From: Leucoraja erinacea
Taxonomy: Eukaryota
Reading direction: 5' to 3'
Length of the DNA: 64,000 bases
Assembly (NCBI RefSeq): GCF_028641065.1
Contig: NC_073380.1
Coordinates: forward strand, 91,388,001-91,452,000
Shown here: one piece after another, positions 1-64,000 of the stretch
How positions within the stretch are numbered: position 1 is the stretch's first letter
Layout: each line of letters begins with the position of its first letter
Notes under the pieces: generated by a model
What the model saw: only the letters and a program-made list of their open reading frames with translations
Databases searched by the model: none
Told to the model about the DNA's origin: nothing
Made by a program: the position numbers and the translations under genes

Positions 1-805
1 AATAGAGAAAGGATTCACAGCGGTGTTTTACAATATTCTTTGTGTACTCCACGTGGAAATGTGTGGAAGTCACTCATCTCACTGAGAAATCCATTAGATA
101 TTTGATCCTTTCTATTCCAAACATATTTTAATTGCTAATTGATATAGGGTCAGGTTTTTATATGCTAAATAATACCATTGAACACTGGAGTCTGCTGTCT
201 ATCAATGTGGTGTCAGAATGCTATAGTTCATTGTGTTAGCAGAACAGCTGTGTTGAAGTGGTATTTCATTTGCTTGCTATAAAAAGTGACCTCAGTGCCT
301 TGCTGTCGTGAGGCTGACAGAGGCACGGAATTCAGGTCTTGATTACGGAAGGCTAGTGGTTGACTTTTTCAGATTATTATTTTTGGTTTAGTTCTGCATT
401 GGTTTATCATTTTCTATTTGTGTTTAGCAAAATTGAAGTTTTTTTTTTGTTATTAAAAAAGACACCAACATTCGAGCTGCATAAAGTCATATCAAATTGA
501 AATTGAAGAAATAATAAGTTATAGATTGGTGTGGATATTTACTGATTTATTTATTCTATAATATCTTTGTTTTCCTTTTGTGTAATTGCTAGGACTTCTT
601 ACTTTTTGCCCTAGTCACACCCACACTTCAGCGCTTCTGGCCTTTTACACCACCTATTGGTTGGCAGTCTGTATGAACACTTTCAAAATCAGATTCAGAT
701 TAGTGTATTGTCATACCAGGGGTGCAATGAGATTCCCTGCTCACATCAAGCTCATCAAGCTAACATTAGACGAGGTAAAGATAAACACTACAAGATATAC
801 AGAGC

Positions 806-1210
806 CAAGTCAAATCAAGTCAAGTTTATTCGTCACATACACATACGAGATGTGCAGTGAAATGAAAAGTGGCAATGCTCGCGAACTTTGTGCAAAAAGA
901 CAAACAAACAAACAACCAAACAAACTACAACAGAATGTAACAGAATCACATATTCTTTTTCATATTAAATATTGTGGGCGGAAGGAAAAATGGGAAAAAA
1001 AACAGCAATTTTTAAAAAGAACAAAGCAGTAGAGTAAAGTTAAAGTACAGTAAAGTTAGTCCCTGGTGAGATAGGAGTTTACAGTCCTAATGGCCTCTGG
1101 GAAGAAACTCCTTCTCAACCTCTCCGTTCTCACAGCATGGCAACGGAGGAGATTGCCTGACCGTAGCAGCTGGAACAGTCCGTTGCAGGGGTGGAAGGGG
1201 TCTCCCATGA
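806..1210 (-). mobile_element. Rex1/Babar LINE 3' end, 5'-truncated
   Basis: Minus-strand peptide GDPFHPCNGLFQLLRSG...TERLRRSFFPEAIRTVN* matches the C-terminus of the Rex1 ORF at 50958-51995; short (ttgac)-like tail near 806-822. Confidence 0.8.
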
Positions 1211-1214
1211 TTTT

Positions 1215-2320
1215 CTTCCTTTGCAATGAAATTCTTACTTTCTGCAGCTTTGCAAGTACATTTAACACAACACAGCAAAAACACAAACCATAAATCATCA
1301 GTTATTCTGGGTAAAGCAGGCCATGATAGTTGAAGAATGTAGTGCAAAAAAATATGAATGTACAATGGCAGAATAGTCGAATGAGGTAGCATTAACTGCA
1401 GCACCTCCAGGAAGTGGTTTTGAAAGAGGCGATTTGTTCAGGAATTTGACAGTGAAGGGGAATACACGGTTCTTTAACTGTACATTCAAGCTTTCAGGCT
1501 CCTGTATCTTCTACCAGAGAAAAGACAAAAGGGAATGGCTAGGTTGGGAGACATCCTTGATGTTACTTCCAGCCGACCTTATGCAATCCTCTGAAGATGG
1601 GCTGAATGGAAGGAAGTGACGAGTGGGTGATGAACTGAGATCTTCACTATTCTCTGCAGGTTCAGGTGGTCAACAGCAGAGCAGTTGCCATACTGGGCTG
1701 GGTTGGATCCCATCAAAATACTTTCTAGAGGTTCTGGAGTATCCTCATGGACCTGCTGAATCTTCTCAGATGCCTAAGAAAATACATATGCTGATGCTCT
1801 TTCTTGATTACACTGCATCAATGTGAAGGGACTAGGTTAGGTTGCTGGGGATGTAAATGCCAAGGAACTCGAAGCATTCGACCATTGTTAGATGGTTCTA
1901 TTGATGAGTAGAGGCCTGTGTTCACCTCATTATGGTCTATGTAAGAGCTGCTTGTAATCGGTAATTGAGATGAATCACTTTACATTTCTCGGGGACTAGA
2001 ATAACGGAGGCTTGAAGCTGATTGTGACTGTTCTGTTGAAATGAGAGGATGAAGATGTGGGAAAAGACCATGGTCACTTAACTTGAGCCCGATTTAAAAA
2101 TGTGTCCTGGGACTCCTTCCGGGCTGACTGCTTTCAGAGCGTTTTCTCACCTAAAAGCAGATTTGAGATCTACCACTGAGATGTATGCAACACAGCCAAG
2201 GTGGTGGGGGAGGTGATTCACCTTGACGTAGACAAATATATATGGCTTCCATAAAGCTAAACGACTGGGCCTGATGGTGCTTGATGTGGGCAACTCCTTC
2301 TGCTTGCTAACTGTGTCAAA
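1215..2320 (-). mobile_element. Old degenerate Rex1/Babar LINE fragments
   Basis: Decayed matches to the Rex1 ORF: FKFLG/KKAHQR.YFLR-like block at about 1770-1885; ISVVDLKSAFR*ENALKAVSPEGVPGHI (KAAGPDG.PG motif) at about 2100-2185. Confidence 0.6.
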
Positions 2321-2479
2321 TGCCCTTCTCACCTGATCACCAAAGATCAGGCAAAGGGCCTCTGTTCATCTTTCCACAAATGCTGCCAGACCTGCTGAGC
2401 TTTTCCAGAATTTCTGATATAGTTTTGATTTCCAGTATCAGATGTTGTTTTGTTTGTTATAATGATACTGCATTTATGT

Positions 2480-2558
2480 TGTCTGCATTTCGTTGTCTCT
2501 GTACTGTACACTGACAATGACAATTAATGTTGAATCTGAATCTGAATCTGAATCTGAT
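2480..2558 (+). repeat. Rex/L2-type LINE tail with (gaatct)n microsatellite
   Basis: gacaatgacaattaatgtt followed by (tgaatc)4. Confidence 0.55.
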
Positions 2559-4409
2559 GACGATGACTTGGTATGTCACATTAATCACTTGTGTGAAGTT
2601 GGCAGTTATTGATTGGCAATCAGCATTTCCCACAGATTGACATTAGTCCTGGGACAACATGGACCAAGATTAGTACATCACTCAGGCATCCGTGTATTTG
2701 AATACATTTCCAAAAGAGGAGTAAAATATACAACTGTGTGATGTATGTTATTTCAGCTGCTTCATAAACTTTTTCTTAAAATATATTATCAATTCTTAGC
2801 TTTTTTTGGCACACAAGCCAGTGTCGCTGTATAGGCCATATCCAGGTGTTCAGTTTGACAAAACAACACTGGAAAGTTAAGCTGCCACTTCTCATCATTG
2901 ATTGAAGAGTGATGACTTTCTTGTAAAGTTACATAGCTATCTGCCTATCCCTTAATCCATGAGAGCACTCGCTAGAATTTAGCAGCTTTAGAATTTAGTG
3001 AAGTCCGGACAATCTAATTATCCAGACTCTCTATAATGAACTTCCTCTCGGGCTCTTTAGCTCACATATGATACATTTGTTCTGCATGATGGAACAGAAA
3101 AGCTAGGATTCCTTCTCCCTTTTGTCATCGTTGCTCTATTGCAGGAGTTAAATCCACTTGCTCAAAGTTTCAAGAGGAGAAATTAACACATTGTTTGTGA
3201 CGGTTTTCGATGCTTACAATTTACATGCCTTTTAAAGCAAAAAAATAACCCGCCTGTGAGTGGCGGATGCATCTTGCATAATCTCAATTTGCTGCTTAGC
3301 TTGTATTTGGATTCCATTGCAATTGTAATAATATCAAAACTGAAGCCAGGCCCTTTGGCGAAGGGATTAGTTATTTGTCTGCAGTGTTTGATTAATATGA
3401 GGCACACTGTTTTCCAGGCAGTGTTTTGCAAATGCATGAATAAATCTTATGTGCAAAGAAAATATAAAAAATTGGCCAAAGTATTGTTGGCATAATTAAT
3501 TTTTTCCACCTGTCAGGAAAGTCATAAAATGTTTCTTACTCCTTATTGGTTTTCATTACATCACCTTGGGGCACTCAACTAATCCACACAGGTGTGCACC
3601 CTTTACGGAATTTCACTCATGGTTTTCAAATTTGTTTATCACACAGTATTATAAATGACCAGTCTTTCACTTCTGGGATTGCAGAAGTACATTTAAGTCA
3701 AAACTTTTGCTTGCAAGACCTGAAAAGATGCAAAAGAACATTGCACTTAAATTGTTGCTTCCACATCCTCAAAGTTCTTAAAGAACATACTGTTGAGTCA
3801 TAATCACTGCTGTGCTGTAACATTTGAGATGTAGCAATTAGCAACAGTGATGTGAACATGATCAACTGGCATGCACTGATCACAAGGGGTAATTCTCCTG
3901 CACTTAATAAAGTGATGAGTTCATTCCCATCACCCTTAGATTGTACGAAGGGCTTCAGTAAGCACCAGGCCTGAAAGGTATCTGGTTCTATGATTGCACC
4001 ACCTCAATATCAGTTTCATTATTTGTATCTAAGTTTCAGGAGTGGGCTGCAAACTCACAGCGTTCACACATAGAATCAAAGGAGCTGCCAGGTGACCTAC
4101 TACATCATTGCAATTATGGAGTGATCACATGCTTTGTTACAGCGTCACGAGCTTTTAATTTATTACATTTGGCATGCTTTGAATGTTCTAAGCATTTAAT
4201 GACGCGGGAATAATTACAATCTCTGCAGGTCTATCAGATTGGCATTTGTTCACATCGAACTTACAGTGCAGAAACAGTCCATTTAGACTAATTGGCCTAC
4301 AGTAGACTTCACATTCTCAACTAGCCTCCATTCACCCACTCTACATGAAGCCATCAGCATCTCATTTTATTCCATTCTCCTTCATACACTCATGTAGAGT
4401 AAAAAAAAG

Positions 4410-5120
4410 TCATGAAATTATACAGCACAGAAACAGGCCCTTGACCTGACCTATCCATGCCAACAGTGATGCTGTTACAAGGGAACCAACCGTTCAAGGA
4501 TATGACCAGTAGAACAAAAAAAGGCTCACTCGTCCATTGTTACAAATCAGATTTATTTGGAGAACAAAAACAGTACTTATCTTGGTTTGCGCGGGGCTTG
4601 TCTTACAGCAGCACACCTCACTCTCTCTCACTCTGCATCCGTCCGTGGCGTTGATCGCAACCCAGTTCGTCGGTAAACCCTTCTCATCAACAACTAATGT
4701 GACTTTCCGGCACCTGCCTTTATACCGGCAGAAATCAGCTGTTGAAGGCAATACACACAGAGCTACTGACCGCAGACTCGGCGCACAAAGATCTAAACAG
4801 AGCGCTGTCGGCTTGGTGCGTGGAGCCTTAAACAAAGCACTGTCGGCCATTCATTGAATATCATTCATTGAACATAGAGCTACCGGTCACCCCGCTATGA
4901 GGCTTTAAACATAAAGCTAACGGCCACAGCGCTATTAATCATGGACTGTTCGGGCAAAACTCTTATTACAGATGCCTAATCACACTAAACCCATTTACAA
5001 GCTTCAGGCTCATATAATTCTACTATTCTGTTATCCAAATATCTGTTCCAATGTCTTGTAAACATTGTAAGTGTATCCACCTCCAGCACTTCCTTTAACA
5101 GATCATTCTATACAACCACT
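4410..5120 (-). mobile_element. Old CR1 3' end split by the solo LTR
   Basis: tacagcacagaaacaggccc tail motif at about 4420; the CR1 3' sequence resumes after 4975. Confidence 0.6.
4473..4970 (-). mobile_element. Solo LTR (498 bp) inserted into an old CR1 3' tail
   Basis: TG...CA termini (TGTTACA...TATTACA), perfect 5-bp TSD GATGC (4468-4472 and 4971-4975). On the minus strand TATAAA (4719-4724) precedes AATAAA (4552-4557). CpG-rich relative to the flanks. Confidence 0.85.
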
Positions 5121-5665
5121 GTTGGTTGGCATCCATCCATCTGCAGTAGATGATGGTGTGATTTTGACGATGTCCTACTTGCAGAGGGGAATGTTTCATT
5201 TCCTGCTGTGGTCTCTAACTACTACATTCGGTGTAAAAGCTATCCCTTTAAACATCTCCCCTCTATTGATATTGATTTATTATTTTCAAGTGTACCGTGA
5301 TATATTGATAAATTTTGTATTGCATGTTATCCAATCTAACACAGTAATACCATGGATGAGTATATCAGATAATGCCAAAACTAAATTAAACAGAGAGCAT
5401 AGTATATGGTGGTGTTACATTTACAGAGAAGGTGCTGATGGGCAAAGATAGCACAATGAGATGGATAGGAAGATCGGGAGTTCATCCTCAGCATTTGAGA
5501 GTTTTTTTCAAAAGCCTGGAAACAATGGGGAAGAAGCTGCTCTTAAATCTGATGGCATGAGTTTTCAAGCTCTAGTTTTAGACGCCCTACCAAAAAAAAA
5601 GACCTGACTATATACTTTATTGATGCCTTTCCTAATTGTATAAATCTCTGTAAGGTTACCCCTTA

Positions 5666-5891
5666 TACCCCTGTCCCACTTAGGAAACCGGAACGGAAAC
5701 CTCTGGAGACTGTGCGCCCCACCCAAGGTTTCCGTGCGGTTCCTGGAGGTTGCAGGTGGTTGCCGGAGGTTGCAGGTAGTGGAAGCAGGGAGGGAGACTG
5801 ACAAAATCCTCTGGGAACTGCACGGAAACCTTGGGTGGGGCGCAAAGTCTCCAGAGGTTTATGTTCAGGTTTCCTAAGTGGGACAGGGGCT
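5666..5891. mobile_element. Palindromic MITE, copy 1 (PIF/Harbinger-like)
   Basis: About 80-bp terminal inverted repeats (cccctgtcccacttaggaaacc... / ...ggtttcctaagtgggacagggg), tta on the left flank; second copy at 29276-29501; sits inside an old CR1 fragment. Confidence 0.85.
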
Positions 5892-6216
5892 CAAGCCTCA
5901 TACATTCCAGTGAGAATAAATTTAGCTACTGTTCTTCGTCTTTCCACAAGCCGTGAATATACTGTGTTTGCTAAACCTGGCAGGAGGAAGGTTCATCCTT
6001 TCCAGCTCTGAACGTAGAGACACAGGACACACGCTCACATGGAGAGGTCTTTGTAACTGAATTACATGAGCCAGTCAAGCAGCAAGTCTGCAAGATTAGA
6101 GTGAGGAAAGCAACCGTCACACACTGTTAAATGGTTCACTGGTTAGGAACGGTGAGTAGGAAAGTATAGGGCGCTCTTCATTTTATATTATTGTGTCAAG
6201 CTGACAGAGTTAACTT

Positions 6217-6487
6217 TTGTATTGTATTGTATTCAAATTTATTGTCATTGTCTCAATTGGAGACAACGAAATGAATTTCCCTTTACAGTCAGTATCATAT
6301 AAATAAATAACAAATAATAAAAAATATTAAAAATAAAATAGAATTTAAAAAAAAAGCACAAACACAGAAAGTCCACGACACAACATAACACAATGGCACC
6401 AAGGTGAGGAAGGCACCATAGTCCAGCCAGCCTCTCCTCCGATCTTCCCAGATGTTCACCCGTGGTCGGGGCCTTCCGAGCACCCGG
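6217..6487 (-). mobile_element. Non-autonomous LINE-tailed element with (caata)n tail, 5'-truncated
   Basis: Highly similar to 24835-25064 in the opposite orientation; 3' stem-loop ttgtctc-aattg-gagacaa and (attgt)3 tail. Confidence 0.75.
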
Positions 6488-6674
6488 GCTGATGGAACGC
6501 AGGCTGATAACAAGGCTGATCTTACCTGTTCTGCACATTCTTCTCATTTACTGTATATCTGGATATGCTTCGCCGTTCAGGCCCAGCCCAGCACCAGAAA
6601 AATCATCAAACAAAAATATCTGGTTCTGGTCAGGACTATTAATATATTGCCAAGCTTCACATTTACAACAATAC

Positions 6675-7020
6675 AAATGTTTTTTTCATCTCCGTCCTAA
6701 AGGATTTCCCCTTTATCCTTAAACTGTGGCCCCTTGTCCTGGCTTCCCCAACATCGGGAATAATCTTCCTGCATCTAGTCTGTCCAACCCCTTAAGAATT
6801 TTATAAGTTTCTATAAGATCCCCCCTCAATCTTCTAAATTCTAGCGAGTACAAACTGAGTCTATCCAGTCTTTCTTCATATGAAATTCCTGACATCCCAG
6901 GAATCAGTCTGGTGAACCTTCTCTGTACTCCCTCTAAGGCAAGAATGTCTTTCCTCAGATTTGGAGACCAAAACTGTACATAATACTCCAGGTGTGGTCT
7001 CACCAATACCCTGTACAACA
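6675..7020 (-). mobile_element. Young CR1 (HER1-like) subfamily A internal fragment, lacking the 3' tail
   Basis: [19 protein letters not shown]...[12 protein letters not shown]...[12 protein letters not shown] is the CR1 ORF2 C-terminus. Confidence 0.9.
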
Positions 7021-7142
7021 TGTGGCCTTTGGTTACAAGCTTGGCAGTTCCAATCCTTAGAAGAGCAGCTGATCCAAGCATCTTTTTAAATAGCCTACTT
7101 TAGAATGCTCTTCAACTTTGTGCCAAATGATCATCTCAAGTC

Positions 7143-7470
7143 AAATAGTAAGATTAAACGTGAACTTACCAGTTCGAAGTTTGATCGTTATTTTATGAGG
7201 AGTAACGTTGAGGGAATACGTGAAGAACCCCGCCAGGACGCATGCGTGTCATTCTTCAAAACAGCGGTGTGAAATCACAGATAACTGTAATGACTAAACA
7301 TAGTAAGATTAGAGAAGAAAATACCAGTTGAGTATATGATCAAGGGTGGGAGCGGAGGGCACGTTTTCCCTCAACGTTACTCCACATAAAATAATGATTA
7401 AACTTCGAACTGGTAAGTTCTCGTTTAATCTTACTATTTTACTTCGGAGTCACGTGAGTGACTACGTGAA
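7143..7470. repeat. DIRS right terminus and internal complementary region (ICR)
   Basis: 7143-7222 is the reverse complement of 7360-7439 with about 5 mismatches in 80 bp. 7440-7470 ends in tacgtgaa, which also occurs at 7217-7224. Confidence 0.9.
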
Positions 7471-7636
7471 AATTTTAAAGCTCTGTGATTCCATGCCGTG
7501 GAAACGAGTCCATGCATCACATCTGCCTTGATTATGGGGAGAATAGTGTTAACATCATTAGACATCAATCCGATATTGAAAAAACCAACGATAAATTTAT
7601 TAACACCAAATTATAGCCCCTATTTATGGGGTAAAA

Positions 7637-8521
7637 TTATATTACAGAACTTAAAATTGTTTCTGTAAATGTTCCAGGTTCAATTTCTGATTTGTTATAA
7701 AATCGTTGGAAAGTTTTCTCCGTTGACCATCCTGCTGTCTTGAGGATTTGGTCCATAGGGACATCCAACTTCATAGCTGCCGATGTAGCTGCAGCCCTGG
7801 TGGAGTGAGATTTAAAAATGTTAGTGTCTACTCCAGCCTTTATTAGGACCTGTTTTAGCCATCTCGAGATGGTCTGGACTGTCACTGTTTTGTGTGGCTG
7901 TTTGTAGCTGATTAAAATTGCCATTTCTTTGCCTCTGTTGATCTTAGTATACTCCATATATAATAGCAAGTGTGTTACAATACAGAGTCGATCATCTGTC
8001 GGGTAGGCCCTGAATTCTATTTTTAGGCCTGCTGACCCCTGGCTGTTCTGTTTGACTATTTCATTGATGTGAAAAGTTAAATTTCCAGATGAAGTAGTCA
8101 TGTTGTCCAGCCTTAGTTTCTGTAGTGACTGGACCCTTTGTGCCGTGACCAAGGCCATCAGCATGACTGTTTTCATAGTCAGTTTCTGTAGGGACAGAGC
8201 TGTAGCTGGAGACCAGTTTCTTAACATGGTCAGTACAATGCTCACATCCCATATTTGGTAGTACCTGGTTCTTAGGGGATTAACATTAAAAATGCCCCTC
8301 ATGAGTTTAGTTACCGGGGGGTGTGTCCCAACAGAATGCCACTCTGTTCCTTGCCACAGGTATGTTGACAGAGCACTTCTGGCGCAGTTGATGGCACTAT
8401 AACTGATCCCCTCATCGTAATGGAGGCTTGCCAGGAATTCCAGAACAGACGGGATGTTCATAGATCTGAGGGTGATGTTATTGTTGTGACAGTACATTTC
8501 CCATTTCTTGATGTACACCAA
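7637..8521 (-). CDS. DIRS tyrosine recombinase (lambda integrase fold)
   Basis: Catalytic residues recognisable: AQR(VQSL), SHSTR (HxxR), AGW, F.RFY; N-terminal core-binding region (YSAINCARSALS). The frame stays open upstream as ISATHRQSTKKQYL. Confidence 0.92.
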   Translation of the reverse strand: MVYIKKWEMYCHNNNITLRSMNIPSVLEFLASLHYDEGISYSAINCARSALSTYLWQGTEWHSVGTHPPVTKLMRGIFNVNPLRTRYYQIWDVSIVLTMLRNWSPATALSLQKLTMKTVMLMALVTAQRVQSLQKLRLDNMTTSSGNLTFHINEIVKQNSQGSAGLKIEFRAYPTDDRLCIVTHLLLYMEYTKINRGKEMAILISYKQPHKTVTVQTISRWLKQVLIKAGVDTNIFKSHSTRAAATSAAMKLDVPMDQILKTAGWSTEKTFQRFYNKSEIEPGTFTETILSSVI

Positions 8522-8631
8522 GTACTGTTTTTTGGTGGACTGTCTGTGGGTCGCTGAAATAATATTTGGTCCGTCAGTCCCAGGTGTAGTAGAGGTGCTT
8601 TCAAACTCTACAAATTAATAGGTTTATAGAA

Positions 8632-9936
8632 TTATGACATGGGTGACTTTCCCTTGTTACGGGAATGAACCAGTAAATTAGGTCTATGATGGATGGTGAT
8701 GCATGGTTCTAATATCATGTCGAGTATCACCGGGAACCATGGTTGAGTAGGCCAATCGGGTACTATCAAAATACCAGACGCAGAGTCTTGCTGTATTTTC
8801 CTTAATACCCAACTGATGAGGCAGAAAGGAGGGAATGCATAAATAAACAATTTCCCCCAATGCAGCGAAAATGCATCTGTTGCCGCTGCCCCAGGGTCTC
8901 GTTCCCATGAAACATAGTTTGATAACTGGTGATTGAGCCTGGATGCGAATAGATCGATATCTGGTGTTCCATACTGTGCTGTAATTTCAGCAAATACATT
9001 TTTATCCAACATCCATTCGGTGTTTTCATTGAATTTGCATGACCTGGTGTCTGCCACTAAATTTAGTTTACTTGGTAAGTAGGTAGCTGATATCCAAATA
9101 TCTCTCTGGATACACCATTGCCAAATTATGTTGGCCAGATTGTCACATGATGTCGATATGTTTCCACCCATGTGGTTGATATATGCTACCACGGTGGTGT
9201 TGTCAATTTGTAGTCTAACATGCTGATGATATAACCCAGAACAATATGACTTAAGGCCATGGAATGCACTTAACATTTCCAGGTAGTTTATGCCCAGTGT
9301 TTGTAATAATGATGCCTCCTGTACATTCCATCTCCCCCCACAGCTGGAGATGGAATTGGTAGCACCCCAACCAAATGCACTGGCATCAGTTTGAAGTACC
9401 ATAGACGGGTTGCTGATAATGATTGGATTGGAACAATGCCTAATGTTATCTTTCCACCATTTCAGTTCCATTATGGCCTCTGTTGGTAGCTTCATTGGTC
9501 TGTCAAAATGACCACCATTAATTTTGAGTGCTCGTATTTTAGCCCTCTGTAAATTTTGATAATGTAAAGGTCCGAATTGTGTGGCTGGAAATGCAGCCAC
9601 TATTTTGCCAATTATTCTTGCTACCAGTCTGATGGATAGTTTAGTGATGTCAATGATTTTGCTGCAAGCCTCTATTAAGGCTGTAACCTTTTCTTTCGGC
9701 AAAGTCACTGACATGTGAACTGAGTTAATGGTGAATCCCAGATAATCCATTGTGGTTGAAGGCGTTAATTTAGATTTAACTGGATGGATGATAAACCCCA
9801 GTTTTTCAAATAATTGTTTTGTGGCTGTTACCGTTTGTGTAGGCAATTCCAAAGTTTTGCCCACAATAAGTATGTCATCTAGTTATGCCATTACCATGTG
9901 TTTTTGTTTCCGCAGAAACGCTAGGGCTGGTTTCAA
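8632..9936 (-). pseudogene. DIRS pol remnant: RT C-terminal half, RNase H and Dam-like methyltransferase domain
   Basis: In-frame upstream of the ORF is LKPALAFLRKQKHMVMA*LDDILIVG, i.e. YLDD with TAA at 9883-9885. RNase H: TDASAFGWG, INYLEM, DNTTVVAYIN, NLVAD. MT: DIDLFAS, DAF...W, YAFPPF, P.WP.QPWFP. A +1 frameshift near 8662 hides the ending HPVTRESHPCHNSINLLICRV*. Confidence 0.92.
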
Positions 9937-9939
9937 CCT

Positions 9940-10102
9940 AGATTCCTTCTTGAGAAAGGACATTGAGAAGCCTCAGCTTCTACTGTCAAAACGCAGGAAC
10001 GCGATACTGATTTTAGATGATCAGCCCTGATCATATTGAATGGCGGTGCTAGCTCAAAGGAGCAAATGGGGAGCAAAGGAGCATCTATTTTTCTATGTTT
10101 CC
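9940..10102 (+). mobile_element. Older CR1 3' tail abutting the DIRS truncation point
   Basis: gatactga...gatgatcagccctgatcatattgaatggcggtg...ttctatgtttc. Confidence 0.7.
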
Positions 10103-10319
10103 ATAAAGCCATTGCTTATTCTTCTAAACACCAGTAAATACAGGCCTATCTTGTTCAATCATTCTTAAGGTATAACATCTGCAACCCAGAGGACCACCAA
10201 ATGTCCTTTGTCAGAATTTCTTACAGGTTCACCAAGACTTCTAATTTTGTACTCGACCCTTCTTGCAGTAAAGACCATTTATTTTGTCTCTCATTAAATA
10301 TGATTCTTATATTCTGATA

Positions 10320-11109
10320 TTATCTGAATGGTGGCCGATTAGTATTACCTGAATGGTGGCCGATTAGGAAACGGGGAGATGCAACGAGACCTGGGTGTCA
10401 TGGTGCACCAGTCATTGAAAGTAGGCATTCAGGTGCAACAGGCAGTGAAGAAAGCGAATGGTATTTTAGCATTCATAGCAAAAGGATTTGAGTTTAGGAG
10501 CAGGGAGGTTCTACTGCAGTTGTACAGGGTCTTGGTGAGACCACACCTGGAGTATTGCATACAGTTTTGGTCTCCTAATCTGAGGAAAGACATTCTTGCC
10601 ATAGAGGGAGTACAGAGAAGGTTTACCAGACTGATTCCTGGGATGTCAGGACTTTAATATGAAGAAAGACTGGATAGACTCGGCTTGTACTCGCTAAAAT
10701 TTAGAAGATTGGGGGGGGGGATCTTATAGAAACGCACTAAATTCTTAATGAGTTGGACAGGCTAGATGCAGGAAGATTGTTCCCGATGTTGAAGAAGTCC
10801 AGAACAAAGGGTCACAGTTTGAGGCTAAAGGGGAAATCTTTTAGGACCGAGATGAGAAAAACAATTTTTACACAGAGAGTGGGGAATCTCTGGAATTCTC
10901 TGCCACAGAATGTAGTTGAGGCCAGTTCGTTGGCTATATTTAAGAGGGAGTTTGATGTGGCCCTTGTGGCTAAAGGAATCAGGGGGTATGGGGAGAAAGC
11001 AGCTACAGGATACTGAGTTGGATGATCAGCCATGATTATATTGAATTGCTGTGCAATCTCAAAGGGCCGAATGGCCTCTACTCCTGCACATATGTTCTAT
11101 ATTTCTATG
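10320..11109 (+). mobile_element. CR1 subfamily A 3' portion with stops and frameshift
   Basis: QRDLGVMVH...KKANG.LAFI...RPHLEYC; C-terminus ...GYGEKAATGY*; ttctat tail; about 25-bp tandem duplication at the 5' junction. Confidence 0.92.
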
Positions 11110-11160
11110 ACTGCGTCCAACTGCTGTCTGGTTCGTTGATCGGTTTGCTAGATATGAACT

Positions 11161-12236
11161 AACCATATAACCATATAACAATTACAGCACGGAAACAGGC
11201 CATCTCGGCCCTACAAGTCCGTGCCGAACAAATTTTTTTTTCCCCTTAGTCCCACCTGCCTGCACTCATACCATAACCCTCCATTCCCTTCTCATCCATA
11301 TGCCTATCCAATTTATTTTTAAATGATACCAATGAACCTGCCTCCACCACTTCCACTGGAAGCTCATTCCACACCGCTACCACTCTCTGAGTAAAGAAGT
11401 TCCCCCTCATATTACCCCTAAACTTCTGTCCCTTAATTCTGAAGTCATGTCCTCTTGTTTGAATCTTCCCTATTCTCAAAGGGAAAAGCTTGTCCACATC
11501 AACTCTGTCTATCCCTCTCATCATTTTAAAGACCTCTATCAGGTCCCCCCTTAACCTTCTGCGCTCCAGAGAATAAAGACCTAACTTATTCAACCTATCT
11601 CTGTAACTTAGTTGTTGAAACCCAGACAATATTCTAGTAAATCTCCTCTGTACTCTCTCTATTTTGTTGACATCCTTCCTATAATTGGGCGACCAAAATT
11701 GTACACCATACTCCAGATTTGGTCTCACCAATGCCTTGTACAATTTTAACATTACATCCCAGCTTCTATACTCAATGCTCTGATTTATAAAGGCTAGCAT
11801 ACCAAGAGCTTTCTTTACCACCCTATCGATATGCGATTCCACCTTCAAGGAACTATGCACGGTTATACCCAGATCCCTCTGTTCAACTGTATTCTTCAAT
11901 TCCCTACCATTTACCATGTACGTCCTATTTTGATTTGTCCTGCCAAGGTGTAGCACCTCACATTTATCAGCATTAAACTCCATCTGCCATGTTTCAGCCC
12001 ATTTTTCCAAATGGCCTAAATCACTCTGTAGACTTTGGAAATCCTCTTCATTATCCACAACACCCCCTATCTTGGTATCATCTGCATACTTACTAATCCA
12101 ATTTACCACACCTTCATCCAGATCATTGATGTACATGACAAACAACAAAGGACCCAACACAGATCCCTGAGGCACCCCACTAGTCACCTGCCTCCAACCC
12201 GATAAACAGCCATCCACCATTACCCTCTGGCTTCCC
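11161..12236 (-). mobile_element. CR1 subfamily B, 5'-truncated, with open RT C-terminal ORF (11246 to about 12236)
   Basis: SGVPQGSVLGPLLF, YINDL, KYADDTK, W..TWQM.FN..KC motifs; (aaccatat)n tail. The first ~80 aa of the listed ORF are read-through of flanking DNA. Confidence 0.95.
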
Positions 12237-12479
12237 TTTGGGAGAACTTGGAACTGTTTTGGGAGAGTAAAATGCTCACGGCAGACAAAACGTGTTAAAC
12301 AGAAATTGGTCAGATATTGAGTTATACACAGTAAGAAATCATGTGAAATAATCACTGAATTTAATTTTAAATGAATGTACCTGCATGTTATACTGTTTAG
12401 TTTGGAAATACAACCAGATAGTCTGGTTGATACAACCAGATTAATTTGGATATACAACCAGACAGTCCACCGAGTTCGC

Positions 12480-12874
12480 ACCGACCAGCGATTTTTGTTA
12501 CAGATTTGACAATTTTATTTGGCGGCCAATCAATCGCTGTCTCTAAGGGGGTTGCATCCAATCACCAACCAGCTTGCTTTAAAATTCCCGTCCAATCAAC
12601 AAATAGGTCTCCTCCCGTCCAATCAGCCGCTGTCTACAAGGGCATTGTGTCCAATCACATAATGCATTTTAATGGTAATTAGCAGCTACGGTAAATGTTG
12701 GAAGCCAGCGGAGCTACTGACAGTCAAACGAGATGGGGGAGCAGGAGAGATTCACACAGTGTATAATCCATCGCACCTAATGTACAATTTCATAATATAT
12801 ACTAAATAACTGGGAACCTGGGGCCCACCAAAATTGTTCCCAATTGGGCCCCGCACATCCTAAGGCTGGCCCTG
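12480..12874. mobile_element. One end of a probable hAT-like DNA transposon with a CCAAT-box array
   Basis: Ends in gggccccgc...aaggctggccctg (CAGGGCC-type TIR with GGGCCC subterminal motifs); five CCAATC motifs. The partner TIR was not found. Confidence 0.5.
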
Positions 12875-13015
12875 CCTATCCATGTACCTATCTAAACATT
12901 TCTTAAACTCTGTGATAGTACCTGCCTCAACTACCTCCTCTGGCAGCTCATTCCATACACTCACCACCCATTGCCTGAAAAAGTTACCCCTCAGATGCCT
13001 ATTAAATCGGTCCCC
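12875..13015 (-). mobile_element. Old CR1 fragment
   Basis: gtacctgcctcaactacctcctctggcagctcattcc is the antisense of the WNELP.EVVEAG region. Confidence 0.7.
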
Positions 13016-14124
13016 CCCATAACATGGCCAGCTCTAGATAACCATGCAACTTAAGCTCTTTATCTCCTTCCCCACTTCATTGTGTCACTGTTCCAGATCC
13101 AACCCACTACAGTTGTACTTTACAGTTGCAAACATATAAATAGTTAGAGCAAACGTTCTTGACTTCTTGGTCACGGACATTTTTCTTGCACATAATTCCT
13201 GCGGTCCTGTTGGAAATCTCTATGAAATCCGCACATGAATCTCAACTCTGGTGAATGTCGGCTTTATCGATCCAATTTCTCTTTATCTGTCAGTCCTGCC
13301 AAGGATAATTCTGGGGAGCTCTGCGGAGATGAACTGTCGGGCCATGAAAAACCAAGCGATTCTCTCTCATTTTGGAAACATTTTACTGACCAGCTTAAAA
13401 ATATTGTAAATAAGAAAGGAAGATTGCTTGACTGGCCAAGGTGATGTGAAACTGGGGGACATGATACCTCGGAATGCATCCAACTGAAGTCAGCAAGCCG
13501 AACTCCAGCCTATTGCTGCAGTACCTTTACTGCAAAGTTGATTTGTTTTTGATTAAATTCACCTTGAATTAAGCAGGAAATGTTTTGGTCAAGGTCTTGC
13601 TCATGCATAATTTTCATGCCAGCGATGGGCTCCTCGAAGGTTGGAGGGCACACTGGTTTACAAAGACAGGAGCATTATACCTAGCACCTTGCAATGTATT
13701 TATTCTACAGCTAAATGGAAGCTCTGTCCCCGTGAGCCAGCAAGGTGTAATTGCTGTTCCGTGCTCAGGTTAATTAGCAGCTAATTAGTCATAGCAGATG
13801 CTCAGGTCAACGTCGCTCTCAGACTTGCTTTCTGTTCAGCACTGATCAAGGTGAGGGCATCAATGATGAAGAGCAAAATACTTTCCATTTCCAGAGCCTG
13901 TAATGAGGACTGTTATTCAGGCTAAATGCACTGTAATATATTTGGAGAGGTCGCTCCATAACATAAGGGATTATGGTATTGAATTATCATGCATAGACAT
14001 TTGGTTAACCAAAAACCAAAGAATCAGGATCACACTTTTTCAGTTGGATGATTATATTAATGTCCAGATACACCAAGTAATTAGAAAAAAGGCAAATGTA
14101 GTGACAGTGGAAATAAAAAAGGAA

Positions 14125-14335
14125 ATCTGAAATAACATTGAGCAGATCAGGCAATATCCATGGAAAGAGGAACAACTAACATTTCAGATCCAGAACCTCT
14201 CCCAGTTCTGAAGTTATCCAGAACTGGGAGAGCTTCTAAAACTAATTTGTGTTTTTCTCTTCTCCACTTCTGACCCAAGGGTTCCCTGACCTGAAGTGTT
14301 AAGTGTTTCCCTTTCCACTGACAATGCCAGACTTT
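14125..14335. mobile_element. Old Penelope-tail fold-back remnant
   Basis: Minus-strand tail followed by a plus-strand tail (ctga...aagggtt...gacctgaa.tgtt); internal hairpin ctctcccagttctg / cagaactgggagag. Confidence 0.5.
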
Positions 14336-14356
14336 TAAAACGTTTCTGACATTTTC

Positions 14357-14765
14357 ATAGAAACATAGACATAGAAACATAGAAAATATGTGCAGGAGTA
14401 GGCCATTCGGCCCTTCGAGCCTGCACCGCCATTCAATATGATCATGGCTGATCATCCAACTCAGTATCCCGTACCTGCCTTCTCTCCATACCCCCTGATC
14501 CCTTTAGCCACAAGGGCCACATCTAACTCCCTCTTAAATATAGCCAATGAACTGACCTCAACTACCTTCTGTGGCAGAGAATTCCAGAGATTCCCCACTC
14601 TCTGTGTGAAAAATGTTTTTCTCATCTCGGTCCTAAAAGATTTCCCCCTTATCCTTAAACTGTGACCCCTTGTTCTAGACTTCCCCAACAGCGGGAACGA
14701 TCTTCCTGCATCTAGCCTGTCCAACCCCTTAAGAATTTTGTAAGTTTCTATAAGATCCCCCCCTC
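14357..14765 (-). mobile_element. Young CR1 subfamily A 3' end
   Basis: DRLDAGR...GYGEKAGTGY*; (catagaaa)n tail. Confidence 0.95.
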
Positions 14766-14924
14766 AATGTGAGATCCAGTCGGTACTGGAGAGTTGGAGG
14801 ACTTCTGTTACAAGTTGGTTAGAGATTGACCAATGCAACGGGATGTGATAACTTCGGAAAGAGAAGTATGCCAGATCAGTGAAAGGCGAAAACTGACCAT
14901 ACATCTCTTGATAGTCCCTCATAA

Positions 14925-15225
14925 CCATTGAGTCCTTGCCGACCATCAACCACCGATTTATTCTATTCCTACATTAATCCCATTATGTTATTCTCCCCAC
15001 ATTCTCAGCAACACTGTCCAAATTCTACCACTCACTAACGCGCTCGGGGCAATTTATATTTGCTAATTAACCTATCACCCTATGGAATGTGGAATTAAAT
15101 CGGCACTCCCTTAAAATACCCATGTATTCACAAATATAACATGCAAACATATCATAGACAACACCCAAGGTCAGGATGGAATCTGGGTCTGTCACTCCGA
15201 GACAACATCTCGATTACGCCACTGC
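14925..15225 (-). mobile_element. Degenerate tRNA-derived HE1/V-SINE-like SINE
   Basis: Antisense match to the full-length SINE at 26555-26912. Confidence 0.6.
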
Positions 15226-15599
15226 ATTTAAGTGAGTACCTTTTGAGAGAGGACGAGGGTGAGTTTAACGAGTAAACTTTACTAAGGGCCCCATAACTTT
15301 GCCTATATCCTCCTACTGATGCAGGAAATGCTAATATGGCCATTTCAGCATATCATATTTATGGAAAGAGAGATATCTGATTATAATCTCGAATCATGAT
15401 TTCTGTCTTCATTGTCTTAAAATGCATCCCTGTTTGATTGCATTAAAGGCACCATTACTCAGCATTGATAGTTGTATCAATTACAAAACAGCAATAAGTG
15501 AACCCTCGTTTTAATGAACCAAAGAGGGGGAAATTGGTGTCCGTTATTGCCGATTGTCCACTATAATCGTGTAAGGTATTATCATTGTATATTGTAGTT

Positions 15600-15740
15600 A
15601 AAACAAAGAACTGCAAATGTTGATTAATACACAAACAAACACAAAATGCTGGAGTAATTCAATGGGTTAGGCTGCATCGCTGGTGAACATGGACAGGTAG
15701 ATGTTGGGACCCTTCGAGTTACACCAGCATTTTGTGTCGT
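15600..15740. mobile_element. Penelope-tail fold-back unit
   Basis: acacaaaatgctggagtaa ... ttacaccagcattttgtgt inverted arms. Confidence 0.7.
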
Positions 15741-16351
15741 TTCACCATAAAACTAGGCGCCGCTGCCGCCTACACCGTGGACGCGGCTATTGTTGCGGCT
15801 CGCGATGTAGCCCCTGGCACAGCGCTTTCTTCAGGCCTCTGCCAACTACACAATGCACTCGGTCACTTTGTCAGGTCCCCGCTCCACTGCTGCTGTCTTC
15901 TCCTCCTTCTCCCGTTGATCTGTTCATTCAACCTCTCCCCTGCAGTTGCCAACATCTTCCAAGATGGAGTATGTCAGTGACTCCGGGGGGAAAGGAGGAT
16001 GAGGTGGCACTGGCGAGGGGGGAGGGGCTGAGTGGACAGAGCAACGGGTGATGGAGGATCAGGCGGCGGTTGAGCAGGGTTGCGGGCAAAGCAACGGCTG
16101 ACAGGAAGAAACGGCAGCTGCTGAGAGGGGAGGGAACCCCAAGGTGACTCAGCACGTCCTGTCGGTGGCGGCTTCCTGAAGAAAGTGCTGTCCCCAAGGG
16201 CTACAACGTGAGCCGCAACAACACCCGTGTCAACCGGACCATGCGGTGGGTTAAGAAGGGCTCGCTGGTGCACCTTGCAAGCAGGAGGAGTCAGAGCAAG
16301 CTGGGGGTGGCGTCCGCTATAACCAAAATCCTTTAAAAAGGGGTCCGTTTC

Positions 16352-16782
16352 AACAAAATAGAGAGAGTACAGAGGGATTTACTAGAACTACTTATTACAG
16401 AATGTTGAATAAGTTAGGTCTTTATTTGGAGGCACGGATAGAGTCTTTAAAATGATGAGAGGGATTTGTTGTGGACAAGCTTTTCCCACTGAGAGTTTCA
16501 AACAAGAGGACATGACTTCAGAATTAATACAGAAGTTTAGGGTCTAACATGAGGGGGAACTTCTTTTCAGAGTGGTGGCGGTGTGGAATGAGCTTCCAGT
16601 GGAAGTGGTGGAGGCAGGTTCATTGGTATCATTTAAAATAAATTGGATAGGCATATGGATGAGAAGGGAAAGGGTTATGGTATGAGTGCAGGCCAGGGGA
16701 AAAAAAAAAAATTGTTCGGCACGGACTTGTAGGGCCGAGATGGCCTGTTTCCGTGCTGTAATTGTTATATGTTATATGGTTA
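16352..16782 (+). mobile_element. CR1 subfamily B 3' end with many micro-deletions
   Basis: Colinear with 11161-11670 (antisense) and 37905-38302; (atatggtt)n tail. Confidence 0.85.
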
Positions 16783-16878
16783 AATAAGGGTTTACTGTAT
16801 TAAAAAGTATGAATTTAGGCACAAGTTTGTTGTTCTCATTTTGCAACATTGGTATACAATGTCTTCTTAATTTTTCAG

Positions 16879-17094
16879 GTCAGACTCTTCTCTTGACAAA
16901 ACCATGGATACTCTTGCCTGGCATGCTTGGTTTGTGAGCCAGATGTTCGTGGATCAGCTCAGAGCTTTACACTGGTGCTCACCGGAGACTTGGCTATTTG
17001 TGCTTCTTGTAGCTTTAATCTGGTTTGTGCGGCTCTATCTGCATTACTGCAGCCAGTGGATCTATCTCCAGGCGATTGGTGTCACCGTCAACAA
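16879..17094 (+). CDS. OFCC1: Internal coding exon A of OFCC1/ojoplano (multi-pass membrane protein)
   Basis: Acceptor tttttcag|G, donor AA|gtaggt, 216 nt, phase 2 to phase 2. Encodes SDSSLDKTMDTLAW...TWLFVLLVALIWFVRLYLHYCSQWIYLQAIGVTVNK; WFVRLYLHY.SQW..LQAI is recalled from vertebrate Ofcc1. Joins the next exon in frame (AA|G=K). Confidence 0.88.
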
Positions 17095-19527
17095 GTAGGT
17101 CTTGATGTTTATGCATAAGGTGCCAGGAACCTGCTTAAAGCAAACTTTTGCTGCCTCAGTAACTAGTTTACTGCTCTTTATCAAAGCAATTGAAATGACA
17201 TGATGAATGTAGTTGTGGAGAAAAAAGACACAGGATATCAATATTATATATTTATTATACCACAGTGACCTCTGGAAGAGTTTATGCTGAGAACTCTTAT
17301 TTATTTTTGAAACATTGTTCATAGCCTGCCGTGTGGCAATTGTAGAATAAAGTTTACAAAGTAACTGCACAGCGTTAGTAGAATTTAAAAGATGACAGTG
17401 ACTTGCTATCACGTGACGATGCCATGTAATTAATGTCATACCATCAATCCCAGATGGTGTGCATCATTCAGCTTTTGTTTAAAATTGCTCGAAAACACGA
17501 TTTTCATCCATCAACTTTACACCTTGCATCTTCGTTCTGTCTTTGCAGAATTTAGCATTCAAGATTTAGAATAGACGCTGTAAAAGGAAACTGTCTTCAT
17601 GAAAAAGTGTCTTCATTTCTTTTCAAACCAATGGCATCAATCCCATTGAAATGCTTCATCCTGTTGCTGGCACGTGAGATTGGAACACAAATCATGCACG
17701 GCTCATTCTGCCTCTGATCTCTGTGTATATGTGTCTCTCTCTTTTCTCTCTCCCCCCCCCCCTCTCACTGTCTGAATCCCTCCCTGAAACATACTGCCAC
17801 AAAACAATTTCTCCCCCAATTAAAAGCGATATATATATATATTAAACATGCTTAAAATTATGCTTCACACATTCATTTCATGTTCACGTTTCCACTGTTT
17901 GACCAGAGCCAGTAATCTGTTTAAATTAAATAAGATGCCTTCATTGAGGTAGGGCAGAAATTTGCCCATGGCAAATCTTTCACATGGTAATTTTAAGCCC
18001 TGATAGTTTACAGATTCAATTTGACTTTATGGGATGCGGAACAGCCAAGATTTATTGCCTATCTCTACTTACCCTTGAGAAGGTGGTGACGAACCGCTTT
18101 CTTGAGCCAGCGGAGGCTTGGTAGTTTTTAATTTATTTCGATGTAGCAGGTTGATATATCTGTGGATTGCTGGACAACTTCAGATGCCATTTAAGAGCCA
18201 ACCATATTGCACGAGTGAGATTGGGTAAAGGTGGTACATGTCCTTTAATGAAGGACTTTAGTGAACCTAGTGGATTTCTCATGGACGCTCTTGGCATTAA
18301 TTCTAAGATATTTAATTAACTGATTTTTCAATTCCCCTGGAACTATGATGAGATATCTCTGGATTTTTAGTCTAGGCCTTTGAATTGCTGCACTACTACT
18401 GTCCTTAACAATTATGTGTAAATGTAATCTTCAAAAACAGAAATGAAAATCTGTTGATACTTTCAAATATTTTCTAATCCCGATGCATCCAATGATTGGC
18501 ACAAAAAGGAAATAAAACAAATCGACAGAAGCTGGAAACATTAATTGCATATGGTACACAATATGTCTTTTCCGCAGCTTACAGTTTAGAAGAAGGTTGG
18601 TGCTGGTGAGGTCATATTAAATAAATGAATGGTGTTCGTTCTTTTGTGTTAAACTTTCATATGTAAGCATTTAAAGAAGTGGAATCCGAATATCCACAGT
18701 TCAAATACATCCAAAAATCTGAATACTCACAAGTTTAGTATTCTTAAAAAGGATCATGACTTTCCAAAGGTCATTGCTTAGCTTTTCATGCATTATCTTG
18801 CTGAATCCCACATAATATATCTAATAAGTAAATATTTTTTGTGCATTTAAAATAAACAACAGAATACTACAAATAAATACAAATTAAAAATTGTACTGCA
18901 TATACAGAACCACTTTGGCAAAGGATAGACATAGACGAATATTTGTAATATGAATGTGACAATACTTAAAATATTACATGCCCTAAGAATTTAGACTGGA
19001 TAACTTGCATTGTATATATTACAAGGCAACTGGCCTAGAGATATGATGGAAATACAAACCGAAAAATCTCCCAGTCTAAATTGAGCATTTTTATTTATAT
19101 TTTTTACCTGTTTTTTCCCCCTGTAAATGTTCCCTCATGCCTCCTTTCCCCTGGGTTTCTGAAACTGTTTGCTGACTGAGAGACCATCTGCTACCACGCC
19201 ACTATTAATGACGCGATGTATCTGTCCTCTTGGAAATGTCAGGTGGGCTAGGGTGACTCCACCCAGCCATTAACAGCATCTTTCATGTGGAAACAATGTT
19301 TTTCTCTTGACAATCCAGCCAAATGCCCCCATGGGGGGTTTCATGGCAGTAAGCTTACCTTGGCAAATCAGCCATTTTGCTATCCGTGAGAGGACTCTAT
19401 TACTAATCATTGAAACACTTAAAGAGATCATAAGGATTATTATATAAATGCACCTCTTATTATTGATCAATGAGATTGTACATGAAGGTACAATCACATT
19501 AATACTTCTGTCTGTTTTGTTTTTAAG

Positions 19528-19780
19528 GTTCCACTTTTATCCACACACAGTCGAACTTAGCTACCAGAATTCTCTATTGGCGATTCATGCGGAGTTGACC
19601 ATTGTAGCCCTGGGACCCCTGACCTTGAACGTTACGTTACTTATTATGGCTATGATCAGATTGGGCTGTCACGTACGATCTGTCTCATTCCCATCCTTCT
19701 TGTCAAGGCTTTTCATGGCAATGGGATTTTGGACAGCACTTGATCCTCTGGCAATATTTATTGTGGATGGCATCCTAGGG
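19528..19780 (+). CDS. OFCC1: Internal coding exon B of OFCC1/ojoplano
   Basis: Acceptor tgtttttaag|G, donor GGG|gtaagt, 253 nt, phase 2 to phase 0. Encodes FHFYPHTVELSYQNSLL...LGPLTLN...MGFWTALDPLAIFIVDGILG. Confidence 0.9.
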
Positions 19781-20149
19781 GTAAGTCCGTTAAATTAACT
19801 CCTATGTACAGACTCTAAATAGATGCCTGTGCATCCTGAAAATAAAAACTGAACACGGTGTTGTGGCGAAATGATTGCAGATAATTAACATTTTGACAGT
19901 AGATGGAAGATCAAGGCCACTAAGTGGAGTCAGTGCTGGATTTTGCTGTGTTACATCCACACTCACTCAGCCCCTTCCCTGTTGCTTGAGCCTTCTCTGA
20001 TTTTGATGCCGGCTTAACTGCTCTGCAGACATGCATTGAGGCCTTGATTGGAACAAGGGCTTTGAGCAACGTAATTGGCAGGTGTGTGTGGACTGGAACT
20101 GTACCATACATTGGTATGACCACACTTGGAATATAGTATGCACTTCTGG

Positions 20150-21302
20150 TCATTATAGGAAGGATGTCATTAAATTTGAAGGAATGGAGAAAAGATTCAC
20201 AAGGATGTTGCTGGGACTGCAGGGTTGAGTTAAAAGGAGGAGTTGGATAAGATGGACCTTTTTATCCCTGGAGAGTAGTAGTCTGGGAAGTGATTTTGTA
20301 GAAGTATATAAAACCATGTAGATAAGATTAATGGTCACAGTCATTTTTCCAGGGTAGGGGCATCTAAAACTTGACGGCATGGATTTAAGGTGAGAGGGGA
20401 AAGGTTTAAAGGATACCTGAGGAACATCTTTTCAACATAGATAATGGTGGGATTGTGAAATAAAATGCCAGCGGAATGGTAGGTGCAGGAAAAGTTAAAA
20501 AAATTGAAAGACATTTGGGTAAATACATGAATAGAATATGTTCAGAGGGACATGATATGGGCCAAATGGGACAAGATCATAGAACATAGTACAGCACAGG
20601 AACAGTCCTTTGGCCCACAGTGTCTGTGCCGAATATGATGCCAAGATCAACTTTTACCTGCCTGCATTTAATCAATATCTCTCCATTCCCGGCATATCCA
20701 TATGCCTGTCCAAAATACTCTTAAATGTCACTATCACATTTGCATCCATCACCACCCCCAGCAGTGCGTTCCAGGCATTCACTACCTTCTGTGTAAATAA
20801 ACTTATCCTACACGTCTCCTTTAAACTGTGCCCCTCTAGTATTTGATACTTCCATCCGGGGAAAAAGGTTCTGTGTCTATCATATCTATGCCTCTCATAA
20901 TTCTCTATACTTCTATCAGGTCTCCCTGAAACCTGCTTTCCAAAGAGCCTTTCCCTTTAACTAATATCCCCTAACCCATGCATCATTCTGGTAAATCTCT
21001 GCACCCTTTCCAAAGCCTCGCCATCCCTCCTGTAATGGGTCTACTGGAACACACACAATACTACAAATGTGGCTTAACTGAATCCTATAAAGTTGCATCA
21101 TTACTTGCTGAATCTTATACTCAATTCCCCAACTCATAAAGGCAAACATACCATATGCCTTCTTTACCATTCTATCTACTTGTGTCGCCACTTTCAGGGA
21201 GTTATGGACATCAAGGTGTACTAGTTCAGGTAGGTAAGTTGGTTGGCATGGAAAAGATGGTGCAAAGGACCTGTTTCTGGACTGTATAACTTTGTGACTC
21301 TA
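20150..21302. mobile_element. Two old CR1 3' fragments, nested (minus copy about 20578-21210 inside the tail of a plus copy)
   Basis: The plus copy's 3' UTR breaks at about 20575 and resumes at about 21225. The minus copy encodes VDRMVKKAYGMFAFM. Confidence 0.7.
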
Positions 21303-22372
21303 CAAACAAGTTCTGTCCATTGAATGTCCCTGGAATGCTTTGACAAATGGCAAAGCCACATCCCACAACTCTACCCTTTATTGAAGCTGACAAGTTTGTT
21401 CAATGCTCCTGAATTCCCCTGACATTTAGAAACTTTCAAAATCCATTAAAAATTAAATAAACGATTAGAACCATTAAAATTATACAAAAAAAAGAGACAA
21501 ATGCTTATAAATAATTAACCACATTAAAGCAAACACAGTAAATTATAAATAGTAAATTATCTTATCTTTCCTTTATTTCTTGCAGTCGTACGATGACCAT
21601 CCAACTGAAAGAACTTGTGTATGTTAATTCAGATCTAACCTGATACAGAGTCACAGAGTAAATACCCCAATGTAAATGCTGGGAAGTTTCACCACCAGTG
21701 AAGTCCATGTGGGATCTAATGGTGAAGCTTAGCTTGGAAATGGTCAGCGAAAATCAGTCGGCAGGATTGCAATTGCTCCCTTTTTTGGCAAGAGTCCTGA
21801 AACGTGCAGGTCACTTTAATCTGGAACTGCTGTCAAACCCTTCAAATCCTGGGCCAGTGCACTATCGGCAAGTTCCATGAAAAACACTGTTGGTTCAGGA
21901 TACTGATGGAGTGCAATAGATGGGGATTATCCACAAGACTAACACCAACATGTTTCCTGTCCTCTGACACATCAACAACCTTGTAATATCCCAAGATTAA
22001 CAATAAAGCAGACTAATAATAGCCCTCTCGGGTGTCCTCAGGTGAAAAAAGCTGATCATGTGACCATGTGGGCAGGACTATATAGGTGGTAGAGACCTGG
22101 GAAATATTGTAGAACAGAGAGATGTGGAGTACAGAAGCATGGTCAGCCAAATATGATGACGCAGGCAATGATATTACTTATGGTTCCATCTACCTTTATC
22201 TATTATCTCAATTGCAGTTGGGAATTGTACGGGATAACTTGTGGAATTTTAAGTATTTTGCTATTTTTGAGGTTCCGGCAACTTTGTTCATAGGCATGGA
22301 GTCCATTAAAGAATGAACCACCTCCTCCCATATGACCTGGTTCTGCTCTTGCATATCTTGTTGACATGAGTC

Positions 22373-22517
22373 GACACAAATTGCTGGAGTAAGAGGGAAT
22401 TTGAACCCAATAAGCTAAGGGAGCCCAAAACACCACCTATCCCTTTTCTAGAGAGATGCAGTCAGACCTGCTGAGTTACTCCAGCACTTTGTGCCGATCT
22501 TTGGTATAACCAGCATC
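22373..22517. mobile_element. Penelope-tail fold-back unit with foreign filler at the junction
   Basis: acacaaattgctggagtaa ... ttactccagcactttgtg inverted arms. Confidence 0.7.
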
Positions 22518-22579
22518 ACTTTATGATATGGCTGTTCTATTATTCCAAATGGAATACTCTGACAATAGGTACTCAATTG

Positions 22580-24060
22580 GGCTGCACAGTGCCTCAGCGA
22601 TGAGATCTATTGCCTCACAGCTCCAGCTGCCATGATTGAACAATGACTGATGCTGTATGTGTGGAGTTTCAAAGTTTCCCCTGCGACCATGTGGCCAGGA
22701 CTATGCAGTAAATGCTAGAGATGTGGAAAGTGTTATAAAGAAACATGAGAAATCTAGAGTACTGGAGCTTGGTTGCCTAAAATCTGAGGAAGGACATTAT
22801 TGCCATAGAGGGAGTGCAGAGACGGTTCACCAGACTGATTCCTGGGATGTCAGGACTGTCTTATGAAGAAAGACTGGATAGACTTGGTTTATACTCTCTA
22901 AAATTTAGGAGATTGAGAGGGGATCTTATAGAAACTTACAAAATTCTTAAGGGGTTGGACAGGCTAGATGCAGGAAGATTGTTCCCGATGTTAGGGAAGT
23001 CCAGGACAAGGGGTCACAGCTTAAGGATAAGGGGGACATCCTTTAAAACCGAGATGAGAAGAACTTTTTTCACACAGAGAGTGGTGAATCTCTGGAACTC
23101 TCTGCCACAGAGGGTAGTTGAGGCCAGTTCATTGGCTATATTTAAGAGGGAGTTAGATGTGGCCCTTGTGGCTAAGGGGATCAGGGGGTATGGAGAGACG
23201 GCAGGTACGGGATACTGAGTTCGATGATCAGCCATGATCATATTGAATGGCGGTGCAGGCTCGAAGGGCCGAATGGCCTACTCCTGCACCTAATTTCTAT
23301 GTTTCTATGTAAAAGTGGCGAGTCAGTTAGATAGGGCAGTGAAGAAGGCATTTGGCAAGCTTCATTGGAAAGGGATTATATACTAAAATTTGGAGATCTT
23401 GATGAAACTGTACAAGTAATTGGTGGGACCACACTTGGAGTACAGTGTGCAGTTCTGGTCACGCAGCTATAGGAAGAATGTCAGTAAGCTGGACAAAGTA
23501 AAGAAATTCACCAGTATATTACCTAGACTTGCAGGCTTGAGGCAGGGAGAGGCTGGATAGGATAGGATATTTCTTTGGATCATAGGAGGCTGAGCTGACC
23601 TTTTTGAAATGTACAAAATCAGTAGGGGCATGGATAAATGGAACATCACAGTCTTTCTCCCAGGGTAAACATGAAACTAGAAGGCATTGGCTTAAGGAGA
23701 GAGGGAAGAGATTTAAGAAGGACCTCAGCGACAAATTATTCACTTGGTGGGTAGTCTGTATCAGGCATGAGCTCCCAGTGGAGTTGATACAAGTGGATAC
23801 AATTACAAATGTCATGACATTTGACAGGTATCTGATAGGAAATGGGCCAAACGTGGGAAAACATTTGCCCGGAAAGCTAATTTAGTCAGCACAAACAAGG
23901 TAGACCAAATGGTCTATTTCCATGCTGTAGAGCTCAATGACTCTTACTTATGATTCTTGTGGGTGCTCCAGTTTTTTCCCGCATACCAAAGATGGTCTTG
24001 TTGGTGGGGTAATTAGCCACTGTAAATTGTCCCTAATGTGGTACAGTTTTGGGTGAATTA
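22580..24060 (+). mobile_element. HE1/V-SINE split by an old CR1 (about 23310-23945) and a young CR1-A (about 22757-23310)
   Basis: SINE head 22580-22695, SINE body resuming at about 23958. ORF 22814-23218 is the CR1 C-terminus with a tttctatg tail. Confidence 0.8.
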
Positions 24061-24295
24061 ATGTGAATTTGAACCCAATAGGCTAAGGTGATTTGAAATG
24101 GGAAATATTCTGTGGTGTTCCTGTGATCTTTATGCAAAATCTCTTCCACGTCCAGAATGAAGCAGATAGCATTCTTAGTGAGACCGGTACCAAAGTTTTA
24201 TACAAGGTCAACATCGTGTATTTGCTTTATATTGTATCCTCCTTAGGATTAGCTTTTAATACCCTGCAGCTAGTGATTGATTACTCTGGTCATGC

Positions 24296-24464
24296 ACCTT
24301 AGCAATTCAATCTAATCTAGCAAATTTTAAATGGCAAGCGTTTTAAACATGGAAGTGAAGATAAATCTATACTCTAATCAGAAGCTTCAGATGACACCAT
24401 AAGAACAAGCAAGTGAGCGTTTGGTCATCTTGAGGATTCCTGCGATTAAATGTTGTAATAAACT
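24296..24464 (+). repeat. 169-bp dispersed direct duplication, copy 1 (partner 27591-27759)
   Basis: Gap-free alignment by eye with about 8 mismatches. Confidence 0.95.
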
Positions 24465-24834
24465 TCTTAAACTTGGAGGTGGCAGTTGTTGGAATCTTGT
24501 ACCTCGTGATGGTAGTAGTGAGATGAGAAGAGTGTGCTATAGATATTTGATAGTAGCAATCCCTTTAATGGTTGGTAGGTCAGAACTTATGATGGACTGG
24601 GCAATGACTACAACATTTTGCAGCTTCCTTTGTTCGTGGGCATTTGGGTTACCAAACTAGCTCATGATGCAACCAGTAAGTAAGCTCTTTATCATATGCC
24701 TGCGGAAATTTGATAGAGTATTCGGTGACATACTGAATCTCCTAATTTTTCTAAATTGTTTCTCTCTCCTCGACATTAATGAAGACTATGAAAGCAACGG
24801 TCCTGACAGTTATCTCCTCAGACCATACCATCAT

Positions 24835-25064
24835 TGGACTATGGTGCCATCCTCACCTTGGTGCCATTTATGTTATGTTGTGTCATGGACTTTCTGTGTT
24901 TGTGCTTTTTTTTAATTCAATTTCAATTTTATTTTTAATATGTTTTATTATTTATTTATTATTTATTTATTTTTTATGATTTTTTTTATGATACTGCCTG
25001 TAAGGGAAATTCATTTCATTGTCTCAAATTGAGACAATGACAATAAATTTGAATACAATACAAT
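24835..25064 (+). mobile_element. Non-autonomous LINE-tailed element, copy 2
   Basis: Matches 6217-6426 antisense; (caata)n tail; atcattgg duplicated at 24830-24837 and 25063-25070 (probable TSD). Confidence 0.8.
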
Positions 25065-25953
25065 CATTGGTCCAGAAGCAGTTTTCATTCAATAATCACA
25101 CACTTGGTCCACAGTTGAGGGCCTCTGCTAAAACTTTCTTTGAGGACCAATTCTTCACAGAGAGCATGTACTAATTTTCCATTAGGCTGCTCATGACTAT
25201 ATCAGGTTTCTGTTTTTTGACTTGTCATCCATAATGCAAATAACAATGACGTGAACATTCTTCTGGTCCAAGCACTAAACTCAATTCTTAAAACAAATCC
25301 CTAAAGGGCGTCCAGCTGGTTTAAGTCTCCGCAGAATTTAGTCACATCTTCAGGTCCAGATAGTGGAATTGGAGGCATTCCACCATCTGCCCTTCCTCCC
25401 GATCACCAAATTTCTGTGAAATCTCTGACAAAGACCAATGGCAGTGTATCAGATAGTAAAGAGTCACAGAACCATACCTTCAGATCCATCATTAGGTACA
25501 GATAGTTCTGCTATAACGTATGTTTCCACAACGCAAATTGGACATAACGTGATCGATGAATTGGGGAATGCTATTTGTAATATGTGGGCCTAATTGCTTG
25601 TAACACAATTACGATCAGGAACGAGAGAACCACTTAAAAGTTACTTTGAAAGTTGGCAAGCAGCTTCCTTGGAAAAGGAATGTTTCCATGTAGGTCCCCT
25701 TTTGTTATCAGACTCCATTGTCTCTTAAGAATGCAGCTGCTACTTTAACTATGTGGCCATTGAAATTGATAAGCAATCACTTCTGATGACAATTCTGCAA
25801 TGACACTCTATTAATCAGTATAATAATTAGAAGATTTAGCTTGCAGGAACAAAAATAAACTTAGTTATTTTAAAAAACCTTTCTTATTGTAAATCTGAAA
25901 CATTCTGGCTCCTAACCCCTTTTCCCCATGACAATGTGCTCTATTAATACTGA

Positions 25954-26485
25954 GAAACATAGAAAATAATTGCAGGAGTAAGATTTAGCTTGCACCGCCA
26001 TTCAATATGAATGCTGATCATCCAACTTATCCCGTACCTATTTTAAAAAAACCTTTCTGATTGTAAATCTGAAACATTCTGGCTCCTAACCCCTTTTCCC
26101 CATTGACACAACGTGCTCAGCTATTAATATCCCCCCTAACTGTACTGAGAAGGATACTCCGTCTGACAATATGTGCTCACTACCCTCCCCACCCCCCCAA
26201 AACATTTTTTTTTTAGTTAATCCAATTCATAAATTCTTCATATAAACCAAGTCTATCCAGTCTTTCTTCATGACAGTCCTGATTCCCAGGAATAGTCTGG
26301 TGAACCTCTCTGCACTCCCTCTATTTAATGTGACTCAGATTTGGCACCAAAGCTGTACGCAATACTCCAGTGTGCCTCACCAGACCCTTCAGAACTGCAG
26401 TAGAACCTCCCTGCTCCTATACTCAAATCCTTGACCATTCGCTTTCTTTACTTTAAGGTACTCCGTCCTGCGCTCACTACCCTGT
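25954..26485 (-). other. CR1-A sequence interleaved with duplicated flanking DNA (probable consensus artefact)
   Basis: Short CR1-A words alternate with copies of 25831-25955 and 26150-26185. Confidence 0.7.
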
Positions 26486-26554
26486 TTTAGCATTGATAGT
26501 TTCATGGTCACCATTTCTGATTATTCCAGATATACCAATGAGCCAATTTAATAT

Positions 26555-26912
26555 GACACAGTGGCACGGCTAGTCGAGCAGCTGCCTCACAGCTTCAGAC
26601 ACTGGGGTTCAGTCCTGACCTTGGGTACCTCCTGTGTGCAGTTTTCACATTCTTCCTGTTACCATGTGAATTCCCTCCGAGTACTGTGGTTTCCTCCGCC
26701 ATCTCAAAGGCATGTTGGATGGTAGGTTAATTGGCTTCTGTATATTGCCCTCAGTATGAAGGAAAGTGGTGGAATCCATGGAGAGTTGGAGAATGTTGGG
26801 AGTATTAACAATGAAATTAATGTAGGATTAGTGTAAATAGGTGGCTGATGGTTGATGTGGACTCGGTGAGGTGAAGGGCCTGTTTCTATGGAATATCTCT
26901 TTATAACTATGA
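26555..26912 (+). mobile_element. Full-length tRNA-derived HE1/V-SINE-like SINE with a CR1-type 3' tail
   Basis: A-box-like tggcacggctag, B-box-like ggttcagtcc, central ...ggtttcctcc..catctcaaag...ggttaattggc block, CR1 tail gaagggcctgtttct. Confidence 0.8.
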
Positions 26913-27590
26913 GTCATGAATCACCCAGTGCCAATATTTGAGGTCACATCTCTGGATGGTTTATCCAGATCACTTTGGATTGCCGCTTTAGGAAAGTAAT
27001 TCTTTACTGCACCCAACACACATCACCTTTAGTTTGAAGAATTTGAGCTTTGGAAGTGTGAGCATTCGCTCCTAGCATTTAGCGACCTCACAATTTTCCA
27101 TTCACCATCTCCTGGTGGATTTATCGTACATTTTGCTCCAGTCTCCTTATTTTTGGCAGATAGACTGGCTCCGGATTTGATGAAAATGCACGAACATAAT
27201 AGACGGTCGGTTACACTGCTTGTTTCCCCAGTTGCTCCTTCAGATAAGAATACTTGCCTACCTCGATGGTTTACCATGATACAAATCAAAAGTGCTTCAG
27301 GGCATTTTAGACTAAAAGGAGTTGCAGCACGAGGAAAACCAATATATAACGTCAAATAGCTGGCAGCATAATCATGTAATGCGGCTCAAGACAAGTGAAT
27401 AAAAATTAAAGTTGCATGTTGGCCATTTCAACATACCTTTGCAATACAAAGTGATTATGGCCAATTTCCAAAATAAAAGTCTACAGAATGATTTATACTG
27501 ACTTCTCCATTTTGCTTCATTGACGTCTGGAACACTTTTAGAGACATAGAAACCAAATGCAAAAACTGATGCTATTTTTATTAGTCAGAA

Positions 27591-27759
27591 ACCTCAGCAA
27601 TTGAATTTAATCTAACAATTTTTAAATGGCAAGCGTTTTAAACTTGGAAGTGAAGACAAATCTATACTCTAATCAGAAGCTTCAGATGACACCATAAGAA
27701 CAAGCAAGTGAGCGTTTGGTCATCTTGAGGATTCCTGCGATTAATTGTTGTAATAAACT
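27591..27759 (+). repeat. 169-bp dispersed direct duplication, copy 2
   Basis: Matches 24296-24464, offset 3295 bp. Confidence 0.95.
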
Positions 27760-27900
27760 GCATTACAGCCAATCACCATTGTAATACATGGCGTGCAATG
27801 AGGATGAGATGCAATTACATTGGATCATCAGCACAGAAACAGACTATTGTCTAACGAGTCCATGCGTGTATTTATGCCAGCCTCAAGCTAAGCTCAACTA

Positions 27901-27992
27901 AGTCTGAAGAAGGGTCTGGACCCAAAACGTCACCCATTCCTTCTCTCCAGAGTTGCTGCCTGTCCCGCTGAGTTACTCCAACTTTTTGTGTG
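27901..27992 (+). mobile_element. Penelope 3' end fragment starting at a hammerhead-like core
   Basis: CTGAAGA-AGGGTCTGGACCC-AAAA-CGTC; flanked by aagctaagct (27885-27894) and aagctaaact (27993-28002), a probable TSD. Confidence 0.8.
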
Positions 27993-28609
27993 AAGCTAAA
28001 CTTGCTGCTCATCTACAACTTTCAGTGGATAGTTTGTTTTTTCCCCCGTAATTTTGGTTGCTGGTGTTACATGTTGTTGATTTTCTGGTGCCGTCCTGCA
28101 TAATTTGTAGAATCACCATGTTTGACTTAAGAATAGTGCCCATTGGCCCACTTGGGAAGGCAGCCAGGGTTTTGGGTCAATGTATTTTCCCAGAGACACT
28201 ACATCTAGTGAAGTAATGCCTATAGATTAGTTTTCCAAAGTGGGAATTGAACTCAAAATCTGATTCAAAGAGTGCTACCAACTATTCATTATAGTGGAGT
28301 TCATCCTGACGGACCAAAATTAGATTATAACAGTGCAATACTTACATGGTAATTGGTCACCAAAAGAAATGTGCTGGTATCATAAGTTCATAAGTTATAG
28401 GAGCACAATTAGACCACTCAGTCATGGCTGAGCTAGCTTTCCCACTCAATCCCATTCTCCCCAAAACCCCTGACACTCGATGTGATTTAATGTGATTCCA
28501 GTCAAGACTCCAGGTCAGGCAATATCTGCGAGGAGAGAAGAAGGATTCATGTTTTTGATGATGTCCTTTGATGAAAGATTATAGGCCTGAAATATTTTCC
28601 CAATTTCCA

Positions 28610-29052
28610 GCGATGATTGGGTTAAGCTATGATCAATGTTTGACGGCCCTGGGTCTGGAGTTTAGAAGAGTGAGGGGGATCTCATTGAAACTTAACGAAT
28701 AACAAAAGGCCTGGAGAGAGTGGATGTGGAAAGGTTTTTTCCACTAATGGGGGAGTCTAGGGCCAGAGGGCACTGCCTCAGAATCAAAGGACGTACCTTT
28801 GGAAAGGAGAGGAGAAGGAATTTCTTTAGCCAGAGGGTGGTGAATCTGTGGAATTCATTGCCACAGCCAGCTGTGGAGGCCAAGTCTACTGGGTATTTTT
28901 AAAGCGGGGATTGACAGGTTCTTGATTAGTAAGGGTGTCAAAGGTTAAGCAGAGAAGGCAGGAGATGGAAATATAGATCAGCCATGATTAAATGGCGGAG
29001 TAGGCTCGCTGGGCTGAATGGCCTAATTCTGCTCCTATGACTTATTTACTTA
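28610..29052 (+). mobile_element. CR1 subfamily C 3' end, nested within Penelope-tail sequence (28510-28600 and 29056-29122)
   Basis: DVERFFPLMGESRARGH.LRIKGR.F.KE.RRNFFSQRVVNLWNSLP. Confidence 0.85.
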
Positions 29053-29275
29053 TGAATCACCTATCCATGTTCTGCATGGATGCTGACTGACCTGCTGAGT
29101 TACTCCAGCACTTTATGTCCTTTTATTCCCTGAATAAATTATTTGTACTAATCCACGCTATCTGGGTGGAGGTGGTTTCCCTTCTGATATCGGTATAAAA
29201 TAGAATGTAGAGCAATGTGCATTATTTATAAATGCTATTCCTCTAACTATGCCATTCCAGAATATTATTCTCTTA

Positions 29276-29501
29276 TGCCCCTGTCTCACTTAGGAAACCT
29301 GAACGGAAACCTCTGGAGACTTTGCACCCAACCCAAGGTTTCCGTGCGGTTCCCGGAGGTTGCAGGTGGTTGCCGGAGGTTGCAGGTAGTGGAAGCAGGT
29401 AGGGAGACTGACAAAAACCTCCGGGAACCGCATGGAAACCGTGGGTAGGACATAAATTCTCCAGAGGTTTCCGTTCAGGTTTCCTAAGTGGGACAGGGGC
29501 A
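29276..29501. mobile_element. Palindromic MITE, copy 2
   Basis: tgcccctgtc...gacaggggca TIRs, flanks tta / ttc; about 90% similar by eye to 5666-5891. Confidence 0.88.
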
Positions 29502-30989
29502 TTCGGATAAGCAATTATATGGGACTTGCAGGACTCTCTCCAACTCGTTTCTCCACGAGCTTTCTCTCATCTATCAGCTTCCCTTTTCTTTTTCTTTCTT
29601 CCTCATATACCCTGTACTTCTCCTAAAGGAGGCTGGATGGCCCTTGTCGAGAGCTGGCACAAACTCAATTGGCCAATGGCTTCCTTCCTATTGGATCTAT
29701 AATTCTATAAGCCAATTGTACAAGTGCCAGGTTCTAAGTGCTCTGAGGATAACTAGGTTACTTTCAAATTATATTGAATTTATGTTGAACTGTCTGTCAA
29801 GACTATAATGCAACATATACTGAGTAGTTACAATACATCTAATTATTACTTATTCCAAGGAAAACAGAAACATTGGCAATGCCAATTAATGTTCATACCA
29901 GCCCATTACTTTCAATTGCATTGTGTTGCAATTAGGCTGGTGAATTGGTACCTTATTTTTGGCAAATGAGATTAACAAAATGCCTTGCAAAATGGATCAG
30001 AAGCTATGTCAAGTATCTCTCATGGGTGAGATAGAAATGGGCTGCACTTCATCTGTTCTCAGTCTAATGCTTCAGAAGGACACTAGCCACCATTTTGCTT
30101 GTGTGATTGTGTAGTTGAAAGGACAAGAGCTTGCCCCTTACCTGCTGGTTGCTGTGAGGAACGTACAAAATAAGCAGAAGCATCAATACATCAAAATCCA
30201 GAAATCTGATAAAATAGTCATTTGAAGCATTAAAACAAAGATAACTGCAAAGTTAGATGGCATTGGACATGTCCTTGAGTGCAATCCGGGATTAGATTGA
30301 AGATCTCTGCAACCTCTTCAATGCAAAGGAGGCAAGTTTTAAATTGCCAGTTTCTTTTGCAAGACTCGCAATGTCATTAAACTTTGATTGAATTTCAGCC
30401 AGGTTTCTGATTCAGCATTTCCATTGCTCTTACAACCCACCACCTATGTCTGTTCACGTCAGACAACTTAGTCACACTGGTTGACAAGGAGACCCCCTTG
30501 TCCATCCTTCGTAAATATCTTCAACGTAAGCTTCATATATATAGTGCCTGATATCATCCAAAGACTATGGGATATTTTCACCTTCTATGCTACAAGCTTG
30601 ATTTATAGTTTGCCCAATGCCCTTTTCCGATTGGGATATTTCCGCTTTTTTATTATTTTTCTAGGATCCAAGGCCAGTGTGTATTGCTTATCCCTGCAAG
30701 TCCCTTACAATGTGGCGGTGAACCATACTCTTGAACTGGTGCAATCCTTCTGGTGAATGTCTAGAATCCTACTCACACAATACTTTACGTGCACCAGGAT
30801 TTAAACACGGTGATTATGAAGGAATGATGATACATCAGGGTTAGGCTTAGAGTATAGGTTTGAAGTCCTGAAATCAGGATGATGTCTGCTTACATAGTCT
30901 TTGCTACATCCAGTGTTATCTGCCAAGCCATATGGATTAAATAGAATTAGTGGAAGACTGGCTTCTGTGTAATGGTGATCTCAGGAGGA

Positions 30990-31535
30990 AGGAGAAATGG
31001 ATCATCCATTGGTTATTTCTGGCTGACTACACCAGTTTTGTTTTATTCGTTCATGTGATGGACCCCAAAATTGTTGAGAATGGATTATTATAACCACTTT
31101 CCATTGTTGGCTGGTTAATTCTCCACCACCATTCACTACAAGATGTGGCAGGACTGCAGAGCTTTGAAATATCCATGAGTTGTGGAAGTTCAGAACTCTA
31201 TTCCATGCTTGTATTGTACCTTCATTTGGCACTTTTTTAGGCATGCGTGGTGATGCTCCGTGGGTGTCCAATGCTCTTTTTATTGATTCAGGTTTATCCC
31301 CAGGCTGGTGTATGGTAGCATGAGGAATATGCTAGGCCATAAGTTTACATATTGTGGGTAGTGTATATTTTGCTACTGCTCGTGGTCCACAGCAGTTCAT
31401 GGATGTCCAATTTGTGTTTGCTTAGTTTATTATGATGGCGGGTGACCACGGTGAAGATGGGACTTTATCTCCATAAGGACTGTTGGAGGTTACTTCTACC
31501 AAACCCATCATAGAAAGAAGCATCTGTCCATAGGT
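30990..31535 (-). mobile_element. Ancient CR1/L2-group LINE ORF2 remnant (resumes at about 32352-32430)
   Basis: Antisense of decayed LCSPATSCSEWWWRINQ and GD.P..N...HHACLK blocks, with many stops. Confidence 0.5.
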
Positions 31536-31542
31536 CCATGTT

Positions 31543-32151
31543 CATTTATTGTCACATACACCAATTGGTGTAGTGAAATTCACTGGGCAGGTCAGTCATA
31601 CAATTAAAAAAAAGCAACAGACTCAGAAAACACATTTTAACATAAACCTCCATCACAGTGACTTTTACACATTCCTCACTGTGATGGAGGGCGAAAATAA
31701 AGTTCCAAGTCCTTCCCTTGTTGTTCTTCCTTGGTCGGGGACCTCGAGCCCCTCCGTTGACAGGACGGTCTTGACTCCCGTAGCCGGTGGCGTTCGGGGC
31801 CCTCCGTATCGAGGTGTTCAGCTCCCGCATCGGGGGGATGTCAGCTCCCACGCGCCGGGCAAACAAACGTCGCGTCGGGGCTGGACGACCCTTCTGCGGC
31901 ATTGGAGCTACCGACTAGCCTCTCCCGAGACTGTGAGCCCTTGATGGTAAGTCCGCAGGCCACGGTGCGAGCGATCCCAGTCAAGGGATTCGCACCGATG
32001 TTAAGTCTGCGCCCCGCGGTGGGGCTCACAACAGTCCGAGGCGGCTCCTAGCTCCAGCGATGGTAGGCCGCAGAGCCCGGAGAATGTGATCTGAAACTTG
32101 ATCACCTCTCCGGGAAGGTAAGAATCTGAAAAAAAGTATCCCCCCCCCCCC

Positions 32152-32234
<83 letters not shown>

Positions 32235-32340
32235 ATAACAAAACAAACAGAAGAACAGTAAAGCAAACTTTAAACAAACACTAACAAAATAACAAAAAGG
32301 ATGAAAAAAACGAGCAGACTGCCGGCAGGGCTGCCATCTC
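31543..32340 (-). mobile_element. Apparently full-length non-coding LINE derivative (AGATGGC 5' end, CpG-rich body, Rex-like tail)
   Basis: 5' end agatggcagccctgccggcag; 3' stem-loop tacacc-aatt-ggtgta then gacaataaa; internal ggtcgggg..c.cgagc.c.ccg shared with 6460-6487; contains a poly-C run. Confidence 0.6.
32140..32234. repeat. About 95-nt poly-C tract
   Basis: Direct reading, one A interruption. Confidence 0.95.
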
Positions 32341-32569
32341 CCTCCTCCTCCTCAGGTAGAATGGTGATGATGGGAACAAATATGTTCATTGCTTGTATTG
32401 GTTCACTCACTACTTGCCACAGATCCAATCCTGACCCTATACTTCAACTGTTCATTTCCCTCCACAGATGCTGCTTACATGTTGAGTTCCTCCATCAGAT
32501 GCTCCAAATTCCAGCATCCGCAGAATCTTGTGTTTTAGGTTCAGGCTCGTTTTGGGCTGCAAGATGATT

Positions 32570-32915
32570 GTTAGTTAGTTTAGTTTATTGTCACGTGCAC
32601 AGTGGTACAGTGAAAAGCTTTTGTTGTGTACTAAGCAGTCAGCTGAAAGACAATACATGATTACAATCGAACCATCCACAGTGCACAGATACATGTTAAA
32701 GGGAATAATGTGTTGTGCAAGTCCATTAAAGTCTGATTAAAGATAGTCCGAGGGCTTCCAATGAGGTAAATAATACCTCAAGACTGCTCTCTAATTGTTG
32801 ATGGGATGGTTCAGTTGCCTGATAACTGCTGGGGAAAAAATGTCCCTGAATCTGGAGGTATGTGTTTTCACACTTCTGTACCTCTTGCCTGATGGGAGAG
32901 GGGAGAAGAGGAAGA
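32570..32915 (-). mobile_element. Rex1/Babar 3' end
   Basis: LFSPLPSGKRYRSVKTHTSRFRDIFSPAVIRQLNHP; (aact)n-like tail. Related tails at 38372-38580 and 46200-46405. Confidence 0.85.
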
Positions 32916-33142
32916 GAGGAACCACTGGGCCTCTGCTGCGGTTCTGAGTCTCACATTGGAGGAGGGTGGTCAGTAGCTGGTATGCGTACATACCCAGGTT
33001 GCAGCTCACTGTCTCAGGACCCTGCGGTGGTAACTGTATTCTGAGCATCCTCCTAGATGCCAGCGCTGCCGACACACTGTTATTGCCAGAGGTATTTCCT
33101 TCAGGAGTGCACACAGCTCCTGGCAGTGGGTATGAGTCACCC

Positions 33143-33343
33143 ATGTAGGAAGGAACTACAGATGCTGGTTTAAACCGAAGATAGACACAAAAAGCTGGAG
33201 TAGCTCAGCGGAACAGGCTTCATCTCTTGCAATGGTTCAATTGTAAACTGAAGAAGGGTCTCGACTCAAAAAGTCACCCATTCCTTCTCTCCAGAGATGC
33301 TACCTGTCCCGCTGAGGTACTCCAGCTGTTTGTGTCTATCTTC
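33143..33343. mobile_element. Complete Penelope fold-back mini-insertion with a 14-bp TSD
   Basis: Minus-strand tail 33146-33227, then plus-strand hammerhead-like core and tail 33248-33346; GGTATGAGTCACCC at 33129-33142 and 33344-33357. Confidence 0.85.
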
Positions 33344-33559
33344 GGTATGAGTCACCCGATCTGTTAAGTGTCTGGAGTTTGGTCACCATCAGTCAGCGTG
33401 CTACTCATCGGAGGCACGGGGGTTGTAGCTACGAGAGTGGACCATCTTCACCCTGTCACGGTGGGTGTTGCGGAGGGAGGCTCCATGAGTGTGGGGTGAT
33501 TCCGACTGAGCTTACTCCCGCTCCGTTGGAATTTCTCATTGGAGCCAACCTCCGGGACC

Positions 33560-34281
33560 ATGGGTGTCATGGTACACCATGTCATTGAAGGTAGGCATGC
33601 AGGTGCAGCAGGCAGTAAAGAAAGCGAATGGTATGTTGGCTTTCATAGCAAAAGGATTTGAGTATAGGAGCAGGGTGGTTCTACTGCAATTGTACAGGGT
33701 CTTGGTGAGACCACACCTGGAGTATTGCGTACAGTTTTGGTCTCCAAATCTGAGGAAGGACATTATTGCCATAGAGGGAGTGCAGAGAAGGTTCACCAGA
33801 CTGATTCCTGGGATGTCAGGACTGTCTTATGAAGAAAGATTGGATAGACTTGGTTTATACTCTCTAGAATTTAGGAGATTGAGAGGGGATCTTATAGAAA
33901 CTTACAAAATTCTTAAGGGGTTGGACAGGCTAGATGCAGGAAGATTGTTCCCGATGTTGGGGAAGTCCAGGACAAGGGGTCACAGCTTAAGGATAAGGGG
34001 GAAATCCTTTAAAACCGAGATGGGAAGAACTTTTTTCACACAGAGAGTGGTGAATCTCTGGAACTCTCTGCCACAGAGAGTAGTTGAGGCCAGTTCATTG
34101 GCTATATTTAAGAGGGAGTTAGATGTGGCCCTTGTGGCTAAGGGGATCAGGGGGTATGGAGAGAAGGCAGGTACGGGATACTGAGTTGGATGATCAGCCA
34201 TGATCATATTGAATGGCGGTGCAGGCTCGAACGGCCGAATGGCCTACTCCTGCACCTAATTTCTATGTTTCTATGTTTCTA
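33560..34281 (+). mobile_element. Young CR1 subfamily A 3' portion (open 206-aa frame)
   Basis: CR1 ORF2 C-terminus; (tttctatg)n tail. Confidence 0.95.
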
Positions 34282-35405
34282 TTCCTGGGAGCCAGTCCCA
34301 CACAACATGAGCTGCCTCTCCGAGATACCCAGCTTTCCGTTCTGCGACACGGGGAGATGCTCAGTGTACGAGCCGCTCCTGCACACTCTACACTTCCTCA
34401 CCCTCGTTTTGCACCTGGACATGCTGTGGAGACCCGTGTTACCACTGGACAGTGAGGCAGGCCCTCTGTAAGATGGTCCTCCGCCTTTATATCGGGGACG
34501 GGGGGTGTTGCACAGAGTAATGATGTGTAATAGATATTTAAGTTCACGGACTCGCCAGCTGCCTGTCACTTCTGTAGCGTAGAAGAGATTGTTCTATGTC
34601 TATATGAAGTGTGAGAGGTTGCAGCCCTGTTTGAGTATCTAAAGGGGTTGCTCCTCAAATCTTGGCAGCATTTCAGCCCCACGCTCCTGATCTTTTGTCG
34701 GCAAATACAGAGGGGGAAGGGTTGGTCGGTGGAGGGTGGGGAGGGGGGGGGGGGGATCTCGCTGTTGGTTTGCTGATGGGCCTGGTCAAAATGGCCATTC
34801 TCGGCGTCAGCCGGCGAACAGTCGATGGTTCTGCCCGAGTCGACTGCCTGCCCCTTTTCCAGGTTTCCGTCCTTGCCCATATGTCCCTGGAGAGGGAACA
34901 AGCTGTGTCCGCAGGGACTGTGGAGGTTTTCCGTGGACGCTGGTTGCCGCGGGGGGTTGAGTGCATTGTGAAGGAGGATGATAATGTTGTAATCTGATGA
35001 TGGATTGATGGGTTTTTCAAACTGCTTGGCAGTTTTGATTTTTCCAGTATTTATAACTGTGATGTTTTGAATAAAAGCTCTTTGTTAAGGAAAAAAAAAA
35101 CCTGTTCCCCTCACACACTTTTAGTAAATTTGAGGCTATGGCCAGGTGGTATGTCCCAATAAAACAATTTGTTTATAATTTAAACACAAAATTGGTGCAG
35201 AAATACAGATGCTGCCAAAACCAAATCTGTTGGCTGGATAATGCTACAGCTTTGCATGTTAGTAACACTACAAAGGAGCAGAAATGAATAGATGATTGAT
35301 CCCACGGGCCCAGCACTGGTGTGAATGTGTCAGAAGCTCATTGTGAACTGGAGAGCTAAGAGGAGTCACTTTATGTAGCACTGACTGGCATCTCCTTCTT
35401 TTCAG

Positions 35406-35569
35406 CGCCTGACTTACAGCACAAACCATCCAATAGGTGATGCAGCCAAGCTTTACTGGCTGTTTTACAGAACACACCATTCTGGGATCCCTGGCATACT
35501 GATTACAGTCATCTTGTACATTGTGATTCTCCTCTGCTCCCTTACAATCCTGTATTTGTATTTGTTAAG
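35406..35569 (+). CDS. OFCC1: Internal coding exon C of OFCC1/ojoplano (not in the ORF track)
   Basis: Acceptor ccttcttttcag|C, donor AAG|gtaagt, 164 nt, phase 0 to phase 2. Encodes RLTYSTNHPIGDAAKLYWLFYRTHHSGIPGILITVILYIVILLCSLTILYLYLL (DAAKLYW motif plus a TM helix). Confidence 0.9.
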
Positions 35570-36607
35570 GTAAGTGACTTTCATTTAAAATCAAATGATC
35601 TTCAGGAGTAGGCAATTTGAAGGCATACAATGATGCTTAACATCTTCTCCCTTAGCCTTAGGATTAGGAGAAGACAAATGAACGTATGTGGGATCGCTGG
35701 GAATCTAGGCTCCAGACTACCATGTCATTTTGGTTTGTAGTGGGTACAGTAGTGGTTCCTGTCTTGGAGGATGCGACTCTTACTCAGGGAAGGATCACCA
35801 TATTTCAGGTGCTGCGAAGTTTTAATGCTATTGAGATGGTTCAGTTGGAGCCTTCACAAAATAAAAGTAAAAACTAATGGAGCTGTGCACTGGCTATCTG
35901 ACAATAGAGGCATGAGCAATCTTCCAGAGTCCCCAGAACTTCCTAGAAAAAGCAAGCTGTGGCATAATCAGGTGTTTATGGGAGGGGTGTGTAAAGTACT
36001 GAGTGTGAACAAACAGGCCTTTCATTCAGAAAGGTTGGGAATGATTGATTTACAGAATAGTGGTATGTTTGACTTAGCACAAGCATTAGTATCTGTCAGC
36101 GTATGCTTTAAACCCTACTTGTAGGGATGTGTACAAACACAGCACCATACGCTGATAGTTCTGCAATCTGCACTTCAACAGAAGGTTGGGTTTGAATGTG
36201 AGGGGGAAGTCTGTCAAAGTGCTTTGCACTGCTTTGAGCCGAGAAGCTGTCTGGCCTATCAAGCTGGTACTTTGTGGCTTCTGTTTCACATTATTCATTT
36301 ACTGTTTCGTTAGCATCATGCTACAATCTTGTTCTCATTACATAGAATTATGGCAAATTTAAAATAGTTAGTGCTGGGGCTCTGTGTTTTGTTGGAGGTC
36401 TTCCCATGCTCCTGCCCAGAAATTCATTTCTGGTGAAAACATTCATGGGCAATTGCAATAGGGTGTTCTTACATTGCGTCTGAAACTTCAAAGAGTAAAG
36501 CAATCTTCCATGTGGTGCATTTGGCATCACCACCTAGAAGTGAATTTAGCAGTTTTTTGATTCTATCTCTCTCCTCCTGTACTTAACATTTTAAAATGCA
36601 CAAAGAA

Positions 36608-36780
36608 GAAACAAGGAACTGGAATCTTGAGCAAAACACAAAGTGCAGGAGTAACTCAGCAGGTCAGGCAACATCTCAGAAAGACTTGGATAAACAATGC
36701 TTTGGGCCAGATTCTTCAGATAGACCCGACCTGAAACGCCGTCTATCCATGTCTTACAGAGATGTTGCCTGATCCACTCA
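36608..36780. mobile_element. Penelope-tail fold-back unit
   Basis: tcaggcaacatctc ... gagatgttgcctga inverted arms; the turn lies at ttcttcag / gacctgaaacgcc, inside the hammerhead-like motif. Confidence 0.7.
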
Positions 36781-37907
36781 CCCCCGCATTTTACGGTTTG
36801 CTCTTAAAATACACCATTGCTTTTCACCTCAAGTGGATCAAAATCCTGGCACTCCCTACCTAATAACATTGAGGAGCACCTCCATTAGAAGGTGACAAAC
36901 AAAACTGAAAAAGAGTTCCTTAATATATAGGAGAAGAGTAAACACAAACAGGAGGTTCTAACAATAAGAATGGATTTAACAGACTGGCACCGACAGATGG
37001 CTTGCTGGAATGAAATGACAAAATTGGGTTGATGTAGAAAGCATAGTCCACTTCCACTTGTTCAAGAACATTTAGTGGTTTGTAGTAAATGCTGGTCTTG
37101 CCCACAAGCCAGTTGGTAGTCAGTTCTAATGACTCTGGGTAAAGAAATTTCTGCGGGATTCTCTGTCGGATTTATAAATGAACGTTTCATATCTATTGCT
37201 CCTTATACTGGTCTCCCTCCTAATAGGCACAATGTGAGGAGGATGTTTCCTCTTGGGAGTCTAGAATCAAGTGTCACAGACTCAGGATGTGGTGTACTAC
37301 ATTCATGTGTGATGTGAGGAGTAGCTTCTTCACCTGCGGAACTCTGTACCACAGGGGTCCATGAAGAGCAAGTTGTTGAATATATTTAAGGAGGTAGATA
37401 CATGTTCTGCACTCAAAATGCATCAAGGGGCATGGGAATATAATATTAGCATAAGGAGCACCCATGATCATGCCAAAGGCAAAGAGGCTTGAAGGCCAAA
37501 TAACCAGCTTTTTTTCTCTTTTTTTTTCTTTTTTCTCTACTTCTTCATTTCAATCTTTGTTTCAAAGTGGAAAGACCTTCTCTGCCCCTATCTTTATTGT
37601 TTGCACCTCATTGTTTCTTTGCTTTTGCCCTTATTCGACCAGAGCAATTGAAATTAAATAAATGCCATGTCATCTGTTAATTTCACTCTCATTGGCAGGC
37701 TAGTTCATGTCTAACAGTTGGTGGTTGGTCCACCACATCCATGCAAAGACAAAGGTATCCTCAGCCTGATTGCAGGTGCATTTGCCAATCTTTGTAGATT
37801 GTGGTGCAATCACCTTGGAGTAAAATAATATCTGGAATTTGCAGTCAGCAGTGAGGTGGCAGTTCTCTCTGGTGATCTTTAAAATTAAAAGAAAATCCAA
37901 TTATTAA

Positions 37908-38302
37908 AAATTGATAGAGGTCTTTAAAATGATGAGAGGGATATGCAGAGTTGATGTGGACAAGCTTTTCCCTTTGAGAATAGGGAAGATTCAAACAAGA
38001 GGACATGACTTCAGAATTAAGGTACAGAAGTTTAGGGGTAACATGAGGGGGAACTTCTTTACTCAGAGAGTGGTAGCGGTGTGGAATGAGCTTCCAGTGG
38101 AAGTGGTGGAGGCATGTTCATTGGTATCATTTAAATTGGTATCATAAAAATAAATTGGATAGGCATATGAATGAGAAGGGAATGGAGGGTTATGGTATGA
38201 GTGCAGGCAGGTGGGACTAAGGGAAAAAAGTTGTTCGGCACGGACTTGTTGGGCCGAGATGGCCTGTTTCCGTGCTGTAATTGTTATATGGTTATATGGT
38301 TA
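37908..38302 (+). mobile_element. CR1 subfamily B 3' end
   Basis: IEVFKMMRGI.RVDVDKLFPLRIGK...; (atatggtt)n tail; near-identical to 11161-11545 antisense. Confidence 0.92.
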
Positions 38303-38717
38303 ATTCAGGTACACTTTCAATGTTTATGGGGAGGTTTACAATCGACATGCAGAAAGTTCTTTCTTCGGACCTAGACTTTAGTTTAGTTTATTGTCGCATG
38401 TACAGGAACAGTGAAAAGCTTTTGTTGCGTGATACCCAGTCAGCAGAAAGAAAATACATGATTACAATCAAGACAATACAGTGTATAGATACTTGATGAG
38501 GGAATAATGTTTAGTGCAAGGTTAAGCAAGCATGGCCCGATCAAGGATAGTCCGAGGGTCACCAATGAGGTAGATAGTAGATCGGAGAGTGAGTAGAATG
38601 TGGAATATGCTATCAGATGGAGCTTTTTGGATTCATTTAGTCATAGATGAAATACGTGTTTGACGGCTGTGTGACCTTGTGCCACAGAACACAATAACGA
38701 TAATATGTGAAGAAATG

Positions 38718-38940
38718 TATTTCCTCAGAGAGTGGTGGATCTATGGAATTCTGCCACGGAAGGCTGTGGAGGCCAAGTCAGTGGATATTTTTATGGCAGA
38801 GATAGATAGATTTTTGATTAGTACAGGTGTCAGAGGTTATGGGGAGAAGGCAGGAGGGAGAGATAGATCAGCCATGATTGAATGGAGGCGTAAACGTGAT
38901 GGGCCGAATGGCCTAATTCTACTCCTATTACATAACCTTA
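38718..38940 (+). mobile_element. CR1 subfamily C 3' end
   Basis: cagagagtggtg...gaggccaagtca...gggccgaatggcctaattct. Confidence 0.75.
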
Positions 38941-39201
38941 TATAACACAATAATTTTGGGTGGTTTACAATAAAAACTGTTTGTAAATAGCAAAATTAAT
39001 GGTGAGTAGACTGATTCTCCCTTGATTGTAATTCAGAAGGATGCAGAGTTCAGGAGGGACACTGAATTACTGACAGCAATTTTCAGTTTATCAGGCTAAA
39101 TTACACAGACAACCAATTCCCAAAGCTTCTGGTATTTTGCAGTTTAACAATGATAAATGCTGATAGCTTCAATGTCATTAACTTTGTAACGACAGGCCAA
39201 T

Positions 39202-39702
39202 ATAGAGGGAGTACAGAGAAGGTTCACCAGACTGATTCCTGGGATGTCAGGACTTTCATATGAAGAACGACTGGATAGACTCGGCTTGTACTCGCTAGAA
39301 TTTAGAAGATTGAGGGGGGATCTTATAGAAACTTACAAAATTCATAAGGGGTTGGACAGGCTAGATGCAGGAAGATTATTCCCGATGTTGGGGAAGTCTA
39401 GAACTAGGGGTCACAGTTTAAGGATAAGAGGGAAGTCTTTTAGGACTGAGATGAGAAAATCACTTTTCACACAGAGAGTGGTGACTCTGTGGAATTCTCT
39501 GCCACAGAAGGTAGTTGAGGCCAGTTCATTGGCTATATTTAAGAGGGAGTTAGATGTGGCCCTTGTGGCTAAAGTGATCAGGGGGTATGGAGAGAAGGCA
39601 GGTTACAGGATACTGAGTTGGATGATCAGCCATCATTTTGAATGGCGGTGCAGGCTCAAAGGGCCGAATGGCCTACTCCTGCACCTATTTTCTATGTTTC
39701 TA
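39202..39702 (+). mobile_element. Young CR1 subfamily A 3' end, followed by a minus-strand SINE fragment (39705-39890)
   Basis: [31 protein letters not shown]...; ttctatgtttcta tail. Confidence 0.92.
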
Positions 39703-40277
39703 AATACACCCACCTACATAGTAGGAGTAATGTACAACAGCCAATTGACTTTCTAACCTGCATGTGTTTGGATTATGGGACAAAACCAGAGCACGTGGTG
39801 GACACCCACACTATCAAAGTGCAAACTCCATGGGGGCAGCATCTGAGGCCAGGATCAAACCTGGCTGATTGGAACTAATGAAGTTTAGTTCTACTAGCCA
39901 CATAACACTAGGTGTGTCATCTAATAAATACCATTGTAAAGATTGTGGAGAAAACCAATGGGACATTAAAAAAATGTTTGCTTGTTCATTATTTTTCTGG
40001 GAACACTTTAGCTTTATTAAGAACCAGCACCAAACCATGAATGATTTTTTATTTGTCTCATGCATTTCAAAATCGTAAGGTCCTAAAGAATTTCCAAATA
40101 ATGAAATACTTTTAAATTGTGGTCACAGCTATAATATGGCAACAGTGATAGTTATTCTCCACCCAGAATATGCTCCCAAGACCCAATGAGCTAAATTACC
40201 AGATGGTCCTTTTTAATGATACTGACAAAGTGAGAAATATTTACGATGACTATGGAGGTCATGAAGTCCAGAGGTAC

Positions 40278-40410
40278 CTCAGCGGGTCAAGTAGCATCTC
40301 TGGAGAACATGGATAGGTGATGGTTCACATCGGGACCCTTCAGATCCATTGTAGAGAGGTTGGGGAAAGATAGCAGGATGAGAGGAGAAGCAGGTGATAG
40401 GTAGACACAG
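40278..40410 (-). mobile_element. Penelope 3' UTR fragment
   Basis: ctcagcgggtcaagtagcatctctggagaacatggataggtga matches 49485-49530. Confidence 0.7.
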
Positions 40411-40887
40411 GCAAGGCAGCCAACATCTACAGTTCATTGTTTCGACATAATGGAGGCAATGTCCTTGCCTTTCACAATAGCAAGATTGTGATGCATTTGG
40501 TTGCAGCATCAACATCAGTTCAGTTGTGGGCAGATTGGTTAGAGACCATTTTGATTTTAAAAACATTTAGTCTTGCAAAAGTACTGTTTTGAGTTTTGAC
40601 AGCCCCCTACTATTCTGCTGGGAAGTGGCACTCACTGGAAAGTGTACAGACAGAGAATGTGGCGTTGGTGGTGGAATATCATGGAACCCTTTTCATTGTC
40701 ATGAAAGACTCGCAAGTCTTTTTGTCAATCATAATCCATCCTCAGTACATGTCTCCAGACACGAATAGAATATAAATAGCGACACAGTTACATTTCAAGT
40801 TGCCCCTAGTATGTAGGGAGTAGGCGAGGATGTTTTCGAGGAGATTTTGAAATACACAGTATTCAAGTTACATTTCTCCGTGGATTG

Positions 40888-41290
40888 TCACCTTGTCGTG
40901 GTGGAGAAACTTGTGTGGTCCTAAGATCCTGAGAGCGATGCCGTCTGGAGCTGTGCTCTTGGTAGGGTCACCCATGGCGGTAAGGTCGAGGGGGAGGTCT
41001 CTGACAAAGAGCAATTCAACCAAGACCTCAACGGTGGAACAGGCGGAGGAAGATGGTTGACGTTAGTGGAGCGTCACAACGGCTGGGAAGGCGGATGAAG
41101 GCTGCAGCAGAAAAGGGTCTCCGGTCGTCTTGGATTCCATGCCATTGGATCCTGACCCAGATCTGTCAAGGACCATGCGGTGGCTGTCTGTGCACCAGTC
41201 TCCCCACATTAAACAAAGTCACGCTCAGGTGCCCTCCATTAGAGGACAGTCATACTCGTTTCGAGTGACCACCGATGATGATGATGATCA
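40888..41290 (+). mobile_element. RTE-derived (BovB/Rex3-Expander-like 5' UTR) bipartite non-autonomous element
   Basis: Starts caccttgtcgtggtggaga...ggtagggtcacccatggc...ctgacaaagagc (RTE 5' UTR motifs); 3' hairpin actcg-ttt-cgagt; (gat)5 tail; 8-bp TSD GTGGATTG at 40880-40887 and 41291-41298; no ORF. Confidence 0.8.
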
Positions 41291-41349
41291 GTGGATTGAA
41301 ATCCACGATGGTCCATCGGCTACCAAAAGATGTACTGAGCTTCTGAATT

Positions 41350-41580
41350 TGATTGATTGAGTGATTGATTGATTGAAAGATACAGCATAGAATAAGCCCT
41401 TTGACCCACGGAGTCCATGCCGACCTTCGATCACCCGTTAACACTAGTACTATGTTATCCCACTTTCTCGTCCACTCCCTACATACGTGGGGCAATTTAG
41501 AGGTCAATTAACTAACCGACCCACATGTCTTTGGGATGTGGGTGGAAGCAGGAGCACCTGGAGGAAACTGCCAGGGTCAA
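41350..41580 (-). mobile_element. HE1/V-SINE 3' half with (caat)n tail
   Basis: Antisense SINE core atgtctttgggatgtggg...ggagcacctggaggaaac and a CR1-type tail. Confidence 0.75.
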
Positions 41581-42099
41581 CAGTTTAGGACCTTATGATT
41601 TTGAGATACATTAGATACATAAAAATGCAACACAGGTTGCTGGTATTACCGACTGCACCATCATGACCCCCCTTTAGTTCTTGGAATCAGAGGAATTTCC
41701 TTGTATTTCTCTACTTGGTGGTTGTCACTGTGAGTGTGAATATTAGCGTGCAATCCATTTTGTTCCTTTGTTACTTTTTCTACAAGCATTTAAATCCAAT
41801 TCTTAATTGCCTGTGTAAAGAGAAACAGCTATTGAACTGCTGCAGTAGCTTTGGTGGAGACAAAACCATGTTTTTACTGGGTAGCGAGTTCCAGGATTTT
41901 GTCCTGGGCATTAATGAGTATTACATGGAGATTATTTCCAAGCTAGGATGGAGTTGCGAGGAAACCTGGAGGTTGGTGGGTTCTCTTGTGCCTGCTGCTC
42001 TTGCCCCAGGCGGTAGATGTGAGTTTGTGAGGAATTGTCAAAGAAACGAGGTGAACTTCTGCACTGCACTTTGTAGATGGCACACAATGACATTGCCTA

Positions 42100-42198
42100 A
42101 AACAAACAGAAATGCTGGGAGAACTCAGCCTGTCAAACAACATCTGTGGGAAAAAACGGAGTCAACATTTGGGGTCAGTGGACCCTTCCTCAGAACTG
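42100..42198 (-). mobile_element. Older Penelope tail with a decayed hammerhead-like core
   Basis: Minus strand agttCTGAGGAagggtccactgaccccAAAtgttgact. Confidence 0.6.
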
Positions 42199-43249
42199 TC
42201 TTGTCTGTCCAGAAATGTTTCATCCTGGCTGGTCACAGAAGTTCAGCAGATTGAGGTCTTGTTAGGGATGAGAGTGGGCTGCCAGGAGCCATAAATGCTT
42301 GGGACTTGGAAAACTCAGCTGCCAGGGACAGAGTCTTGGCTCTTGGCATGGCAGTCCGGTTCCTTTGTGACACTAGGCCTAATAGTGGATGAAGGACTGG
42401 CGGGTGAGCTGCCGTTGTGTGCTTTGGTTGGGAAACATACACTCCTTAAGTGGTGCCATTGTCAGTAGTATAGGATAGTACCTCCTCCAGATGACCTACA
42501 GGAGAGGTGCAAAATAGGATACATTTATGTCATGGAAGGCCTCAGTAAGCTTGGGGAAGTGGTGAAGCCCAGCACCAGTGTACGCATCTACTAGAGTTGC
42601 AACAACTCAGGCGGGTTAGTCCTTGTTGCAGCCTGAATAATGGTTATGATACATTCAATGGCAGACTGCACCAATAAGCTTCACATACCAGTTGGGAACA
42701 GACGGGTTCATACCTTCATACCTTCCACCAGGTTAAGTCGCCCCATGGCATGCAATCCACTGCAGGTGACAATTTCATGGTACACCTTACAACTATTGGA
42801 AGTCATGATACAGTGGGGCTAGAAGATGTATGTATCTTCCAGTGAACTGAACCCAGAGACACCCTCCACTCCAGCCCCCTTGCTTACCTGCTGAGACATG
42901 AGCTGGGGGTTGTAAGGATCAGAAAAGGTGGTAGCACAACGCCAGATGAAGGTCATTCTTCCTCTGGACCTGGACATTTTTTTGCCTGATAATTCTGAGG
43001 TTTTTGGAAGGATAATAGCAGCAGAGGTAAAGTCCCGCTGTCTGCCAATGATCCAGACCTGAAAATGGCAGCCGATCCTACACAAATGAAAAGGAAATAC
43101 CAAAGTAATTCAGACGGCTCATCCCAACTACTGCCCATGTCTATTGCCCATTCAAGATCTTTATTCCATAAAACACCAATTCAATGGATGCAAATGTTAA
43201 ATTTAAATTCCACATGTTTTGCTTTTCATTTAAACATCTTAAGATATCA

Positions 43250-43826
43250 AACATAGAAACATAGAAATTAGGTGCAGGAGTAGGCCATTCGGCCCTTCGA
43301 GCCTGCACCGCCATTCAATATGATCATGGCTGATCATCCAACTCAGTATCCCGTACCTGCCTTCTCTCCGTACCCCCTGATCCCCTTAGCCACAAGGGCC
43401 ACATCTAACTCCCTCTTAAATATAGCCAATGAACTGGCCTCAACTACCCTCTGTGGCAGAGAGTTCCAGAGATTCACCACTCTCTGTGTGAAAAAAGTTT
43501 TTCTCATCTCGGTTTTAAAGGATTTCCCCCTTATCCTTAAGCTGTGACCCCTTGTCCTGGACTTCCCCAACATCGGGAACAATCTTCCTGCATCTAGCCT
43601 GTCCAACCCCTTAAGAATTTTGTAAGTTTCTATAAGATCCCCTCTCAATCTTCTAAATTCTAGAGAGTATAAACCAAGTCTATCCAGTCTTTCTTCATAA
43701 GACAGTCCTGACATCCCAGGAATCAGTCTGGTGAACCGGCTCTGCACTCCCTCTATGGCAATAATGTCCTTCCTCAGATTTGGAGACCAAAACTGTACGC
43801 AATACTCCAGGTGTGGTCTCACCAAG
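43250..43826 (-). mobile_element. Young CR1 subfamily A 3' portion
   Basis: [15 protein letters not shown]...GYGEKAGTGY*; near-identical to 33700-34280. Confidence 0.95.
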
Positions 43827-45315
43827 AAAGTTATGTGTGTTACTATGCACTTAAACATTATTATTTGCAAATTTTATTTGAAGTTTCAGGATTTAATATC
43901 CTGCTCCTGTATTGTATTTCTTGTTGCTGGCACCTCTCAACTAGATAAAGCAATTAAAGGGTTACAGGCTGGCTCCTTGCTGTGAAGATGGCGAGGACTG
44001 ATGTTTGAAGCAGGAATGGAGTCTGTGGTATTTAAGTTAGCATTTCTGTACTCTTACTTTAGTGTGGTCATTTATTATGATAAATAAATTCAAACCTACA
44101 TGAAGGGTGAATGAAGCTAAAACAGAGCCAGTTTATTTGTACAGCAGGTTCCAGTACCAACCATCAACTAACATTGAGAAGCACGACAAAAGTCCTTTCA
44201 ACTCTTTTTGTCTTCAACAAGCAGGAGAGGCGGGATACCGATCAGAGGTTTAATAAACAACACACACACACACACTCACACACACACAAAATAAAACTGA
44301 CTTTCAAGTATTCAGGACAGGTTTAGCGTACCTCTGGGCTGTCTTTGCATATATACACTTTCTCATTTCTTCAATATCAGTCTCAGGCATCAAAGCCAAA
44401 CCATTTCCTCATTAATATCAGTAGCACATGTTCACTGCCTAATGTCATAATGTCGGCTTTAACTAAGTGACCAGTGTTAAAATGCAAGACAATAATAATG
44501 GCTTTTGCCACTCACAGTGCAGTGAATTGTTGCGAATGTAGGCCACTGATGTGTCTTGACTTCAGAAGCTGCCACTTCCTATTGGCTGTTATCGCAACTT
44601 GTGACACAGCGTATGACCTATTTCTAAAAGAGAAAGGCCTCGGGCAGTGTACAAAGATGGTCTGCGCTGTTATCCTGGTTTTAATTACATATTAAAGAGG
44701 TACACTGTTTTCTTGTAGCATTGCACTGGTTTGCTATTGCACTTTTAGAACAAAGTGATACAACACCTAGATCAGGCTGTTCGTAGAATACAGTGAACGA
44801 TGGTAGTCTGGAAGTTTGTCCATTCACATTTGTCAAATGTGCTACTGTGGAAATCTATGTATACCTAAGCCCCCCCCCCCCTCACTTCCCTGTCACCTCA
44901 GAAATTCAGTTCCACTGAATCCAATGTAAAACAAATTTTCACAAGTATGATTCAGATGGGACTCACCACTACATCCAGCATCTGGTGCTCATAACTCTCA
45001 ACCTCTGTAATTCTGGGTGACACCAATCTCTTGCTTTGAGAAGCGGGCATCACTGGCAATACCATCATATATAGTGTATCCTTTGTTGTCCTTGAGAAGT
45101 GGTGTGATCTAATATCGAGCCAGTGGTTTATATTGACAGCCATTTGTGTCTTGAGGAGTATATGACCAGAGGACGTTGCTGCATTACACTCATTTTTGTG
45201 TACAATACTGAACATAAATTGGCAGAATAACTACATCCAAAAGCAAAGTTACGCAGACGTTGTAAATCTGAAGTAAAATTCAGGATACATTTTAACACAC
45301 TTCTACCTCTTTAAG

Positions 45316-45475
45316 TCTGCAGTCAACTGGGCACCTGCACGATGTCTTCTACCGATTGCATTCCACTGAGGAGAGATTCTTCGTTCCTCGGGACTTGGAG
45401 CTGTCCAATCAAGAGCTCAGCTACATAGTGAAGAGAGCTGCGCAATGGAGGGGAATCAACAGTGAGAGAAGAAAG
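45316..45475 (+). CDS. OFCC1: Internal coding exon D of OFCC1/ojoplano (not in the ORF track)
   Basis: Acceptor ctctttaag|T, donor AAG|gtgagt, 160 nt, phase 2 to phase 0. Encodes LQSTGHLHDVFYRLHSTEERFFVPRDLELSNQELSYIVKRAAQWRGINSERRK, matching the recalled Ofcc1 motif DLE.SNQELSYIVKR..QWRGIN.ERRK. Confidence 0.9.
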
Positions 45476-46199
45476 GTGAGTGAACAGAGCAGAGGACTAG
45501 ATTCCTAAAGAATCTCATTGTAGATCTGAATATACTCCCTTTCAATTGCGTTACCTGCTTAACAATTATGTGTTTTTCCCTGGGTTTTTTTTTAAGTGAA
45601 GCAGTGTGAAATTGTGAGCATCAGTGATAGGATGAGAATTTTTATACTGACGAATTGTAATGTTTATGTTGGCCTAAAATAAGACACCTTGATAGTGTCC
45701 TCTGTGATGTTCAAAGGAAAGACTCTGAACTCTTGAAGGCATAGTGAGGATAATAAAAGCCTCATGGTTTAACACACCATTGGGGAGGAACATATCCATC
45801 CGTTCCTTTTCCCCCATTGTGAACAAGTAAAGTTTGGTGATGATAATTAGAATAACACATGTGCCTATGTCTACATAGTCCTTCTCCAGGCTCCAGGTAC
45901 AGTGGCCCATCTATTAGAGCAGCATCAGAGAAGCAAGTTCAATCCTGATTCAATTTACATGGATTTTTTCAAAGTGTGCTGGTTCCCTTTTGCATCACAA
46001 ACATGGCCACTATAATTACCTGCCTTAAATAACCCCTGGTGAATGTTAGAATCTGGGGAGAGGTCATGAGAATGCCAGTCAAATGAAAAATTGGATACAT
46101 TTAGGATTAGTGTAAATAGGTTGTCAGTGGTCTGCGGAGACATGGTGTGCCTGTCTCAGAACAAAAATGATTGGTTCATTTCTGGGGTGAAGGGATTGT

Positions 46200-46920
46200 T
46201 TAGATTAGATTAGCTTATTGTCCGAGGTACAGTGAAAACCTTTGTTGCATGCTAACCAGTCAGCAGAAAGACTATGCATGGTTACAATCGAGCCAAACAC
46301 AGTGCACAGATACACGATAAAGGGAATAACATTTAGTGCAAGATAAAGTCCAGTAAAGATGTATTAAAGATAGTCCAAGGGTCTCCAATGAGGTAGATAG
46401 TAGCAAAGAACCATACAGAGAGATGTGAGGTGTTGCATTTTGGAAAGTCTAACCTGGGCAGAACCTACACAGTGAATGGTAGGGCTCTGGGAAGTGTTGT
46501 AAAGCTGAGGAATCTTGGAATGCAGATACATAGTTGTTCGAAGGTTGCGTCACAGGTAGATGGGGTGGTCAAAAGAGCTTTTGGCACATTGGCCTTCATC
46601 AGTCAGAGTATTACGTATAGAAGTTGGCAGGTCATGTTATAGTTATATATGATGTTGGTGAGGTCACATTTAGTGGGAAACGCTGATAAGTGGGACTAGT
46701 GTAGATGGAACATGTTGGTCAGTTTTGGCAAGTTGGGCCGAAGAGCCTGTTTCCACTGTATGATCGCTTTTAAGTTGTTGATAGGATGATCCAGTTGCCT
46801 GATAAAGGTGGGGAACAATCTGTCCCTGAATCTGCCCATGTGTATTTTCACCCTTCAATAACTCTCCAGTACCAGTCAATGGTAGGGAGGTTGGTTTGTG
46901 CCATGGTCTGTGCTGTGGGA
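46200..46920. mobile_element. Rex1 3' end (minus) split by a plus-strand CR1 fragment (about 46420-46770)
   Basis: Rex tail 46200-46405 resumes at 46773 (agttgttgataggatgatccagttgcctgata); CR1 peptide LHFGKSN...VKRAFGTLAFISQSI. Confidence 0.75.
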
Positions 46921-47031
46921 ACAATTGAAGTTGGCCCTGTATTCTTTGGTGCATAGAGAATGAAAACTGAAATTAATGAAGCATAAAAAATCTTGAGGGT
47001 GCTTGAAAGGGTAACAAGATTATGAATGTAA

Positions 47032-48825
47032 TCTATCTGTATTATACTAAAACTCTCTTTGTGGCTGTGTGCGTGCGTGTGTGTGAGAATCTGGTTAGTT
47101 CTCCTTTCTTCCAACCTCTAGGCCACAGCCTTCCCATTTTCACACACTCCACTCACATTTTTCCCGTTGCATTCCCACCTTTATTTCCCAAGTTTTTTAA
47201 TTTAAAGTTTTAATAACAGCCTGAAACTACCAATTTCCTGACCGCGTGATGTCACAATGCACTCTCCAGCGCTCCAAAGGCACTTTCCAGATTTCCAAAA
47301 AACTCCTGGGGAGGGAGGAGCACTCCACCGCTCCAACGACAACTCGCAAAGCAGGACAGGACACGCCGGGAGAGAGGATGGCAGCGGCTGCCGGCAGCCG
47401 AGGCCCAATACCCAAGACCACGCCCGGTGGGGAGGGTGGTGTTGGAGTCAGCGCCGAGCCCGGGGCTTGGGATGGGACCGAGAGAGAAGACGCCGCTGGA
47501 ACCAAGGACGAGTCGACTTCCGGGGTCAGGACGAGCATGTAGATGAAGTCAGGGCCTGGACTGGTGTCCTGGCGGCGGCGAGCTGACGGCTGGAGTCTAC
47601 AGCCAGGGCTGGGTCGAGTACGAGAACCAGGCCGAGCTCCAGGTCCTGGAGCTGCTCTATGATCAGGGTAGGTCCTGGGACAGGGAAAGGGAGTGAGGGG
47701 AAGAAGATGAGGGATATGAGGAGGAGGGAGATGGAGTGGGGTGGTAGTGGGAGGAGATGGGGGGGCGGGGGGATTGTGGAGGAGGGAGATGGGGAGCAGT
47801 GGAGGAGGGAGATGCCCCCTCCCTATCTACTCCCTCCCTCTCTACCCCCTCCTCCTCCCCCTCTACCAACCCCTCACCCTCTCCCTCTCTACTCCCTCCC
47901 TCACCCTCTCCCTCTCTACCCCCCTTCCCTCTCTAGGACGAGGGAGTGCTGGGGATGAGGAGAAATGAGCCGTGTCTGCGCAGTTGAGGCCATGCATGAG
48001 TGATCAAATATTGCGTTGGGGGAACGGGTGAGTGGTGGAATCTGCACTTGGTCTAGTGTTANNNNNNNNNNNNNNNNNNNNNNNNNNNNNNNNNNNNNNN
48101 NNNNNNNNNNNNNNNNNNNNNNNNNNNNNNNNNNNNNNNNNNNNNNNNNNNNNNNNNNNNNNNNNNNNNNNNNNNNNNNNNNNNNNNNNNNNNNNNNNNN
48201 NNNNNNNNNNNNNNNNNNNNNNNNNNNNNNNNNNNNNNNNNNNNNNNNNNNNNNNNNNNNNNNNNNNNNNNNNNNNNNNNNNNNNNNNNNNNNNNNNNNN
48301 NNNNNNNNNNNNNNNNNNNNNNNNNNNNNNNNNNNNNNNNTCCTATTTCTTTCTCTGTCTCTACCACCTCCCTCTCTACCCCCCCCCCTCTCTCTCCCTC
48401 CCTCACCTTAACTATTCTCCCTCCCCCCATTCTACCCCCCTCCCCTCCTCCCCCCATTCTACCCCCTCCCTCTCCCTCTACCCCCTCCCTCTCTGTCCCT
48501 ATCCCTCTCTATCCCCCTCCCCATCACTCTACCCTCCCTCTCTACCTGCCCCTGCCCTTCCTCTCCATCCCCCCCCCCTCCCTCTTTACCCCCTCCCTGC
48601 CCCCTCCCTCGCTGCCCCCATCCCTCTCTGCCCCCCCTCCCTCTCTAGGGATTGAAGAGGGAGGGTGAATAGGAGAAGGAAGGAGTGCTGGGGGATGAGG
48701 AGAAATGAGCCGTGCCGGCGCAGTTGGGGGCTATATATGAGTGGTGAATATTGCGTTGGGGGAACGGGTGAGTGGTGGGATCTTGTGTTGGGGAAGTAGA
48801 CCCAATGGGTCTGCACTTGGTCTAG
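47032..48825 (+). mobile_element. Non-autonomous Helitron with two 3' ends, spanning an assembly gap
   Basis: 5' A|TCTATCTGTATTATACTAAAA; 3' hairpin gtagaccca-a-tgggtctgc (48796-48814) then CTAG|T (48822-48825). A second CTAG end without the hairpin lies at 48053-48056. Internal GA/CT-rich low-complexity blocks. Confidence 0.75.
48062..48340. other. Assembly gap (279 N)
   Basis: Run of n. Confidence 1.
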
Positions 48826-49424
48826 TGTAATCTAAAACTCAGCACCAGTCATTTGGCGCTGAGGCAAGGAGGAATTTCTTCACCTAGGGGGTTGTGAATC
48901 TCATCCCAAGCCACCGATGGAGATTGAGCCATTGAATATATTTAGAATTGAGAAAGGCACATTTTTAAAACTGTGAGAGAATAGTTACGGGTGACAGGCA
49001 AGATAAATGTGTGGCCATGGTCAGAAAGGCCATGGTCATATCAAATGGTCGAGCATGCTTGTTGGGCTGCAAGACCTGGTCTTACTAGTGCTTCTTGCCT
49101 TATAAATGGTCGCCTAGGTGATCTGCCTCTTCAGTGATTCATGCCTCACCTCCATCCAGAGGTTGGCCTAGTGAAACCTCAGGCTCTCTCAAGCTGCAAG
49201 GTAATCATTCGAGGTGCTTTGCATTCGCCCACCTACCTGTCTCATTGGCAATATGCAGTGCTTCCCACTTCCAAACCTAGGCATGTGCAATAGAAGCTTC
49301 ACTGCTTGAGCAACCAATATATTGAAAGGAGGCTTCACTCACTCACTAATTCATCTGCACAGGTTTGCTGCGGAGATTTACTTTACAGAACTACAGTCAC
49401 AAAACCCAACCGCATGTTCCTCTT

Positions 49425-49945
49425 GTAGGAACAAGGAACTGCAGATGCTGATTAATACAGAAAAGGACACAAAGTGTTGGAGTAACTCAGCAGGTCTTGC
49501 AGCATCTGTGGAGAACATGGATAGGGGAACATTTTGGGTTGAGACCCTTCCTCAGACTGATTGTGTGGGGGAGGGGGGAGAAGAATGCTGGTAAAGGGGA
49601 GAGGCAGGACAAAGCGTTTCAGGTAATAGATCAAAACAGGCGAGGGATATTTTTGACAGGTAGACGGTTGAAACAAAGGCCAGAGATAAGGAAGCAAGAT
49701 GTGAGACAAGGTTGAAGAATTGCCGATTGTAACCCAGAGGAGATGGTTGTGGGGCGGGGGGGAGCTGTGGGTGGAGGAGAGAAAAAGCTGGGCATCAATG
49801 TGGGGCACAGGGAAGGGAAGGGGATGTAAAGTGAGGGGGGAAAGGGGCGTTGAGGGGCTATGCGGGGGTTGTGAGCGGTTGGAGAATTCAATGTTCATAC
49901 CATTGGGTTGTAAGCTACCTAAGTGGAATGTGAGGTGCCGTTCAA
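49425..49945 (-). mobile_element. Penelope-like element 3' end (GIY-YIG ORF C-terminus plus 3' UTR/pLTR)
   Basis: LERHLTFHLGSLQPNGMNIEFSN is a PLE endonuclease C-terminal motif; pyrimidine-rich UTR; decayed core CTGAGGA-AGGGTCTCAACCC-AAAA-TGTT. Confidence 0.85.
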
Positions 49946-50765
49946 GAGTCAATTCAGTTTACATGTGAGGATATAAATGTTGCCTTAGAAATGCAAATCT
50001 TTATTTGAAAAAAAATATTTGTCACCTTTGTTAAGATCATACAAGAGAATTACATGTTGTTTGATTCTAATAATGTGGAGCATATTTGATAAATTAGATT
50101 GGAGCGGTTTCTGCTTGCAATGGCTATAAAGTAATAGAACACTGCATAGGAGAGACCATTCCATTCACGGCAGTCGAACCTATGCTAGCTTGGTTGTCAG
50201 TATATGGCCTTTTGCCATTTACCTGTGTAATAAAGGCAAAATTAGACTTTTCATTAATCATTTATGTTCGTTTTTGTTCTCCGAGGCATATTTGGATTTG
50301 TCCTTTCTAAAGTTCAATGCTTCATTGAATGAATTGTTGTGTCAGCGCGGCAAAATAAACCATGGCACCCAATTAAACTTTCAGATCAAACCAGAACATC
50401 CAGCACAGAGAAAAAAAAAGTTACAGCCAGTTTTATGTGTTGTTAGAACAAATTAAAGTTTGGTTACAATTTGGACTTCACAGGGCGTTCTGGAAATCTG
50501 ATAGCTTTTGTGTTTACTTAATGTTTCCTTATAGCTTAGACTCTGCAAGGTTTTCCAGTGCTTTACAGCACTATCTTAGAAATGTGTAATGCTGAGTGTG
50601 GGTTTCATTAAACAGAGATGAGGATATTTTATCATATGAAATTAATGACGTGCAAAATCCATTTGAAATATATGTGCTCACATGCAAGGCTACAATAGTT
50701 TGGCTTAAAGAACATTAACTTTAATTATCAAAACAAAATTGGGATAACAAAATAACTCAGACTTT

Positions 50766-52057
50766 CAAGTTCAAGTGAGTTTATTGTCATGTGTCCCTGT
50801 ATAGGTCAATGAAATTCTTGCTTTGCTTAAGCACACAGAAAATAGTAGGCATTTACTACAAAACAGATAAATGTGTCCATATACCATGATATCAATGTAT
50901 ACACACATGAATAAATAAACTGGTAAAGTGCAAATAACAGAAAGCGGTTATTAATAATCAGAGTTTTGTCCGAGCCAGGTTTAATAGCCTGATGGCTGTG
51001 GGGAAGTAGCTATTCCTGAACCTGGTTGTTGCAGTCTTCAGGCTCCTGTACCTTCTACCTGAAGGTAGCAGGGAGATGAGTGTGTGGCCAGGATGGTGTG
51101 GGTCTTTGATAATACTGCCAGCCTTTTTGAGGCAGCGACTGCGATAAATCCCCTCGATGGAAGGCAGGTCAGAGCTGATGATGGACTGGGCAGTGTTTAC
51201 TACTTTTTGTAGTCTTTTCCTCTCCTTGGCACTCAAATTGCCGAACCAAGCCACGATGCAACCGGTCAGTATGCTCTCGACTGTGCACCTGTAGAAGTTA
51301 GAGAGAGTCTTCCTTGACAAACCGACTCTCCGTAATCTTCTCAGGAAGTAGAGGCGCTGATGAGCTTTTTTGATAATTGCGTTAGTGTTCTCAGACCAGG
51401 AAAGATCTTCAGAGATGTGCACGCCCAGGAATTTGAAGCTCTTGACCCTTTCAACCATCGACCCGTTGATATAAACGGGACTGTGGGTCCCCATCCTACT
51501 CCTTCCAAAGTCCACAATCAGTTCCTTGGTTTTGCTGGTGTTGAGGGCCAAGTTATTGCGCTGGCACCATATGGACAGTTGCTCGATCTCTCTTCTGTAT
51601 TCTGACTCATCCCCATCAGTGATACGCCCCACAATAGTGGTGTCGTCAGCGAACTTGATGATGGAGTTCGCACTGTGGTTGGCTACGCAGTCATGGGTAT
51701 AGAGTGAGTACAGCAGGGGGCTGAGCACGCAGCCTTGAGGTGCTCCCGTGCTGATTGTTATCGAGGCTGACACATTTCCACCAATACGGACAGACTGTGG
51801 TCTGTGGATGAGGAAGTCGAGGATCCAGTTGCAGAGGGATGCGCAGAGACCCAGTTCTGCGAGTTTGGTAACCAGTTTGGAGGGGATGATTGTGTTGAAT
51901 GCCGAGCTGTAATCAATGAATAACAGCCTGACATATGAGTTTTTGTTGTCCAAGTGGTCCAGAGCGGAGTGGAGGGCCAGCGAGATCGCATCCACCGTTG
52001 ATCTGTTGTGGCGGTACGCAAACTGCAGTGGGTCCAGGTTTTTGTCGAGGTAGGGCT
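50766..52057 (-). mobile_element. Young Rex1/Babar LINE, 5'-truncated
   Basis: Open RT frame, (aacttg)n tail, possible TSD gacttt at 50760-50765 and 52058-52063. Confidence 0.93.
50958..51995 (-). CDS. Rex1/Babar reverse transcriptase (C-terminal part, uninterrupted)
   Basis: LDPLQFAYR in frame upstream; [53 protein letters not shown]. Confidence 0.93.
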
Positions 52058-52177
52058 GACTTTGCCCTGTTTACTATCTGCTACAGTAGGTCATACGTCT
52101 TAAGCTGTAGCATAATACATATTAATCAATGCATTAAAAATATGACCCAGTGTTTCAGATTTAGTTATTACGATAGT

Positions 52178-52277
52178 GGACACAAAATGCTGGAGTAACC
52201 CAGCGGGTCAGGCAGCATCTCTGGAGAGAAGGAATGGGTGGCGTTTCGGGTTGAGACCCTTCTTCAGACTGAAGAAG
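52178..52277 (-). mobile_element. Penelope 3' fragment with the best-preserved hammerhead-like core
   Basis: Minus strand agtCTGAAGA-AGGGTCTCAACCC-GAAA-CGCC; perfect micro-inversion cttcttcag-a-ctgaagaag (52259-52277) at its 5' junction. Confidence 0.85.
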
Positions 52278-54663
52278 TAATTACAATAGTTTGGACAACA
52301 ATCTTGGACCTGCATTTATACTACTCGTTTCACTTACTGTGAAAACAATTTGCCTTTTTAATCATCATTGCCCTTCCTCAACTAAATGTTCCCCTATTAC
52401 CACTCTGGCCAGTCAAAGTGTAATGTGATACCTTCTTGAAGGCAGTGTGTTACTGCTTTCTGTTGCATTGCTACACAATACCACTATTCTTCCCATCTGC
52501 CAGTGACTTCTGTGTATTATTTTACTTTCAGTAACAGTGACTTGTGAATACAACAAGGTGCCTCTATAGCTTGCAGATTTCAAGGGGGAACCTATACGAA
52601 TCTGATCTCATCATTTGATATGACGTGTGCTGATTTAGCAGGGAAAATATCTCTCCTTGAAGGTGGATGGAATCAAATGGAAGGAAGTGCGCTGAAAAAA
52701 TGTTCAAAGCAAGATTGGAATTTAAAGTAAAAACAGTAAAATGCATATTTTCAAATGGATGCGTTTACTGTGATTTAGAAGCTATTAATGGCTGCACTTA
52801 CACCAAAGTAAATTAAGCTAAAAGTGATTCAAGTGGCTTGATACAATTTAGATAATTTGCTACATTATTTCTCTAGCTGCAGTGTTTTTCAACTTCTGGA
52901 ATATTAACATTTCTTGTCATTCTAACATTAAAACAGCTAATAAATTGCAGATGTTCATGTGGAAAATATCAGAGCACAGAGAGGCTTTCAAAATGCACTT
53001 TGATGCAAGGGAGATGCAAACTTTTGGTGACTTTAAAGTTGGTTTCTGTGTTCTTTTGTGCCCATACATCAAGTAATAGGAGCACTCTTAGTCTGTCCAG
53101 GTGGTAAAGGGCCTGGGAACAAACTGTTTCCAACTCCCACCTAAAAATGTTTGATAGAAAGACTCAATGTTAAATCAGGAACACATCTATTGAGGGGTTG
53201 ATTGTTGGAGGTAGAAACCTCAAATGCTAATTCGGAGTAGAGCATAGGCCACATTGTCACGTTTGTTCCTGAATGAACAGGCTGCTTTAACTATGAGAGC
53301 TATCCCAAGAGACGTAATGTGGAAGAATGAAGAAAAAAAGCAAAGTATTGTGTCAGAAACGGAAGAAAGATGTCCAACAATTAGTGCATTGCTTCATTCC
53401 ACTGAGTATGTTTAATAATGAATTTATAGTTACACAGTGCCGTTTAAAAATTGCCCCCATTTTAATTTTATAAAAGGCTGCAAACTGACATTCAAATTAA
53501 AGTTGCATTAGAGATGGAGTGGCTTTAAAGCACACAGCATTTATTTTAGGAAACAAAATGAAATGCATTAAAGCCAAACCATGGTCTTTTACTTTGCCAA
53601 GACCCCCTGGGGCTGATGGCATATCCTCTGCAAAAGCTGAATCTGATTCTACTTCTAATGCATGCAGGTTTCCTACAGTGCATTGCACAAAGAACAAACT
53701 ATAATTTTCCTGGACTTTTAAATGCTCTCTTCTGCTTGATTCAACATGAAGAGTATAAATTATGAAGTCAGATATTTTTGGCAATGGATTGCTTAAAATC
53801 ATTCACATTTTTAGTGTTAGTGGGATACTGATTGGGCAATTATTGCAAAAAACATTGCAATAATTCTGATAGCTACTTGTAAAACATTGCTCACCCTGTC
53901 TAGGGAGATTTGAATGGTGTATATTGTTATAGGATGTCGTATTTTTGGCAATGGTCTACTGCCAGCAGCCTCCTGAAATATGTTAGAAATTAAATACTTC
54001 TTGATTCATGATGAAAATTCTTATTTATTTCACTTCGATGTTCTTCACTATGTTGAGGCATGGTTTTGTTTGACGCATATGCCTTTGTTTATATATTTTT
54101 TTCCTTATGCCCAGAATAAGGTCACTTTCTTCAGTCAAACAAGTCATCTTCCTATTAAACTAATTTGCCTACATGCAAATTTTGTCACTTTTACCTCATT
54201 AACTATTTATCATGGAATAAAAAAATTTATATTCATGAAGGAGAAGCCAGCAGCTTGATGGAGCGGGAACTAATATTTTGCAACTGTAATGATTTTTGCA
54301 TCCTTAATTAGGTAGAATAAGGTTGATATGATTAGGTCAGGATGTAGTATTTTTCATTAAAAATACATTTCAGGCTCTGTATTCATAATATGTCCTTGCA
54401 ATTAAAATAATGGAGTAAATGTGATTCACACGATGCTCCTTGATTAATGCCAGGACTGTGTCATTTCATTGGCAGCCAGAGGTAGAGGCCCCAGTACAAT
54501 ACAGGTGAATGTTTTGTTTCAGGTAAAGAACACCAATCAATTCAAGTTCATAATGAACACATTAATTATTTACAAGCAGTCATGCAGAGGGATCTAATTA
54601 ATTGTCTCATGTCACCCTTGTGATTATTGTTCGGGCTTTACTGAGGAGAGGAGTGAGCTTGTT

Positions 54664-54743
54664 GGGGGGGGGGGGGGGGAGGAGGGGGGGGCGTGGGGGG
54701 GGGGGGGGGGGGGGGGGGGGGAGGAGAGGGGGGGGGGGGGAGG
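54664..54743. repeat. G-rich homopolymer tract (further G runs at 62940-62968 and about 63162-63191)
   Basis: Direct reading. Confidence 0.9.
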
Positions 54744-56301
54744 TGGTTGGATTGCAAATTTTCATAATGCTTGTGTAGATTTATAAACTGTTTAGTAGAC
54801 TTTGTGGACAGCGAGGGAAAGACTATCTGTAATTTGTGTCGTAATTTCTATGACGCTTTGCTGACATGTGTTAATAGTAGTTGATTGCCCTTAAGATGTT
54901 TTCACAACAGAAATCTGTAAGTGCCACATCAAAGTTTACTCAGCCAAGTAGTTTTTTCCTTGCATCCAGATAATCTGTGACCACGGGGAAACATTTGAAA
55001 CTTAAGGTGGATTGTGACATTTCTTTTGGACAAATTTATCATCATTTAGAGTGGACGCGGATTCCTAATGATGAGCCTGCTTCTTGCCATTTGTATGCAA
55101 GCATTCCTCGTCCATGACATGAAGCCGGTATTGTCTTCATATCTGTCTAATCCCACATAACCTGCCCCCCCCCCAGAAGACTCTTTACCTTGCACATTCT
55201 GTTTGTAAAGACTTTGGTGATCTGCAGTGGAGAAACAAACATAAGATAATTGAATCACTATGATTTTGCAGATGTTACACAAAACTGTCATTAAGGTGGC
55301 TACATCAGGTGTGTTAACGGTTTTAACAAGAAATATGCAATGAATGCCAAACTATTCTTCTATAAAATCTACTTATAGTTCAAACTGATGCAATGAAAGA
55401 TGCTGTTTGGAATTCATTTAAATGACTGACATAACACGGCGACAAGAGAACAAACCATATGACCAAGTAGCTTTTTTAAGAGACGGTTTTAACATTTTAT
55501 TGAACCCCAGCTTTAATTAAAAAATAATGATCCTGCAGATTTTGAGTACATTATTAGTATTTTTATATGTAGTTTTTCGGGTATTTTTTTGAAAATGCAA
55601 TTCATACAAAAGTAATGTTTACTTAGCTTTGCTCTGAATGAATTTCATTTTGAATTGTCAGTATCTCGTACGTGAGTGAATTTTCATTGTTTAGTAAACA
55701 AGGCAATATGGTAATAGAAGTACATGTCGAGAAATATAGCAGCATCAGCAATACATTCCACGGTGCCTTTAAAATTCATTACATTGACTTAAATGGAACA
55801 GAATTTTGAAGGCAGAATACTGTGTGGGGATGTTATTTTGTGATGCATTTAGCAGAAGCTATGCTAGGATGAATTTCTGAGTAGCCTTGCCTTGCTTACC
55901 CATGCAGTTGTTTCCCATTTTCTCTGTATTGCACGGGAAAGGAGAGCAAAGCAAATAGATTGAACTGCATTTGGCAAAAGTAGTTGCTATATTTTTCAGT
56001 GAAGACTGATCAAGATGAGACAATAGCTGATCAAATAGCCTGATAATGAGGGGTCAGACCATGTTCCAAAAATGTAACACAGCAAACTAAATTAAAAACA
56101 AAAAAAATTGTCCCTTTTTCCATTTCAAAATATTGCAGTGAAGCATGTTGTTAGGAATGGCTTTAAGTGTCCATCATAACACAGGTACTGGTCAACAAGC
56201 CTTTTGTTGCTGTTACTGGCTAGGTAGCCTCTTTAAGACAGATCTGCAACAAACAGTGACATTTAATCTTCGTCATAACCTTTGCTGGCTGGAGAATAAA
56301 T

Positions 56302-56648
56302 GTATGAATATTGATTTCTCTAACTTCAAGTAACCCCAGCATTCCCTCTCTCTCTATCCCTCCTCCACCCAAGTCGTACCAGCTTCTCGTTTTCACCCAA
56401 CAAACAGCTAACAATGGCCTGTTTCCTTCATCATCGTTACTTTTTTGCATACCTTTCGAATATTGATCTTTATCTCTCTACATCATCGTTTCTTGTTTCA
56501 CTTTTCCCTAGCTGGACTGAAGAGGGGTCTCGACCCGAAGCGTCACCCATTCCTTCTCTCTAGAGATGTTGCCTGTCCCGCTGAGTTACTCCAGCTTTTT
56601 GCGTCTATCGTCGGTTTAAACCAGCATTTGCAGTTGCTTCCTTCACAA
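56302..56648 (+). mobile_element. Penelope-like element 3' end
   Basis: MNIDFSNFK* ORF end at 56333, UTR, core CTGAAGA-GGGGTCTCGACCC-GAAG-CGTC (56517-56544), terminal ccagcatttgcagttgcttcc. Confidence 0.88.
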
Positions 56649-58247
56649 TAAATGTTGCATTTTGACTTGTTTCTAAATCTGATTGTATCTGTAAAACTCT
56701 TTTATTTTTTCATTGTGATTTTCCCTTTTACTGTTTTCGATTCAGTTCTGCAGCCCTATTACATGTTATAAAATGCTGTCCAAATGCTTTTATTCTTTCT
56801 GGCCACATTACCTACAGGGCTTGTGTAGAGAAATGATGCTTCCCTTTCCACATTCCTGAAACTTCGTTCTCGATCAACAGGCTTCAAGTGAATATTTATT
56901 TTTAGCAGAAAATAATGAACCATGAGAACCAGCAGCTGAACAGGCATCCAAATGTGTTGAATTGAAATATCCAATATTGGTGCCTAGTGATGCCTGTCTA
57001 AATATCTGCTGGTTACTTTGGAATGGCATTGTCATTCATATAAAATCAAAGCAGAGTCTCCTTAGTGTTGCCGCACGGTTTTCCTTTCAACATCCAAATG
57101 ATTAGGTATGTTTGACTGTGCTTTATTTTAAGAGCCCTCCAAAAAAATATTTTCCTTCCCAGGCATAGGCATGCAAGGCTACGTTTAATTTTAAACGAGG
57201 AGGGCAGCCACACTGGGAACATTTCTCAAACAAGGCAGGCATCCTAGCTATTTCCTGGTTGTGGACCGGTTTCAGTCTCTCGTACACTTAAGTCAAGCCA
57301 GAAGCTGGCAGGGGGAATAATGAGAGCCCCAATGTTGTTTCCAGTGCACCTGTTCTTATTTTCTCGCTGCAGACTACATTGGGACAGACTGACAGGGGTC
57401 AAAATCAGAGGATTAGTTGCAGAATTTAATGTGGGTGAAGCCTGCTGTCCATCCTGAAGGCCAGGCCACTCTGTTAGAATGACACATAAATAACCTATTA
57501 TGTCCCCACCCAAGGAAATTCAAATGCACCTGCCAAATTGATAAAGCACTTGCCCAGAGGGAAACATTGTTTACATTTTCACTCTAGTCTCCTGAAAAGT
57601 GAGATACTAATTATTTTCCTTTCCTCAGAAATTAATGCCGGGTGCAATTGAAGTGCAAAAAAAAAACTCACGAGTGTCGTCATAAATGGTGATAAATATA
57701 TTTTTTGTATGTTTTAATGAGACCTATGTTTACACTGCACCCTCATCACTTTCTTAATACGCAGCAGTTAGTTCATTGACTACAAAGGGAAAGGTTAAAG
57801 GAAAATGGCTGAATGCCATCGATGAATACAGAAAAAGCTTCTGCAAAGACGTATATGCAAATACATACACCAAGCTTATTTGCAATGCATCTCTACATAT
57901 GGTGGTATAATGCGTTCATATATGCGCAAGGTATACACTTAAAAACTATGGCAAGAATAATATGATAACTATGTTAATTTTATTTGTCCGTGTTTGCATC
58001 TTGAGTTTTATTCTCATTTTACAAATGGGGATCAACACACAACAACAAAAGCGGATTCCACTCCCAAAGTATCAGAGTATATTAATTTCTTCTGCCGGTG
58101 TCTTTCAGTCAAATTCAGCTGCCTTTTGTAACTTCCTGCCCTCATCCATCATTTTCTATACTGAGAGTTGCAGAGGGGAGGGGCAATGCCAGGGGAATTC
58201 ACACTCAACCTAGTTCCAGGACTGAGTGCTGCTCCTCAGCCCCATGG

Positions 58248-58631
58248 ACATAGAAACATAGAAAATAGGTGCAGGAGTAGGCCATTTGGCCCTTTGAGCC
58301 TGCACTGCCATTCAATATGATCATGGCTGATCATCCAACTCAGTATCCTGTACCTGCCTTCTCTCCATACCCCCTGATTCCTTTAGCCACAAGGGCCACA
58401 TCTAACTCCCTCTTAAATATAGCCAATGAACTGGCCTCAACTACCTTCTGTGGCAGAGAATTCCAGAGATTCACCACTCTCTGTGTGAAAAATGTTTTTC
58501 TCATCTCGGTCCTAAAAGATTTCCCCCTTATCCTTAAACTGTGACCCCCTGTTCTGGACTTCCCCAACATCGGGAACAATCTTCCTGCATCTAGCCTGTC
58601 CAACCCCTTAAGAATTTTGTAAGTTTCTATT
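58248..58631 (-). mobile_element. Young CR1 subfamily A 3' end
   Basis: [17 protein letters not shown]...GTGY*; catagaaa tail. Confidence 0.95.
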
Positions 58632-60741
58632 AGGCATTTTACATGCCTAATTCAGGTTCAGAACGCAAAACCATGTTTAGTTCAATATCTTGCTGCAATT
58701 ATTCCCCTTTGTAGTTATTCTCCGGAGAAAGGCAAGAAGTGTTGTATTGAGCTCTGCAAGGTTGCACAGGCAGCGTGCAGCACTGTTGCACGAGAATTCC
58801 TGCTGCAGTTTACAGATAGTGGATCTCCCGTGGGGCCGCTCACGGCAAATTAGATGAAACTTTCATCTCGGATGACAGGAAAATTATACTGTGCATTATT
58901 CTGCTGCTGAAGTGGAGATGGGCCCAAACAGGTTGGTTAGTTTAGGCAGTAAGGTCTAATTCCTGCATAACAGAATTCAGCTGCTGCCAGGTGAGGAAGC
59001 TTAGTCGATTGACAGACACTTGAACATTTCTGAATCCATTCAGAAAAAAAAGGCAGATCTCACAAAAGTGTGAACAGATGGAAGGACAGAGCCCAGTGAT
59101 GGAAGGTGTGTGAGCAGATTTAGTTGTGGAACAAGCAGCATGGCACATTGGGTCCAGAGATGACCAAGTGCCTTCCCTTCCTAAGGATTGTACGTGGGAC
59201 AATGAGAAAACCATTTAGCCTCTGGAACCTGTTGGTTGGATTTTATCTCATCCTATTTATCTGCATTAACTCTACACTCAATACCACCCTTACATCTTAG
59301 GTCTATCATAGTCAGAGGCCCACTGTGCCAGGTCCAAGTAAAGCAATCCTGCCAGTTCTTTTCTCCTGCTTTTTTTCTATGACTCAGCAAACTACTCCCT
59401 TTCAAGTACCTATCCGATTCCCTTTTGAAAGTACTGCTGAATCGCATCCCACCGTCGTCACAGATAATGAACACCAGATCACAACTACCTTCCAATGAAA
59501 AAGTTCTTCTCTAATGTCTTTTAAACAAACCTTTTGCCTCCGAGTCTACCAGATTCCCACCACTTATTTGCGTGATTTTTTTGATTTTTTTTTTGCGAAT
59601 TTAACTCACAATCTTTACAATTATGCTTCCATGTTCTGCTTATGTGTCATGACAAAATATGTGGCTTCCTATGAACTGTATTATTATGTCAGAGGTTGTA
59701 AAATTGAGAGTCCACGTTATTGTTGCTCTGCTCTCGATTCACCACCAGAACCACTAGTCTGTCTCTATTTGTCAAATTCCTTCATTGCTTGAAATATTTT
59801 GATTAGCTTTGAAACGCATGAGATTCCAAGCTAGGCTTTGGAGATGTGTACTCCTACTTTAATCTTTTCATGTACACTGGCATCATTGTGAAATTTTGTT
59901 TAACCCTCTCAAAGGTTATTACAGCAAAATACAATATTCTATATAGGCTTGAACACTAGAATGGAACAACGAGTTCCTTCCTTTTGTGCTTCAGCTTCCT
60001 TGAGTTAAATTCCATCTGCCTCGTTGGGTGACTTTTCCTCATGCTCACCAGCTTTCATCAGTTCCTGTATATAGGCTCCCAAATCTCACTGCTTTACACA
60101 GTGACCTAAGTCATGACCTAATTTAGTGAAGGCACAAGTGCAAGGGGGCTATTGGCTAATGTCTGTTGCTGCACAGTTACTGCAGATCAGAGATTACTAT
60201 ATTATTTTACAGTCATTTTTGCGATCTGAGCAATCTGGGCAAGACCATTTGCTTGCCTATCTCTAAATTTACAAACAAATGGATTGTTCGACTATTTCTG
60301 GGACGTTTAAGGATCAGTCACTCAGGTTGAAGACCAGACCAGGCAAAGACATGAGATTTTCGGCACTCAAGAGCACCAGGATTTAACAATGAAACAATAG
60401 TTTCCTGGTTCAACACTAGTTGGTAGTTTATTTTTGGCTCCTAATTCCAGACTTAACTGAATCTAAACTCACAGCTGCTAGGAGGGATGTGTACCAATGG
60501 TGTAAGTTTTCCAGATTTATACTGGTGATTTAACCACTGCATCAACACTATACCCATGACATACTTTTGACATGAATTATTCACTCACTGGACAATTGGG
60601 AAGGCAAAGGGTTAGTTCAATATTTAGGATAATCATCTTCTGGTAGAAGTATTAGTACTCTGCAGCAGTTAAATTGAGTGGTCTACTTGTGCAAAATAGA
60701 AAAACCAACCAGCATCTGAGCCCTTGGAAATATACAGATAT

Positions 60742-60826
60742 GTAAATGCTGGTATACAAAAAAAGAAAAAAGACACAAAGTGGGTCCAGCGATGCTAACT
60801 GACCCACCAGTTACTCCAGCACCTTT
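60742..60826. mobile_element. Collapsed Penelope-tail fold-back remnant
   Basis: aagacacaaagtg ... gatgctaactgaccc..agttactccagcac. Confidence 0.55.
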
Positions 60827-61070
60827 AAGCTGTAAGTCTGTGACACCTCTCAGAGGAGTCCGCTGTTATTTCCCCACGGTCAGAAGGAGAACTTGCAAAG
60901 TCTGCACAGATAGCACCCAAAGGTGAAGATTTCATTTCAATTTTGATTACAATTTCCCCTTGATTTTCATGTCGCAATTACTGATTCCCCCCCCCCCCCA
61001 TTGATTTCTAGTAAAGCTCAATTGACGAGTTTGATCAATATATAAACGGGGGGTTTGTTTTTGGCTAATA

Positions 61071-61521
61071 ACATAGAAACATAGAAACATAGAAATTAGG
61101 TGCAGGAGTAGGCCATTCGGCCCTTCGAGCCTGCACCGCCATTCAATATGATCATGGCTGATCATCCAACTCAGTATCCCGTACCTGCCTTCTCTCCATA
61201 CCCTCTGATCCCCTTGGCCACAAGGGCCACATCTAACTCCCTCTTAAGTATAGCCAATGAACTGGCCTCAACTACCCTCTGTGGCAGAGAGTTCCAGAGA
61301 TTCACCACTCTCTGTGTGAAAAAAGTTCTCCTCATCTCGGTTTTAAAGGATTTCCCCCTTATGCTTAAGCTGTGACCCCTTGTCCTGGACTTCCCCAACA
61401 TCGGGAACAATCTTCCTGCATCTAGCCTGTCCAACCCCTTAAGAATTTTGTAAGTTTCTATAAGATCCCCTCTCAATCTCCTAAATTCTAGAGAGTATAA
61501 ACCAAGTCTATCCAGTCTTCA
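61071..61521 (-). mobile_element. Young CR1 subfamily A 3' end
   Basis: [21 protein letters not shown]...GTGY*; (catagaaa)3 tail. Confidence 0.95.
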
Positions 61522-62705
61522 ATGTTTTCATAAAGCTCATGATGGTGCACGAATGATCTTTCCAATTTCCAAGTTCCTGCTCTTAATTCTCTTGTGTGGT
61601 CTGCCACTCTGAATTAAGTCATGAGTAGGGTTTAATTAGGATATTGTTGCATTTCGCACATCACTAAACATGACTTGACTTGACTTGACTTGACCTTGCC
61701 AAGGGAAAGCAAGGGCGCAGACGTCCACAGACACCTGAAAAGTATGAGGTGTGTGTACATTCACCCCTATAACATCAAGGATGCATGCTAGTTGCTCTTC
61801 AAGAGTTGGCAAGTTTGAATTCCAACCTGTCCATTCATTTCCAAAAATTGGTGATGCATGGTTTACATTAATGCATGTCTGGTAAATTGTTGTTGCACAA
61901 GTCGTTCCTAAAGTTTTATTTATGGAACGTTTGAGATTTCAAGAGCTTTTTATCTCCGACTGTCATATTTCACCCAGGAGAGTAATAGGAGACAAGACGT
62001 TTCTAACTTTACAGAGAAGAAAATATTTACTCTCAGACCTTTTGCAAATATGTGATAACTAAAGATAAATTTTCCTTTCAAAACAGCTTTAAATATTTTT
62101 CTATCTAATTGATCAACAGATATTGAGTAGAAATGTGTCTTTCTTTGCACTTAGCTTAAAGGTAATGCCTGTGCATTGTACTCCTGATCCCAGGAGACTG
62201 AATGTTTCCTCTCTCAACCTTAAGCCTCTGATGCAGAGTGCTAGCCTCTTTGTTAGTTCCGACCCATCTCATCCACACTTGCTAAGACTCTGTTGCCTCC
62301 CGAGCCTGTCCACAGGCTCCACTGAACCTAATGAAACTATTTTTGAATGTATAGTTTAATATGCATCCAGTCACTCACACATTTCTACCCATTATATTAC
62401 ACAGGTGGTGCGAAGTTACATTGGACCTAAGGCTGTGGAATTTCCTCCCTCTTTTGTCTTATGTATTTTCTTCAAGATTCTCCTGAAAGCTCATAAGATA
62501 TAGGAGCAGATTTAGGTCATTCGACCCATCAAGTGTACTCCGCCATTAAATCTAATCCCTCTCAGCCCCATTCTCCTGCCTTCTCCCCTTGACCCCTGAC
62601 ACCCATCTAAATGCTCCCTATTCCTCCCACCCATCATGCGGCAATATTTTTGTTCATTTTGTTACTTCATTATCAGTTACTACAAGGCTCTTCAATATGT
62701 CATAA

Positions 62706-62939
62706 ATGGGTAGCTTGGCATAGAAGTCGCTACCTCAGTTTCAGCAACCCAGGTTTAATCTTGACCTCTGGTGTTTTCTGTGGAGTTTGCACGTTCTCCC
62801 TATGACTACGCTGGTTTTCTCCGGGTTCGCTAGTTTCCTGCCACATCTCAAAGCTATGATGGTTGCTATGTTAATAGGCTCCTTTAAATGTCCCTGCTAT
62901 ATATGTGAAGGGTAGAACCTGGATTAGCACTTCCTTAGT

Positions 62940-62970
<31 letters not shown>

Positions 62971-63056
62971 GGGTGAATATGGGAAAGTGTAATTGTGAAT
63001 GGTTGTGAATCAGTGATCTGAATGGCCTTTTTCTGTGCTGTATCACTCTGACTCTT
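62706..63056 (+). mobile_element. HE1/V-SINE-like SINE with an internal poly-G run
   Basis: B-box-like ggtttaatc, tgtggagtttgcacgttctccc core, CR1-type tail ggcctttttctgtgctgtat. Confidence 0.75.
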
Positions 63057-64000
63057 AAACAAACATTTGAAGCATAGCCATGTAAGGAAATGTTAGGAGA
63101 GGGGTCCTAATGCTTGGTCAAATAGATAATTCATAAGGAGCATCATAAGGAAAGAGAGAGAGGGGGGCGGTGGGGGGGGGGGGGGGGGGGGATGCCTTAG
63201 CCTTAGGCCCAAGCAGCTGTTGGTTGACGTTATTGATCTACCTCATAAAATATATGTTGATGGGTAGATGGATAGATAGATAGACGATAGGTAAACTGAC
63301 AGACAGATGTAAAATGATATTTTCCTGAAAGGGGAGGCCAGGCAAAATGAAGAGGTCTGTAACTTTTCATCAGTCTCACGCAGATTTGAACAACTGGGGA
63401 CAGATTAATGGAAGCCTAGAAAACAAATCCTTTTACGTTATTGACTGGAGATGTAGTTTAAGGGGGGTAAATTGTGCCTAAATAACAAATAGCAATGGTA
63501 TCTACCATGTTCCATCTTCTCCAATGAACACATTCATGACTTTGCACTATTATATGCCATATAATGAAAGCCCTTTGAAAGGAATTACAAAACATATTGT
63601 AAACAAGACAATTATAGCTACTGAACACATGCTCTCATTCATAATGATTTAATTAAGTTTGTATATTGCTAGGTAATTGATTGTTTTCGCGTTCATGTTT
63701 CCTCTTTCCTGCTGGAATCCAAAACACTTTGCTTATGTCCTTGTTTCTGAGAGTTGGATACACACTTTGTACAGAATTGAGGCTGATTTAGTTGTTAGGA
63801 TTGGAGTTCGATGTAAATATATCAGATTAAGCAAAATGTTGCACATCTCTGAAGACAGCAGCCTGTTAGTGTCCAGAAAGTAACTCAAAAGGTTCAAGTG
63901 AATGAGACGAACACATAGCAAAGAGAAATTCTGACAACTTGCATTTAATGTTGAAAATGGTGGGAGCGTTCAGTTATGAGGGTTTTAATCTCTTGCAGTC

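Follow-up and report, generated by a model that had tools for sequence, protein, structure and literature searches.

The window analysed here, a stretch of 64,000 nucleotides from Leucoraja erinacea, contains at 33129-33357 an inverted unit in which a target-site duplication (TSD) is followed by a minus-strand arm with a 34-nt tail, a 20-nt filler and a plus-strand arm that starts from CTGAAGA and has no tail (Table 1). The original prediction of a minus-strand Penelope tail followed by a plus-strand tail from CTGAAGA, with a perfect 14-bp TSD, is confirmed exactly at these positions. Positions along the element are given as those of a family profile (135 positions, 66 seed copies), where position 1 is the C of CTGA and the predicted ribozyme cut falls after position 28. 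The two arms of the focal unit are inverted over 54 nt with 89% complementarity (fold z = −11) and are clearly unequal, with the tail on the left arm alone and the motif start on the plus arm alone. The long (L) arm is 5′-truncated, starting at family position 46 (45 nt past the core start and 17 nt past the predicted cut); it has the tail and lacks the hammerhead core.

The host of the focal unit is an old repeat. The stretch that matches the 14-mer is single in all four aligned paralogues of this host repeat, all of them insert-free (five were fetched; the fifth has a longer gap). Near the focal unit, a search for the source of the filler gave no local match longer than 8 nt. At 33357/33358, where the right TSD copy ends, about 31 nt that are present in four paralogues are missing from the host repeat; derivation of the filler from these missing nucleotides was considered and is ruled out by the paralogue comparison.

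Table 1. Features of the focal unit and of the related copies in the window (bounds originally predicted are given in brackets)
Feature	Positions	Strand	Evidence and remarks
Left TSD copy GGTATGAGTCACCC, perfect 14 bp	33129..33142	+	Sequence; host-repeat paralogues without insert
Long (L) arm, PLE end, family positions 46-130	33143..33227	-	nhmmer with family profile, E 3e-22
Tail of the L arm, 34 nt, family positions 97-130	33143..33176	-	Profile coordinates
Filler, 20 nt, between the 5′ ends of the two arms	33228..33247	.	Weakly self-complementary; junction genome-unique
Short (S) arm, positions 1-96, hot-spot start, ends at second 3′ site, tail-less	33248..33343	+	Profile, E 1e-30
Hammerhead-like core (CUGAnGA, 4-bp helix II, GAAA, GUC)	33248..33275	+	Sequence; predicted cut after 33275
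Right TSD copy GGTATGAGTCACCC	33344..33357	+	First 3 nt continue the element: 3-nt microhomology at the presumed primed end
Very old divergent inverted unit, weak	14128..14335 (14125-14335)	.	44 nt, 75%; no TSD found
Older L+S head-to-head unit	15601..15748 (15600-15740)	.	29-nt inverted match, 86%; no TSD found
Older head-to-head unit, spacer of ~30 nt	22369..22517 (22373-22517)	.	22 nt, 91%; no TSD found
Solo S-type stub, hot-spot start	27904..27997	+	Profile search
Older L+S unit	36612..36802 (36608-36780)	.	32 nt, 88%; arm starts 2 and 11
L-type copy, apparently running on into the pyrimidine-rich upstream UTR	49428..49640	-	Profile search
S-type arm; micro-inversion of 9 nt at the hot spot	52167..52277	-	Profile search; 15-bp TSD-like pair, 2 mismatches
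Solo L-type stub	56517..56649	+	Profile search

The same inverted layout had been predicted at five further places in the window. Four of these are indeed inverted units, but at 60742-60826 the HMM search found a single arm and no inverted pair. The micro-inversion noted at 52259-52277 is also present, with perfect 9-nt arms, of which four nucleotides belong to the element's own TCAG-N-CTGA palindrome. The arms of the unit at 22369-22517 start at family positions 70 and 16. Among the sites other than the focal unit, TSD-like pairs were found only at 36612-36802 (11 bp, one mismatch) and 52167-52277. The centre of the oldest inverted unit (14195-14232) is a perfect 15-nt inverted repeat with an 8-nt loop and a weak mir-567 match. 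At 47676-47933 a purine/pyrimidine low-complexity inverted region, adjoining an N stretch (48062-48340), gave spurious Rfam miRNA matches. The window also has open frames of 224-422 codons at 33560-34184, 7637-12514 and 50958-52070, which resemble remains of LINEs (CR1/L2-type).

The parent element and its hammerhead-like motif

The focal unit is the non-coding end of a Penelope-like element (PLE) with a reverse transcriptase (RT) and a GIY-YIG endonuclease (EN). Long copies consist of a pyrimidine-rich untranslated region (UTR) followed by an ORF with an RT domain (PF00078, E 1e-6) and, C-terminally, a GIY-YIG domain (PF01541, E 0.002-0.006), both matches lying below the Pfam curated cut-offs; the DKG and YIGET motifs are visible in the translations, in the order RT, then EN. 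Between these two domains there is a CxxxxCxxC linker that fits the Neptune criterion CX2-5CxxC, and linkers of this type are described in excerpts of PMC8557442 as typical of Neptune and common to Nematis. A PDB search with the parent ORF gave no matches. The PLE origin, inverted ends and hammerhead-like core that had been claimed for the focal unit are supported.

Copies of a young subfamily are 97-99% identical, while the focal subfamily is older (80-86% identity from copy to copy); tblastn pieces of its upstream ORF mostly match the young protein at 55-80% identity. Partial tandems that give a pLTR before the ORF were found at 3 of the 14 loci fetched with a 5′ ORF query (L166, L172 and L176), all in the young subfamily. 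In these three full-length tandems, the core, the site at which S arms end and the tail are followed by the ATG about 35 nt beyond the tail, meaning that the 'tail' is an internal segment of the 5′-UTR and not the RNA 3′ end. Since no full-length copy of the focal subfamily was found, this continuity from tail to ATG rests on the related young subfamily. The young PLE subfamily (L152-L176 and L198-L217) has open frames of up to 1042 codons with a repetitive Pro-rich region before the RT, and was apparently active recently. At L172:406-507, the RNA read depth is low (about 5-19), biased to the element's sense strand over the ORF start and lower still further in, which hints weakly at transcription from the pLTR-ORF junction.

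Conserved in the family are the CUGAnGA motif, one additional A, a helix II of 4 bp, the GAAA motif, an ACGU palindrome, and GUC or GUU. Type I hammerhead features (CUGAnGA, GAAA, NUH, G10.1-C11.1, helix II and a helix III palindrome) are thus found family-wide but not in the focal copy, whose core is predicted to be dead because AAAAA stands in place of GAAAC and helix II includes one G-U pair; reads show the family alleles at 33266, 33268 and 33272. The closing G-C is present in 102 and the GUC triplet in 77 of 133 arms. Helix I has two pairs and not 4-6 bp, with A-C at the third pair in 91/133 arms, and its changes are one-sided (U-A/U-G) only, with no two-sided covariation. An Rfam scan of the window gave no hammerhead family at E ≤ 1, and the sense 130-nt RNA has no special stability (z −0.3 and +1.6). 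Outside the PLE repeat, one unrelated hammerhead-core match was found in 1.2 Mb, and there is therefore no control family. The Penelope hammerhead of D. virilis, as described in excerpts of PMC4209133, likewise has a 2-bp helix I, an extra base before helix II, a palindromic helix III region and a YAG just upstream; unlike that variant, helix II here has 4 bp with a tetraloop, and no sign of splicing was seen at the YAG.

A census of arms and of their 5′ ends

The profile was run on 120 tiles of 10 kb at round coordinates of the 33 largest contigs (1.2 Mb), and matched 532 arms, as compared with none in a reversed-sequence control. The 495 arms with E < 1e-3 and clear of tile edges were used, and arms within 60 nt of each other were counted as neighbours. 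Head-to-head neighbours were by far the most frequent (79), with 4 tail-to-tail and 17 direct, the last mostly truncated; the head-to-head density of about 68 pairs per Mb extrapolates to about 150,000 pairs per genome. A TSD of at least 9 bp was found for 36/79 pairs but only 2/72 shifted controls. In 43 well-defined units, 16 of them from a selected set of loci, TSD lengths were 10-17, and the nick site showed a T-rich bias and nothing more.

The 3′ ends of the arms are bimodal, at about 87-102 (S) and 124-133 (L), the two sites being about 35 nt apart. Pairs with one tail (L+S) made up 52 of the 68 that could be classified (11/79 were dropped as unclassifiable), whereas 33 would be expected under independence (p = 3e-6); 13 pairs were S+S and 3 were L+L. 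The selected set of 30 loci (27 L+S) was picked for likeness to the focal unit, is biased, and was kept out of this statistic. The young long-armed inverted units all had a TSD and a tail on exactly one arm (11/11), although one short arm ends at about 76 and one long arm consists of nothing but the tail.

The 5′ ends, taken from local alignments of 10-25% diverged copies and hence blurred by a few nt, pile up 3-4 nt upstream of the hammerhead core, at an initiator-like TC/AGT. Positions 1-4 are reached by 176 of the 304 solo arms; 164 were anchored, 64 of them running on into the UTR and 100 having a unique flank (92 after removal of 8 mis-calls). The fraction of element letters kept is estimated at 0.86-0.89 for −1 to −3, 0.38 for −4 and 0.25 for −5, and it is this fall to 38% at −4 that places the main edge at TC/AGT. 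Loss per base is about 6.5% over the 14-nt hot spot versus 0.9% within the element, and a TSD abuts the edge in 24/100 cases versus 0/100 in the control. In the pairs, at least one arm has a hot-spot start in 48/79 and both arms in 20/79. RNA reads also break at −3/−2/−1 (563/281/158 reads in X24); since nearly all of them come from copies embedded in host transcripts, they confirm the DNA edge and not a transcript start.

The turn or 5′ junction had been predicted to fall repeatedly in or beside the ribozyme-like motif, which, it was suggested, may set where reverse transcription stops or switches template. Clustering is real, and the junctions plotted against the predicted GUC cut are non-uniform along the element, but they gather at the 5′ edge and not at the cleavage site: 9/495 arms start at 28-30, where the 210 starts in positions 5-60 would predict about 11 (9 starts in 27-31, 36 in 17-26 and 24 in 32-41). 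It is therefore very improbable that the hammerhead sets the junction, whether by self-cleavage that makes the RNA 5′ end or by a folded or protein-bound ribozyme that stops the RT. The hot spot does adjoin the core and coincides with a strand of the 2-bp helix I, and the core motif is kept across subfamilies. A structural stall, however, would be expected 3′ of the core, whereas the pile lies upstream of the whole core and is reached by the RT only after the core has been copied; the two-pair helix I without two-sided covariation and the mutated GAAA of the focal copy also speak against such a role. In excerpts of PMC11167929, ribozyme core mutants are reported to be without effect on the insertion of the Poseidon element PAc of Anolis.

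The vertebrate initiator consensus is YYANWYY, and the YCAGTCT of the 5′ edge agrees with it, with +1 at the A of the edge. An internal promoter of Inr/DPE type lies within the pLTR of D. virilis Penelope, according to excerpts of PMC2377424. The RNA reads of three poly(A)/single-cell runs revealed no place where many molecules begin. An extra G of the kind that a cap would leave was likewise looked for at −4 and not seen (4 G among 18 non-C). The predicted cut has an ACGTC (family positions 24-28) that falls about +27 to +31 from the putative +1 A. At this distance a downstream element of GACGTG type occurs in Drosophila LINE/Penelope promoters, and ACGTC may double as a promoter element.

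The main rival to a transcript start is a splice acceptor. Twin priming with an edge set by a 3′ splice site, by an RT stall at a C-rich tract or by the TCAG-N-CTGA palindrome is, in our view, rather unlikely. The upstream UTRs are pyrimidine-rich and YAG-ended, CAG/T resembles a splice acceptor and the bases at −4 to −2 resemble exon ends, and excerpts of PMC4209133 map a D. virilis intron end to helix I of a hammerhead with a 2-bp helix I. Yet a spliced upstream piece of the element was present in 0/100 unique flanks, the abutting TSDs leave an exon no space, the target often did not supply the G or AG, no joint ends at that AG among the RNA joints listed, and the actual edge is C/A and not G/T. 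Solo copies also have the edge, with no partner arm beside them.

Origin of the two arms

We favour, with moderate confidence, the view that these units are stubs, i.e. gene-less minimal insertions of an EN+ PLE, in which both 3′ overhangs of a staggered cut would prime cDNA that runs off at the RNA start. Judging by the sharp ends, the enzyme probably copies its RNA from either side of the DNA break and probably falls off at the RNA start, immediately upstream of the ribozyme motif. The GIY-YIG domain, probably dimeric, would nick the two strands 10-17 nt apart; the tail-end site would be primed by one overhang and the upstream site by the other, on RNA from the same source copy and aided by 1-5 nt of microhomology. 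Both cDNAs would be extended toward the RNA 5′ end, and end joining, with microhomology or filler, would then connect their two ends in head-to-head orientation. The start sites would lie in the 5′-UTR, at distances of about 95 and 130 nt from the initiator-like TCA(+1)GT of a transcript start, and with both sites so near the transcript start many copies would run off in a strong-stop-like manner. The hammerhead would be a passenger in this insertion process. In L1 twin priming, both target strands prime, the 5′ part is inverted, the junction is end-joined, and the arms are non-overlapping parts of the RNA. Here too both target strands would prime, with an inverted part and an end-joined junction, but the arms have sequence in common and each begins at one of two fixed sites.

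Of the 52 L+S pairs, 18 have an S arm whose start precedes that of the L arm by 8 nt or more, 13 have the S arm nested in the L arm, and in 21 the two starts lie within 7 nt. Each arm contains sequence absent from its partner in the 18 non-nested pairs and likewise in the focal unit, showing that neither was copied from the other; a snap-back origin of the focal unit is thereby excluded. In young units the outer ends overlap the TSD by at least 2 nt in 11/22 cases as compared with 16% by chance (p = 2e-4), which is expected if both ends are primer junctions. Within a unit the arms diverge by 15.7%, as against 24.5% to other arms, and share 16 rare alleles where about 4.5 are expected. In 4/9 young pairs the arms share alleles absent from all other 37-47 arms, and in 7/9 the partner arm ranks first (ties included) for at least one arm. 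The arms of a unit being closer to each other points to one source copy, although gene conversion between the arms could also explain it.

Twin priming in which each arm takes one of the two sites is thus the reading that we favour, in part by analogy with both-strand extension in vitro. In excerpts of PMC11167929, two internal RT start sites bound the tail during PLE insertion in vitro, both strands are nicked and extended, and an enzyme dimer is predicted. Both strands used the same start sites in that system, however, which by itself gives no one-tail coupling and counts against the model, as do the existence of S+S and L+L pairs and the 16/52 pairs that turn near-symmetrically (starts within 3 nt). 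These near-symmetric turns, some at natural palindromes, and the 13 nested pairs are explained equally well by self-priming fold-back, in which a single cDNA (or, following Arkhipova et al. 2013, an antisense template) folds over on itself and copies the first arm, a route that has been proposed for PLEs (excerpts of PMC3846280) and that also fits the 9-nt micro-inversion at 52259-52277 and the private alleles shared by the arms. As the general explanation fold-back is unlikely; the 18/52 non-nested pairs and the focal unit refute it as the only route, and the S arm ends at the site of solo copies, with a primer-like TSD microhomology. It probably accounts for a minority such as the micro-inversions, and the symmetric turns (16/52) and the inversion at 52259 may be true fold-backs.

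As a tentative and rather speculative extension of twin priming, the stubs could be the PLE counterpart of retroviral strong-stop DNA, made in pairs. A dimer would hold one RNA at two sites 35 nt apart, each cut end would prime at one of them, and both cDNAs would run off where the RNA begins with its cap, the initiator there sharing sequence with the hammerhead's helix I. If this were true, the inverted ends and the one-sided tail would be explained in a single step, and the 100,000+ copies would constitute an in vivo map of PLE start sites and of the transcript start.

Insertion by-products and known systems

The proposal that ORF-less hairpin units arise repeatedly is borne out as repeated independent formation, and each unit has its own TSD. 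It had also been suggested that they may amount to a retrozyme- or SINE-like family, and we find this scarcely credible. The focal junction occurs once in 2.19 Gb (search with up to 3 mismatches), which argues against a mobilised hairpin, and the 109 units examined have 96 distinct junction geometries and no identical junction string at independent loci, a string test weakened by the 10-15% divergence (L005 and L012, with common flanks, are a segmental duplicate). A mobilised non-autonomous family would suit the great abundance of the pairs, the recurrence of geometry 1/11 six times and 1/15 four times among the 30 units chosen for focal likeness, and one short tandem array of 90-nt units. The recurrent geometries, however, sit on short self-similarities or microhomologies of the element and have differing outer ends, and the units are not tandem. 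The outer ends keep the two sites of solo copies, which would be unexpected for a re-copied hairpin and indicates a by-product. No reads were found at the focal locus, nor on its flanks (zero depth), in the three poly(A)/single-cell runs (1-5% of each); in the same data no joints or ends of monomer or circular RNAs were found, such libraries being of a kind that misses circles. Each hairpin unit is thus an insertion by-product, likely made anew at its own site, and the focal hairpin is one of many tiny one-off PLE insertions, not a new ribozyme-driven family.

The comparisons with published systems below draw on excerpts of the cited papers. Non-LTR retrozymes have head-to-tail repeats, a complete ribozyme per unit and circular RNA (PMC7229834; bioRxiv 10.64898/2026.07.22.740005). 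The skate units resemble them in being ORF-less, related to PLE pLTRs and in having a type I hammerhead-like motif, but are head-to-head, unique per locus and often core-less on one arm; the focal unit is head-to-head with one broken core. The canonical EN+ PLE unit consists of a pLTR, an adjacent inverted 5′-truncated copy, a one-sided tail of 30-40 bp and a TSD (Pen2a_Av, PMC3846280; Fig. 2, PMC8557442), and the layout of an inverted truncated copy with a tail on one side is therefore already in print. Head-to-head arms, the one-arm tail, the TSD, microhomology joins and solo pLTRs are common to both, and long-armed versions occur here too; what differs is that the skate units are reduced to 100-250 bp, have a sharp 5′ hot spot, and have had their one-tail coupling measured against a null. 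The open literature (Repbase, Dfam, subscription papers and supplements aside) yielded no report, for sharks or skates, of a 5′ hot spot, of one-tail statistics or of units in this miniature form. As in PAc (PMC11167929), two internal AC-rich start sites near the ORF start and the hammerhead bound the tail, and both strands would be extended. Unlike in PAc, the sites here lie in the 5′-UTR before the ATG, the genomic ends have a short primer microhomology, the two sites are split between the arms, and the parent has a Cys linker of Neptune/Nematis type.

The stubs set three constraints on models of PLE insertion, namely one tail per pair, arms that come from one source copy but are often non-nested, and a 5′ edge, sharp to one base, that does not coincide with the ribozyme cut. 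They are numerous and make the origin of the inverted ends and of the one-sided tail of PLEs testable. For annotation, hairpins of this type in cartilaginous fish are PLE stubs that can pass for miRNA precursors or MITEs; in the window, hairpins gave weak Rfam matches to mir-266 and mir-567.

The tandem array mentioned above lies at L028:1483-1977 (G000:C37 near 882,200), where an L arm and four head-to-tail S-type units of 90-93 nt are enclosed by one 14-bp TSD-like pair. It is the nearest thing to a retrozyme-like array that we have seen, and may have arisen by serial re-initiation or by later duplication.
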